Assembly (NCBI GenBank): GCA_904063045.1
Contig: CAJFCJ010000002.1
Coordinates: 3,591,891 to 3,655,890, forward strand
Length of the DNA: 64,000 nt
From: Dimorphilus gyrociliatus
Taxonomy: Eukaryota > Animalia > Annelida
Direction of reading: 5' to 3'
Shown: positions 1 to 64,000 of the stretch, in pieces
Numbering within the stretch: the first letter of the stretch is position 1
Layout: the number at the start of each line of letters is the position of its first letter
Position numbers and translations under genes: made by a program
The notes under the pieces: model-generated
The model's database searches: none
Told to the model about the DNA's origin: nothing
The model's input: the letters and a program-made list of their open reading frames with translations, nothing else

Positions 1-1111
1 GAATGTTAATGTCAATCTTTGCAGCTATTTTTAACATCTGTGAACATTCCATTAAAATACTTTACTAATTTGGACCTAAGTATAAGAAGGAGGGAATAAC
101 ATGCTATTAATTGAAGTAGAACTTAATAAAAATTGTATAATAAGGATAAGAGTTATTTTAGGCACTAGAAATTTTCTATAATGAATGAAAATTGTTATTT
201 TTATAGTATTGATATCATCTTTATTTACAGAAGAAAATTTAACTATGATACTTATTTACATCAAATAATTTTTTAGACAATATGAACGTGTTGCTTCGGT
301 TTTTACAAGCTAAATAGCAAAAAGGAGGCCTTTAGATTTGTATATTGTAAAATGTGATCAATGTGAAGCAGAGGCCTTAAATACATTTCTTTTATTCAAT
401 GTTGTTTAAGAGTTTGCCTGAACTCATTTATGATCGATGAAACAATTTAATTTTTGACGTTTTAAAGAAAACCTAAAGGAAACTCTGTGTTCTGTGCACT
501 TCATAGCCAAAGGATAGAGGTAAGTGTCCTTTTTGATTAACGCATAAAGAAAAATGAGAACTTTATGCTAAAAGAATATACTTAGAGGTCATTTGCCGAG
601 ACGCTATATAAAGATTTACAGGAGAATATTGATGCTAACAAATTACAATCAACTCCAATTTTAGCCATAAATAAGTAGAATAGTGTATAGAAAGCACTGA
701 TGTTCCTATAGAACACTAGATGACTCTGATATATCAAAATTTAAATAAAAATAGTGTTCAAAATGTGAACAGTTTGAAATAAACATTTACTAAATGTCTG
801 ATTTTAAAAAGAGAATAATTAGTATCGGACAAAGTAGTTCAATTTTATTAAGACTAAACAATTGCCATATGTTACTGAATCAGGCTAAAAAGAGCAAAAC
901 ACAACAAATCGAAAACATGATGAAAAAAATAAAGGAAAAACAACGTCAGACCATATAAAATAATATAATGTATTGTCTTTTCCTTCCAATTTATCTATCA
1001 TATATCTTTCAATTTGAAGCAGTCTAGAATCAGTGTAAATATATCTCTACTGTTCCATCTTTTTATTTGCATATCTTTTACTGTCCTTCTCCTGTCTCTA
1101 TATATACTGAT

Positions 1112-1174
1112 ATCTTTTTCTTTTTCTTTCTCTCTTTCTCTCTCTTTTCCTCTCTCTCTCCCTCTCTCTCTCTC
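1112..1174. repeat. CT-rich/(CT)n simple repeat
   Basis: Degenerate pyrimidine tract ending in TCTCTCTCTC runs; it explains the spurious SLSLSF ORF at 1014-1217. Confidence 0.85.
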
Positions 1175-1445
1175 GCTGATATACGAACACGTATATAGTA
1201 CTATATTTTTGGTATAACTAACAGAAAGGTAATAAACGATAGGGGTCTTTTTCTATCCTTGTCACTTACTGTTGTTCTATCAGCTAATTAACACACAATG
1301 GTACTGTTTGTCTCAAAAGTTCCTCTTTGCTTAAAGAGGGCATATTGAAAGTAGTTTCATGTGATTAAAAAGATCTTATCACTCTATTTCACAGGTAGCT
1401 TAATTAAACCCAAACAAAGGCCTCTGGATGATCATCTTTCATAAC

Positions 1446-2808
1446 ATGTCAGCGAAAAAGGATACAGGCTATGCTTGGATAATAGCTATCAATTCTCTAT
1501 TAATATATAGTCTCTTTGTGATTAGTTTTACCTCATTTGGGGTTCTCATAGTTTATATCACAGAAGCCACAGAGCATTCTTATACAATTGTCTCTTGGAT
1601 AGGAGGTATATCAAAAGCGGTTACAGGTTTTAGTGGTATTTTCTACGGATCGATAGCTAAGAAATTCAGTTGTAGAACTATCTTATTTTCATCGTCTGTT
1701 CTTTTAGCAAGTTGTTATTTCGCAAGTGTTTTTGTTCATAGCGTGACGGGTCTTTTTATTTCGCTTGGTTTAGCTGCTGGATTTTCTTATGGAGCCTTAA
1801 GCTTTTGCGCTGAAGTCAGCGTAGCCGGGTGGTTCATGAAATCAAAATCTCTTGCAATTGCTATGTGTTCATTAGGAACAAGTATAGGGGTATTTATTTG
1901 GACTCCCCTTACCAATATGATGGTTCATGCGTATGGATGGAGGAGTACGCTACTTCTTCTTGCTGGTGTCCATTTAAATGGTTGCGTTCTAGCGATGATA
2001 ATTAGAAAACCTCCAGTTGATGATAATAAAGACGAAAACGACATATCTGAAAGATTTTGCGTTCTTTTCGATAAAAACCTGTGGACGAATGTTCCATTTT
2101 GCCTTTTATGCTTTGCACTCTTAGGTCTTTATGCTGGTCACATGCAGGTTTTCTTTATGTTGCCTACTAGAGCGGATGTAACAGGACTTGGAACCCAAAG
2201 CGGAACTTACGTAGTTTCATCTATTGCTCTCAGCTCCGGCCTATGTAGACTACTTGTTGGATACTTGGGAGATAGGGTGTGGTTCAATCGCTTTCTTGCT
2301 TTTTCACTATCTATTGCTGTTGGGGGGCTCTTAACCATCTTATCAGTTCTATTTCAGTCATTTCCAATGCTTATTACGTATGGTGTATTATTTGGAATAG
2401 TGTCATGTAAGGTTTATTTGCTTATAAGCTCAGATAAAATAAGATATTTCCCTATTATAGCTTAACTTTTATTAACGAAATATCATATTCTATCTTTTAT
2501 AAACATATTACTGTATGTTTCTAATAATTTCTCTGTTCTTCTCTGTATTTTTAGCTTTCTACGTGGCTTATACGTTTACAATGATAACAGACGTTGTTAA
2601 ACCTAAGGAAATTCCAGGAGCAGCCGGCTTAGCTATGATTTTTATCGGATTATCTCAACTAATTTCTAATTCATTAGGGGGTTTCCTATATGATCAAACG
2701 AAAAGTCCTCTCATACCATTTATAGTATTCGGAAGTGCGCAGACTACTCTTGGTTCTGGGCTTTCCCTTCTTTCCTATTATTTTCATAAAAGAAAAGGAA
2801 AACTATAA
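1446..2808 (+). CDS. Monocarboxylate transporter family (SLC16/MFS) member, copy 1; exons 1446-2406 and 2555-2808, 404 aa
   Basis: N-terminal KKDTGYAW equivalent of the MCT DGGWGW motif, VAGWF..K..LA motif, about 12 hydrophobic segments. Phase-1 GT..AG intron 2407-2554 joins the two ORFs in frame. Start chosen by match to the paralog (MSAKKDTGYAW vs MSDKKDTGYAW). Confidence 0.9.
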
Positions 2809-2996
2809 ATACGTCACATTAGTTAATTGCAGAATTATATAGTTATCGTAAGATGATTAATATTGCATACTTTTATTAAATTTTAATAAAATCTATATAT
2901 GATACAAATCGTATCATTTCATATCTTTCTTTTTATCAGTCATAACCAGTTAACGATTTATATCTAACATGTGATAATTTAATTCAGAAGAAAAAC

Positions 2997-4303
2997 ATGT
3001 CTGACAAAAAGGATACGGGATATGCTTGGGTAATTATGATCAATGCGATGATTTGTAATGCTCTTTCTGTATTGGCTGTTTCATCTCAAAGTATTCTGAT
3101 AATCTACATAACGGAATCTTTAGAAGAATCATACGGAAAAGTCTCCATAATGACTAGTCTATTAAATCTTTTTTATGGTGGGAGTTCACTGTTTTCCGGC
3201 ATTCTAGACAGAATTTTTACAAGGACACAATTATTATTCGTGGGATCATTTATGGTAGTTCTTTGTCATATACTGAGTGTTTACATCAAAAGCGTTTACT
3301 TATTTTATATCACACTTGGTATTGTAAGTGGAATAGGGTTAAATACCTTTACATTCTGTTCTGGAATATCAGTAGCCGGTTGGTTTGAAAGGAAAAAGTC
3401 TCTCGCCCTTGCCTGTATTTCAGTAGGAACAAGCATTGGATTTCTAATATGGAGTCCACTAACGAATTTAATAATAACCAACTATGGTTGGAGAAGTGCT
3501 CTTTTATTAATAGGCGCTATTTATGCCCATGGACTCGCCAGTGCATTACTAATACGGCCTCCACCTCAGGAAAATAATAAATCTTCAATTGAAAAAAGTA
3601 AAGAGTCTCCAAAGAGAAATATTTTTGATAAAAGAATATTTAAGAATTACTCTTTATTATTTCTCTATTTAAGTGTAATTTCAACATATACTGGCCACAT
3701 GGTACCCTACTTTTGGATTCCAACAAGAACTAAGGGAACCGATGTTGGCTTGGAAAAAGGTACTCTTATAGTTTCAGCGCTGGCTGGATCATCGCTCGTT
3801 GTACGAATATTTATTGGAATATTAGGTGATAAACCTTGGTTCAATAGAATGATTGCTTTTGGTGTAAGTCAAGGAATCTCTGGCGTATTATCTCTTCTTT
3901 CCTGTTTATCAGAATCATTTCCTTTCCTACTGGCATATGGGTTTTCATTTGGGTTATCTTCCTGTAAGACAAATAGTTTTATTGAAAAAGCTCTATTAAA
4001 ATTTTTCATTTAACCGCAGCTATCTATGTTGCCTTAAATCTAACGGTGATAACAGATGTTGCCGAACCAGAATATTTATCCATTGCCATAGGATGTAATT
4101 TTTTATGCATTGGAATTTCTCAGTTATTAGCAATACCAATCGGAGCATTTTTATACGATTTGACAAAGTCCACTCTGTCTCCTTTTATAGTTCTGGGTAG
4201 TTTACAAGCAGTCTTAGGCTCAACATTTGCCTTCCTATCATATTTCTTTTTTATAAGAAGAAAGAGAAAACTTTTTATTATTGAAACTGAGATAAAAAAC
4301 TAA
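2997..4303 (+). CDS. Monocarboxylate transporter family (SLC16/MFS) member, copy 2 (tandem paralog); exons 2997-3963 and 4020-4303, 416 aa
   Basis: Same motifs as copy 1. A 56-nt phase-1 intron (3964-4019) lies at the homologous position (SS|SIYVAL vs VS|SFYVAY). Confidence 0.9.
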
Positions 4304-5063
4304 ATATAGGAAGAAATTTTTTCGTTCTCTTAGGTTTTAAATAAAATCTTGAAGACTATTCTTTTGTTACTTTTAATTACTAAGAACCAAGAAAAAATTA
4401 TAATTATCCTTTGCTTTTCTGGTCATTTTACAATCTATTAGTTGAGACTTTGTAGAATTAAAGAATAGTATTAATAATGAAAAATAATAAAATCAAGCCC
4501 TTAAAAGCCCTGGTGAACTATAAATTTTCTTTAAATTGAGATATAAATCTGCTCTTACTTTATACTCTTTTTCGCTATTCCTCAATCTCTTTTTCACTAA
4601 ATTTCTTTTCAAATCTCTTCCTGCTGGAGAGTAATTTTGTATTGTTTTTATCTTTTGTTATTAAATATCAACAATGAAATTAAAGAGCAAAATTCGTAAT
4701 TGTTTAGCAAAAGGTGTCGAAATGCCAGTTGGTAATACAATTTCAAACACGCAATCTCTTTTTTTATGTTATGATGGCTCATTGATCTTTTTTACCTAAA
4801 AAAAAGCGGAAAATATGGTAACTTTTATCAATGGAATCTATTCATTTGGGACTTTTATCAGACTTTCAATAATCATTTTTAAAAAAAGGTAAGTAAATTA
4901 TTTCAAAAAAGTCTATGAATGGAAATTTTACAGTTTTATCTTTTGAAGATAATCTACAGTTTTTCTCTGTTATACTATAGCAGCATTATATATAGATGTA
5001 TATATAAATAATCATAGATCGGGTTTCGTCATTATTTATTCTGATCTAGAATAAGTAGCAATA

Positions 5064-5955
5064 ATGAAAAATATTCAATTAATTGCCATTGGCATTTTTC
5101 TGCTGTTGTCGTTGTCGACACAAGTTTCTCTAAAGGTATCTACTCTTTTTTTATACTTTCTTCTCTATCTCACTGACTTTCAAATGATAATAACCTGTCA
5201 TACTTATATAATTTCTCTGGTACTTTCACATAATTCTAATACTTTAATAACTGGGTGAGATTTTCTATTCTAGAAAAACTGTTGAGGTAGGATATACATA
5301 TGATGTTAGCTCAATAAAGTATGCAAGTAGTCAGTATTGAGTTCAATTTTGTTATTTATAACAATATTTAATGATAAATCATAATTATCATTTTTCTCAA
5401 CCAGAAAAGATTTTTTGATGGCTCAGGATCTGGCCTTCCATCAGGTGGAGGATCTGGCTTCCCATCAGGTGGAGGATCTGGAGGATGGGGACATCATTTT
5501 GCAAAGAGACACTTTTCGGGTGACTCTGGTACGAAAGGGGAATCAGGATCTGGTACAGACTTTGAGTCAGGATCTGGTAAAGACTTTGAATCAGGATCTG
5601 GTAAAGACTTTGAATCAGGATCTGGTAAAGACTTTGAATCAGGATCTGGTAAGGAGTATGAAGAAAAACACTGTCCTATTGTCTGCAGAGCTCTTATCGC
5701 GTCAGATGCTTATAAACATATAGACATGTGTGGTGATTGCGAACTCTTGAAAACTGGATTTCCTGTAAGTTACTTATTAAAATATTAGAATTAAGTCTAA
5801 AAGTTCTATATTACAATTAAAAGGGTTGCGAACATTGGTGTTTTCCAATTCCATGGATCGGCCGTATTTTCATAAGGGACTGCCAGAAATGTGATGCGAT
5901 CACTCTCGGACACGTAATTAGTTTTATTGAACATCATTTTGATGATTTGAAATAA
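5064..5955 (+). CDS. Secreted Gly/Ser-repeat, Cys-rich orphan precursor; exons 5064-5135, 5405-5764, 5824-5955, ~187 aa
   Basis: Signal-peptide exon MKNIQLIAIGIFLLLSLSTQVSLK|gt. Acceptor ccag at 5404 opens frame KRFFDGSGSG...(ESGSGKDF)n...CPIVC...CGDC (not the frame in the ORF track). A 59-nt intron (gtaagt 5765) leads to GCEHWC...DCQKC...DDLK*. The exon 1-2 join is least certain; a micro-exon near 5274-5286 cannot be excluded. Confidence 0.7.
5540..5659 (+). repeat. Coding tandem repeat, 5 x 24 nt (GAATCAGGATCTGGTAAAGACTTT; ESGSG[K/T][D/E][F/Y])
   Basis: Five consecutive near-identical 24-mers read directly from the sequence. Confidence 0.95.
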
Positions 5956-6642
5956 ATACAGTATATCATATTCTTGACATTGTTTATTTCAAAAATACAT
6001 AAAGAATGGCTGAATATGTCTATTACCTGTTTAAATAATTATCTTAGGACACTTATTAGTGAATTTAAACCTTCAGAATGATCTATATATTTTAATCTCC
6101 TTTCATTAAATCACTTCTTCCGAAGGAAAAAGCTTTCTGATTACGGTTTTTAAACAAAGCGCCATCTATCGATTTCAGTTTTCCTTGGTACTATTTATCC
6201 ATGAGAGAGATATCTAATAGCGAAGGATTAGCTGGGGACCTAGAATATTACATATAAAAAAGAGAAAAATTTTCCCATACAACACACAGAAAACATTGTA
6301 AACGGTCGTCTTTATATAAAAAATAACATTTATAAAAGATGTTTTACGTAGGAGAAAAGTACTCCAGGAAAAAAGTGTTACAGAAATAGTTCTCCATTAC
6401 AAAACTCAGTTAATTTATGAAGGTAAATATTCATAATTTATATTTTTCGAAGAGAGAAGCCATGACAAAGAGGAAGATTTTTCTTCAGTTTACTTACTCG
6501 TTAAAACAAAAAGCTATAATAATACTACAAGTTTTAGTACATTTTTTAAAAGTGTATTCCAATCAAAATGTTTAATTTGTTAACTAAATCAAACATTTAA
6601 CCTTCATTTATCGAGAATTAATTCTTAATAATTCGATTGAAA

Positions 6643-6849
6643 TTAATGGCGTAGAAGTTCACAAGAACATCCAGGGGGTCTTGAGCATCTGAATCGATTT
6701 GGAACTTTCTGTAGTTGTTCCTTGCAGAATGCGTAGGATTTGCAGCGCATTTTACATATATCTTGTTTGGTTATTTGCCTTTCTGTCGATGGCTGAATAG
6801 AGGAGCATAAAAGGGTAAACACTAGGAGACAAACTATTAACTTGTCCAT
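6643..6849 (-). CDS. Small secreted cationic 6-cysteine peptide (68-aa precursor)
   Basis: ATG start, hydrophobic signal peptide MDKLIVCLLVFTLLCSSIQP, mature region with C-x3-C-x5-C-x12-C-x5-C-x-C and 11 K/R vs 4 D/E. Confidence 0.75.
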   Translation of the reverse strand: MDKLIVCLLVFTLLCSSIQPSTERQITKQDICKMRCKSYAFCKEQLQKVPNRFRCSRPPGCSCELLRH

Positions 6850-8619
6850 AATTCCTTGTCAGAGCTATATTTTACAAGCAAAAATATAATTAATATATTC
6901 TAGATTATTAAATAAAATTAATAAAAGATATGAAAGAATGAATAAAGTATTTACCTATCAACTTTCGAGCTAAAAAGTGATTCTAAACAGAGAATTTCTT
7001 TCTTTTATATCAAATTTATTATCATAAAATATTTTATTGACAATAAATCTCTTTAGGTCAAAAATCTTCACCGCATCTCTAAAAAACTTTATGAGTTGCA
7101 GATGTGGAGAATTTATGTGCTATTTAATGGAATGATACAAAATCATTTATTATTGTATTTAGCGAGTAGTTCCTACCGTTTTTTATTTGTTTTCTTTCTT
7201 ATTTCTTTTCTCTCCTATCTGTTTAAGTAGAAAAGGAAGAGGTTTTTGAGTTTTCATTAGTAAATTTCCGGCATTGAAATAATTGATATAAATTGTTTAT
7301 CATATCGTTTATAACTTGGGCTATGACGGTTAAATTATAGAATTTTAGAATTGATAATCTATAACGATAATATATTCGCATAGTCTTATTTGAGAACAAT
7401 GTTTCATCATTCAAATATTAATCATTTTTAAGATTTCCATGAAAATATACACCCTAAGTCTTTACAGTTGCACTAGTTTTGAGACTAATAATTACTAGTC
7501 TTAATGATATTCCTCTTCACTTTAAAGTATGTTTCAAATATTGCACATTTCAAAATACAAGAAGATTTTTCTCTTTAAGAGTAATCTTGTCAATTCTTAA
7601 AACAGAGCACGAGACCATTAGAATTAAGGTCAAATTAATAAGCAGCTTTACAATAGCTAAGACAAAATTAAGTGTATTATTAATTATTTATTACAGTTGT
7701 TATTTTTTTTAAATAAATTCTTAGATTCTTTCCCTTTAAAACAATATATCTTATTATTCTTGTATATTCTAAATCACTTGGAGATTTAACTAGTACAATT
7801 AAGATTTTTGCTTATTAAACTACTTTCATACGCATTTTTTAATTCTTCTTTTTTATTAATAGCCGATTGATAAACTTTGATAATATATAAATCTAAGAGC
7901 TTCCCGAAAGGTTATTATATAGTAGGTATAATATGAAAGATAACTAGGCTTAACATAGGAAAAACTTGATTTCATCATATGAATATATTATATTTTGTTA
8001 TCACTAAAATATAGTTATCAAGGTGTATTAAATATTCATCGTGTGCAAGTAATTTAGATATTAGGAACAAGTTTTTGAACCTTAATAAACATTTATTACT
8101 CTATGATAAGTAATTATTTTATTTTTGTACCAATTATTATGACTTGGGCGTGGCTTTAGATAGTTTAACAATTCATAAAATATTAGTATACTAAGTAACT
8201 AAAACTTATACTATTAATACAGAAATTCTTCAATCTTTAAAAATGAACTGGTAATAGATTTTTCAAGAAAGAATGCTAGCTGTTGGCTAGAATAATAAAA
8301 GACTCCTTTGAGTGATTCATCAACCTATTTTCTTTATAAACAAGTATTCAGTACTGCTAATGTTATATTTTTAAAGCAAAAAAGAGATTATTATACTGTT
8401 TAGTGAATATTTTTAAAGAAAGTTTTCTTTTTATGAACATATTTAAGAGATTAGTTGTCCAACTGTAAGAAAAAAAAGTAATTTTTTCTACCGGTTTTCA
8501 ATATTAGTTAACGAAGAATATTTCACTAACGCCATGTTGTGTTAAATTTTCTGCGATCACTTAAAGACTCATGCTATCTTTAGGTTATAAATAACATTAA
8601 CAAGAAAACCATTTTGATA

Positions 8620-9338
8620 ATGGCCTCTAAAGATGCCGAACTCCTCGACATGATTGTTAAACATGGATTTCATAAACATAGCATTAGAGTTCCAAAACAA
8701 ATTTCAGGTCAACAAGTTGCTGTTAAAGACCTCGAATTAGAGATTCAAAATTGTATTAAAGTTCCTGTTGGCCGACAGAAAATCATTTTCAAGGGACGGT
8801 TTCTTAAAGAGTCGGAGAAGTCTTTAGCCTCGTACGGGATTGGGAATGGTAGTATAATTATGGTAATAGGGGATAAATTTGATCCAGAGTCTGATGAAAA
8901 TATGAAAATTATGGCGGTTTGTTACTTATAAATGAATATATTTTTCTTGAAAAACAAAAATTTTTTATAGACTTTTGAAATAAGTATAAGAAAAACAGTA
9001 AAATAATCGATATTTTGAACTTTTAGGGTATTGAACAAAAGATAAAGGATATTGAAAAGTCATACAGCGAGATGGAGGCAACCTTTACGCATTTAAAAGA
9101 TGATTTGTCAGTATCAACTAACGCAAAAGATTCTCAAGGTGATATAAAGGATTTACAAAAGAAAACAGCTTTTATTATTGAAAATCTGTCAAAACAATTG
9201 GAAAGTTTAGATAGTTTAGTATTATCTGACGAATTAACTATAGTCAAACAAAAGAGGAGAACTATCGTAAAAGAAATTCAAAGAATATTAAACAAATGTG
9301 ATAGTCTGGATGAAGAATTTGTAAATTTTTGCAAATAA
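8620..9338 (+). CDS. BAG1: BAG family molecular chaperone regulator 1; exons 8620-8916 and 9027-9338, 202 aa
   Basis: N-terminal ubiquitin-like domain (VPVGRQKIIFKGR...SLASYGI.NGS.IMVIG) plus C-terminal BAG domain (LESLDSL...KQKRRTIVKEIQRILNKCD). A phase-0 intron (8917-9026) joins them in frame. Confidence 0.9.
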
Positions 9339-9775
9339 ATATAATATCTCTTAGGAGTTCTAGGAAAAATGAAATTAATAGTTTATTAACTATTCACAAG
9401 CTCATGCTCTCTCTTTCTCGCTCTTTCTCTCAAACATATATTTTTTTTAAAAAATAAAGAAGTAATATAACAATGTTTTTTTCTCTCTCTACACTCAAAT
9501 AGAATTCAAAACAAAAAAGGCCCATAATGAAACAAAATCTCATTATTTTCAATATATAAATTTTCAGACAAGTACCATAAAAACTGCAAATTGATGTTCC
9601 GATTATATAATATAAATGCAATTAAAAAATATATTTAAGCCGCTTTCTCAGTAAGCTTTTTCAATTAATTAATATTGATATTCGTTCAATGTTAATATTT
9701 TACTGAAAGTCAACTAATATTTACCGAAAGGGAAAAATGAATTGACTAGAATAGATGGGATTCTTATTAATCAGC

Positions 9776-9776
<1 letters not shown>

Positions 9777-9828
<52 letters not shown>
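9777..9828. repeat. Compound (TA)n(GA)n microsatellite
   Basis: Read directly from the sequence. Confidence 0.95.
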
Positions 9829-11362
9829 TATGTAGTTGAATAAACAATATTTTTTTTTTGTTATAAATTTGAGTTGCAAAGGAAATTAATTAGTTAAAGA
9901 ATAATATTTAATATTACCATTGTATTTATTAGTTATTATCTATTCTTCCCTAACAGCACGTAGACTTGTTAATTTTTTGTTTAGAGAAAAATCATTTGAT
10001 AATGTAATAGGATGTATTGCTGCTATAGGGTAATTTTAGCCTGGGAAACTCGGTATAGAGCATATTATGAGGGATACAACCCAGAATTGCCTTAAGGAAA
10101 ATAAGTCTGATCACCCTTGTCAAGTCACTCACTACAACAGTCGTCATTTAGCTCACACTCTTACTTTATTCAGACTCTTTTGTATGTTTCTCTGGCTAAA
10201 ACTTACATTTCCAAAACCTTCTCCGTTCGCTTCAAAATTGCTAAGGGGCGCTCTTAAGAGTCTAGTCTCTATCTGTTCGACCCTTCGACAAACACTGTTA
10301 TATTTTGCTTACAGAAATTCAACTATTTCTTACTTTAATCAGATATCGAAAGCTTCAATTCACTGGTAAAACATATAAGTATAGTGTTAAGGATGTATAT
10401 TATTTTTAGACAACCACCCACAAACACTTTCTCTTTTGAACATAATTCCTAAAAACAACAAGACATTTTAATTTAAAACATATATATGCAAATTAACTTT
10501 CTAAGTTTTATTTGCATGAATAATATTTAGGACACTTAATAGTAGCACCGTTATTACAGCTATTTGGCCCTATTTAAGTCTGAAAATGACAAAAAAAGAA
10601 TAAATAGATAGTCATTAAAGTAGATACTTTGTTAGATTTATGGATAGATAGAGAGAAGAGAATTTTTCATATTTTCCGCAAATACTTCAAATTATCTTGA
10701 GTTTTCTCCCGTCCTGAAACTAATTACTTTACAAATAAAAATCTTTCAGAATTAATTTACAAGGTTTCTAGTTGCTTTTTTCCCTGTTTTTTGGCCTTTA
10801 TCTCTAAGCGATTTTATCCAAATTAAGTAGAATTATGCGGAAAGTAAAAGATATTTACACAAAAAATAAATTAGCAATTTTATTAAATAAAGATATTTTT
10901 CATTAATAGCATCCTTAAAGAGGGAAGAAGAAGGAGAGGAAAAAGCATATGGGGTTTTTTTTCAATGCAAAATCTAATTCTAAAATAGAAATATAAATAC
11001 TATACTCTCTATAAGATATAATTTCTCTTGTACTAAAACTTTGATATAATTAAAGTATTTTATTCTTTTTTTTTGGTTTTTCTCCGTTGTATTTGTTATA
11101 ATTTACCTATTTTTTTTAATATTTTTAGAAATAAAATATAGATGAAAGTTTCTAATTTATTAAATAATTACTGCTCCGCTTTAATTGGTTACTTTATTTT
11201 TGTTTTTATTTTATTTTGGCACATAAAACGTTAATAGGAATATGCTCAAATTTACCAAACATCAAAAGATAATGCCTAAATTGTATTGAAGTGTTCTAAT
11301 TAAAGAGGATAAGAATTTCAAAAAAAAATATAGTGAAGAAGAGAAATAATGTAAATATATAT

Positions 11363-11366
<4 letters not shown>

Positions 11367-11410
<44 letters not shown>
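11367..11410. repeat. (TA)n microsatellite
   Basis: Read directly; it generates the spurious IYIYIY ORF at 11318-11530. Confidence 0.95.
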
Positions 11411-11414
<4 letters not shown>

Positions 11415-11595
11415 ATATACAGCATATATGTGTATATATATATATGAAATAACACCTGTTTATTCAAAATAGTACGATAAGCACAAAATTGATATTCAAT
11501 TTCAACATCAGATTTTCTGTTATTCAACACAAATTATACGACTGTATATAAATGCAGTAAGCTATGTACAATCTACATATAAGAAATGTAAATAC

Positions 11596-11641
<46 letters not shown>
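11596..11641. repeat. (TA)n microsatellite, one interruption
   Basis: Read directly from the sequence. Confidence 0.95.
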
Positions 11642-11644
<3 letters not shown>

Positions 11645-12173
11645 TATATACTTTATATAAGTATACGTATCCATACAATTAAAACTTATTTTCAATCTGT
11701 AAAGTGTATGCACAAAATTTAATGTGTATCTTGAATTACAAACATAAATTGTATTGATTAAAAGTTAAAACGTTATTTATCATGTCCTGAGTATAGGAAA
11801 AAGTAGGACTTCTTCCTCTATAAAAAATGAATTTTATACAATTTATATTTATCAAGATTCTGTGTAATTATATAATTCTTTGGGAATATATTTGTATATT
11901 TATAAAAGTTAACATACTAAGACATTTATAAATTTTTGATAGTAGTTTTAAATAGCTTTTAAATCCTTTTTTCAGTGAATCCAATCTCTAATAGATTCAA
12001 GTGGAAAGAGATATAAAATATACTTATTAATGTTGTAAGAGCTTTAAAGTTTTATTCATTATTTAATTCCCTCCCCCTCTATTTTTCTCGTTCTTTCCTT
12101 TGTCTTTCTCTCTATTACTTAGTCCCTTCTCTTATTTTAAATTAATTTAACAAAAACGGAAAATTTATACAGT

Positions 12174-13277
12174 TTACTTTGACTTAATTTTTGCCCAAGC
12201 ATCTTTGAGCATCTTACATAATGCTAATCTAAAATTTCTTGCTGAGAGGGAATAGAGAAAAAAGTTGATTACAAAGTTTAGATAATATAATAGCTGAAAA
12301 TATTCTCTTACAAGCATTCTTTTTGTCGAGTATGTTTGATCTATTGTGCAAATTATTCGTAAAGTATATCCAGGTGAATTCAACAGAACGTAGACGCTTG
12401 AAACGATCAAAAGCATTGTGGTCGTGTTTTTAACCCTTTTTCCATTGTTTCCATTACTCTGAATTGTGTGCTGCTCGCATCGTTTCTTCGAATTATTTCT
12501 ACTCGATAGTAATTGCGAGTTATGTTGATTACTTTCAACACCTTCCATTTGTAGAGTTATTGTAGATCTTTGGGGGAAATTATGATTACCAGCATTCTGA
12601 AGTCGATCTAGTCTTGTTGCTTTTCTTACTTTAACCGCAATTGAGATATTGAAACATATGATTACTAAAACTGGAACAAGGTGGGCAAGTATAAATTCAA
12701 GTAGGCTCATGAGAAAGAACAATTTTGAATATTTTTCTATAATTCCACATTTGTGAGCACGTGTAGGCATGTTCGGATCAATAACCCCGAAACTGATTAA
12801 ACCGTACGAATAGAGGAGAAGGCTGAAAAGAACAATTACCAGAGTTATCTTAAGACTTCTCTTTTTCGTACACCATTTATTCTTTTGAAAAGGATAGCTA
12901 ACAGCTATCCATCTTTCCAGAGTGAAAGAAACTATTAGCCAAGAAGATACAGACATTGCTACAAGATTTGTATAAGTGATGTATTGGCACCAGCCTCTTG
13001 TATGGTAGATTGGTATACCAAACTCGGTCAATTTGAAAAACCATAGGTTGACTAAGTATAGATTATCGGATAAGGCCAATGCAGCTAAGTACACCGATGA
13101 ACTTTGTTTCTTCAAGCGACTTTTAGTAAAAACAATGAAACTCAAAGTATTTGTCACTAAGCCAATAATCACTAATCCAGGAATTAGATAATAATCCAAA
13201 ACTTTCCAAATAACCGCAGACACAGAGGTTACTTCGACTGTCGTATTATCCCTTATAAAAGTTCTGTCGTTCATCAT
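12174..13277 (-). CDS. Rhodopsin-class (class A) GPCR, FMRFamide-receptor-like peptide receptor group
   Basis: Seven hydrophobic segments; TM2 LAALALSD, TM3 FTLERWIAV, TM7 NFVINFFLY, N-glycosylation site NTT. Likely start is the ATG at 13277, directly after an acceptor-like gttacag. A possible extra last exon lies at 10294-10153 (see findings). Confidence 0.9.
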   Translation of the reverse strand: MMNDRTFIRDNTTVEVTSVSAVIWKVLDYYLIPGLVIIGLVTNTLSFIVFTKSRLKKQSSSVYLAALALSDNLYLVNLWFFKLTEFGIPIYHTRGWCQYITYTNLVAMSVSSWLIVSFTLERWIAVSYPFQKNKWCTKKRSLKITLVIVLFSLLLYSYGLISFGVIDPNMPTRAHKCGIIEKYSKLFFLMSLLEFILAHLVPVLVIICFNISIAVKVRKATRLDRLQNAGNHNFPQRSTITLQMEGVESNQHNSQLLSSRNNSKKRCEQHTIQSNGNNGKRVKNTTTMLLIVSSVYVLLNSPGYTLRIICTIDQTYSTKRMLVREYFQLLYYLNFVINFFLYSLSARNFRLALCKMLKDAWAKIKSK

Positions 13278-13866
13278 CTGTAACCAACAAATGAATATAT
13301 CGGTATACCTTGAGAGCTCTTGAGACGACACCTAGCGGTTTTATCATATTAGCCCGTATATTGCTAATTCTATTGAGGAAAAATTCTACAAGGTTTCACG
13401 GAGAGAGATTTTTCATTGGATGGAAATTGGTTATCATTTTCTTGGTATCATCGATTTTAAACATATAGTCCTCTTCACTTTTCACAAAATTAGTTACGCT
13501 TTCATTTGTAGAGAGTCAAGAGAAATTCTTTTATTAACTTTTTTTTACGAGATACCAGATTTGATAAGGGAAAAACGAAATAAGGATTTAAATGTATAAT
13601 TTCCCAATAACTGTCTTTATTGATAAGTATAAATTATACATTGAAATATTATACTACGTTTTATTAGATTATCAGCTAAAATCTAGGTTAAAATTTCTGA
13701 AAGAAGCTCGGTAAAGAATAACAAATAAATATTATAAGAGAAAGGGAAGAAGATGGCTATTGAGAGAGCGTATACATAAGTGTGAGAGGGAGCAAAAGAG
13801 GAATATGAAGGGGAGAGGTGAGAAGGCTAGAGGAGACGAGAGGGAAGAGAGAAGGCAATACGTGAT

Positions 13867-13874
13867 TGACGTCA
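13867..13874. promoter_or_regulatory. Palindromic CRE (TGACGTCA) upstream of the GPCR
   Basis: Exact 8-mer about 590 bp upstream of the GPCR ATG, beside a GA-rich tract; function not shown. Confidence 0.3.
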
Positions 13875-13886
13875 TTTAGATAATTA

Positions 13887-13889
<3 letters not shown>

Positions 13890-13921
<32 letters not shown>
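13890..13921. repeat. (TA)n microsatellite
   Basis: Read directly from the sequence. Confidence 0.95.
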
Positions 13922-13922
<1 letters not shown>

Positions 13923-16900
13923 CAGTGCGCATTCCATTCCGCGCTAAACAATCCTCTTCCATATAACAAACTCGGCAATTGTAAGTCAATTGATGTAATC
14001 CGATCAACAATTTTTTTATCGATCTTCTATCATATTTATTATTCCCGTAGTTACTTTACTTTTTACCCTATTTTTGTGTGCTTACTTTTACTTCTTGAAT
14101 CCCATCAGGAAAAGGAGAAAAAGAGAACCAATTAGTCAAACAAATATAGGAAAACTTTAAGATCATTTCCAAGAAATTGGATTATGCAGAGAAGAAGTAG
14201 TATTTTTAAATGATAACATGAAAATAGTGTAGCTTACTACGAAATAGGTAGTTAGGATACCGGATGTGCATTTAGAATAAAGATATATTATATATGCATT
14301 AAACAGTTTTTCACCTCTTTGTTGATAATTCTGTTTTGAGGGAACTTGTCAACTACATTATATAAACCGCTAGTTCGAAAACCGTTGAAATATTACCAAA
14401 TAAGCCTTTTTTGTATATTAATTAGAATTTTTTTTAGTTATTTTTACCTTTTATTTATTTAAGAGATTTTTTTGTTATTTCCGTTTTCCAGGAGGTTACG
14501 ATTACAAAGTACATTATGTACAATTGAGTTTTAATAGAATTTACGATAATAGATCCGCAGTTTCTCTTTGAAAATCACTTTTCGAGTTGTATATGAAACG
14601 AAAATTACAGAATCTATAAACTATTCACTATATTTCTAGGGACGCTAAATAAAATTCTCTTTTGATCTTTTAATAATTGCTTTAAAAAGGCGTAACGAGA
14701 TGCTGAGCCAACGTGATGCCACAAAGGAATTCATATTTTATAAATTGTATTAAAATATCTTAACAATAACACTCCCTTCTTATATAACTTATTACTGATT
14801 AGTATATGTATATATATACGGTATATATATATATACCGTAACTTAGTAATGTTATAATAATAATTATTCCTTCTTTTCAAAATTCCTTCCATTATCAATG
14901 AACGAATAATAAAGAACGGAAATGAAAAGTTACGCGATACTGTGAGGAGAGTATTGCGTTTGACATTTTACCGCTGAAAATAACGGTATCGCCACAGTAT
15001 TAGAAAAAGCAGGGAATTTTTTAACCTCCTTCCTACTTTTACCTTTTATCCTTTTCCATAAAACTCTCTTTTATTTTATAGACTACCTACAAAAAACTTC
15101 TACTGTTTAGCTATATATGTCGTATATATACTCTATTCTATAGATGTACAGTACATTACTTTGAGTTCTCCTTCTATCGAATCCGCAATGTAAGCCTAGC
15201 GGAACGTTTGTGCAAGTTAAGATTTCTTCGAAGCGGATACATAGTTCATTAATATGTATATACCACGTTATTTGAATACTTAAGAAACAATAAAGGAAAA
15301 ATAAATAGAGAGAAAGGAGTTAGCTTAGGTTGAATCTTGCTCAGTTATAGAATAGAATGTATCTGATAAGTGAAAATTTTTCGACGCTTATCAACGGTTT
15401 CTCGAGATGTCTACAAGAGAGTAGGTCTAATACACTAACGAGAAATGGAAAATAGTATTATCTGATTATATCTATTTCAGAGATATGCTGATAGGATTAA
15501 GAAAATGATACTCTTGGGACATTTTACCTCTCAATTGCTGATAAAGGATTGCGTTGAATAAGGAAGAAGAGAAGAAATGGAATAACAGTTATATTGAGAG
15601 TTGTTGTGATATTTTAGCTTTTTTTAAGGTGCACTTCTAACTTATTCATCTATGTCATAATTCACATGGAGAAGTCTAAGGTTAGTTTCAGACATTTTTG
15701 TTTTTTTTACAGTTCAACTGCAAAAAATCCTAAAACACGTCTGTTTATAATAAAAAAATAAATTATTATCCAGTAGAGATTGGTTCTCACGATTCTTATT
15801 CCAGATTTTTTGGCACTATAGCCACTATAGAAAAGAAAAATTACCGCTAAAAGTAACTAAAAGGTTAAACTAATTCATCATTTTTTTTACTCCTAAAAGG
15901 TGTGATAATGTTTATTTTCTCTGCTCTTCCAAAGCGAAAGTTAATCAAAGATTTTCTAGGAAATATTTGCCGTTGAAACGTAAACAAATTCTTGTATATA
16001 GTAAAACAAGAAGCTATCTATCTAGTAGAAACAATATCAATGTTTTCCCTCTTCATATTTTCCTTTATATCAAGAAAAATTAAAATTTTAAAGAATTCTT
16101 TTACCATTTAAAAAATAAAGGAAATTTAAATAAGTTTTTATCAATGTTCTAATTGAATTAATTAAGCAGCTACGTTCTTTTGTTTTTTTTCTCCATTCTC
16201 TTATTCTTATAATATATTAAAGAGAATCCTTTTTGACAATAAGTTTCTGACTAATGATTTATAAAATTTTCGACTTGATTGAAAAGTTTTTCATTTTAAC
16301 ACGATTCTGTCTTAAATTAATAAGATATATTTCCTTTTTTATAGTTTTTAATACAACGTCAAGTATTAAATTTTATAAATAAAAATTAATTAGTACTAAT
16401 ATTTTTGAACTCTAGACAACGTTAATACAGCTGCAGAACGTTAATTCAGTTTAGCGATCAATTTATTACTCAACGCACAAGTTAACCTTTGTAGGTTTTG
16501 TAATCGTTGATTCTCTATCTCTAACATCATTAAGAAAAGCCTATACCTACTTTATAATTATTTCTATTCCCCCTACGTAACTTTAAATGGCCTAACCTTC
16601 TACTATTTCTATTCCGTAAGCAAACGAGTTATCGATGAAGTTTGTTTGTATTTATATTCTATATGCTTAGGGTGTTTTTTCCTCCTACCAAATCTTGTCT
16701 AAGAAGATTTTCTCTCTCCTTTCTATTGTTTCCACCTAAACTTCCTCTTGGTGTATTTTCAGAAAAATTTTCTTGTAATCTTAGAAATAAAGACTCTACA
16801 AGATTCCTTAGAATTCTGAAGGCATGGCTGTTCTGCCTTTGAAGCATTATTGCCTTAATTCATTGGGGACACGGCATCCCTCTTTTTGAATAAAATAATA

Positions 16901-17583
16901 TGCAAGCAGTGGATAACAAAGCGAAGGTTTCTTCCAGCCATCTTTACTCGGATAGTTTACAATTCATGTGTGTGTTTTTAATAAAAGTGTTAATTAATCG
17001 CTTTAAGTAATTAATTCACGAGGAAAACAGAGTTTGAATTAGAAATACAGAATATAGATAAGTATTAGTATAATTAATCAAAAACTAAAGAACATTTTAA
17101 CTACATTCTATCTTTATAAATCTTTAAAAATATATATAAAAAAAGCCAATGAAAAACGCACAAGGCTATAAGAATTTTATCTTAAAATGTCGATACATAA
17201 ATAACATCCTTTTATATCAATTTAGACAATATTATTATTTCAAATATTTCCAGCTGTTACAAACATATTAAATATTTATTCTCACTTGTAAAGCAATCAT
17301 TTTTAATGCGATATATAAGAAATTAAATCTTTCATGAAGATTAATTGACTTTTAAAGTATAGAGAAAAAGGATGTTGGAAGAATATCTTCTTGTCTTTTT
17401 TTTTCTTTGAATGTAATATCTTTTTTAGAAAAGAAATTATTAATAAGAAGATATTAAAAGAGAACATTTTCTTGTTCACGATCCTAGCTGAAAAGTGATG
17501 TTTTTCTTATATTTCTTCCTGGAGTTAGCCATTTCAAATAAATCTATATTTATATAATTTTATTATTTAGCTAGAACAAGAGA

Positions 17584-17587
<4 letters not shown>

Positions 17588-17630
<43 letters not shown>
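17588..17630. repeat. (TA)n microsatellite
   Basis: Read directly from the sequence. Confidence 0.95.
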
Positions 17631-17634
<4 letters not shown>

Positions 17635-18638
17635 ATATATATACTGTATATATATACTGTGTGTATTAAAGAGCGGCATCTATCGGATAAAGAGAATTAT
17701 TTTTAAGTAAAAAATATTGTTTAATGAATATAACTAATCCTTTTACTTTTCTTAGTTTCATTAGTAGGTCACATCTTCATTACTTCTATACCATTTAATT
17801 AAATCGCTAACAAAGCACGGTCTGTTATTACATTTATATATTATAGTACTGTACATCTATAAATGTTTTTACTGAACTATATAACTTCGTAGTGTTGTAT
17901 GCTGCGTAATGCATACAATTATTTACTCTTCCTATATTTTTTGAGTAATAAATCAACTTATTTCTGCCAGTAAAAAATTAAGGCAATCATGATTTATTTT
18001 TCTAATCAATTAGAAGGAAATAGAAAGAATTTCATAAAGTAATTTAAAGACTAAATTAGAGAATTAGAATGAGATTAAATGTAGGAATGTAAAGTCTAAA
18101 ATATCTACTATTATTGACTAATATCTTATTATTTATTTAGATTTGTAAATAGAGTTTTCTTTGACAAGATACCAACATCTATTATAATTTTTAACATTTT
18201 CCAGCAGCCATGTTACTATATTTTTCTTTCTTTTTTAAAAAAAACCTAGATATTGTTTCGTTTGTCTGAGAATAAGAAAATAGAAATGGTATCGAAAAGA
18301 TTCCAACTTAAAATATGTGGTGAATTGAGGCATTCGAAGGTACCAGTAGTTCTAAAAATAAAACTCATGTTTTTCTAAAGATCACGTGATTAAATATACT
18401 CATGTGATCAACTTATGGTTTATGAAAACATAAAAGAAATATTTTATTCGTAGATCAGTCTGATATCTCCATTCGTCAGGGTTGATCTCGTCAAAGGCTC
18501 TAGGTATCAATAATTCTCCTCCTTTGTTCATTTCTATGTAATTCCTTTTTTTTTACTCTTTCCTTTTCGTTTTTTATAATGTTATGTAACTTAAAAGCAA
18601 TCTATGTCTTAACTATTTTCATAAAGATTCGCTTAAAG

Positions 18639-20221
18639 ATGGGAGAAGAAAAAGAAAAAGACAAGGTAATGATAAAAAACTTTTTTTATTTACTGCTTCA
18701 TCCTATCCCTAGTAACCTAGTAATCCTTTACGGAAGAATGAAATTTTTCGAATTCTGCGTGGTTCCTTTCTAAACATAGTTCACATAAACTGGTTTTATT
18801 GGTTTGGAACGAGAGACCACTTTAGGTCGGTTAGAAAAGTAGAAGATATCCCTTTAGTAGCTCGCCACTAACTTTCGAGAGTTTGTAAAGTTTGCATTAT
18901 GGTAAGTTTGCTAAGCATTTATAGTTTTTATTTCAATAGACAATGGAATGCATATAATTTATCTAACTGTTTAGTATATGATTTTGACAACTCCTCAGAG
19001 GATGATTTATGGATAGGTACACCTGTTGTTGATAATTTTTCATAGAAAGGGAATGAATCCATTTGAAATATGCTTAATTTATAAATTTTTGTATTACTTT
19101 TAATAATATTTGAAATCTTCTTTAAATATTAAAAACTCTTCAAACTTATCAAACAGAAGAAAAGTTTGTAATGAATATAAAAGTAATGCAGCAAAATTTG
19201 CTATCTAAACAGAATTTTCAGTGCGCCTACTGCAACCCAAAGCTAAAAACAGCACATGGGCTGCAGACTTTGCAGAGCGGTTTAAATATAGACGAGGCGT
19301 AGCTCGCCTTTTCTTCAACTCTATACCAGCTTGTTTTCCTATCTCCTCAACCAAAATACCTTTTTAAAGTAATTTCTCTTGTAAATTAAATTAACAACAT
19401 CCCCCTTTTGATATTGAATATATATATAATTATCTACATTTATATATACTTACATATGTTTATAATACAAACTACATTGATACACAATGTATTTATATAT
19501 TTCACTAAATAATATTATTTGCAATGTTTTAGTCAACTAAAGAGAAGAAAACCAAAAAGAAGAAGGAAAAGAAAGAGGAATCTGAAGCCGAAAATGCACC
19601 AGCTGACGCTCCTGAAGAGAAAAAGGAGGCCAAACCGGCAAAACGAGGAACTTCTAATGTTTTTGCGTTGTTCAATCAGGCTCAAATTCAAGAATTCAAA
19701 GAGGTCTATTTTTAGATAGTAGTCTTTTCTTCTTTAAATAAAATTTATTTTTTCAGGCCTTTACGATGATTGACCAAAACCGTGACGGAGTTATTGACAT
19801 GGACGATCTTTTGTCAATTCATCAACAACTGGGAAGAGATCCCGACCAGAAGACTTTGGGGGGAATGTTGGAAGAATCACCTGGCCAACTGAACTTCACG
19901 CATTTCTTAACCTTATTTGGTGAAAAATTGCACGGAACTGATCCAGAAGGTACGCTTAGGGATGCTTTCATAATGTTTGATGAAGGAAACAGTGGAAAAC
20001 TTTCGGAAGAATAGTAAGTCTCAAAATTGTATTAATACATAACAGTCAAACAAATATTATTTATACTTAATAGTTTCAAAGACCTTCTTATGAATACGGG
20101 AGATCTCTTCAGCAAAGATGAAGTAAAGCAAACTTGGAAAGAGGCTCCAATCGAGGGTGGGCAGCTAGATTATCTAAAATTTGTCCGTCTTATAAAGCGA
20201 GGTGACGAAGGCGAGCAATAA
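18639..20221 (+). CDS. Myosin regulatory light chain (EF-hand) with N-terminal extension; exons 18639-18665, 19533-19703, 19757-20013, 20074-20221, 200 aa
   Basis: [65 protein letters not shown] and EAPIEGGQLDYLKF match the RLC family. All introns are GT..AG and in phase. The first exon (MGEEKEKDK|gtaatg) is inferred. Confidence 0.93.
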
Positions 20222-21192
20222 ATAAAAGTATTCCCGATAATGAAATAGAAAATATTAATTCATGTCATTTAAAAAAAAAGATTAAAAAGGTTAATTAAAT
20301 AGAAAAGTAGATAGTTTGAGAAAAAAAAAGAAAACTTGTCAAAATCATAGTCGAAAACTATTACGATTTGCACCAAAGAGAAAATGCATTCCAAGTGTAT
20401 GGAAAAGTTAAAGGAAGTAATGATCTATTTACAACTTGATCATTAGTTAACTTAAGTAATTCGGCTCTGTTGGTCTCGTATTGGTTAAATCGAGCTGATT
20501 TTGATTTGGTTCCTTTTTTTTGTTCTTTTTTTTGAAAACAGAAAAGAAAGAATATGAATTTTTTTTGAGCTCGTAAGTGTGTGGCTTCTTTCTTTTTATG
20601 TCCGTATCCATATCGTTTTCTGTATGATATAAAAGAAATTTGGTTTTAGATTCAGTCTAATTTTACGCTAATAGGTTGAGCTCTCTATAAAGCCTGATAA
20701 ATAAAAAACTTTTACCTCTGTACAACGTGTTGTACAACTATAGTTTTACTTGGCTACAAAAAAACATCTTTTTCTAGGAAATATATTTCCTTTTTATCTA
20801 AAATGGAAATAATATAATCAATTTTCTTCTTTATCAAGCCGAAATCATTCAATGTCCAAAAAACGCTATTTTCTTCAAAGTAACCTATTAATTAATTTCG
20901 CATTAGGCAACTAAGAAAACAAGTAGTATAGGCTACACACTTAAAATTATTGATATCTTCCCTCTCTCTTTCTTCTCCTTCACACACACACTCATACACA
21001 CACTCTCTCTCTTTCTTCATTATACCCGATTACTCAATTACCTAATCATTCACTACGGTATATAACTTTTCAGTGAATTTTTTACCATATATTTCTTTTG
21101 GTTTTCTAGAAAATGCTTTATGCAATTTTTTAACAAAACAAAAGAATGAATAGTTTTTAGTTTCATCTTTAAAAAACAAAGGAAAACATCTC

Positions 21193-23918
21193 TTAGACTG
21201 GTGTAGATAGAATAAGATAGATTAATATAGACGTTAGAATAGTAAATATAAAATAGTATGATGTTGGTATAACAGTTGGACGATAGGAGAATTCTGTATT
21301 ATCTTTGTCTGAAAATACAAATAATTAGGTTGCCGTACATTGATAACAAAATCTTCTTATACTTTTCGAAGAAAGAGCTTCTGATGATAAATCTTTTTTT
21401 AACCAATTCAATTGATTAGTACTCCGTATATTACTAGACTCTGCACTTTGTGTTCTTTGGTAATATAAAGTTTCAATAGTACTATCTGATTTGCAGGATG
21501 GTATTTTAAAAATGTCACTTCCTTCGTCTAAATCTAATGAAAGATCACTAAAACAATATCGGGAATTTGGGGAATTTTTAACAAGTTTTCCAGTTGAACT
21601 CTTGATAGAAGTAGATGTTTGACTGAGAGTTTCTATGGGTACATAGAGAGGCAAATTATCTGATTTTCTATGTTTTACTTTCTTTACTCTCCCTAAAATT
21701 AAAATAATTTAAAATATTTTCAACTTTCCTTCCTCCTCAATTCTTTTTAATATAAAACTATAAAGTTCTTACCTTTAATTAACGTGCCAGATAATTTCTT
21801 ATTAAAATCAACTTTCCTTTGCCTTTTATTCTTATTTTTATCCAAACTTCGGCTAGGAATTAATCTTCTAACGAAATTAACATTAGACGATTCATCAATT
21901 TTCTTATAATCTCTATTTAGCTTTGTAATTTTAACATGATTTAATTTGTTAATTTTTTTACTTGATAAAAATTCTTTACGCTTTTAAAAACAAAGAAAAT
22001 AATTCAGAGTTTTTCAACATTAAATGACTTTTACCTTTTTATTTAATTCATAGTTTTCTTTATTAACTTGACGGTTGTTCTGTAAAATGTTTTCCAAGTT
22101 GATGAACTTCTGTTTGCCATTAAAATGTGTTTTATTTTGAAGAAATTCATATAAGCGAGTGCTCTTTTCATTCTCTTCTTTGCCTAGACTTTTCAGTTTG
22201 TTTAGTAGATTAATTTGCGATAAATCTCTTTTATTATGAAATTTTTTCCATTTGTTGACATAATTTGATAAAAGACTGCCGCTATCTTCTATAGAATCGT
22301 TAGTTTTAAGATTTTTAAAAATTTCATTTGATCTTTCTCTATTATTATTTAGAAAAGATCTTGTAGATTTTAAATCGTTTTCAATAAATTCATTGAGATT
22401 ATCTTCTTCTGATAAAATTGACTGATTTTCGAGTTCATTAGTTTGCAGTTTTTTTTCTGCATAGGCCTTATCTGTTTTAATATTTTTTTCATCGTTATTT
22501 TCTTTTAATAAAACGTTTTTTATTTTCGAATATGACTCTTCGGCGGATAGATTGTTCAAATTGTTCTTTTTCAATTCTCTCCCATTAAAAACGAGAGTTT
22601 CTTCATTGTGAAAATTATTATCAAATGAGCTCCTGTTTTCAGTATTTGTTCCTGTCTCTTTAGATAATGTTATAGGGGATTTCCTCTTAGTTTTTGAGTA
22701 AAATTCCTTTTTAACCCTACTTGCTTGTTCATCAATATTTTTATTATTCAAAGGTAATACGACCTTAGTCAAATTCAAAATACTATGATTTAAATTCCAT
22801 TTTTTTCTCTCCGATTTTTGAGGTGGAATTTTTGATTGCTGAAATGTCAAGTCATCAACTTTACGATTGCTTTTATCATTTTCTATCTTTATATTTGTTT
22901 TATCTAAATATTTCCAAGGGCTTTCATAAAATTTTTTCTTTTGGGATTCGTTAAAATTATCTTTACTACATTTTAATACGTTAATAGGAATTGAACGACT
23001 ATTGTCAATAAATTTTGGATTTTTTGATTTAAACCTTTTCCTTTTTAATCCTTTTTTACTTAAATTCAATTTAAAATCTTTACATTTCTTACTTTTTTTC
23101 TTTTTTTCTATTTTAATTATATTCAGATTTTTAAATGTTTTAATCTTTCAAGATATATTCAAACTTACTTAGAGAATTTTCTAATTCCCTTTCTAACATT
23201 CGTCTGTCAACACCTTTAAGATAAGATTTTAAGGTTTTGACGTTAGTTTTATCATATGTTTTTCTAGTCATGTTATTTTTAGCTGGGTGTTTCTTTGATT
23301 TTATATTATCTCGTCTTGGTTCTTTACCAAGAAGTATGTTAACAGCTTCAATGGGTGATAGGGAATCGTCGTTGATTACATCTTTTACGAAAGAATCATC
23401 TAGATTTATCGATGGTTCTCCTTTACCATGAACTTCTAGAGAGTTGAAAAATTCTTTAAAATTAGGTAAAGACCACTTTGTCTTCGTATTCTCAGATAGA
23501 TTAGATATATTGGGAATCTCTTGTAAATAGGCGTCTAATTCAAAGACATCTAAATCGTTTAATTCTAAATTGTTTTTGTTATAAATTTTACGGCGTAAAG
23601 GAGAAATAGAATTCTGCTGATCAATTGAATTTCTAGAAGGTCCAAAAGTCTCTTTATTTAAAGATTCGCGACGTCTGGATGCTTCTGTTGAACGCATATA
23701 GTTTTGCGCTTGTCCATTTCCTCTAAATTTTGTCGGTCCGTCTGTATTTTTTTATATTTGTTGTGTTTTATTCTATAATAAATTTCTGTTTTTTGTCTTA
23801 AAGTAAATATTATCTTGTAGGCCTAACCTCCGTTATTGTTGTTAGTATTTTCCTCAAATTCCGCTATTTTCCGCTTCAAATATCTTTTATATCTTTTAAT
23901 ACTTTCAAATCTATACAT
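21193..23918 (-). CDS. Orphan N/K/S-rich low-complexity protein with a single C-terminal TM helix; exons 23918-23828, 23741-23169, 23107-22035, 21980-21773, 21692-21363, 21308-21193, ~796 aa
   Basis: Five GT..AG introns (86, 61, 54, 80, 54 nt) link the three ORF-track pieces in consistent phase (2391 nt total). The last exon ends ...SYYFIFTILTSILIYLILSTPV*. The start codon is uncertain. Confidence 0.7.
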
Positions 23919-24818
23919 TTCATCTAATATCCATATAATTTGTTAACGTCTTTTAAAACTTTTTATTCCTATAGAGAATTTTTTTTTAAACTTAAAAAAC
24001 ATGTCATTCCCTTCTTTATATTCAATTTTTCATACTGACCTCTTCCATCTTCATTCATAAAGTCGTAATCTCTCTAGTTAGTAAAATGGCATAATTCCTT
24101 TATAAATAATAATAATATAATAGTGATAATTATGATAAAATTTTCTTTATTAATTCATTCATGTATTTCGTTTGTTCGTTAAATTATTTAATAATATTCT
24201 CTTTATTACTTTTATTTGATAAATTCTCAAACGTAATCGGGAGGCTTCCTTAGTCTAACAAAAATATTTCTCATAGTATTTCTTCCAGGAAGCATATTTT
24301 TGAAAATATGAAAAGAAAACTCCTTTTCTACATCCTTTTCTATCTTTTTTTTCTATTTAATAACATCATTCTATATAAGTTTCTAACTTATGTAAAATAA
24401 AATAAAAAAAAAAAAAACAAGGTTGGTTTTCATATCTTATCTTTCATAAAATTTGATATGGGCATCGTGTCTTTGCACTAGGTGAACTATTAATGATTTT
24501 AAGTCATTTACGGCGATGTAAGGTAATATTAGGCCTACCTTATGCGCAGAATAGTCGATAAATTTATCAAAAGTGCACTACTAACTAAACCAGACGATTG
24601 GAGTTACGAGGTTTTAAAGATATTAATATTGATCTTTCTAGCAGACATATTAGATTGTTAGGTGAGGAACGGTAGAGCACTGACAATAATATTTAAATCT
24701 ATATATATATATATATGTATGTATACACATAAAAGGATCATGGATAATTTTAGATAATAAACCTCTAATAAGTTTCGTAACTAGAGAAAACCGTTATCTC
24801 TAATGATACAATAAGGAC

Positions 24819-26772
24819 ATGCCTGTCGGTAAGAATTATTATACACATATATACGATATATGTTTATTTTAAATATATATAGATGCAAAAAAAAAGAGAA
24901 TCTTTAAATATAGTAAAAAAGAAACAATTTTGGGAAATATATGAAAATATTAATGATACTAATTATCTTTCTTTTATTTATTTAATTAGAATTGCCCGAA
25001 GTAATTCTGATTTCATTATTTCTGCCCAATGTCACGACGCTGATTGTTATTGCTTTCTTTTATGTATTAAGAAGTAGAAAGCTATGCAGTTGTAAAAAAC
25101 AACCAGATAAAAATTATTCTAGTAAGTACAACGCTATCAATTTATAAAATATTTTATAAATTGATTCATTATTATCGTATAAATACGAAAATAACATCAT
25201 ATTTATGTTATATTCGGACAAACTAAAGTTAAATATTGAATTATTAAACAAATATTGAATTAAAAATCAGTTTAAAAATTTATAGAGTTAGAATAAAACT
25301 AAAAATCTTCCCCATTTTTCAATATGTTGAAAAGAATTCACCTTGAAATAAATAGTTAATAGTGAAGTGACATGCACCTGTAGTCCTATTTTAATACTAT
25401 TAAATGTTATTATTATGAAATTGCTTACTGCAGGTGATAGTAAAGGGAGCTATATTGAAACAAAGCTGTCGGATATACCGCAATCTTACTCGAGAAGCAA
25501 TTCCGAGAGAACATCAAACAGAAGTGAGACAAAATTATTAACAAAGAAAAAAAAAGAGACGGTGCATGTTATTCAAGATTCTGTTACCAAATTTTGTGAT
25601 TCTCGTTCATTAACACAAGCAACAGCCGAAGAATTAAGAATTTTTGGGTTTCAAAGTGAAGAAGAGTTAGATGCTCTTGACCATAAAACTGTTGATCAGC
25701 TAGATATAACTCCAGCTCAAAAATGCTTATTAAGAAAGACTATTACTATCAAGCATAGTGAAGACTTTAATCATTCTTCCCACAAACAAGGAAGCCACAA
25801 CGGATATAAAGGAAGGGATAATTCCGTTAATAGCAACAGTACTGCAGGTATCTATTGATTATATGCTGTGTACTTGTAAATATAAATAATTATCCATGAA
25901 ACAGCCCACTATCACCTTCGTATAAAACGAAGGAAGTTTACCATAAAGTTTTCATTAATCTTTAATAGCAAGCACTTTTCTAATTAAATATACAATCAAA
26001 TACAGTATAGCCAATCTAATCTCTTAGTAAATTTTGAAGCTATATCTTAAAGCTTTAGACGTCGTTAGACGCTCCCTCTTTAGTTTTAGGATAATGTAGA
26101 TACAGCATATACTATATATTAGAGATAGATGGAGCTAAATAAAGATTAAAAAAAATATACAGGATTTTGTTATTTACTTAATAAACTTATCTGATAGAAT
26201 CATTGTTATTTGACAATAGTCTTCGTTCGTGATGAATTGTGCAATCTATTCTAATTTATACTATTTTTATATAATTTTTCTATTCTCTTCTCCAGGTCAA
26301 AGCTTTGAGAGGTCTCATAGTGGAGATGAAAAAGATTCATCGTACCCTTTGCTTCATCAGTATAAGCATGGAAAAAGCCAAAGGCCTAGAGAATATACTG
26401 GCTATTTATCCGATCCAGGGCTATATAAACTTGCCGAGTCAATTGGAGAAAGTTGGAGAAAATTGGCAAGCAAATTGAATATTTCTCCTAGTGAAGAGAT
26501 AGACGTTCGTCGAAGTGATAGTCTAGCCGATGGAGTTGCCCGTATGTTGATGAGGTGGAGAGATGATCAGCAAGGTAATGACGATACGATAAGAAGGAAT
26601 TTATGCCAAGCATTAGATTTTAGTGGTAGAAAAGATTTAGCAGAAATGATTGATATTCGTGTAAGTATACAAAATACTTATTAATTGGATAAGTCATTAA
26701 GACATCTTTATTTTATATTTTAAGGTACAGATGAATAAAATCAGAGAAGGAAAAGTATTTTCTAAAGTATAA
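24819..26772 (+). CDS. Death-domain protein with an upstream SAM-like domain; exons 24819-24828, 25434-25847, 26296-26660, 26725-26772, ~278 aa
   Basis: Death domain LYKLAESIGESWRKLASKLNIS...ARMLMRWR...LCQALDFSGRKDLAEMI is clear. The SAM-like pattern V..F...L...EEL..FGF.S.EEL..L....DQLDI.PAQKCLL is weaker. Splice phases are consistent; the first and last exons are less certain. Confidence 0.75.
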
Positions 26773-27041
26773 ACTGTAAATAAAATTAAAGAAAGAAAAA
26801 TAAACCAAAAAGGTAAAACTGTTGAAAACAGATTCAAAGTATCATTAATATAAGTATTTACTTTCGAATATTCGTATTACAAAAAAGCCAACATCAACAA
26901 TTACAGCAACCTCTGTACTCATTGTTTTGTTAAATAGAAACACTATTCCGAAAGAGACGGAAATTGTTGCGTCATATTTTGTTATTATTTTCAAAATTAA
27001 ATATTTCTTAAAAGGTATTTTATATTTGTCAATTTTATTAA

Positions 27042-28131
27042 ATGACCTATATTCTGATATTTCTTTTAGTATTTATTTGTAAAGGTTATTTGGTTGAGTC
27101 CAACTACATTGTAAATTTAAATTTGTTGAAGTTTAATGAAGGGCAAACGTCTTATTTGAATGAAAACAATACATTCAATCCCAGTTGGAATTTAATCTGT
27201 TTAAACGATATATATTTAATTAATCAGCAAAATGAATTAATGATTAATTGTAAATACGGATTATTTCATAATTTAACATTTTGCGAATTAAATAGATTTA
27301 ATAGTTCATCTTTCAACTATGTTGAATTTAATCACTGTATTAAAAGAGAAACTATTAAAATTGTCATTCGTAATAAGCTGAAAAAACATTTATTCATTTA
27401 TATTGCATTTTTTGAGTATATTGACCAATCTACTCAATTAATTGTACATAGTAGAATCTTTGTGGCAAAAACATTGAGAAAAAGGAGAAAACTATTGTCA
27501 ATTAACTCTAACATTACTACACAATATTTTTCCAAGCTTTTAGTTGAATATTCGGTTAGCTAATGTTTAGTTTTGTCATTAAAGATACAATTTCATTTTT
27601 CATTTTGATAGATTAACTGCCAATATCCTTTCTTTGGAGCAGATTGTTCAAAACATGTAAAGTTTATTTGGCTATTTTAAATGGAGTTAAAAGTCTATTA
27701 ACACGTATTAATTTATATTTTAGCATAGTCAGTTTAAATTACAAAATATTACTAAAGAGAATAACATATATAGCGAAGAAACGGCTCCAGTTATAGTCTA
27801 TGTGGAAAGATTGAGTAAATATGGTTAAAATATATTTAATCATCTCATATTTTATAATAGAATATTATAAATAGCAACAGCGAAGGCGTCTAAAAGAAAA
27901 CCTATTTCTACAAGAGTTGACGTCTTTCTTTTGATAATAGTATTTATTTTTGGAATACTCGTCGTGTCTTTGATAATTGTGTTTAACCGACCAGAAAATC
28001 CATTTCATAGTGTTAAATCTTGTCTAATTAAGGTTGGAAAGCTAATGAAAAAGGAAGTTGAGGATGTTAAAGATGAGAATGAAGTTAGTGATTATTTAGA
28101 AAGCGATTCTCAAAGTAGTGATAGTTTTTAA
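27042..28131 (+). CDS. Orphan single-pass (type I) membrane protein; exons about 27042-27554, 27612-27656, 27724-27814, 27875-28131, ~301 aa
   Basis: Signal peptide, several N-x-S/T sites, a mini-exon INCQYPFFGADCSKH (EGF-like C-terminal half), TM segment VFLLIIVFIFGILVVSLIIVF and an acidic tail. Introns of 57, 67 and 60 nt keep the frame. Confidence 0.6.
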
Positions 28132-28397
28132 TTGGTTAGTGCTGAATCTATTTCATAAACTATCAAGTGTACAGACAATTAGAATTTTGTTCTTAAACTG
28201 TGTCTACCGGTCAAACCAAAGATAAGCTAAGTCTGATGCTGTACTGTAGTTGATCGATAAGAGAGCAAAGAATCTGATTTAGTAACATATATCTAATCAC
28301 ACAGACTTTTTATGAACGAATTTCATCACCATTATCAAGATCTCAATAGATTTTAAAGACAGATTTTTCTATTAAATGTTGACTTGGAAAAAAATAA

Positions 28398-29675
28398 TTA
28401 CAAGTTTAGTTCAATAGAAAATTTCTTAATATAGTCGGAAAATTGTTTATGATAGTATTCTTTTCTAATTAAATTATCTTTATAAGAATGTGTGCCTTTC
28501 TTATGCTCCCTTTGGCTTGTTATATAAGTTTTGCATGTTCTTTCCCATTCATCGGTCCAAGGCATTTCTAATTTTTCATACAGATCTTTAAATGTCTCCA
28601 TTGGGTTCCTCACAATATCTTTAAAATAAACATCAATAAATCTATTCTCTGTTTTGTCCTTTTCTTCCAACTCTTCTCTCTGTTCTAGTAATAAGTTAGT
28701 TCCTTTCAAGCACATATCGGAAACGTTATCACCCATGACTTTTAAATCTCTTCCAAAAATAGAAAAAAATTGTGAACTTGACATGCCAAGTAGAGATGTT
28801 ATAGAGGCTAGTGACTTGGCAGGATCCCTATGAATTGTTACTATTTTAGCATCTGGAAAAACTTCCAATAGAGCAGCAACATTTGTATAAGGACTATGGC
28901 TCATTGTCAATAATCTCTCTGTTGGATAGTTGTACATGTAGCATTGCATCATCAACTTTATGCTTCGGTACATTTCAACCCAAGTTGATTTATCTAAGTT
29001 CATCAAGTAGTCCATATAGTCGTCTAGATTATTGATAACCATTGCCATATAGAATTGAGCTCCTACACACATTAGATTCATCAAAATATCTTCGGGACTT
29101 CTTGCAAAGAGAGGGTGAGCACTTTCAATTCGTTTACCCCATAGATACTTTGCTATGCCCAATCTCCAGTCTACTTCTTTTATAACCTTGTTATCACTCT
29201 CTGATAGTGGATTCGAAGGCGGTGGAACAAGGACATTCTGAAGCCATACTTCAGGACAATACCATCTCTTATCCTGTTGCATGGTTACATGCATGAATGT
29301 ACTACCTGTTCTTGGAAGAGTAACGATAAAGACTGGATTTTTTATGTCGACATTTCTAACTTTAGGATTTTCTTTGACATAATTATCAAAGTTGTATCTG
29401 GATTTAATAACATCGTATAGCTGATTATAATAAATAAATCTACCAGTTAAAGTGATATCGCTCGCATTGGATAGTCCATTCATCATAAGTTTCAAATTTT
29501 TCATGAAGAATTTATCTTTCTTGATATGCTCATAGTGTACCTTATTCATTCCTTTAATTGCCTGCTCATAGTTCAGAGGAATTAAATGAATGTTCAAAAG
29601 ACTCAATAGAGCTCCAACATTATCAATTACAAATTTTATGGATAGTACTAAGAAGCTGATAAACTGATTCGCCAT
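28398..29675 (-). CDS. Sulfotransferase family protein (P-loop fold, Sulfotransfer_3-like, bacterial-type), single exon, 425 aa
   Basis: 5'-PAPS-binding motif NPVFIVTLPRTGSTFMH, 3'-phosphate motif KIVTIHRDPAKSLAS, and the later FIDVYFKDIVRNP...LYEKLEMPW segment typical of this family. Confidence 0.85.
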   Translation of the reverse strand: MANQFISFLVLSIKFVIDNVGALLSLLNIHLIPLNYEQAIKGMNKVHYEHIKKDKFFMKNLKLMMNGLSNASDITLTGRFIYYNQLYDVIKSRYNFDNYVKENPKVRNVDIKNPVFIVTLPRTGSTFMHVTMQQDKRWYCPEVWLQNVLVPPPSNPLSESDNKVIKEVDWRLGIAKYLWGKRIESAHPLFARSPEDILMNLMCVGAQFYMAMVINNLDDYMDYLMNLDKSTWVEMYRSIKLMMQCYMYNYPTERLLTMSHSPYTNVAALLEVFPDAKIVTIHRDPAKSLASITSLLGMSSSQFFSIFGRDLKVMGDNVSDMCLKGTNLLLEQREELEEKDKTENRFIDVYFKDIVRNPMETFKDLYEKLEMPWTDEWERTCKTYITSQREHKKGTHSYKDNLIRKEYYHKQFSDYIKKFSIELNL

Positions 29676-32219
29676 TTCATGTATTCAATGTGTCACTTCA
29701 GGAAATTTTACGATGTCTAATAGAAAAAATATTGCTCCTCTTTATAAATGATCCGATCAAAGATATGTTTCTATTTATCTAATCTTTCACAAATTTTTTT
29801 AGCTAATATTGCTAGAAGCAGGTAGCTAGGCTGTCTCTCCAAATATCTAGGTCGCTTTTTGTCAATGTTTTCACTTCTAATATTTTTCTTCTTGAGATAA
29901 AGATGGCGTTGCTAACATACATAGTCACTCAGTTAAAGCGAACGCGGAGACTTTACTGGCCCTCTTGCACATAACAGTATCTTTATTTCAATTAAGTGAA
30001 TGTATCATATAAGCTTCTGAGTGTAATATCAACCGACTCTTATCATTAATAATAAATGTCTTGGGGATATTATCAATATTGTCTTGTTAGTCTAGAGGAA
30101 TATTATAAGGTTAAGGAAAAGCATTTTTTGTGTAAGAAGTGTAAAAGGGATACTTTTTGTAAAGTTTAATTTAGTATTAGTCCTAGTAAAACAGGTATTA
30201 GATTTTCATAACATAGCTTATACACTTTATCATAGTATGAAATCTTTATATGATATATCGATAATTATTAAAGATAAGAGACTTTTTGCAATATTTCATC
30301 ATATTTATTGATTTTATTAAAAATCAATTAACTCTTCAAACAAAAGTCGAGCTTTAAATTATTGAAACAATGAAAAAAAATCGAATAATACTACTACATA
30401 AATATGTTCTTCATTTGATCATTACTTAAAATGTCGTTCAAATTTATTAACATAATCTTAAACATATCTTCTAAGTAATTCATGTGGACTTTTTAAATAT
30501 ATTTCCACTCCTGGCTTATTTCAGGCTTTATATGGATGTTATGAAAACAGTTTAAGGCATTGTTTACTAATTGAAGAAAATACATATCCATATTCAATTC
30601 TCTATTGTCTCTATTATCCTATTATACTTGGAGATGGTGAATAAGTACAAAAAAAAGTTTCAGACATTTCTAATAGGTATATAGTGGCTTTAAAATTGTT
30701 TGAGGATTTTGGCAATAATATATTGAAGCCAAGAAATATTAAGACTCCAACCTCATTGTTTGAAAAGTGAGCCATGGCTAAAAGCCGTCTATCAACATAA
30801 CTTTTCTTCAGCATTTTTGGATTCTGCTTCTGATCAATTTATTTATTTCTATTTTCACTTATAAGGATCGATTTGTACTATGGCCAAACCATTTACCTAG
30901 ATCATTAAAGCAAAAAGATATATATATATAGAAAATATCTGCACAGCCTTTCATAATGAATATGATAGATGATTTGTACACCATTCTAGACTACCAAAGT
31001 ATTATTAGTAGTCTAAATCTTTTTAATAATATAGCTTTAAATCTTCAAATGATAAAGGATTCAATGCGCAAAGAGACTACGTACAAATATTCATCCAGAG
31101 GTCGGGAGAAAAACAAGTATGATCTTGAAAAATAGTACAATGCAATAAAACACTTTCCGTTCAGGGAAAATTTGTGATAAAAGCCAGCTCTTTAAATATA
31201 ACTGAAAGATGTAAGGCACATTAGACAATCTACTTGCACAATGGAGATATTATCGTTAATCAGATATACTGTATATATTGACATTATTATTCTCTTATTT
31301 AAATAAAGAGTAGCCAGTCTCTTTTTTATATTTTTTGGATTAAAAAGAATACAATTTACCGAAAATTAGCGTGACACGAAAATTTATATTTACTATCTTC
31401 AGTCTGAATCTGGCTTTGCTGTCCTAAAAATATCAATACTATTGTAATAGTTTAATACTTAACCTCTAAATGGTCAATATTTCAGTTAAAAATAGTTGGG
31501 TATATTAAAATTCTTAAACATTTTCAATTGACTTTCATTAGAATTAAAATATGAAAGAATATATTCGTTGAACGGCATTTTTTACGTAAGAAGTAATAAA
31601 TTCTGCCGATTACTGAACATTAGGATTAGAATATTCTATTTTCTGTATAGTTGGTGTTTTTAATTGAACTATTAGAAGTGATAACTTACAAAGTACATCA
31701 GTTTTACAGATAAATTACTACCCATTCTATAAAGATTTATACATCTCAATGTTTATCTCTTATTTAACAACGCAAAATATGTAAAATGTACTTTAATTAA
31801 CCTTTTTTTCAAAATTAAAAAGAGGTATTCTATAGACTAAAGAAGAATACAGTTTCTACAGCTATATGAATTATATTTAGACTATTTCATGATAATTACT
31901 TCAATCAACATGCTAAAAAAAAAACAAGCAACCAACAGTTGAAGTTTTGGGATTTTCTTAACCTTTTGAACCCTTGATAGACAAGCACTGTTCCGAACGG
32001 AATAGTTGCTTGTTCTTTCTTGCCAAAATATACGCATTGAAATTGCCATATGGACACGTGACTACCTCGGATAGTTCATTCTGAATACCATCAGTTTGGA
32101 CGTGTCCTAATGAGTCAGAGTTGAAATTGTTCCAAAGCTAGTGAACCGAAACGTAAAATTTGCCATTGAAGATTTTAACCTTATAAGGTATCACTTTCTT
32201 TTTAAGGAAAGAAAAAACT

Positions 32220-34400
32220 ATGGCAGCCAATTTGTCAATTGTAAATCTCTTTTATACGTTTTTTATCCTGAAAATTTTATCGATTTGGGTGTGTTCTGGT
32301 AAGAAAATTAAGTATATGGTTGAATATTTCTATTTGATCTTTCCAATTTGTTAGGGCAAGAAATATATTGCCAAGACATTTGGGGATCTATTGGCTTTGG
32401 AGTGGTAGGAAGCTACAAATGTTTCTTTATTCATCCACTAAATTCTCCTCGAAGACTTCGAGGCGTGACGTGGGAAGTTGCAAAACAATTTTGCGAAACT
32501 AGAGGAACAAAACTCGCTGAAATAAATAACTTTTTAGAGCAATTTGCTATTTCAACAAAGTTCGTAGTATTAATCAACCTTTCATTTATTACTTTTTGTT
32601 ATTTATAGCAAAATAAACATTCTTTCTAACTTTTCAATAGACTTCGAGAAGAATTTATCAAAAAGAAAGTACCCAACAGCCCACAATATTTCCGTATTGC
32701 TGGTAGAGAGAGTGACGCCGGAGATTTTCATTTCCTAGGTTTTCTTAAATATTTGTTTTGCTAATATCTAAAATTATCAATAATTTTATGGTTTTGTTCG
32801 ATTTCAGATGGACGTCTCTTGAAACAACAGGGATGCTTTATAACCAAACTACCTATACATGTTGCCGATTCTGAAGAAATTACCCCAGAAAGCTGTATCG
32901 AGGCCTGTAAAGTGAAAAACAAGAAATACTCCGGCATTAATCAATTAGGAGTATAAAATTGACAATTAATAATAGAAACAGTGTAATTTTACAAGAAACT
33001 TTCAGAATATAGTCTCTTGCTTTTGTGGAGACGTTTTCTCGAGGGGCAGAGCGGTAAGATGTACTACTCGATGCTTCAATTTGCGACATTCACCTTATAA
33101 TCACGAATTCTTTTGCGGATCTAATCAAGATGCACATGCATTAGCTATATACGCCACATTCGGTAAGAAATAAATAATTAAATCATATGCTCTAAGATTA
33201 TAATTAAACTTAGGGGCCTATTCGAAATTTGATTACGGACAGCCTAGCTGGAAACAGAATACATCTACTGATTACCACAGCTGCATAGTAATGAAAAGAT
33301 TTTCTGGTAGATTCGATGATCAGAGATGCTTCGAAAGAGGTCGATCCGCTTTATGCGAAATTCGGGGTATAACAAAAACTGTTCTCCTTTACACTAATGC
33401 AATATTCTGTCAAGGATTTCAACTCGAATCAATTTTTTATATTTTGCAGAAACGGTTGAATCTTTCTGTAATTCCATGAATTATATGTGGCTAAAAGAGG
33501 TACAGAGATGTATTAAATTTAAAGTTCAATCGTTTAATAGCTGGTTTGATGCTCGAGAATCGTAAGGAGGATAATACATTATTTAATGATTTATCCATTT
33601 AGAATTTTTAATATTCAACAGTTGCATTCGAGACAAGGGAGATTTATCAATTGTTGACGATCGTGAATATTATCAAATTGCCTCTAATATATTAATAAAG
33701 AATTATAGAATAAATAACTTTTGGATTGGAGCAATGAACAGAAGATATACATGGGATAGTACTAAAACTCCTATAACTTATTCAAGATTTTTTCATGCTG
33801 AATCATTCAGTTCCAAAGAAAATTGTTTTGCTTTCGATCTTGCTGCCCAAAGTGAACAAGGGGATATATCTTGGGTTGATTTAAGTTGTAAAGATGCTAG
33901 AGATCACGGTTTAATTTGTATGCTTGGTAAGACTAACTGTTACTTTATAACAACGAAAATTACAAAATCATTCATCCTTTCAACAATAGAATTAAACGAT
34001 CCTATAAAAGGAGACAACGATACAACAACTGTACAAACTAACATCGAAACGAGCAAATTAACAACGAAAACCTCACAAATTCTTACAACAGAAAAGTCCG
34101 TACCCACTACCTCAACGAAAATTTCAACTAAAAATCCCACTTCATCAAAAGGGTATGAAACGTCTAATTCGGACGAATCGTTAACAGAACATCCAATAAC
34201 GACTGTGAAAGTGCCGACTACTGAAATTACCCAAAATTTTACGATACCGTAAAAAGCAATCTTTAAGATTTTAGATAGATTTGAAGTTAGATTTTAGATA
34301 GAAATTTTTGTTATTATAACAAGACGAAGACATTAGTAGTTTTTTAATACTGTCTTTAGCAATTCTAACAATTCTATTTAAAATAGTACTTATTAGATGA
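32220..34400 (+). CDS. C-type lectin/WSC domain receptor-like protein, paralog A: signal - CTL1(N) - WSC - CTL1(C) - CTL2 - Thr-rich stalk - hydrophobic C-terminus
   Basis: Exons 32220-32298, 32355-32559, 32641-32738, 32808-32950, 33006-33162, 33214-~33366, then CTL2 exons. WSC: GCF...ITPESCIEACK..KYSG...SCFCG...C...C...FCG. CTL2: FWIGA...NCFAF...WVDLSC. The last exon (34337-34400) is tentative; without it the frame stops at 34252. Confidence 0.8.
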
Positions 34401-35511
34401 AACGTTTTGATTTGAAGAACATTATTTTGAGACAAATATATAGATTCTTTTAAAAGGCTTTTCTTTGATAAAAACATAGTTGAAAAGGCAAAAACATCTA
34501 CAAGGATAAAAAGAATATGTAAAAGTATAGAAATGTGCATTTATATTTAGAAAATGCCTCATTTCTTAAGAAACACAGACAAAGAACTGCAGTAGATACA
34601 GGTGTAGAATTTGTTTTTATCCTACATTGGATAAAGGGGTAATAGTGTAAATATAGTAAAAGATCGTTAATCACAATAAAAGGAAGTTATTATGATAAGA
34701 CATTAATTTTGCTAGACTGAGTAACTATTGATTTTTTCATCACTGATTGTAACTAATAATACATTTACAATGTCCCAACTATATTCAAAAATATCGTTTA
34801 TTTCCAATTAAATACTGACTAAAAGATACACTGTACTTTATTTAATATTCTAAGAATTCTATTTCATTGATATCCTATTTTAAGTAGGATTAAAAGAATG
34901 TCATTCACATTCTGTGTAATAGATAATAATATTTTGATAGCTAAATAAATTTGAGCTCGTTAGTAGCAATACTTTTAGTGATGTAAAGGCAAAACAAATG
35001 ATGATTAGACATGAAAATAAGTTGAAAAGTATATAGCAGAAGAGTATTAAAAACATTCTTTATTAGTTATTTAATTATTAAAAAAAGCAAATAAAAAACT
35101 TGATAGACAGTGCATACTGAATAAAAAATATATATGCTTGCATATATGCAGTAAATACAACTGTAAATACAATTTATTATGTATCAATGGAATGGTTTAG
35201 AGACAAAATATGTGTTAAACACAATTAAATCATAACAATATTTAGTATGTAAAATATCTATAAAAGCAGGGCTACTTGATCTTATTTTTTTCTTTGTTAC
35301 GTAATACCATAATAATCAAGATAGCAACGAGAACTATATGAATGAAAACGCATTCGGCAATTTATTAATCAATGACTTAGTATGCAAAACGTTTTTTTTG
35401 TACAATTTTTTTCTATAAAAAGAAAAAATTAATGTTTTTTATACAAGTATGTAAAACTATGTGTTAGTATGCTATATATTTGATCATAATTTCAATCTCT
35501 TGCTCAGGTGT

Positions 35512-37693
35512 CTAATTCTGAATTAATCTCTCAGTTTGTTCCCTATCTCCATCTCTGGATCTATAAAGAAGAACATTTACACATATATATATATATTAGT
35601 ATAAATTTATAACTATAAATAAATCATTTGGTAAATATGACAAATAGTATCTATAAAAGAATTAAAATTTTACCTTATAAAATCATTTCGACGGCAAAAT
35701 TTCTGAAAGCATTTTTTCAAACCCAACAAAACTGGATCATAATTGTCGAAATGGGATAAAAATGTAATTGCAAAGAAACTAAAAACAATAGGAATAGTTC
35801 CTACGTAAAACGGCCATTTATATTTCGCCTAAAAAGAAAAAAAGAAAAAATTCAAGGTTTGTTTAATTGTTTTCCAGTAGTATTATAAAGCAACTTACGG
35901 ATTTAACAATAATATCGGCAAGCATCGAAAGTGGAACTGTAAGACTAAGTGAAAAAGTTCCCACAAGTGATGAGGTAAGAAAACATCCCCTGTTTACAAT
36001 AAAAATTCCATTATAGAGAATTAGAAATTTTCCATGAAAGGTATAAGTGACTTCTTGAAAGAAGTACCTACCAAAGCCAAAATAAATCACTTAATACAGT
36101 GCCAATCAACCCATTAATAATCAAATATAACCACAAAGTTTTATCTGGCCATCGAAAAGGTTCTACTTTAGTTGCGTCCAAAATAAAATATCCAGGCCAT
36201 AATAACAGACATATAAAAAGACCGACGAATCCGAAAAACATAGGCACATTCAGTTTATCTTCATGATCTACTTTTCGCTTTAATAGAACTAAATATACTG
36301 CATACATTAAAGCACTGAGCAAGGACCATAATATATCCATGGGAACACCTTTTCCAAAATTCAGCTCGGATAAACATACCAGAGTCACTCCTCCTATTCC
36401 GAAGAGAACACATACTAATTTCGATAGTGTAAATTTATCGTTGGTATTCGAAGGGAAAATTGCAGCTAGTATTAATGTAAACACTGATGAAGTCGATGAT
36501 AAAACATTAACGACTCCAGCAGCACCAGTTTTGTCAAGGGCCTCCTGATACGAAAATTGAGCGAGAAAATAGATTATAGAGAAGAGGCAGGCAATTTTTG
36601 CAACTTGTTTTGCTGGTAAACTATTAGAATTACGTAATCTAGTTGCCTGCGCTTGTTGATAAGCTGTATAGGATAACCTAGCCAATGAGGCATCATCAGC
36701 TATTGACTCTGTTTAGGAAGATAAATTCTCTTTAAATTTTAGTTAGCTAAACTGCATTTATTACCTGATAAACAGCGTACTTCTGATAGTCGATTAAATC
36801 TTACTCGTCTGGGATTAGACGTTGGAGAATAATCAATGTTTGATTCATTTGAAGAAGATCTCTCAAACTTTACAGGAACATAAATAGGTTCACTCTGCAA
36901 AAATATAGAAACAACTAGAACTGAAATTAGAGAAACTTGAATAAAAAACTAAATAACTCCTCAATATTTCTAACAATACACCTTTTTCATTTTATATAAA
37001 ATCTATGAATTGGAATGTTTTATCTCTTCATCTAAAATATTGAATAATATCCTACTAGTAATTAAAAGTAAAAAAATACTCTTTTCTTATTAATAAACAT
37101 CAATAAACTGATACGGGTAATTGCTCTTATATCGTAGACTAAGTAAATTTTCTGTATGATCAGCATATCTCCCAGGTTTATTGCATTCGCAAAGAAATAC
37201 GTTTCTATACAATTTATTATAATAAAGTGTCAGTGTTTTAAATAAGTAATTATTTTACGCAGTTGTAAAAATTTTACACTTTTGGGATAGTATGTAAAAG
37301 ATAGAAGTTCAAAGAGAATTTGAATTCTATCTTCTATAGTTAATAATTATTAATATTACAATACTTCCCATTTCATATATTTTCTATTTAAACAATAATT
37401 AAAATACTTACTAAAGTTTGCTCTTCATCTGAACTTCCATTATTGATTGCTATTTCGCACCTATGCTTTTTACATTTATCTCTCCATTGCTTGAATAGTA
37501 AGAATCCAAATAAGTAGAGCATAAACATACTATTCTTAAGATAGGTACTGAAAAATGGTTTTGGATATTTCTCCGCCTGGAATATATACTTGGTTAATTC
37601 AGAAGATGCCACCCAAATTATAGCGACCAGGAGCAGAAGAATTATACCCACAACATGCCTCTGAGTACGATTTGTTAATTCTATCCCCAACAT
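35512..37693 (-). CDS. SLC35F5: Solute carrier family 35 member F5 (DMT/EamA fold), multi-exon
   Basis: GIILLLLVAIIWVASSELT.YIF...YPKPFFSTYLK, SEPIYVPVKF, RVRF, EDKLNVPMFFGFVG.F and NGLIGTVLSD.FWLW|GCFLTSSLVGT.SLSLTVPLSM.AD are diagnostic of SLC35F5. Last exon 35560-35512. Confidence 0.92.
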
Positions 37694-38559
37694 TGATGAT
37701 CATAACTTCTCACATACTTAGACAAGTATTTGCATTCAGTAAGGAATAAACTGCAAAATAGTTGTATTGATCGAAAAATAAGGAAACCGTCTGTCGTGGG
37801 CGGAAACACAACATTCAGCCTGCCCGAATTTTATTCCAGTCTCAAATACCTATGTATTGCGATGTCTCTAAATGGCGCCAAAGTAGAAATTTAGAAAAAT
37901 TGACAATTTGATAATCATTCATATTTTAGAGAGTATTTTTGCCTTAGTAATTTGAAAAATAGGATATTCTATTGTTATATATTGATTTCAATCTGGAATT
38001 TTTTAATAGATTCTTTCAATTTTGCAATTAACTTCCTTTTAGCTTATGTTATGTTTATCAACATGCAATAGTTATGATAATATCAGCGCTATTTGTTAAA
38101 AATAATAATTTTATCATAAAATTTAAATGAACCCTCTTTACATACCATTAACGGCAGCCGTAACAACTCTCACTATGATCAAATAGTTTAGAAGTGTAGT
38201 GTCCAACAACAATGCCATCTACTGTACTTTCTTAGTCAATATTTCCATCTTAAAATAAACATGAATACTGCCGCGAGTATACGTTTCAATACATTCTATT
38301 GTAACAATTGAAATATATCTAGTAAATTCATATTCAAGAGTACAATACCGTAACAAATCTATATTAAAGTAAGTTTGAATTTTTGGAATATAGATTGATT
38401 TAGAAGGCAAAGCCTGTACACATATGCGTCTATTTCTAGTACAGATACAATATAATAAACATTCTACAGATATAAATAAACTGAATAATCTCAAGTCTAG
38501 CCTAAATCTATAACATTTTTTATTCAATCAATGATGTCGTTCCGAAATCCGTTTGGTTC

Positions 38560-38865
38560 TTTTTTCTCTATTTTTCTATAAACACAATCCAGAGTATTAT
38601 CTTTAAAATAGATGTCAATAAATCTATTTTGCGTTTTATCTTTTTCTTCAATTTCTGTCCTTTGTTCCAATAATAAATTGGCTCCTTTCAAGTACATATT
38701 AGTGAATTTTTTTCATCCAATGCTTTTATACTGTTCCATTTCCATTGGACGAATAAAATCGTGAACTGGATTGTCCTGTAAAGATATTACAGAGGCTAGT
38801 AGCATTATAGAGGCTATTTGCGCATAAATATTCTCAAAGTCATGATAGCATCCTCGAAACTCCAA
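38560..38865 (-). pseudogene. Decayed fragment of a second copy of the sulfotransferase gene
   Basis: 38598-38699 aligns ungapped to 28616-28717 at 81/102 nt by hand count (YLKGANLLLEQRTEIEEKDKTQNRFIDIYFKD vs CLKGTNLLLEQREELEEKDKTENRFIDVYFKD). Flanks carry frameshifts and a small local duplication; no long ORF remains. Confidence 0.85.
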
Positions 38866-40285
38866 AATTGTTAAAAGTGTCTGTTCTTTCATTCTAGATA
38901 ACCTTTTTGAACCGTAATTTTAGTTTTATACCCGAAACAAAGACTTGCTTTTAAAACTATAAAAAGAAGTAGGATATGAAAGAGATAACATAATGATAAT
39001 TTGCCTCTTAATTCGTGATTGTAGCAACGTTGTTTAATACTGCAAAGTGGTAATGTGTGAATGAGCTCGTTGTATGTTTGATATAGTATTGAAAGGAAAT
39101 GATTATATTTCCTACATAAAATTCATAGCCCCGAAATACTCGGAGATAAAACTATCAGAAATGATTTTAGATTTATCATATATGTTGATAATATCTTCTT
39201 TGTTTCTTCTTTTTCATCTCTTCTCTAAGTAATTTAAAAGATGGCGCTAGTATTCGATAAAATAATTAAGAACATCTTTCTTGTTTTATTTCAGCTAGAC
39301 AATACTATGTCTTATAAAGTAAAATTAATATGTTATACTAGAGCCACTAAAATACATTTATAAATATCATATTCAAGAATATAGTACTATACACAATCTA
39401 TATTAATACAGATTAGAATTTGTTGAATATGAATAAATGGTGTGATTAAATTTTCTACGTTTGAAGATATTCTTATAAATAGAGAAAAAACGTTATGAAC
39501 TTCTTAGATATAAAATAAACGAATAATCTTATATCTTGTCTAAATCTATAATATTTTGTATTTTATCAGTGCCGTCATCTCTAGATTTAACAAGTCGTAT
39601 AAATGTATTTGCGATATATAGTTCGTACGAAAGTCAACAACAAGAAAAACCTTCGTACAAACTCTGTCAAGTGTAACCATACTATGTGTTTTCTTCTTCC
39701 TATAATTTAACTGTTTAGTTATGCATATTTAAGGAAATATTGCTTATCAATCAATTACTATGACGTCTATTTTAAATAACCCTTGGGTATTCTTCGAATT
39801 AGACATGGTTTGTTATCTGTCAAAATTTATCAAATATCCCTAATTCGACCTATTTATATGCAAATTCTAAAGGTTAATGAGCAGAAAAAATGATTCTTAG
39901 TGATTTCTTTACTAAAATGATATTTAAATCTCTCTTTTTTCTTCTTGTTGACAAAAGTATGAAAATTTACAGTGAAAATGACTAAAAAAAGACAGTTTTA
40001 TTATAACAATGAATAACGCATAGCGGTATTCTATGAGAAATACGAAAAGAATCTGATATTAATTTACATAAAAGAATTTTTTGGAATTTGTAAACATGTC
40101 AATTTCAATTATTCACAAAACTAGAAAATAATAGAAAAGTTATGAATATAAATATTTTCAATATAAAAATATGAATACTTCTTATTATTTCGACTTTTTA
40201 AATTATTATATTTGTACTTTTCTTTTGTTTTCAAACTTAAAAATTGTATGATTTGTAATAAACAGAGAAGTTTTGAAAACGCAAC

Positions 40286-40288
<3 letters not shown>

Positions 40289-40323
<35 letters not shown>
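40289..40323. repeat. (TA)n microsatellite
   Basis: Read directly from the sequence. Confidence 0.95.
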
Positions 40324-40331
<8 letters not shown>

Positions 40332-40602
40332 TATGTTACTGCACTCTTTTAAAGCAGTTTTCAAAACCGAAATGTAAACCATTTGCCATTATCCTTTGGC
40401 TAAGTCATGTAAGCACAGAAGAAAGATTTTACGGTATAAAAAATATTTCATTGAATGTATATAGTATGTATAGTTAATACACAATGAATAAATACAATTT
40501 ATAAATTCAATAATAGACTGATATAAACAAAAATCATTAATATAGTCTAACAATTTTATACATCGAAGCTTAACCGAAAAAAAAAGACTCTTCTATTCCT
40601 GT

Positions 40603-43005
40603 TTAATAATTAAATTGTTCATTCTTTAAGCCCTTGTCTTCATTTTGAATTATTTGATTTTGAAAATAATTAACATTGTTAGTTTGATCTTGCAATTCTA
40701 ACGTTCCATCACTATTCGCTATCTCTTCTTCCTCTGTTGTTTTGGCAATTAATACGTATGCAAGCACCCTCATAATACCACCAATAATGGCAGCAACAGC
40801 CAAACAAATGACAATTATAACACCTGAAAAATATTTATTAAATAGTAAACGGTATTTTTTTAAATATTTTCTTTCGATATATTACCTATATCTAGCTCAA
40901 GATTGGCACTTTCCTTGATATTCGATGCCTTAAGAATAGACTGAGATGTACTTTTAGTTGAGATTGTTGGGTTAACGGTTGTATTAATGGGTATTGACGT
41001 TTCAAAGGTATCTCGTACAGTTGGTTTATCACTTTTTGAAGGAACTTTCTCAGTTGATAAGCCAGTTTTTTTTGTAGATTTTTCTATAACTTTACCGGTG
41101 GTAGACTCTGGCTTAGGCTTATCAGTAGGTGTCTTGGTAGTCTTAGGCTTATCAGTAGGTTTTTTGGTAGACTTAAATGTTGTAGTTAGCTTAGTTGTAG
41201 GCTTTGTCGTGATTGTCTTTATTTCTGTTAAGATACAGAAAACACTAAATATACCTCAATAAGAGCGGAAAAAATTACCTGACATGCACAAGACACCATT
41301 GTCTTTGCTCATATCGTTGCAATCAATATCTACCCACCCAAATTCTCCTCCTTGATTTTCTATATCAATATTTAGAGCAAAACAATTTTCCTTTGTGCTA
41401 AATGCAGTACTCTTAAGAAACCTCGAAAAAATCATTGATGTATTTGTAGTCGTCCATGTATATTGTCTATTCGAAGCGCCAATCCAGAAATACTCATTTT
41501 TATAAGACGTTTCATGAATTTCTGAAATACGGGTAAATAATTCTTTACTATCAATAACAGCTAAATCTCCTCCAAGTGAATAGCATCTGTAATCATAGAT
41601 ATTATCTTTACTTGTTGATAATTAAAAATTGGATTACTTACGAATCTCTAGCTTGAAACCAATTATCAAATAACTGTCTATTGAAATTAATACATTTGTT
41701 CACAGAGTCTATCCAAGTATATTTCTTTGATTCACAACCAGCTTTGTCAACCTCTGTTTTATAATGTAATTTAACATTTATGATTATAAACCATTAAAAC
41801 TAATACATACTAGTGAGTTCACATAAGGCACTTCTATCTGGTTTAAAGCATTCTTGATCGTCATATCTTGAACTGCTTTTTAATAAAATACAGTTATGGC
41901 TGTCTCGGTCTTCCTTATCTCTAGCCCATGAAGGTTGGTTGTAATCAAATATCGAGAAGATACCTTATTGAAAGATATTGAAAATTGTAACAAAAATTCT
42001 GAATAATAAATCATTCTCACCATCTGTTCTATAAATTGCAGATACTGAACGATCATTGTTTGAACCACAAAAGTAGTCACGATAATTAGATTTTCCTTCT
42101 AGCTGAGTGCAACGTTTTGAACATCTACTTGGAGAGCTTCTATCAAGTATATTATCACAATAGCAGTCAGTAAAGTGCTAAAAAGACAAAATACGTTTAC
42201 TTTTCATTATTATTTTTAACATTTATTTATAAATAAGCAACAAACCTGCGGCTTATAACCATTCTCTTTAACGCTAGCATAGCTATAGCCTTTGCTCTTA
42301 CAATCTTGAATACATTTTTCAGGTGTCATTTCACGATTACTGTCAATAAATGTTTTAAAATTTGAAATATAGCATCCCTGTTGTAATAAAGGCCGTCCAT
42401 CTAATTTTATCAAAATTAATATATGTTAATCAGTTATCTTTTAATGAAATTATTAAAAAACAAACCTATATATTGAAAATCTCCGCCTGCACTCTCTTTT
42501 CCAGCAAGAATGAAATTAGGACGATAGTCAACAGGATTTTTCAACTTGTACTCTCTTCGAATACTAGAAATATATATAAGATAGTTTTTGTTACAAAATT
42601 TTCAAATTTTCACTTACTGAGCTGATACAGCCAGACTTTCACCAAAATTCGTGATCTCAGCTAACTTAAATCCACGAGAGGAACACAAGTCTTTTGCAAT
42701 CAAGAAATTTAATGGCGGAAGTCGATTATCATCCGCTTGAGGAAGAAACACAAAACACTTATTGCTTTGGTCAATTCCAATGCCTTTTATTTTTCCCTCA
42801 TCTTCGCAGTCAACAATATTTTGTCCTGAATATTTGAAACAATTATTAATACTTTAATAGTTGAAAAATGTTGAATGAACTTGTGTAAAAATCGAGCCAA
42901 GCTCTTATAAGATATTATATTCTTACCTGAACACACCCTAATCGATAAAATATTTAAATATATAAATATGAAGTATAGTTTCAATTGAAGATTACTCGAT
43001 ACCAT
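40603..43005 (-). CDS. C-type lectin/WSC domain receptor, paralog B: signal - CTL1(N) - WSC - CTL1(C) - CTL2 - T/K/P-rich stalk - TM - acidic cytoplasmic tail
   Basis: Same exon layout and phases as paralog A (79-nt first exon ending VCS-G). WSC exons lie within 42400-42021 (QGCY...MTPEKCIQDCKSKGYSYA...CYCD...FCG). TM VIIVICLAVAAIIGGIMRVLAYVLIA is in the last exon, 40823-40603. Confidence 0.85.
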
Positions 43006-44930
43006 TGCTTGTTTGTCTATAATTTACTTTAATTTATCCGAAGGAGTAAGCTTGTACGAATATACTGATATGAACTAGGCGATTAAACGACTTAGAAATG
43101 ACTATAAAAGATATTCCACGCCTGACTCATAAAGACCTGCCCACGCTGATTGTGTTCTGAACGGAAAGACCGACCCTTGTACCACGTGATCATATCACAA
43201 TTTCAATGCACCTGTTTTGCACTATAGAACAAGTAGAACTCTTAAGATTTGTACAATACTTTTCCATTCATTTCTCCTTTTTCCTTTTTGCTATCATTCA
43301 GAAAGTTTATATAGAACTTTTTCCTTTTCGAAGGGAAAAGGAAAAATATAACAATGTTACGCAATAATTAATATTCTCTTCGAAAAGGGTGTGAGTAAAG
43401 TAAATATTATGTGTTTTTCTATTTCTATTCGAACAATATCCTTCTAAGTATTTAAAAAACTAAATTTCCCAGGAAACATGTTAAAAACTCTGTTATATTA
43501 AGACTTTATACAAGAGAGGCGAAATGCTTATCCTTCCATATAGCTAATCTTATAATCCTTTTAAAAACTATTCATTCCTAAAGTTTCTATAATCAGAGAT
43601 AATAATAGTATATAATATTAATTAATGAAATGCAGAACTAGGGGTATGAATATCTATTTACGATTATCCTTATTTTTTTAATGATAAAAGATCACAATTG
43701 TTTTTCCTTCTCTCCTTCTTTTTAATAATTAGTCTATTCTATCCCTCATAACCTTTCTCTCGTTATCATTTTTTAACATTCTGACTGGATTATTTCTAAT
43801 ATTAATCGAGAAAATATATCTAACACATAAGTGAAAAGTTATATGATGGTAAGAAAGTGAGGAAAGTACTTTATGAAATACTCAACACCTTGTTATCTCT
43901 TCCCTCTTTCGCTGAAAAAATCACTAGAGACTTTAGGAATTTTCTCAGCTATGATAAGACTTTTTTATGCGAGAAAAAACAAGAAAAGGCTTCTTTCGAG
44001 AGTGAAATCTCTTAGGAATATTCTACATAATATCTGGAAATTTCTTATCCCAATGGCATATAATTTATCCTCTGGCAAAATTTATCTTAGATTCTTAAAC
44101 ATTAACATGATAATTAATTATTAAGAATAGATTGAAACTGACCAATCAGAATCAATCTAAATGTGAAACTCTAAGTTAGGCATTCAAATGAGTGAATTTA
44201 GAAGGTTGAAATGGAGTAAATAAGTAAAAGATAATAAAAGGAATCAGCTGAGAAACTTCAGCCTGATTAATTAAAGTGAAGCTAAGGTAAGATTTTACCT
44301 AATTAACTTATATTTAAAATGCGCGTATTATTAGAATACATCTCTCTCTTAACCTTATCTTAATAAGTTATTATGCAGTATATATAATAACACTTATGCT
44401 TAAAACGATTATTAATTTAATTAGTGAGACATTAAATTCGTAGGGATATTAGACTTTTACTTTTTAAAAAAGAAATGTACGCAACACTATATATACACTG
44501 TCTATATATCATTAACTCAGTTATTTAGTTAATAAGATAGTCCTATATCGATAGGTATGAATTTGTTTATATAGGTCAAACAACCATGCTAAGCATGCTA
44601 GAAACATATAAGCTGCTGATAAGCGTTAAAGAGCCCGAAGCGAGAACAGCTGTAAAATTAATTCCAGATTTTCGAGTGGCTAATCAACAGTTTTCTGCTG
44701 CGGTTTTTTATTGTTTCCAACCGCAAACATCAAAAGATATTGTTTTGAAAACAAATAAAATATATAAATTCCAAAAAACTGGAAACTATATTTAAGCGTT
44801 GTACGTAGTTACATCTCAGTAAAAGATTACCAAACTAAAAGACAGTTTTTCCTCCTCTAAATCAGCCCTTTATTTCCTATACCAAGGTGCAAATTGACTC
44901 ACACTACAAGATTCTTCTGCCAACATAACA

Positions 44931-46229
44931 ATGATTCTTCTCCTGTTCCTACTTTTATTTTGTTCCGGAGTGAAATCATTTTCGAAAATTACTCAATGTG
45001 ATTCCTCACCTCTGTGTCGTTGCGTAGTTAATGAGAAGGGTCTCATTCAAAGAGCAATTTGCGGAAGTATTAATGGATATTTGCCTCGTCTCCCAAAAAC
45101 ACCATACGTTCTTCCTTTAGTTTCTTTTGCATATGCTGACTTGAGTCATCTTCCAGCCTATGCCTTTGACGGTGACAAAGTACAATCGTTGGATTTGCAA
45201 GGTAACTCATTTGAAATTGGTTTGAATATTCTAGCATTTCAAACAAAAACAACAAATTTTCTACAAACACTTAATTTGGAATGGTGTAAAATACGGCAAC
45301 TTCGACATCAAATATTTAAGGGATTATACAATTTGAAAAATTTATCCTTAAGTGATAATTCATTGAATATATTACCAGGTGGATTATTTAAGGATTTGAG
45401 GAATTTGGAAAGCTTAAAGCTATCTGGAAATCCTATATGGATAATCCGTCCTAATTTATTTCTTCCCTTAGAGTCTTTAATACATTTAGATATTGGATAC
45501 TGTGCAATAAAATCAATAGAAAAGGATTGGTTTAAAACCATGAAATACTTAAAGCATCTGGATCTAAGAGGAAATCGCATTAAAAACATACAGCCTTTTA
45601 TTTTTGATCAATTGTCACAATTGGAAAAATTATACTTGGGTCATAATTCATTTTTTCGACTTCAGAAAAGGGCTTTATCTAATCTTAGGAATCTTACTGT
45701 TTTGTCAGTTCACGAAGGCTCCTTAGCACTTTTAGACGTTGGAGCAATGGATGACTTAATTAATCTAAAATTTCTCGACTTATCAGATAATAACATTGAG
45801 CACATTCAGGCAGGAGCTGCGGATGTTCCATCAATTGAAAGACTAAACTTAGACGGTAATTATTTACGAACATTACCATTGGATATTAATAAGATGAAAA
45901 ATTTGAAATACTTGGACGTCTCTTATAACCGTTTGGAGACATTTTCATTCTGTTTATTTAAAAGAATAAAAGAACTAAAGTTTTTAAACCTTAGAGAAAA
46001 TCCATGGAATTGCAGGTGCAAATTTTTGTATGTTGTTGACAATTTACGAACAAAAGTCAATTCTCTATGGCCTAAAGAGGAAAGACACCCTGGCAAATGG
46101 AGTTTTATACCCGGAAGATGTGAGAAACCACCTAAAGCTAAGGGAAAATTCTTAATTGATTACCTACACGAACCGAACGTTAATTGCACTTTAGAAAACA
46201 TGGTCTCCCGTTGTTTCTTCCAGGTTTAG
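44931..46229 (+). CDS. Secreted leucine-rich repeat protein (signal peptide, LRRNT, ~12 typical LRRs, LRRCT)
   Basis: CDSSPLCRC cap, repeated LxxLxLxxNxL units and NPWNCRC...C...C C-cap. No TM in the ORF. A possible donor at the end (ccag|gtttag) means a further exon cannot be excluded. Confidence 0.85.
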   Translation: MILLLFLLLFCSGVKSFSKITQCDSSPLCRCVVNEKGLIQRAICGSINGYLPRLPKTPYVLPLVSFAYADLSHLPAYAFDGDKVQSLDLQGNSFEIGLNILAFQTKTTNFLQTLNLEWCKIRQLRHQIFKGLYNLKNLSLSDNSLNILPGGLFKDLRNLESLKLSGNPIWIIRPNLFLPLESLIHLDIGYCAIKSIEKDWFKTMKYLKHLDLRGNRIKNIQPFIFDQLSQLEKLYLGHNSFFRLQKRALSNLRNLTVLSVHEGSLALLDVGAMDDLINLKFLDLSDNNIEHIQAGAADVPSIERLNLDGNYLRTLPLDINKMKNLKYLDVSYNRLETFSFCLFKRIKELKFLNLRENPWNCRCKFLYVVDNLRTKVNSLWPKEERHPGKWSFIPGRCEKPPKAKGKFLIDYLHEPNVNCTLENMVSRCFFQV

Positions 46230-46819
46230 TATCTAATTAAAATATCCAAATTTTTCTTTGCTAGTCCTCCTAAGAGAGAAAAGAAGGAGCCTTTCTTCTA
46301 CAGCAGTACCTTATTTTGAAGGAATAACTGATTAATCTGTTAATCTATTATTAGTGCGAAATGTATAAATATATTTGACTTGTGTGAAATTTTCTCTTTG
46401 CCCTAAAAAGTTAATTTTTTATGTTGTTTGAAATAAATTCTATCTTTTCCCTTTCGTATTCAAAGTTTTTCTTTTACATTTGATTTTCTGTATAGAGAAA
46501 ATAATGCGAAATTTATCAAATGTAGAAGCAAATTATCAATGGAATTTGTTTGTTTTTCCTTAGGGATTTTAATCTCATATAGGTGATGGAAACGTTTCGA
46601 TAACTGCCAGAGTATTTCTATTAATAAAATACAATTACAAAGTTTATAGAGATATCAAAAAATCCTAAGACCATATATCATTCATTTGTGCATCATAAAT
46701 TACATTCAAGGAAAAATATTAAAAATAGAAATGCGAAATTATTTCTTCAATTGTTGAGTAAGCTTGCTATAAGGAAAAATATATACAGTCCAATAATTGA
46801 AAAGACAATAAAAATATTC

Positions 46820-48081
46820 TTATAGGGCTTGACTCATGTGCAGAGGACTAATCATTAATTCAAATATTGCATCTTTCAAGTTTGCTCCCCTCAAATTTGC
46901 CTCCTGAAGATCACATCCAGATAGATCGCAAGACTCCAAATCAGCTCCGGCTAATACTGCACCTCTTAAATCACAATTTCTTAAATCGGCTTTTTTTAAT
47001 TTAGCTACTCGCAGGTTTGCGCCAGCCAATGAACTTCCCGAAAGATTTACTCCTTTCAAATTGGCTCCTTCTAAGTTGGTTCTCTGGCCATTCGGTTCTT
47101 CTAGGTTACAACCCCGCATACATGCTCCTTCCAAATTAATACATAGCATTCGGGCCCCCATAAGTGCAGCTCCATCCAGTTGGGCACCTGATAAATTAGC
47201 TCTTTCCATATCACAAAATGCAAAATTTGCTCCTTCTAGATTTGAATTTTTCAAATTAGCGTAACGGAAATTAATTCTTTTTAAGTCTAATCTGGATAAG
47301 TCACATCCTTCAAAGTTCATGCCTTGACAGCGTAGTTCCACATTTGATTGCGTAGCAAGAAGTCTCTTACAGAAGAGTTCTCTGGTAATTTGAAATTCAG
47401 TTTTCCTTTCCTCTTGAACTTTCTTTTCTAAAATCTCAACTAAACTAACAATATTATAGAATCTTGCTTCCTCTAGAACACCTTCGATGGAAAGGCCATC
47501 ATCAAAAATTAACTGACCGTGTCTCAAGTAATTAAGAATTGGTTCAAAGTACTTTGGACTCCTATCAATGAGAAAAGCATTGCTATCGTCAGTTGTACTT
47601 TTCCACGTAAATGGCCTATCATGTTGAAACATACAGCCAAACATTGATTCCGGTTCGCGAGATGCTAATGTTGTCCTAGTAGTCATGAATTTAACTCCAC
47701 CCACATTAAGAGTTATCCAGTCATTGTCCGCTTTTGTAGTTTCTTGAAGATTTGAGAGTTTATCCTCCTTGTTGTTAATTTCAACTTCAACAATATCATT
47801 GTCTCTAATTAATTCTATCGAATCAATTAAACCTCCACTTTCAGTATATAATGAATCTACTTTCAGACTTAGCTTTTTTGTTAACACCTGAGTTAATTCT
47901 GCCAAAGTACTAGGGACAAAAAGGCAAATACCTCTTTTTTCTCCTCTTTTTCTTGCAGTAATTCGTTTTTTTGTTGGTTTTTCACCTACAAATGTAAATA
48001 GAGAAAATTATTCAGATATTTCCTAAAATATTATTTATTAATGGTCGAATATTAAATGACTTGAATCTCACCTGAAAACAT
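46820..48081 (-). CDS. KCTD9: BTB/POZ domain-containing protein KCTD9; exons 48081-48072 and 47985-46820, 391 aa
   Basis: KHA-like GGLIDSIELIRDND, BTB DWITLNVGG..F.TTR.TL...FLIDRSPKYFEPILNYLRHGQL, pentapeptide repeats, and C-terminus PLHMSQ. The first exon MFS-G is inferred from a phase-1 donor. Confidence 0.95.
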
Positions 48082-48297
48082 TCTTTATAATATATTTTTT
48101 GAATTATATTTTATATGTATATATAAATATATATATTATTAGTAATCAATGTTGTAATATTTAAGGAACCATTATCGAATTTTTCTCAAATACCAGTTTT
48201 CGCTAAAAACAATTTTAGAATGTTTTGTCGATATTACTCAAAATCTATTCCTAGATTGAGTGAAACTTTTGCGGTGTCCACTCTTTTAGCGGCAGAA
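48082..48297. promoter_or_regulatory. Likely shared bidirectional promoter for KCTD9 and NUDCD2
   Basis: Only 216 bp separate the two divergent inferred start codons. Confidence 0.55.
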
Positions 48298-48966
48298 ATG
48301 TCACATTTTGATGAAAGAAGCGGGATTGTGTCTGTAGAAACACCATGGGGGAAATGGTGGCAGACTATCAGTGAAATATATATTGAAGTCAATGTGAAAG
48401 AAGGTACTAGAGGTAAAGATGTCAATGTTGAGTTCAAACCATCAACACTACGCGTTGATGTTTGTGGAGAGACAGTAATTAAAGTAAGAAATTAACAGAC
48501 TTTAAAGCTGATTTGATAAATAAAAACGTTCTTTAAAAATTCACGACTCAATAGGGGGACTTATTTAGTATTATAAAACCAGATGACAGCATATGGACAA
48601 TTGGTAAGAGGATTTAAGTAAACGTTCAGTCAATATTTCATTAAAAATACATAATGTTTAGAGGATAAGAAGATGATTAGAATCTGTTTGTGTAAAGGAC
48701 GCGAAGTAGCTGCTAATCTATGGAAAAGTTTATTAAAGAACCAATACGAAGCGAACATTCTAGAACAAGATAATATGCAAAAAAAATTAACATTGCAACG
48801 ATATCAATTAGAAGTATATAAAATACTTTTTCTATTATTTCATTTATTCAACCCTTTAACTAATTCATTTCTCTGCACCCAGAATCCAGGTTTTGATTTT
48901 AGTTCTGCAGATATATCTGGAAATTATCAAGAAGGTGGACCTCAGTTACCAAGTTATAACGACTAA
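48298..48966 (+). CDS. NUDCD2: NudC domain-containing protein 2; exons 48298-48483, 48555-48603, 48662-48813, 48883-48966, 156 aa
   Basis: MSHFDERSG....TPWGKWWQT, EDKKMIRI, QKKLTLQRYQLE|NPGFDFSSADISGNYQEGGP match NUDCD2. Splice phases are consistent. Confidence 0.93.
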
Positions 48967-51689
48967 ACAAAATTTTGTCCTTTGATATGATATTAATTTA
49001 TCTATGTATCTTGGAAGAAGCTCTCTTATAAATCAATTAGTATACACTTTATAAATTCTTTTTAATATAAAGCGTATAGTTATTAATTAACCTAAACAGT
49101 AAATATTTTGATGTTTTTCAATTATTTTATCACTCTGAAAGGTAAAAGTTTGATACTAATATTTCTTTTACTTAAGAACTTTATGAAATTGTTTTGGCAG
49201 GTGAATCTGGAAAATAAATGATCGCCTTGTCAAATTAAAGTTTATATATGTCATCCATTAATTACAAATTCAAATGAATAATATTCAAAGAAGAAATAGC
49301 TTAAACAGATAATTTTTTTCATTTATATCATAAATATAAGTACAAAACGAATAATAGACGCTGTTCTCATTTTAAGAAAGAACTACAGTGCTTATACCTA
49401 TATTTATACCTAATCTTTCTTCCTACCTTTTCTTGCTATTTCCTTTTTTTTTCTTTTTCCATTTGGGATTAGCTGTCACTTTTTATGTGTAAAATTTTCT
49501 TTCTTTCCACTTTTTCTGTGTTTCTTTTTAATTTGTTAACCTCAGCTTTCAGCACCGTATATCTTTTTTCCAAGTTTGGAATATTTCAAGACTTTTATTC
49601 ATAGATTATTGATAAATTCTTGAGTATATAAAATATATACAAAAAAAAGAGTGAAACTTTATACTTAACAAAAAGAGAGACGAGAAAGAGATAAATGTGT
49701 TAAGTTTTTTTTTTCCTTTACTTTAAAAAAAGAGACAGACTACTTCCTTCATCTTTTGTTTTTTTTTCCTATGGGAATTTAGTTGGTGTATTTATTTAAA
49801 TACTTTATTGGTATATATTATCAAAACAGTTTCTAGTTGATTTTAATGATTTTTGCAGATATCTAATACAATCTATTTAGAAAAAATTGGTTAAAGTTTA
49901 AACGAAACCTAAAGGAATTGAAGGAAAAAAATAAAAAATTTATCTCAATGGCTGCATACTCTTTTAGCTTTAAAGAATTCATTGATGTTTATTGCTCTCT
50001 TTTGAAGTTTTAATACTTATTTGGACCATTCTATTAGAAGTACTACCTTAATTAAAAGTACTCGTCTTAGTAGATATGACCCAACTGCTACTAATTTCTA
50101 TAAAATGAGCCTTTAAATTTCTAAGTGAAAATAGCCCGAAGATATGACCCCCGATGCCCAAGGGAACACCAGAATGGCACTGAACATAGTTGAACTCACT
50201 TTCAAGTGGTTTTTTTAGATCGATTGAAAAACCGTCGACCTGTTTACAAAAATCTTTTTTTGTAGATGAAAAGAAAGAGATTCTTTGTTTTTTAAGTATT
50301 ATATGGAACTCAGTTTCTTTCAACTTTCACAAAAAACTGAAGATTTCTTTAAATTATTTGATTTGATATACTCTAAAATAAAGAGGAAATATAAATATTC
50401 GACAGTGTCCTCATATAACAATGTAAGTATTTGTGAGAATTTTTGTAATCCATTAAGATTGGTGAGTGTAATACAAATAAACAATGACTTTATTGTATTT
50501 TTAACGGTCTTTTTAAATGTTTTACGACAGCCGTTAGTTAATTACCATCTCCATTAACCCCTCATTTTTATCTTTACAACGTTTGATTTTCGTAGTAGAC
50601 CCCCCTCATATTGAGAGCAGCTATGCAATTTATCTACTTTATCGCAGACTTAGCATCTTATAGAGATAAGGCATCTTTTACTAATTTACGAATTAATGAC
50701 CGTGAATAGTTAATAGACAATAATAGACAATTCTTGGGGAATAATTCATTAAAATAACTAATTAAATTACCCTTTTTATCTTGGATCATAAACTTTCCTG
50801 TCCATTGCGAATTCTTTCTGTGTGTGTGTCTCTCTCTCCCTCTAGCTCTATCTCTCTCTTTCTCTGTCTATATCTATATACCTTTAGTCTCTATATTCTC
50901 TAAGAAATGCCGAAAAAGAGAAAACAACCCCACAGTTTAACGCAATTAAATAAATGTACTAATAAATTACACAGTAATTATTCTTATTAATATTCCACAA
51001 GAGAATTGCAATAAGTATAACTGATTTGTATTCTGATTGATTTATTCTTTCTGAATCGTACATTGAATCTTTACATTAACAGTTTTTACCAGATTAAAAA
51101 AATTTATTTGTTACCACAACAACGGAAGTTTGAGTGTTGGGGCTTTTAGTAGCGTCCGTTGCTAATGGATAATACTTATATAGAGATGCAACCGTTTTTA
51201 TGTATACCGCTGATTTAAAATCAATGGAATGCACAAAAAAGCATGCCTTATTTGTTGATTAGTAAATGTTTTTTATCTTATTGAGTGGAATAAGGTAATG
51301 GGAAAAGGAGATTAAAAAATCCATGATGGGAGAGAAACGTTAGAACTGTCTTTTATTTCGTACGTATTATATTCTACCTTGGAAAACTCCTTGAATCAAG
51401 GCTACTTCCGTCGGTTTCTCACTCGAGTTTGAAAGAAAATGCTAAGGGAAGTAAAGTAAGATAGATGTCGCTTCTAGAACATTTTTTTAGCTTGTCGCTA
51501 GACGTCTCAGTGGTATAAACAGGGAAAGTTTCGCATAGACGGCCACCCATATAAATCTTTATCTTTCATCGTAACAACAAAAGCGCTTCATTCTTATTGA
51601 AACCTAGCCGAGTGAATTCAATTATATCAATCGTATCCGTCAAAATGTGATAAATTATACATCGAACGCCATGCGTACATATATTTTAG

Positions 51690-52480
51690 CATTGAGCTTA
51701 CCCACACCCGACATTGATGGGGCTAAAGGTCATTTATCCATAAAACCCATAGAGCTGACATGCACCTATCATTTTCCTATATTTTCGAATAATGAAATTC
51801 GACATGGTTTCTTTGATGTCCCCAATATATAGAATATATCATTATAAATTGGCTTATTGGTCCGATATATTAGAGCATTGCCATACAACTCTGAAGAAAC
51901 ACTTTAGCTATATCAGATAGACGCTATATTCTCCAGATGTATAAATATAATATTATATAATATGTCGACTATTATGGGTCATTAGAAATAATCGGTAGAC
52001 AATTTATCTACCGCATGTATATATTTCAGTACGTAAAATAAAAGTAAAGCCATCTGGAATACGTAACTATACTAAACAACTGGAAACGATATTTATACGA
52101 AATGTCGTTATTGCCTGTCTGGAATGATTATACACTTAAGGTGTATGTAAATTTTTATCTACGGCTCAATCTGCCTACCTTTCATCTTTACAGCTTGCAC
52201 AAAATTCTCCCGTAAAAAAAACCAATTCTTTAGAATTATTTAAGCTATTTCTATAAGACACAATAGTCCCTCATGTCCCGAAAAAAGAGGAAAGCGGTTG
52301 AGAAAGAATTGAATGATTGATGGTAAAACGAAATAAAAGGAAAAAGTAAAACGCGTAAGTAAGGTAGGATGGGAGCCAGGGGGACGAAAAGGGGGAGGGC
52401 AAAAGTAGGTGGTATAGAAAAACGCGCGTGCGAAAAAAAGTAAAAGGGGCGGGAATGCATAGCTATGTAAACAAACTCTT
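51690..52480. promoter_or_regulatory. Candidate cis-regulatory module (Pbx/Hox, posterior Hox/Cdx, nuclear receptor, Fox, GC-box motifs)
   Basis: ATTGATGG 51713, AAAGGTCA 51725, CCATAAAA 51738, TGATTGATGG 52314, GGGGCGGG 52446, TGTAAACA 52466, in GC-richer non-coding islands. Motif match only. Confidence 0.3.
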
Positions 52481-55400
52481 GCCAATTCGTTCCGGTTTAT
52501 CATCTGAGCTGACAAACTTCTAGATGAGTCTGCTAAGTTCTGTTTTATAGCTTTACGAAAATTGCAGCTGCTTTTGTACCGCATCTGCTTCCATTAGTCT
52601 GTTATATAGCCTTTTTGGATTCTTTGATAAACTGTTTTCGTATGGCGTTTGCCTATAAATCTAGAGGCGCTGCGAGAAATTACGACTTTAATAGCTTTTG
52701 GCCGAATTGTAAGGTTTCGGGTGTCTTTGAGGGGATTTTGAGATATTTTTATAACAGATATTGCTAATTATAGGGTTTCGCGTGACTTTTTTGAAAGATA
52801 CGAGAGTTTAATCCCTTTTGTAAAAGTATCTCATTTTCTCATTGAAAATAAACTTATTATCTTGGAAAGATCTAGTAAATTTTTTCCCCTTCATTCCTCA
52901 TTGTTTGTAAAATCTACCAAACTCACATTAAAAGATAATTAATTTCTATCCAACCGATATATAATATAATCCACAAACAAACAACTCATCTTTTACAATC
53001 TTTTGTTCATTTATCATTTTCTCAAAGTAGATGGTTATATAAATATATGGATATAGTAGGATAGATAGACAGAATAGAATTATATTAATAACATAATTAT
53101 TCATATTCCTATTAGAAAAGTTTCAATAAATTCTTTTATGCAATTCATTAATTTTCTTTATTAAAAACAGAGAACGAATTAAATCGACTTGCTAGAAAGG
53201 AAACCGTTGGAATCATCATGCAGTTTGTTTATATTTATATAGCCCCTGTAATGATATACTGAACTTTATGTTTATATTCTATCTTGATAATTTATCGGGT
53301 AATTACAAGTTTTTGTTTATATGAAGGCGTTTACTACAAAATACTATTGCTTTGTTTAAAAAAAACGTATATTTTACAATGTTTCCTGTATTTTACTTTA
53401 AACAAAGATATACAATATTGTTTATCTTTAGTATACGTATTATTTTATTCTTAGGGAAATCTTTTCCGCCACTGCTAATGACTACAAGAAATTAATGATC
53501 AATTTCTCAGAGAGTTTCCTTTTCTTCTTGATCTCTTTCCCTAGTTTTCTTTCTCAGCGTTTTTCTCTTCTAGTTTGTTTAGTTTCAATAAGAGTTTAGT
53601 GGTTGTATTCATATTTATTTATTCTCTCTTTCATTTTTTTTTACAAAACTTGTCAATTTTTATTTAAGAGGAGAAGTTTTGGTATCTCTGGTATGAAAAT
53701 AAAGTGAATTATAACCGGCAGAAGTTTCCAATTCAGAAATCTGATAGTTTATTATATTAAATTGGCTACTTGGATTTTCTAAAATCATTTTTCTTCCTTA
53801 CCCTTCATCTCTTCTTACTCGTCTTTCTTTTCGCGCTCAATTCTTTTAAGCTTGAATTAAAATAGGCCTAGTTTAATGGTACCTCATTTTGCTTGCGTGC
53901 CAGAGACAATTTTGTACCTATCTTGTCTTTATTCTTTCTTATCCTTTTTCTACAATACTCTCCCTGTCTTCTATTCTTTTTGTCTCTATCTTCTTTATTT
54001 TTTTAATCTACCGAACAGAAATAATTTCCCTCCTTTCAACAAAAATAGTATTTTTCTTCTTGCGCAAACATTTTACATGTTTTTACATTTCAACATATGT
54101 TCTTGACGCGGCACCTGTTTTTTTCAGACCCTAACAAGTCAACATCAATAGTTGCGAGTTAAATTTAAATGGTCGTTCTTCTCATTTTACTAAACAAATT
54201 CTTATTTTCTTTCCAATCACTTGTTCTGTCATTAATTATCCTTAAAAGAAATTTCACGGATATGGAAAACAATTTATTTCCAAGGGATAGAGAAAAAGAA
54301 AGATTTCATCACGTGATGATCGGGTCATGTGACGCATTGTCAAGCAGCCGTCTCACATTTATCTAGATATTGAATTACCCTGCCAAGTCTAACCTATAGC
54401 CAGGCTTTGCGATAACGTATTTAGAAAAAAAGAATGCACTGAAAAAAGAATTAAAGGAAACTTTTCTTCTTTTTTTCAGACATGTGCAGTTGGAGCCTTT
54501 CGAAGCCGTTCTTGCCATAGCCATTACCGAATCCAAAAGAGTTCTAGGTTAATAGGTCCTGCAGCCTCAAAGGCAAATGCAATCGAGTCACTTTACTCAG
54601 AGATAAAAGAGGAGTTGGAATATTATTATGTATATAGGATTAGTTTAATCCCCATTCGTATCGACTAGAGTTAGATACGAAGTCGGGTCCAATCTTCTTT
54701 AACGTATTTTGATTCTTTACTATTGCCTATTTTGCCTGAAATCCCCGCTAAAACTCAACAATTAACGGATTTGAAGAAAAAATAAAGTACATCTTTTTCA
54801 TGTCTATCAATGCTATAAAAAAGAATTTTACTGCAAGTTGAGAATATAGCACTCCTTTTATTTTAACGCTTTTTCCTCTTCTCAAAAAGCTGCCTTTTTT
54901 CCCTCCATCAAACTTGGAAAAAAAGCTCAAATGATTTATGGCCCAAAACTTTGCTTGAATAAACGAACTTTTGGTGATTAGATAAGTCGGTTTAAAAACT
55001 GTTGCAAATGGATGTTTAGTGGTTAGAAACTCATTAGGACGAAAAGTAGATTGACGGTAGCGAATGATTAGAGGGAGGTAAAATTGGACGGCGGAAAATT
55101 GGAAAAAAAATGAGCCAAAATGATATACGATCTAAGGGATTATCTCGATATCTTCCATTTGGTGAACATCGAGCCGTATAATATTCTTACAAACAAAAAA
55201 CATGCTACACAGGTAATAAACACAAGTATCCTCGAAAATCCTTCCCGATATGACCTTTTCATCCAGAGTAATGCATGTTAAAGGCCAAGGTCAGCCGGAA
55301 TTGGCAGGCAATACGTAAACAAAACTTTATCATGTAATCGGTTTGTATAGCATTTATTCGCCTTTCTACTTCCGCAGGTCAGATTGGCAGCCAGTTAACA

Positions 55401-58400
55401 CTTTTTCCAGTTGCCGCCTATCACTCCCTAACCCCCATCTTATAGCCTTTCTGCACCCTATTCTATCCAACCTAATAGGTTCATTAGTTAGAAAATTATA
55501 CCTGCATAATCTATTCAACGAGCCTTGACTTGTATAGGGGGTAAAAAGAGGAAAGTGGGAGTTATTGCACAATATACTCCAACAACAGGCCTATCATCTA
55601 GCAGTTGGTCTTATCAGAGTAAGATAAGGAATAACGGCCACGTAGTAAAGGATTAGCTGTTAGAGTCGAATTGCGTGATATTTAGCGAGATTTTCTGCTC
55701 GTCGGCGTTCTTTATTGTTTTGACCGAGATATGTAAATATAATAGTATAAAGAACATTTTGACTTTTGTCTACCCCGGTCTCCTTAAATTGCCTTTTATA
55801 AGAAGAAATCGTGAAACCATTCGTTCAAAATTTTCTTTCCTAGTCATAGAAAAAAGTTTTCCGAACTAACGCGAAATATAAATAAAGAGACTAATCCGTT
55901 CTTTGAGCAGTTGGAAACGTCCTTTATTGCTTCTGACCGCCGTTTATTCAAACGAAAATAGATATTCATTATGCAAGCTGGGCGAATACTTAATCCGTGA
56001 GGATTTCGATAACATTTTTGGATACTGGACAACTGCTATTTTTAAGGCAGAGTTTTTGATAAAACGGTTATAGAATTTTAATTCACCTTTACCCTTCCCT
56101 TCTTTATTAATCATCGAAGTTCTATGAGATATATTCTTATATATACTCTCTCTATATAGATCAATGCATATATATTTTGTACGGTAAAAATAGGTATGAA
56201 GGGCAACTTTCCCTTTAGGATTGGGTCGAGGGAAAGGGGAACAGATTTTTTAGATAAATAAATAAGGAGTCAAAAATGCCTCCGTTTCCTGGAGGAGAAT
56301 ATTAAATCTGAATTTTATTCCAGTTTTAAAAACTTCTCACACATACAGTCACTCCTATAGGAACGGGAAAGAAAGAAACATGTTGATTATGCGGTGATGC
56401 AAACTGTTAATCCACAAGGATTTCGAAAAGCGGATTTTCTAGTACCCCTTCGGATTCGCTTTTTTTTGTGTAAGGTGGGCCGTCGACTAGATAAATAAAC
56501 GACTAATCCAACTGCAAACTTGATCGTAGCCGTATCCGTGAGATTGCATGTGCTAAAAAAAAAATAAAGGGGATTGATAATAAGTTTATTGCAATCAGTT
56601 ACTTTTCTGTTTAGCCTACATTCTTAATTTAACATATAAAGACGGTTAATACGTTACCCACATTAATCATCGGATAGCGTGGCGAGTTGAATAAGGTCAC
56701 CGATCAACTAAGACGAACGAAACTATGAATAAGTGACTATGAATAGAGAGAATTCTAATGTTTCCCCTTTAAATATAACAAATGATATACCTTGATATAA
56801 ACATTGTAATAATTTAAAATTATAAGGTATTAACTGCTCATATAAGTAGGTGTGACTTAGACCAATCAACAAATATGTTCAATAAATATTAAGTAATCGC
56901 CCTGTGTGGTCTTTCGGATAAAATAAGATTCTTTTTCTTTATTTAAAGATTTGTAAAGGGATTCGATGAAATAAGATTATAAACTATAGTCGAAAAGTTA
57001 CATTCTGTTTTAATCCATTAATCTAATTTGTAGAAATCGTTTCTCTTTCCTTAATTGAATTCGGTAAGAAGGAAAGCATCTGCCGGAGGTAAATTGATCG
57101 TGTATAAGTAATAAAAAGTCCCTTTTTCTCCTCTAATCAGTCATCCGTGGATTTTGCTGGTTCTCTTTTTTGGTCACCTAATCAACGCAAAAGATGTATT
57201 GCAACAAGGTCAACCGTTATATATTGATAAATTATTTATGTTAAATCCAAATTATCCTCCGTAGCACCTTATTATGTTGAATTCACAGTCAAAACAGATT
57301 AATTGTTTGTAATCCGACAAGTTATTTTTGTAAATTTGAGAAGCGAAAACCTTGATTTTATTTTGATAACAAGACAATACCAATAATGTTGATCCTCTTG
57401 AAAAATCCGTTTGATTATAAACAAAGGAAGAAAGAAAGGAAGAAGTATTTCCGACTAAAACCATAGGAGCGTGTAAGGCGTGTCGCCACCTCTATAAATA
57501 TATTAGAAAAATCTGTCTGCAAAATTTAATCATATCCGGTCAGCCGAGGAAATTACAGTCGCCCAAAAAAAATATACACAAAGCATAGTAGATATCTAAA
57601 CATCAATCTAAAATGTTGCTATCAATGACTGCAAAAATGTAACTTACGCCTCCCCAAAGGCCTATACTGTTGATTATACGAAAAATTGCGTACCACATTA
57701 TGGGAGACGCCAGTAGAAGCGATAAACCATCTTAAAGATAAACCATTTCTCCTCTAGATTCAAAAATGTCATATAGAAGCATATAGATATAGCAAACTAC
57801 TTAGTATTTCGATTGTACATATAGTTATAAGCCTTCCGGAAACCCTCAAGGTGTATAATTAGGCTTATAAAAGTTTTATAAAAATTATATCCTGAATGAC
57901 ATTTTTTGCTTATTGCGTAAGACAAATACTAAAAGTAAAACATTAATTCAAGGCCTGTATATAATTAAAAATGTGTACGTAGCCAGTTCATATACGAATT
58001 GCAGTGGCTAAATATTGCAGTATATAGTACATAAAGTTTGTGTAAGAAATTAATTTGAACTTCATTCGTTCCTATAGGGTATACTTTCTATATGATTAAT
58101 CGGTGGCTTTTGTAGATGGAATTTTATATATAAACAAACCGATTCCTATGCGGAATACGCAAAGGGTCCAGAAACTCCCATGTAGTGCCCACAAGCGCTC
58201 AATGACATACCATAGACGAGTTATCCCGGAGCAGTTTCTAAATTAATAAACATTTACGGTGCACATTTATAGGTCATGGGATTGATCTAAGACGGATATG
58301 CATGATGAAAAAAGCGTCCCTTTTAGAGTAGAAAAGTTCCTAGCAAAACATTTCAACATTAACTGTAAAATTGTTTGAATTCCTATTCGGTCATAACTCT

Positions 58401-59199
58401 AACGGCTCTATTTCATTTTTTATACCGAGCACTTATTACACTTTGTCCATTAAAAAGCTTTTTATTCTTATATCCAAGATTATCAAAAGAGTATAATATT
58501 AATAATATTTTATTCTCATTTCGTACATTTTCATTCTATTTAACCTAATTTGAAATATTCAAATTTCCAACATCAAACAACAGTAAAACAATAAAGAGAA
58601 AGTTTTTTCCTTTTTTCTTTTTACAGTTAAAAGAACAAAAATGACGTATTTTAAAATTCTCTTTTTATCTTTAATATAACTTCGTTATGCTTTGTAAGCC
58701 AAAAAGTCCCTAAATGTTAACTATATAACACGTACAAATAACATTGGATCAACGGTTTACTCGGAAATCTATAGGCCTATATAACTAGTTTTTTTTGTTC
58801 CTCATTGCAAATTTTATTCTTTTCACCCTATCCCGCACTCACCCTTCCTCTTTTTTCTTTCATTTTCTAACAGAGTCTCTCTCTCTCTCTTTGTAACTGT
58901 CTCCCTGTATCTCTTTTAATGTCTTCTTGCTCTGTCGCTTTTATGAGAGCTTGAATAAATTTTCGTAAGATAGAATGGGAATGGGGAATAAATAGTTTTA
59001 GAGACGCCGTAAACAGGGGAAAAGAGAAATAAGAGAAGTCGCCATTTGACTAAATAAGGTAATAAAAGCTAAGACAATATTTGCCTAAGATGGTAATTTA
59101 TAACTAACGAGACATTCAGAGTGCATAAGTCGCAAGATGAAATAGCCTCTAGAGACGTGTAAAAGCCGATTAAAGAACCAAATAATTCAACCCCCAAAA

Positions 59200-59450
59200 C
59201 TTGACTGTCAGATCGTATGGCCGAAAAAACGCCAGATACAGGCGTCTCCCTTTGGGCCGTCTTCTAGTCGAACGTGCACATAAATCACGTGGCCACAGCA
59301 GAGCGACTAAAGGAGAACGATCGAAGCGGCGGAGAAATGACTGCAATTTGCGAGCGACGCCTCATAGAGACGCCCCGTGTTCCGTATTAGCTTGTGGCTT
59401 AGAACGCTTAATGAAAAAATGATGAGCTACTGACTGCCGAAAGTGACAGT
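59200..59450. promoter_or_regulatory. Candidate Meis/Pbx/Hox + E-box module in a GC-rich island
   Basis: TGACTGTCA 59202, CATAAATCA (rc TGATTTATG) 59279 overlapping CACGTG 59286, TGACAG 59444. Motif match only. Confidence 0.3.
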
Positions 59451-62400
59451 GTTTTTCAGCGACCTCCTTTTTACTGCCTTTGAAGAGAAGAAAAATTGGT
59501 ACAGAGGGAAAGGGTTAGAACGAGTAAAAGAGAGAAAAAAGAGAGACGCCGTTTCTTTTTCACGCGTCGGCGGACGTTATTCATCAATCGTCGCTTTGTG
59601 CGGTGGATGATAGGGAATAATGGAAAAATGGTTGACCGGATTTGATTCGGTCGAGGATGATTTTACAGGGAGGCGCTATTCATGCAAGGCTTTTTAAAAA
59701 GGAATTATTAAATAGTTTTCTTTCTAAAAGTCAGAAAGATGTAATGGACTAAAGATAAATTCAATCATAGGCCAAAATTTAAACTTACCTCCACTATAGA
59801 TGGCCTTTGAACATTTGCTACAAAGAACTTTTCCCTCACTTTGTAAAAACAAGAAAAATGTTAAATGTTGTTGAACTTTTTCTTTTGTTACAAACAAACT
59901 TTGTTAGTGACTTACAGATGGTTTAGACTAGAAAAAATATCTATATAGACAGACTAAGCAATCGTGTATTAAACAGCAACATTTTAATTGAGTACAATAA
60001 ATAGTTCACGAAGAATAAATATTTTCCCGAGCTTTTCTCAAATTTAGTTGTCGAATTGGATAATCTTTGGTATTTTTTTATTTAGGAATAACGTTTACTC
60101 GATTATTTCTTACGATGGAGAATTTTTTTTTGATGTTTTAAAAATAACTATGAAGCAAAGAATGACATGTGCACGAACCTGCTTTATTGACCATGCCCCC
60201 AGGGGTGTTAAATTTTCGTTCTTCTGGATGGTTTCCCTTTTAAAAAAATTATTCCCTATGCCTCTAAAAATCTCCGGTTTTTGACCGTTAGATTCGAAGT
60301 AGTATAACATGTAATCTTTGAAGTAGGTATATATACATATATATAGCATACGTCGGCAAGTAAATAGCTGAGATATAAAATTGCGTATACACAGTACATC
60401 TAGACATAAGTTTCATTAAATCCTTACAAAATATGCAGAATAATTAGTGCAACGCGTTGAGTCTTTTGTCTTAAATGAAGAAAAAGAACAAATGTTACAA
60501 AAGCTATTTGAAGAGTATCCTTTTATAGGAGCAAAGTAATTTGTTACCGTAATTTGTTAAATAAAAAATAATCTGTTGCCTTTAGATTTAATATAAAAAA
60601 AATAAAGAATATTATTTAATATTATTTCTTTTTGGCCAATCGATGAACTTTAACGTCTATTAGAAATCTATTTTATTATTGTAATAACTAAACGAAAAAA
60701 ACCTTTTTTATTATTTAAGAACATCAATTCTAAAATAGATGAAAACATTTTTGCATGTTCATACAAAAAGAAATATCTTAAGATTTTATTACTACAGGTT
60801 CGTTTTTTGTTCAATGATAGATGTATTCTTTAATTAGCTTTATTACGATCAGTGCATATCTTTTTTATAATTACAGATTTTTTTTTCTTAACCTTGTACA
60901 TCTCCTCCCAAATGAAATATGTATGACAACTATACATTTCTGAATAGTTCACTTCTATTTATAATCATAATTAGTACGTTTATCTGCAAGAGAAGCAATA
61001 ACTACTACCTAACACATGAAACTAGATTTAATAATAGAAATTATTAAAAGTTGATTATTAAAGAGGGAAAGAGCAGTAGAGATTTGTAAACAGCGACTAC
61101 AAAACTCGTATCATTGTAACAAAGGAAGATGAAAGACACATCTGATAAAGATATTTACTAATTCTCAAAGGGGATTTTCTTTCCCATGTAAATATCGTCT
61201 AAGTGACCAAAAGTTAACGAGATTTTTCATTTTGCAAGTTTATTAAAATAATAGATACAAGAAAGAGTGAAAGTAACGTAAATAGGGAGAATGATACTTC
61301 TGGGATTTAAAATTTTCAGCCTTTAACGATTCGTTTATACAGATTAAAATTATACTGTTTTCTCTATTTATTGTAGACTTAAAATAAATTCTATTTTTAT
61401 TTTTCAATTTGGTTGTTTTCCTAAAATAAATAGGCCATAAAGAAGAACGAAATGGTCAGCTCATGACGCTAATGACTACCCCAATAAACATTTTGACAGA
61501 TTTTGATAAGAAATCTTAGAAAATACGGCCAAACACTCTTCATAATTTATACGAACAATTAGGCACTTTCTAACAAACTTTCACCCTTTTAATATACCTT
61601 TAAGGTGCATGGGTTAAGTAAACATTGTAATAAAATTTCATAGATAAAAGACTAGCAGGAAAGTTTTAATATTTATAGAAAGAAAAGTACAGTCTACTGT
61701 CAACCTGGTGAATAATTTACTATTATGGTACTTAATCACTTTAACCTTATCTTGTTGTGGATATTTTTAAAGACAGGCGTCAAAGTGTGTAAATCTCACA
61801 AAATGACTTTTAACAATAGAAAAAGAACCCTGTTTTCTGCCCCAATTTTATACCCGATCAAGTATCGAGATACGCTTTTTTTTTTCCATCTTCCATACAA
61901 GATCTCCTTTCCTTTTTAACATTTTTCAATTCTCCTTCCTCCTTCTCCTAATTATCGTTACCATGTAATTTCTGGGCGCCTCAAGTTATATAATAATCAT
62001 TTAAATGTAGAAAATTTTTGCTAATACTAAAAATTACATTGTTAATTAACTAATAAAGAGGAAATCTATTAAATTATACGTCGTTGCGTCTTTGGCAGAA
62101 TTATTAAAAATCTATAGTATAGAGTTAAAAGTTCAGATTTTTACATAAACAACTGCATTATATTGGTTATTTGCAGTGACACATGCAGTTTTTTACCCAT
62201 TAACTTAATCTACTGTCACCAATAATCAAATTTTTCGCCATACACACCATCTCTATTCATTACGTAACATACTTGATTGATGTTCCGAAAGCAATCAAGA
62301 CACAAAACCGTCTCAATCTTATATATGAATGATGTATAATAAAATTTCATTCATAGTTTGTAAAGGGAAATATAGAACAACACATTCGACGTGTCATTCA

Positions 62401-64000
62401 AATAGATAATTATACTATTAAATCTAATAGAAATATTCAAGTAACTACACATTATTGCGTGATATCTTTGTAATTCTATATTTGCATTCTTTGCTATTTT
62501 ATCTAATATACCTAGATTAATTTCATTCGTAACTTAAAGCTTTGCGAATAAAATTAATTTTTAAAATATACTAAACTACTTTTTTCTTTTCTTCCTTCTT
62601 TTTTATTCAACTCTCGCTAAATAGCTATTTTATAAATCCATTATTAATCCTTTGATGATGTCATATCCGTACTTAAATCTTCCATTACAAGTCCATTACA
62701 CTTAAACAGATGACGTCATGAACAGATATCTGTAAGAAGAAAATGAATGTAGAAAAAGTGAGTAATAAGTGAGTAAAATATGAAATTAATATGATAGCGA
62801 TTTCTGTATAAAATCATTGTTAGTAAAGAAGTAAGATTACGTTTAAAAAGCTTACAAAAACTTAAGAAGGAAACGATTTTTAAAATGACAGATTGACTAC
62901 TTTTCAACAACCAATAGCGTACACAATAGTAAATAGAAGAAAAGTGACCAAGTGACCAACGTATATACAATTCGCCAGTGTAAACATGGCAGTAAAAGTG
63001 TATAGAAGATAGATTTCTCAGCCAACACTACTGTGCAAATACGCCTTTGAAATTGTACAATTGCTAAGATTGACTCGATTTTGGCTTCGGAATTCCTATG
63101 CCTACTATTCGGTCAACTTTAAAGGGTTTACGATATTTTATTCAACTTATGTAAAATTTACTAGGTAAATAATACCTTAATGTAATATGATCCATTATTA
63201 CATTTCTTATACTTGCAATTCTTCAATATTCATCTTTAAACCAAATAATATTAAATATACAATCTATCTTCGAGTCCTCCATTTACTTGGTATATATAGT
63301 CCAAATAAATAGTATATTATATAAAATTATTTATACTCACCTATGTCTTATGTTTACAAGATAATTCTAGCTTTAATAATATAAAATAAGCATAATTATT
63401 TTTACTACAAACGTAAATACGTTTCCTTTTTAATCAACCATATAAAAATAAAGAAACTATCTTTTACTGTTTTACTGTAAGATTTAAAAGAAGATAAATG
63501 AAGAAAAGAGATTCTTTATATTCCAAATAATTAAAAGTAAATCTTACAACTAGTATTTAAATTAATAGAATAACATATCTACAGTACTATATTTATAATT
63601 TATATAGCACGCATGTGTGTAGATTATACTAACTCCTCTTATACAGTATATATATATATATATATATACTATACAGTATATTGTATATAAATGTATGTAT
63701 AGTATTTATATGCGTAAAATCGTTCTGGCTTTTCCTTTTGACTCTTCTCTCCGTATGTTTTCCTATTTGATCTGAAGATCAGCAACGATAATCGGGAGGT
63801 CTTTTTTTATTTGTTTATCAGTATGGTTAAAGGTTTGTTTACATTGCTAATATTTGAATGAGTATGGCAGGCGATCAATAAGGGACAGCGTCTAGTTTGG
63901 GTGGATGATTTTTCGTGATAAACAATACAAAGTAAGAGAATCTTCTATTTGCCAGCCATCAGATTTACGTAGACATGTTAACGATCTGAAAAGATAGGGA

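Follow-up and report, generated by a model that had tools for sequence, protein, structure and literature searches.

A WSC domain probably nested in the long loop of a C-type lectin domain in a gene family of the annelid Dimorphilus gyrociliatus

Introduction

C-type lectin domains (CTLDs) are among the best studied animal recognition modules, and their specificity is made in the long loop region. In this variable part of the upper lobe the fold accepts additions and ligand specificity is set, and fold variants with enlarged or elaborated loops include phage Mtd, other variable proteins of diversity-generating retroelements, and formylglycine-generating enzyme. Polycystin-1 carries a WSC domain together with a CTLD. 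Bivalve CTLD proteins with a WSC domain are likewise described (PMC10140915), and the long-loop diversity of the C-type lectin fold has been reviewed (PMC7618208). The genome of the annelid Dimorphilus gyrociliatus itself holds a tandem gene of the layout SP-WSC-CTLD-TM (L008).

Two further D. gyrociliatus genes, here called A and B, lie in the window (the whole stretch of 64,000 nucleotides that was analyzed, to which all positions refer). Like polycystin-1, the bivalve proteins and L008, they combine Lectin_C and WSC in proteins that are secreted or of the type I membrane kind, have mucin-like stalks and presumably recognize glycans. In those systems, however, the modules stand side by side, whereas in A and B the WSC domain appears to interrupt a lectin domain, which thereby becomes discontinuous in sequence. 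A literature search found no published description of a WSC domain nested in a C-type lectin domain, and the layout is apparently undescribed. The reading favored here, and considered probable as a whole, is that A and B encode a constitutive WSC domain nested in the long loop of their first lectin domain, and that this nesting goes back to a single insertion.

Gene models and products

Gene A (plus strand, 32220-34252) and gene B (minus strand, 43005-40603) have GT..AG at every intron, and their spliced models are identical to the public proteins P0001 (DgyrCDS1724, 504 aa) and P0003 (DgyrCDS1726, 609 aa), respectively, which served in place of joined models in searches and folding. The exons proposed in the initial annotation were borne out by direct reading of the sequence and by script (Table 1), save that exon 6 of gene A ends at 33366 rather than 33370, and the peptide strings quoted there are all found in the two genes. 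Lectin domain 2 is a clear Lectin_C match in both proteins, at 53.7 bits in A (P0001 residues 308-415) and 53.2 bits in B, and the precomputed Pfam list for A and B holds only this domain and WSC. The split lectin domain falls below Pfam thresholds, and the two proteins are consequently annotated as WSC plus one lectin domain. Pfam matches of A and B exons to GoLoco and Corona_6B_7B are weak or spurious and were rejected.

Table 1. Positions of the features of genes A and B in the window, with the two candidate lectin halves in protein coordinates
Feature	Position	Strand	Content
Candidate lectin domain 1 halves in P0001	residues 28-127 and 229-283		
Gene A exon 1	32220-32298	+	start codon and signal peptide; ends in phase 1; joint 32298>32355 in X1 and X2 RNA contigs
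Gene A exon 2	32355-32559	+	first part of candidate lectin domain 1 N-half; Cys32, Cys49, Cys73
Gene A exon 3	32641-32738	+	remainder of candidate N-half; FRIAG (WIGL equivalent); DFHFL; ends in phase 1; X2 contig coverage
Gene A intron 3	32739-32807	+	phase 1, GT..AG; 5' of WSC cassette
Gene A exon 4	32808-32950	+	WSC first half; Pfam WSC positions 15-46; AlphaFold pLDDT ~95; joint 32950>33006
Gene A exon 5	33006-33162	+	WSC second half; ends in phase 1
Gene A intron 5	33163-33213	+	phase 1; 3' of WSC cassette; joint 33162>33214 in X2 contig
Gene A exon 6	33214-33366	+	candidate lectin domain 1 C-half: YGQPSW, Cys251, FDD, Cys266, Cys275
Gene A exons 7-8	33450-33561, 33622-33926	+	lectin domain 2, an uninterrupted C-type lectin domain
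Gene A last exon	33990-34252	+	Thr/Ser-rich tail and stop; no membrane segment
Gene B exon 1	43005-42927	-	signal peptide
Gene B exons 2-3	42825-42618, 42563-42466	-	candidate lectin domain 1 N-half; ends in phase 1
Gene B exons 4-5	42400-42246, 42177-42021	-	WSC domain between phase-1 introns
Gene B exon 6	41963-41811	-	candidate lectin domain 1 C-half
Gene B exons 7-10	~41753-41640, 41586-41279, 41226-40884, 40822-40603 (from exact protein-to-DNA matches, accurate to 1-2 bases)	-	lectin domain 2, Thr/Pro/Lys-rich stalk, membrane segment, short cytoplasmic tail

The inserted WSC domain

The insert is a complete WSC domain, as had been proposed: its fold is predicted with confidence, its eight cysteines keep the expected register, and its closest structures are Kremen and Wsc1. 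AlphaFold assigns this part a pLDDT of 84-96 (model residues about 107-200), and Kremen and Wsc1 are its top Foldseek matches (E 1e-4 to 2e-3 overall, 1e-4 for Kremen; TM 0.65-0.68 by target against Wsc1). Fold and eight-cysteine pattern are those of the WSC domains of Kremen1 (PDB 5FWS/5FWT) and yeast Wsc1 (PDB 7PZ2), although these are free-standing or in linear arrays where the insert is nested, and sequence identity to them is only about 20%. Six ordinary WSC domains of the D. gyrociliatus genome share the cysteine register. Against Pfam WSC (PF01822; curated cut-off 27.8 bits), P0001 scores 25.3, P0003 25.2 and exon 4 of B alone 27.6 bits, and the inserts of two paralogs exceed the cut-off (62.4 bits in L003, 39.1 bits in L007). 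ESM Atlas models, to be taken as a lead only, have WSC neighbours over residues 126-229.

The flanks as two halves of one lectin domain

The initial annotation placed the WSC domain in the long loop region of the first C-type lectin domain, just ahead of the EPN/QPD position. This placement is upheld here, the WSC domain following the WIGL-type strand and preceding the EPN/QPD equivalent. That the flanks of A and B behave as the halves of one lectin domain is a claim that rests on sequence, since the fold models left both halves at low confidence, and because the lectin signal of the A and B halves is weak when each is taken alone, the case leans on more canonical paralogs. In four paralogs the two halves take complementary profile coordinates and share one break point, the Lectin_C coordinates (PF00059, cut-off 22.6 bits) being about 3-71 and 71-106. 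In L004 a single uninterrupted open reading frame passes from Lectin_C positions 3-71 (28.7 bits, above the cut-off) straight into WSC 2-45, and Lectin_C continues at 71-106 in a later exon; in L007 a single frame holds WSC followed by Lectin_C 67-106; and the N-half of L003 covers positions 3-62 at 36.7 bits. The paralog C-halves (71-106, 67-106) are weak against this profile. Single BLASTP alignments to P0001 cross both junctions, the 5' one with the L004 frame (residues 64-171, E 7e-9) and the 3' one with the L007 frame (residues 131-277, E 0.008).

A second profile, built from 12 ordinary CTLDs of the D. gyrociliatus genome, places N-halves at positions 9-93, 15-77 and 10-69 and all C-halves at 84-125; the N-half of B occupies positions 10-84 with P0003 residues 47-140, and exon 2 of A, which holds the W..AK.FC..RG.KLAEI helix region, occupies positions 22-57. 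Against profiles of ordinary lectin C-halves built without A or B, the C-half of A scores 16.1 bits and that of B 9.8-10.1 bits, values reached in each case by 0 of 500 shuffles. The cysteine pattern of 3+8+3 is invariant in A, B and the ortholog, and Cys32, 49 and 73 together with Cys251, 266 and 275 of P0001 align with cysteines of ordinary lectin domains, in register with the positions of the C1-C4 and C2-C3 pairs and of the C0-C0' pair of long-form domains. The spacing of C2, C3 and C4 in the C-half is in register with ordinary domains, as are its QP-x and x-D-D/E-x-C motifs. Given the odd number of cysteines on each side (three and three), a disulfide across the WSC insert would be needed. 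The WIGL position is degenerate in A (FRIAG) and B (FILAG) and reads WIGG, WLGA, WLGF or WLGY in paralogs.

Alternatively, the N-terminal piece might be a degenerate lectin-like fragment or a linker, and the C-terminal piece an unrelated Cys-rich extension, so that the protein would be a linear string of modules. The prediction of a nested fold by AlphaFold came out as confident for the WSC part and poor for the lectin halves (pLDDT 26-69 in both runs), with means of 49.7 from a 3-row alignment and 63.4 from a 32-row alignment in which the WSC part alone was confident, and this low confidence on both flanks fits separate pieces. When the alignment was deepened, MAFFT placed whole ordinary lectin domains or their N-halves over the WSC columns; the added rows are therefore ordinary C-halves and WSC domains, which may bias the model. 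Profile searches give the alternative further support, as the C-half of A or B alone has no significant Pfam, PDB or hhalign signal. Exon by exon, the lectin halves of A and B gave Pfam either no match or 15.4 bits (exon 2 of A, positions 3-31 of 107, E 0.033) against a cut-off of 22.6 bits, and a whole-protein Lectin_C scan flagged a second stretch without an itemised score. Half profiles found nothing significant among PDB sequences, the N-half reaching E 0.3-9 with the IgY receptor and DEC-205 CTLDs, and hhalign comparisons of the halves with lectin domain 2 fell short of significance. Nevertheless, separate flanks are judged very unlikely in view of the complementary coordinates with their common break in four paralogs, the 500 of 500 shuffles beaten by both C-halves, the cross link that the cysteine counts require, and the register of the C-half. 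Further, in ESM Atlas models, again a lead only, CTLD neighbours (chondrolectin, thrombomodulin, CD302) span both flanks, over residues 35-279 of P0001 and 31-271 of P0003 at a TM of about 0.3.

Family, introns and transcription

A and B belong to a D. gyrociliatus gene family with at least six members. At least four others (L003, L004, L007, L027/L029) share the insertion point, and an orthologous genomic contig of a third taxon (L036) repeats the exon layout and phases of gene A. Word-index protein searches (P0001; 3-row and 15-row alignments) returned only P0001, P0003, P0008 and two fragments, and missed the public proteins of L003, L004 and L007; a HMMER search with lectin domain 2 returned 7 proteins. 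Two weak matches in the same genome (L005 at C1:1749605, L006 at C1:1757041) adjoin an ABC transporter and were rejected as lectin genes. The genome also contains clusters in which partial Lectin_C matches alternate with F5/8 type C matches. Between gene A and its ortholog the C-half has 98% amino-acid identity against 61-75% elsewhere, at similar synonymous divergence. No other part of the protein is as constrained, a sign that the functional core may lie in the lectin binding-loop region.

The two WSC exons form a symmetric cassette, as had been noted for A and B: the introns on either side are phase 1 (as they also are in L003 and the ortholog L036), the intron between them is phase 0, and the frame is kept when both exons are left out. 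The 5' cassette intron recurs, in position and in phase, in B, L003, L007, L029/L027 and L036 and is absent from L004, and the 3' intron is absent from L007 and L027. Because each boundary is free of introns in some paralog, the nesting is independent of splice prediction; the missing introns are read as later losses. In L003, a phase-1 intron of the uninterrupted lectin domain 2 lies immediately after W-T-W-I-T, the homologous site, which fits an exon insertion and backs the plausible origin suggested in the initial annotation. In another ordinary domain (L034) the phase-1 intron lies four residues downstream, and in three more the same loop carries introns that differ in position or phase.

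The WSC-containing form of gene A is transcribed. Contigs of RNA run X2 show the joints 32298>32355, 32559>32641, 32950>33006, 33162>33214, 33366>33450, 33561>33622 and 33926>33990, and a single one of them runs through exons 4-5-6-7, joining the WSC exons to the lectin C-half. The sole joint of gene A without RNA contig coverage in D. gyrociliatus is 32738>32808, and its equivalent is covered in an intronless mRNA contig of a related taxon (L037) that encodes a full ortholog of 533 aa with the whole WSC insert. The agreement of gene models, public proteins, RNA contigs and orthologs goes well beyond chance.

Exon symmetry had also suggested that the domain may be switchable by exon skipping, that is, that the WSC exons are a regulated cassette whose omission (32738>33214 in A, 42466>41963 in B) yields a plain two-lectin protein and toggles specificity. 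The frame would be preserved in A, B, L003 and L036, the exon 3 donor is weak in both genes (G/GTTTTC in A, G/GTTTGT in B), and contig 6 of X2 ends exactly at 32738, next to the uncovered joint. Yet the contigs of X1 and X2 hold inclusion joints and no skip joint, with the reservation that these are assembled contigs at a depth of about 3-7 that drop rare variants and could miss rare isoforms; and the only full-length transcript contig, L037, carries the insert. The flanking introns are 47-51% identical to those of the ortholog, no more than other introns, and, compared with ordinary lectin domains of the same genome, the turn of a skipped product would fall ~2-3 residues short. Moreover, L004 (5') and L007 and L027 (3') lack one flanking intron, so skipping is impossible there and the switch is not usable across the family. 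The suggestion of a switch was accordingly not sustained, and regulated skipping is regarded as quite improbable.

That gene prediction or assembly merely created the nesting, with two genes fused or the exons of a WSC gene caught in an intron of a lectin gene, is scarcely credible: against the general risk of automatic gene models stand RNA contigs that link the WSC exons to the lectin C-half exon and beyond, the whole reading frame in L037, the junctions inside single open reading frames of L004, L007 and L027, and the same layout in L036, which together rule it out.

Binding residues

The motifs of Ca2+ site 2 are incomplete in A and B, which have QPS at the position equivalent to EPN/QPD, a His in place of the Glu before C2, and FDD (A) or YDD (B) for WND. 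Paralogs read EPN (L003), QPN (L004, L007) or QPD (L027) at the former position, and the Asn of WND is replaced in all. With QPS and FDD or YDD, sugar binding at the classical site is doubtful in A and B, and given the incomplete canonical Ca2+ site any binding by lectin domain 1 is probably non-canonical. The "bifunctional lectin" of the initial annotation remains a hypothesis, as do glycan binding and a composite or two-site binding head.

Discussion

In light of these observations, constitutive nesting of WSC in lectin domain 1 remains the favored reading. The protein would comprise a signal peptide, lectin domain 1 with its nested WSC domain, lectin domain 2, a mucin-like stalk, and an anchor or none; B and several paralogs are predicted to be anchored in the membrane, whereas A, without an anchor, would be secreted. 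The WSC domain would be a constitutive part, inserted where the long loop region turns after its W-x-W-x-(D)G strand, ~10 residues before the EPN/QPD equivalent. On sequence grounds, the N-half (strands, two helices, C0, C0' and C1) and the C-half (binding-loop region, strands 3-5 and C2-C4) are inferred to close into one lectin fold, with a C1-C4 disulfide that would bridge across the insert and a WSC domain that would sit beside the usual ligand face. Mtd, the other retroelement variable proteins and formylglycine-generating enzyme offer a likeness in that they too elaborate their loops; A and B differ in that the addition is an independent disulfide-rich Pfam domain with exons of its own.

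With regard to origin, a single phase 1-1 WSC module may have entered a lectin domain through a phase-1 intron already present there, with gene duplication and differential loss of introns thereafter. Classical phase 1-1 exon shuffling has the same two elements, a symmetric module and a matching phase-1 intron in a sister domain free of the module, but it normally adds modules between domains, whereas here the recipient intron would lie inside a domain, giving a nested fold. A bolder proposal, which is speculative and rather unlikely, is that the long-loop phase-1 intron of annelid CTLDs is a docking site where whole binding modules, here WSC, enter the ligand-binding face and produce composite recognition heads, and that skipping at a low level or at particular stages could toggle the head in A, B and L003, which retain both flanking introns.

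The family represents what may be a natural graft of a whole disulfide-rich glycan-binding domain into the long loop of a lectin. It would likewise provide a clean case of exon insertion within a domain, in which the recipient intron is visible in a sister domain and paralogs stand at different stages of intron loss. The split lectin domain exposes a blind spot of domain databases. Finally, the C-type lectin fold would tolerate an insert of roughly 100 residues at one defined turn, a property that may be of use in lectin engineering.

Gene Structures and Protein Identity

Dimorphilus gyrociliatus is a dinophilid annelid whose genome is very compact. Its genes A and B very likely encode proteins in which a WSC domain lies within C-type lectin domain 1, the closed lectin fold itself being putative. 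The initial observation holds in both genes, and there is good support for reading the two domains as nested. The surrounding DNA is AT-rich and eukaryotic, with introns of 50-80 bases; the region was read on both strands, and splice sites and phases were verified by script. By reading and script alike, the initial annotation had placed the WSC exons of both genes exactly, and exon 6 of gene A is present as it described, although ending at 33366 rather than 33370. Introns before, between, and after the two WSC exons have phases 1, 0, and 1 in both genes, and the frame is kept in silico when both exons are left out. The largest exon of gene A, used as query in a full HMMER search, returned a 504-aa public protein (DgyrCDS1724 in its source) identical at every residue to the spliced gene A model, and a 609-aa protein (DgyrCDS1726) equal to the gene B model, both from D. 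gyrociliatus. Whole-protein analyses were done on these public proteins, P0001 and P0003, respectively.

Table. Location and structure of the nested genes, their paralogs, and nearby genes
Feature	Position	Strand	Remarks
Gene A	32220 to 34252	+	nine exons
Gene B	43005 to about 40603	-	ten exons
Gene A WSC exons	32808-32950, 33006-33162	+	direct reading and script
Gene B WSC exons	42400-42246, 42177-42021	-	direct reading and script
L003	contig 12		nested-layout paralog
L004	contig 14		nested-layout paralog
L007	contig 1		nested-layout paralog
L027/L029	contig 7		nested-layout paralog
5' phase-1 intron			present A, B, L003, L007, L027/L029; absent L004
Intra-WSC phase-0 intron			present A, B, L004
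3' phase-1 intron			present A, B, L003, L004; absent L007, L027
Nearby gene	36068-37693	-	by eye
Nearby gene	44931-46229	+	by eye
Nearby gene	46820-47905	-	by eye
Nearby gene	26229-26684	+	by eye

The Inserted WSC Domain

The insert in both genes is a WSC domain. Pfam WSC scores fall just below the cut-off of 27.8 bits (A, 25.3; B, 25.2; exon 4 of B alone, 27.6), and all eight cysteines of the insert align with those of six ordinary WSC domains from the same genome. AlphaFold, run on a 32-row alignment, gave the WSC part a pLDDT of 84-96. Among PDB entries, Foldseek placed this part closest to the Kremen ectodomain, at E 1e-4, and to the sensor domain of yeast Wsc1, with a TM of 0.65-0.68 by target and an rmsd of 2.4 Å.

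A Probable Lectin Domain in Two Halves

In A and B alone the lectin signal is weak, and the case for a split domain therefore rests on relatives within the same genome. Pfam finds a weak Lectin_C match in exon 2 of gene A (positions 3-31, E 0.033) and none in its exon 6, a PDB profile search and hhalign gave nothing significant for the halves of A or B, and the lectin flanks reached a pLDDT of 26-69 in both AlphaFold runs. Own-genome WSC and Lectin_C scans, followed by reading of the loci, identified a further four genes that share the overall layout and whose halves are more canonical. A single open frame of L004 runs from Lectin_C 3-71 (28.7 bits, above the cut-off) straight into WSC 2-45, with Lectin_C taken up again at positions 71-106 in a later exon; L003 has an N-half of 36.7 bits (positions 3-62) and its WSC in one exon (62.4 bits); and in L007 one open frame carries WSC (39.1 bits) and then Lectin_C 67-106. 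A profile made from 12 of the genome's ordinary single-exon lectin domains matched the N-halves at 9-93, 15-77, and 10-69 and each of the C-halves from 84 or 85 to 125, which places the break between the W-x-W-x-D-G strand and the next x-F-x-N-W.

Single BLASTP alignments cross the 5' junction of A (L004 frame against P0001 residues 64-171, E 7e-9), its 3' junction (L007 frame against residues 131-277, E 0.008), and the 3' junction of B (L027 frame, E 6e-4). With A, B, and the ortholog left out of the C-half profiles, the C-halves scored 16.1 bits (A) and 9.8 bits (B), values reached by none of 500 composition-preserving shuffles. Cysteines number three in the N-half, eight in the WSC domain, and three in the C-half, invariantly in A, B, and the ortholog; given these odd counts, at least one bond would join the halves if the WSC domain pairs internally. 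The canonical C1-C4 bond of lectin domains would make such a link. ESM Atlas models of the two proteins, A and B, have lectin neighbors (chondrolectin, thrombomodulin, CD302) aligned from residues ~31-35 to ~271-279 and WSC neighbors over residues 126-229; at a TM of ~0.3 these neighbors are leads only. A WSC domain nested in one lectin domain is thus very likely, while the closed fold is a prediction.

MAFFT repeatedly matched lectin N-halves to the first half of WSC domains, the pattern C...W/T..C...C..G..A being common to both; this is treated as a probable alignment trap, not homology, and it kept the alignment for structure prediction from being deepened.

Transcript Evidence and the Proposed Exon Skipping

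Two public runs cover the stretch, both as assembled contigs, which show presence but not absence. In X2, from the same organism, the spliced joints are 32298>32355, 32559>32641, 32950>33006, 33162>33214, 33366>33450, 33561>33622, and 33926>33990, a single contig spanning exons 4, 5, and 6 into exon 7 of gene A; the 32738>32808 joint falls in a gap between contigs. A coral metatranscriptome, X1, contains a form 95-99% similar that shares these joints wherever it is covered. In a related taxon, the ortholog P0008 is 73% identical to A across the nested part, and its coding sequence lies on a 1780-base Logan contig (L037), a spliced transcript with one uninterrupted 533-codon frame containing N-half, WSC domain, and C-half. 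In a third related taxon, a 6.5-kb genomic contig (L036) agrees with A in its exons, GT..AG sites, and 1/0/1 phases.

The initial annotation suggested that the insert might be switched by skipping of the WSC exons in some transcripts, and this found no support: no 32738>33214 joint is listed among the contig joints of X1 and X2, the related transcript includes the insert, the introns on either side of the cassette share 47-51% identity with those of the ortholog, like other introns, and one of the two is missing in three paralogs. Since contigs of depth 3-7 leave room for a rare isoform, skipping keeps a small probability, but it is improbable.

Probable Origin of the Nested Architecture

The shared insertion point, domain order, and intron positions point to a probable single insertion, after which the gene was duplicated and introns were lost. 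In L003 lectin domain 2, which is uninterrupted, carries a phase-1 intron at the homologous site, immediately behind W-T-W-I-T, and other ordinary lectin domains carry introns at nearby positions in the same loop. In vertebrate lectin genes an intron is recorded "downstream of the WIGL motif" (PMC514892). The pattern is as would be expected for a phase 1-1 module entering a phase-1 intron.

In full-text literature searches, WSC and lectin domains turned up together only side by side, in polycystin-1 and bivalve lectin-domain proteins, and neither a nested layout nor the insertion of any domain into the long loop region was mentioned. Sequence searches, which pick up relatives of 25% identity only poorly, found no member outside dinophilid material. 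Precomputed Pfam lists for the nested proteins hold only Lectin_C and WSC, and the split domain thus escapes routine annotation. In contrast to A and B, another gene (L008, G000:C7:3779500-3783500) has the domains in tandem: signal peptide, WSC, complete lectin domain, membrane segment, and long cytoplasmic tail.

Neighboring Genes and Other Loci

A single-exon sulfotransferase-like ORF of 425 aa (28398-29675, minus strand) adjoins gene A, and a 425-aa gene called Sulfotransfer_1 adjoins the ortholog (L036 1013-2290, minus strand); the neighborhood is thus conserved. In vertebrate WSCD1/2, WSC is fused to a sulfotransferase domain (Atlas row), and the parallel with the neighbor gene may be coincidence. 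Other neighbors were identified by eye from ORF translations. A multi-pass EamA/SLC35-like carrier (36068-37693) separates A from B; the remaining ones are a leucine-rich-repeat protein that has a signal peptide (44931-46229), a protein combining BTB and pentapeptide repeats (46820-47905), and an ORF (26229-26684) in which one stretch is death-domain-like. Elsewhere in the genome (contigs C123, C95, C75, C43, C38, C183, and C7:2.94-2.99 Mb), partial Lectin_C matches, often only profile positions ~40-107, are interleaved with many F5/8 type C matches; these may be lectin domains to which other modules are joined or into which they are inserted.

Constraint and Function

The insert follows the WIGL equivalent (FRIAG, FILAG) and the DFHFL/DFQYI strand and precedes Y-G-Q-P-S; as the initial annotation proposed, it thus falls within the long loop region. 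Because Ca2+ site-2 residues are incomplete in A and B (QPS, His before C2, FDD or YDD), classical Ca2+-dependent sugar binding is not predicted for them; paralogs have EPN, QPN, or QPD, and the WND Asn is missing in all.

Protein identity between A and the ortholog is 98% in the C-half, 75% in the N-half, 61% in the WSC domain, 67% in lectin domain 2, and 41% in the tail. The 50-residue C-half exon (33214-33366; L036 4962-5114; L037 797-949) is 98% identical across three dinophilid taxa, against 41-75% for other protein parts. Identical residues use the same codon alike in the four domains (52-63%; tail, 34%), and conservation of C-half synonymous sites is not unusual; C-half conservation therefore acts at the protein level. 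As to the function of the nested proteins, which we infer, this constraint points to the lectin half that bears the binding loop as the functional core.
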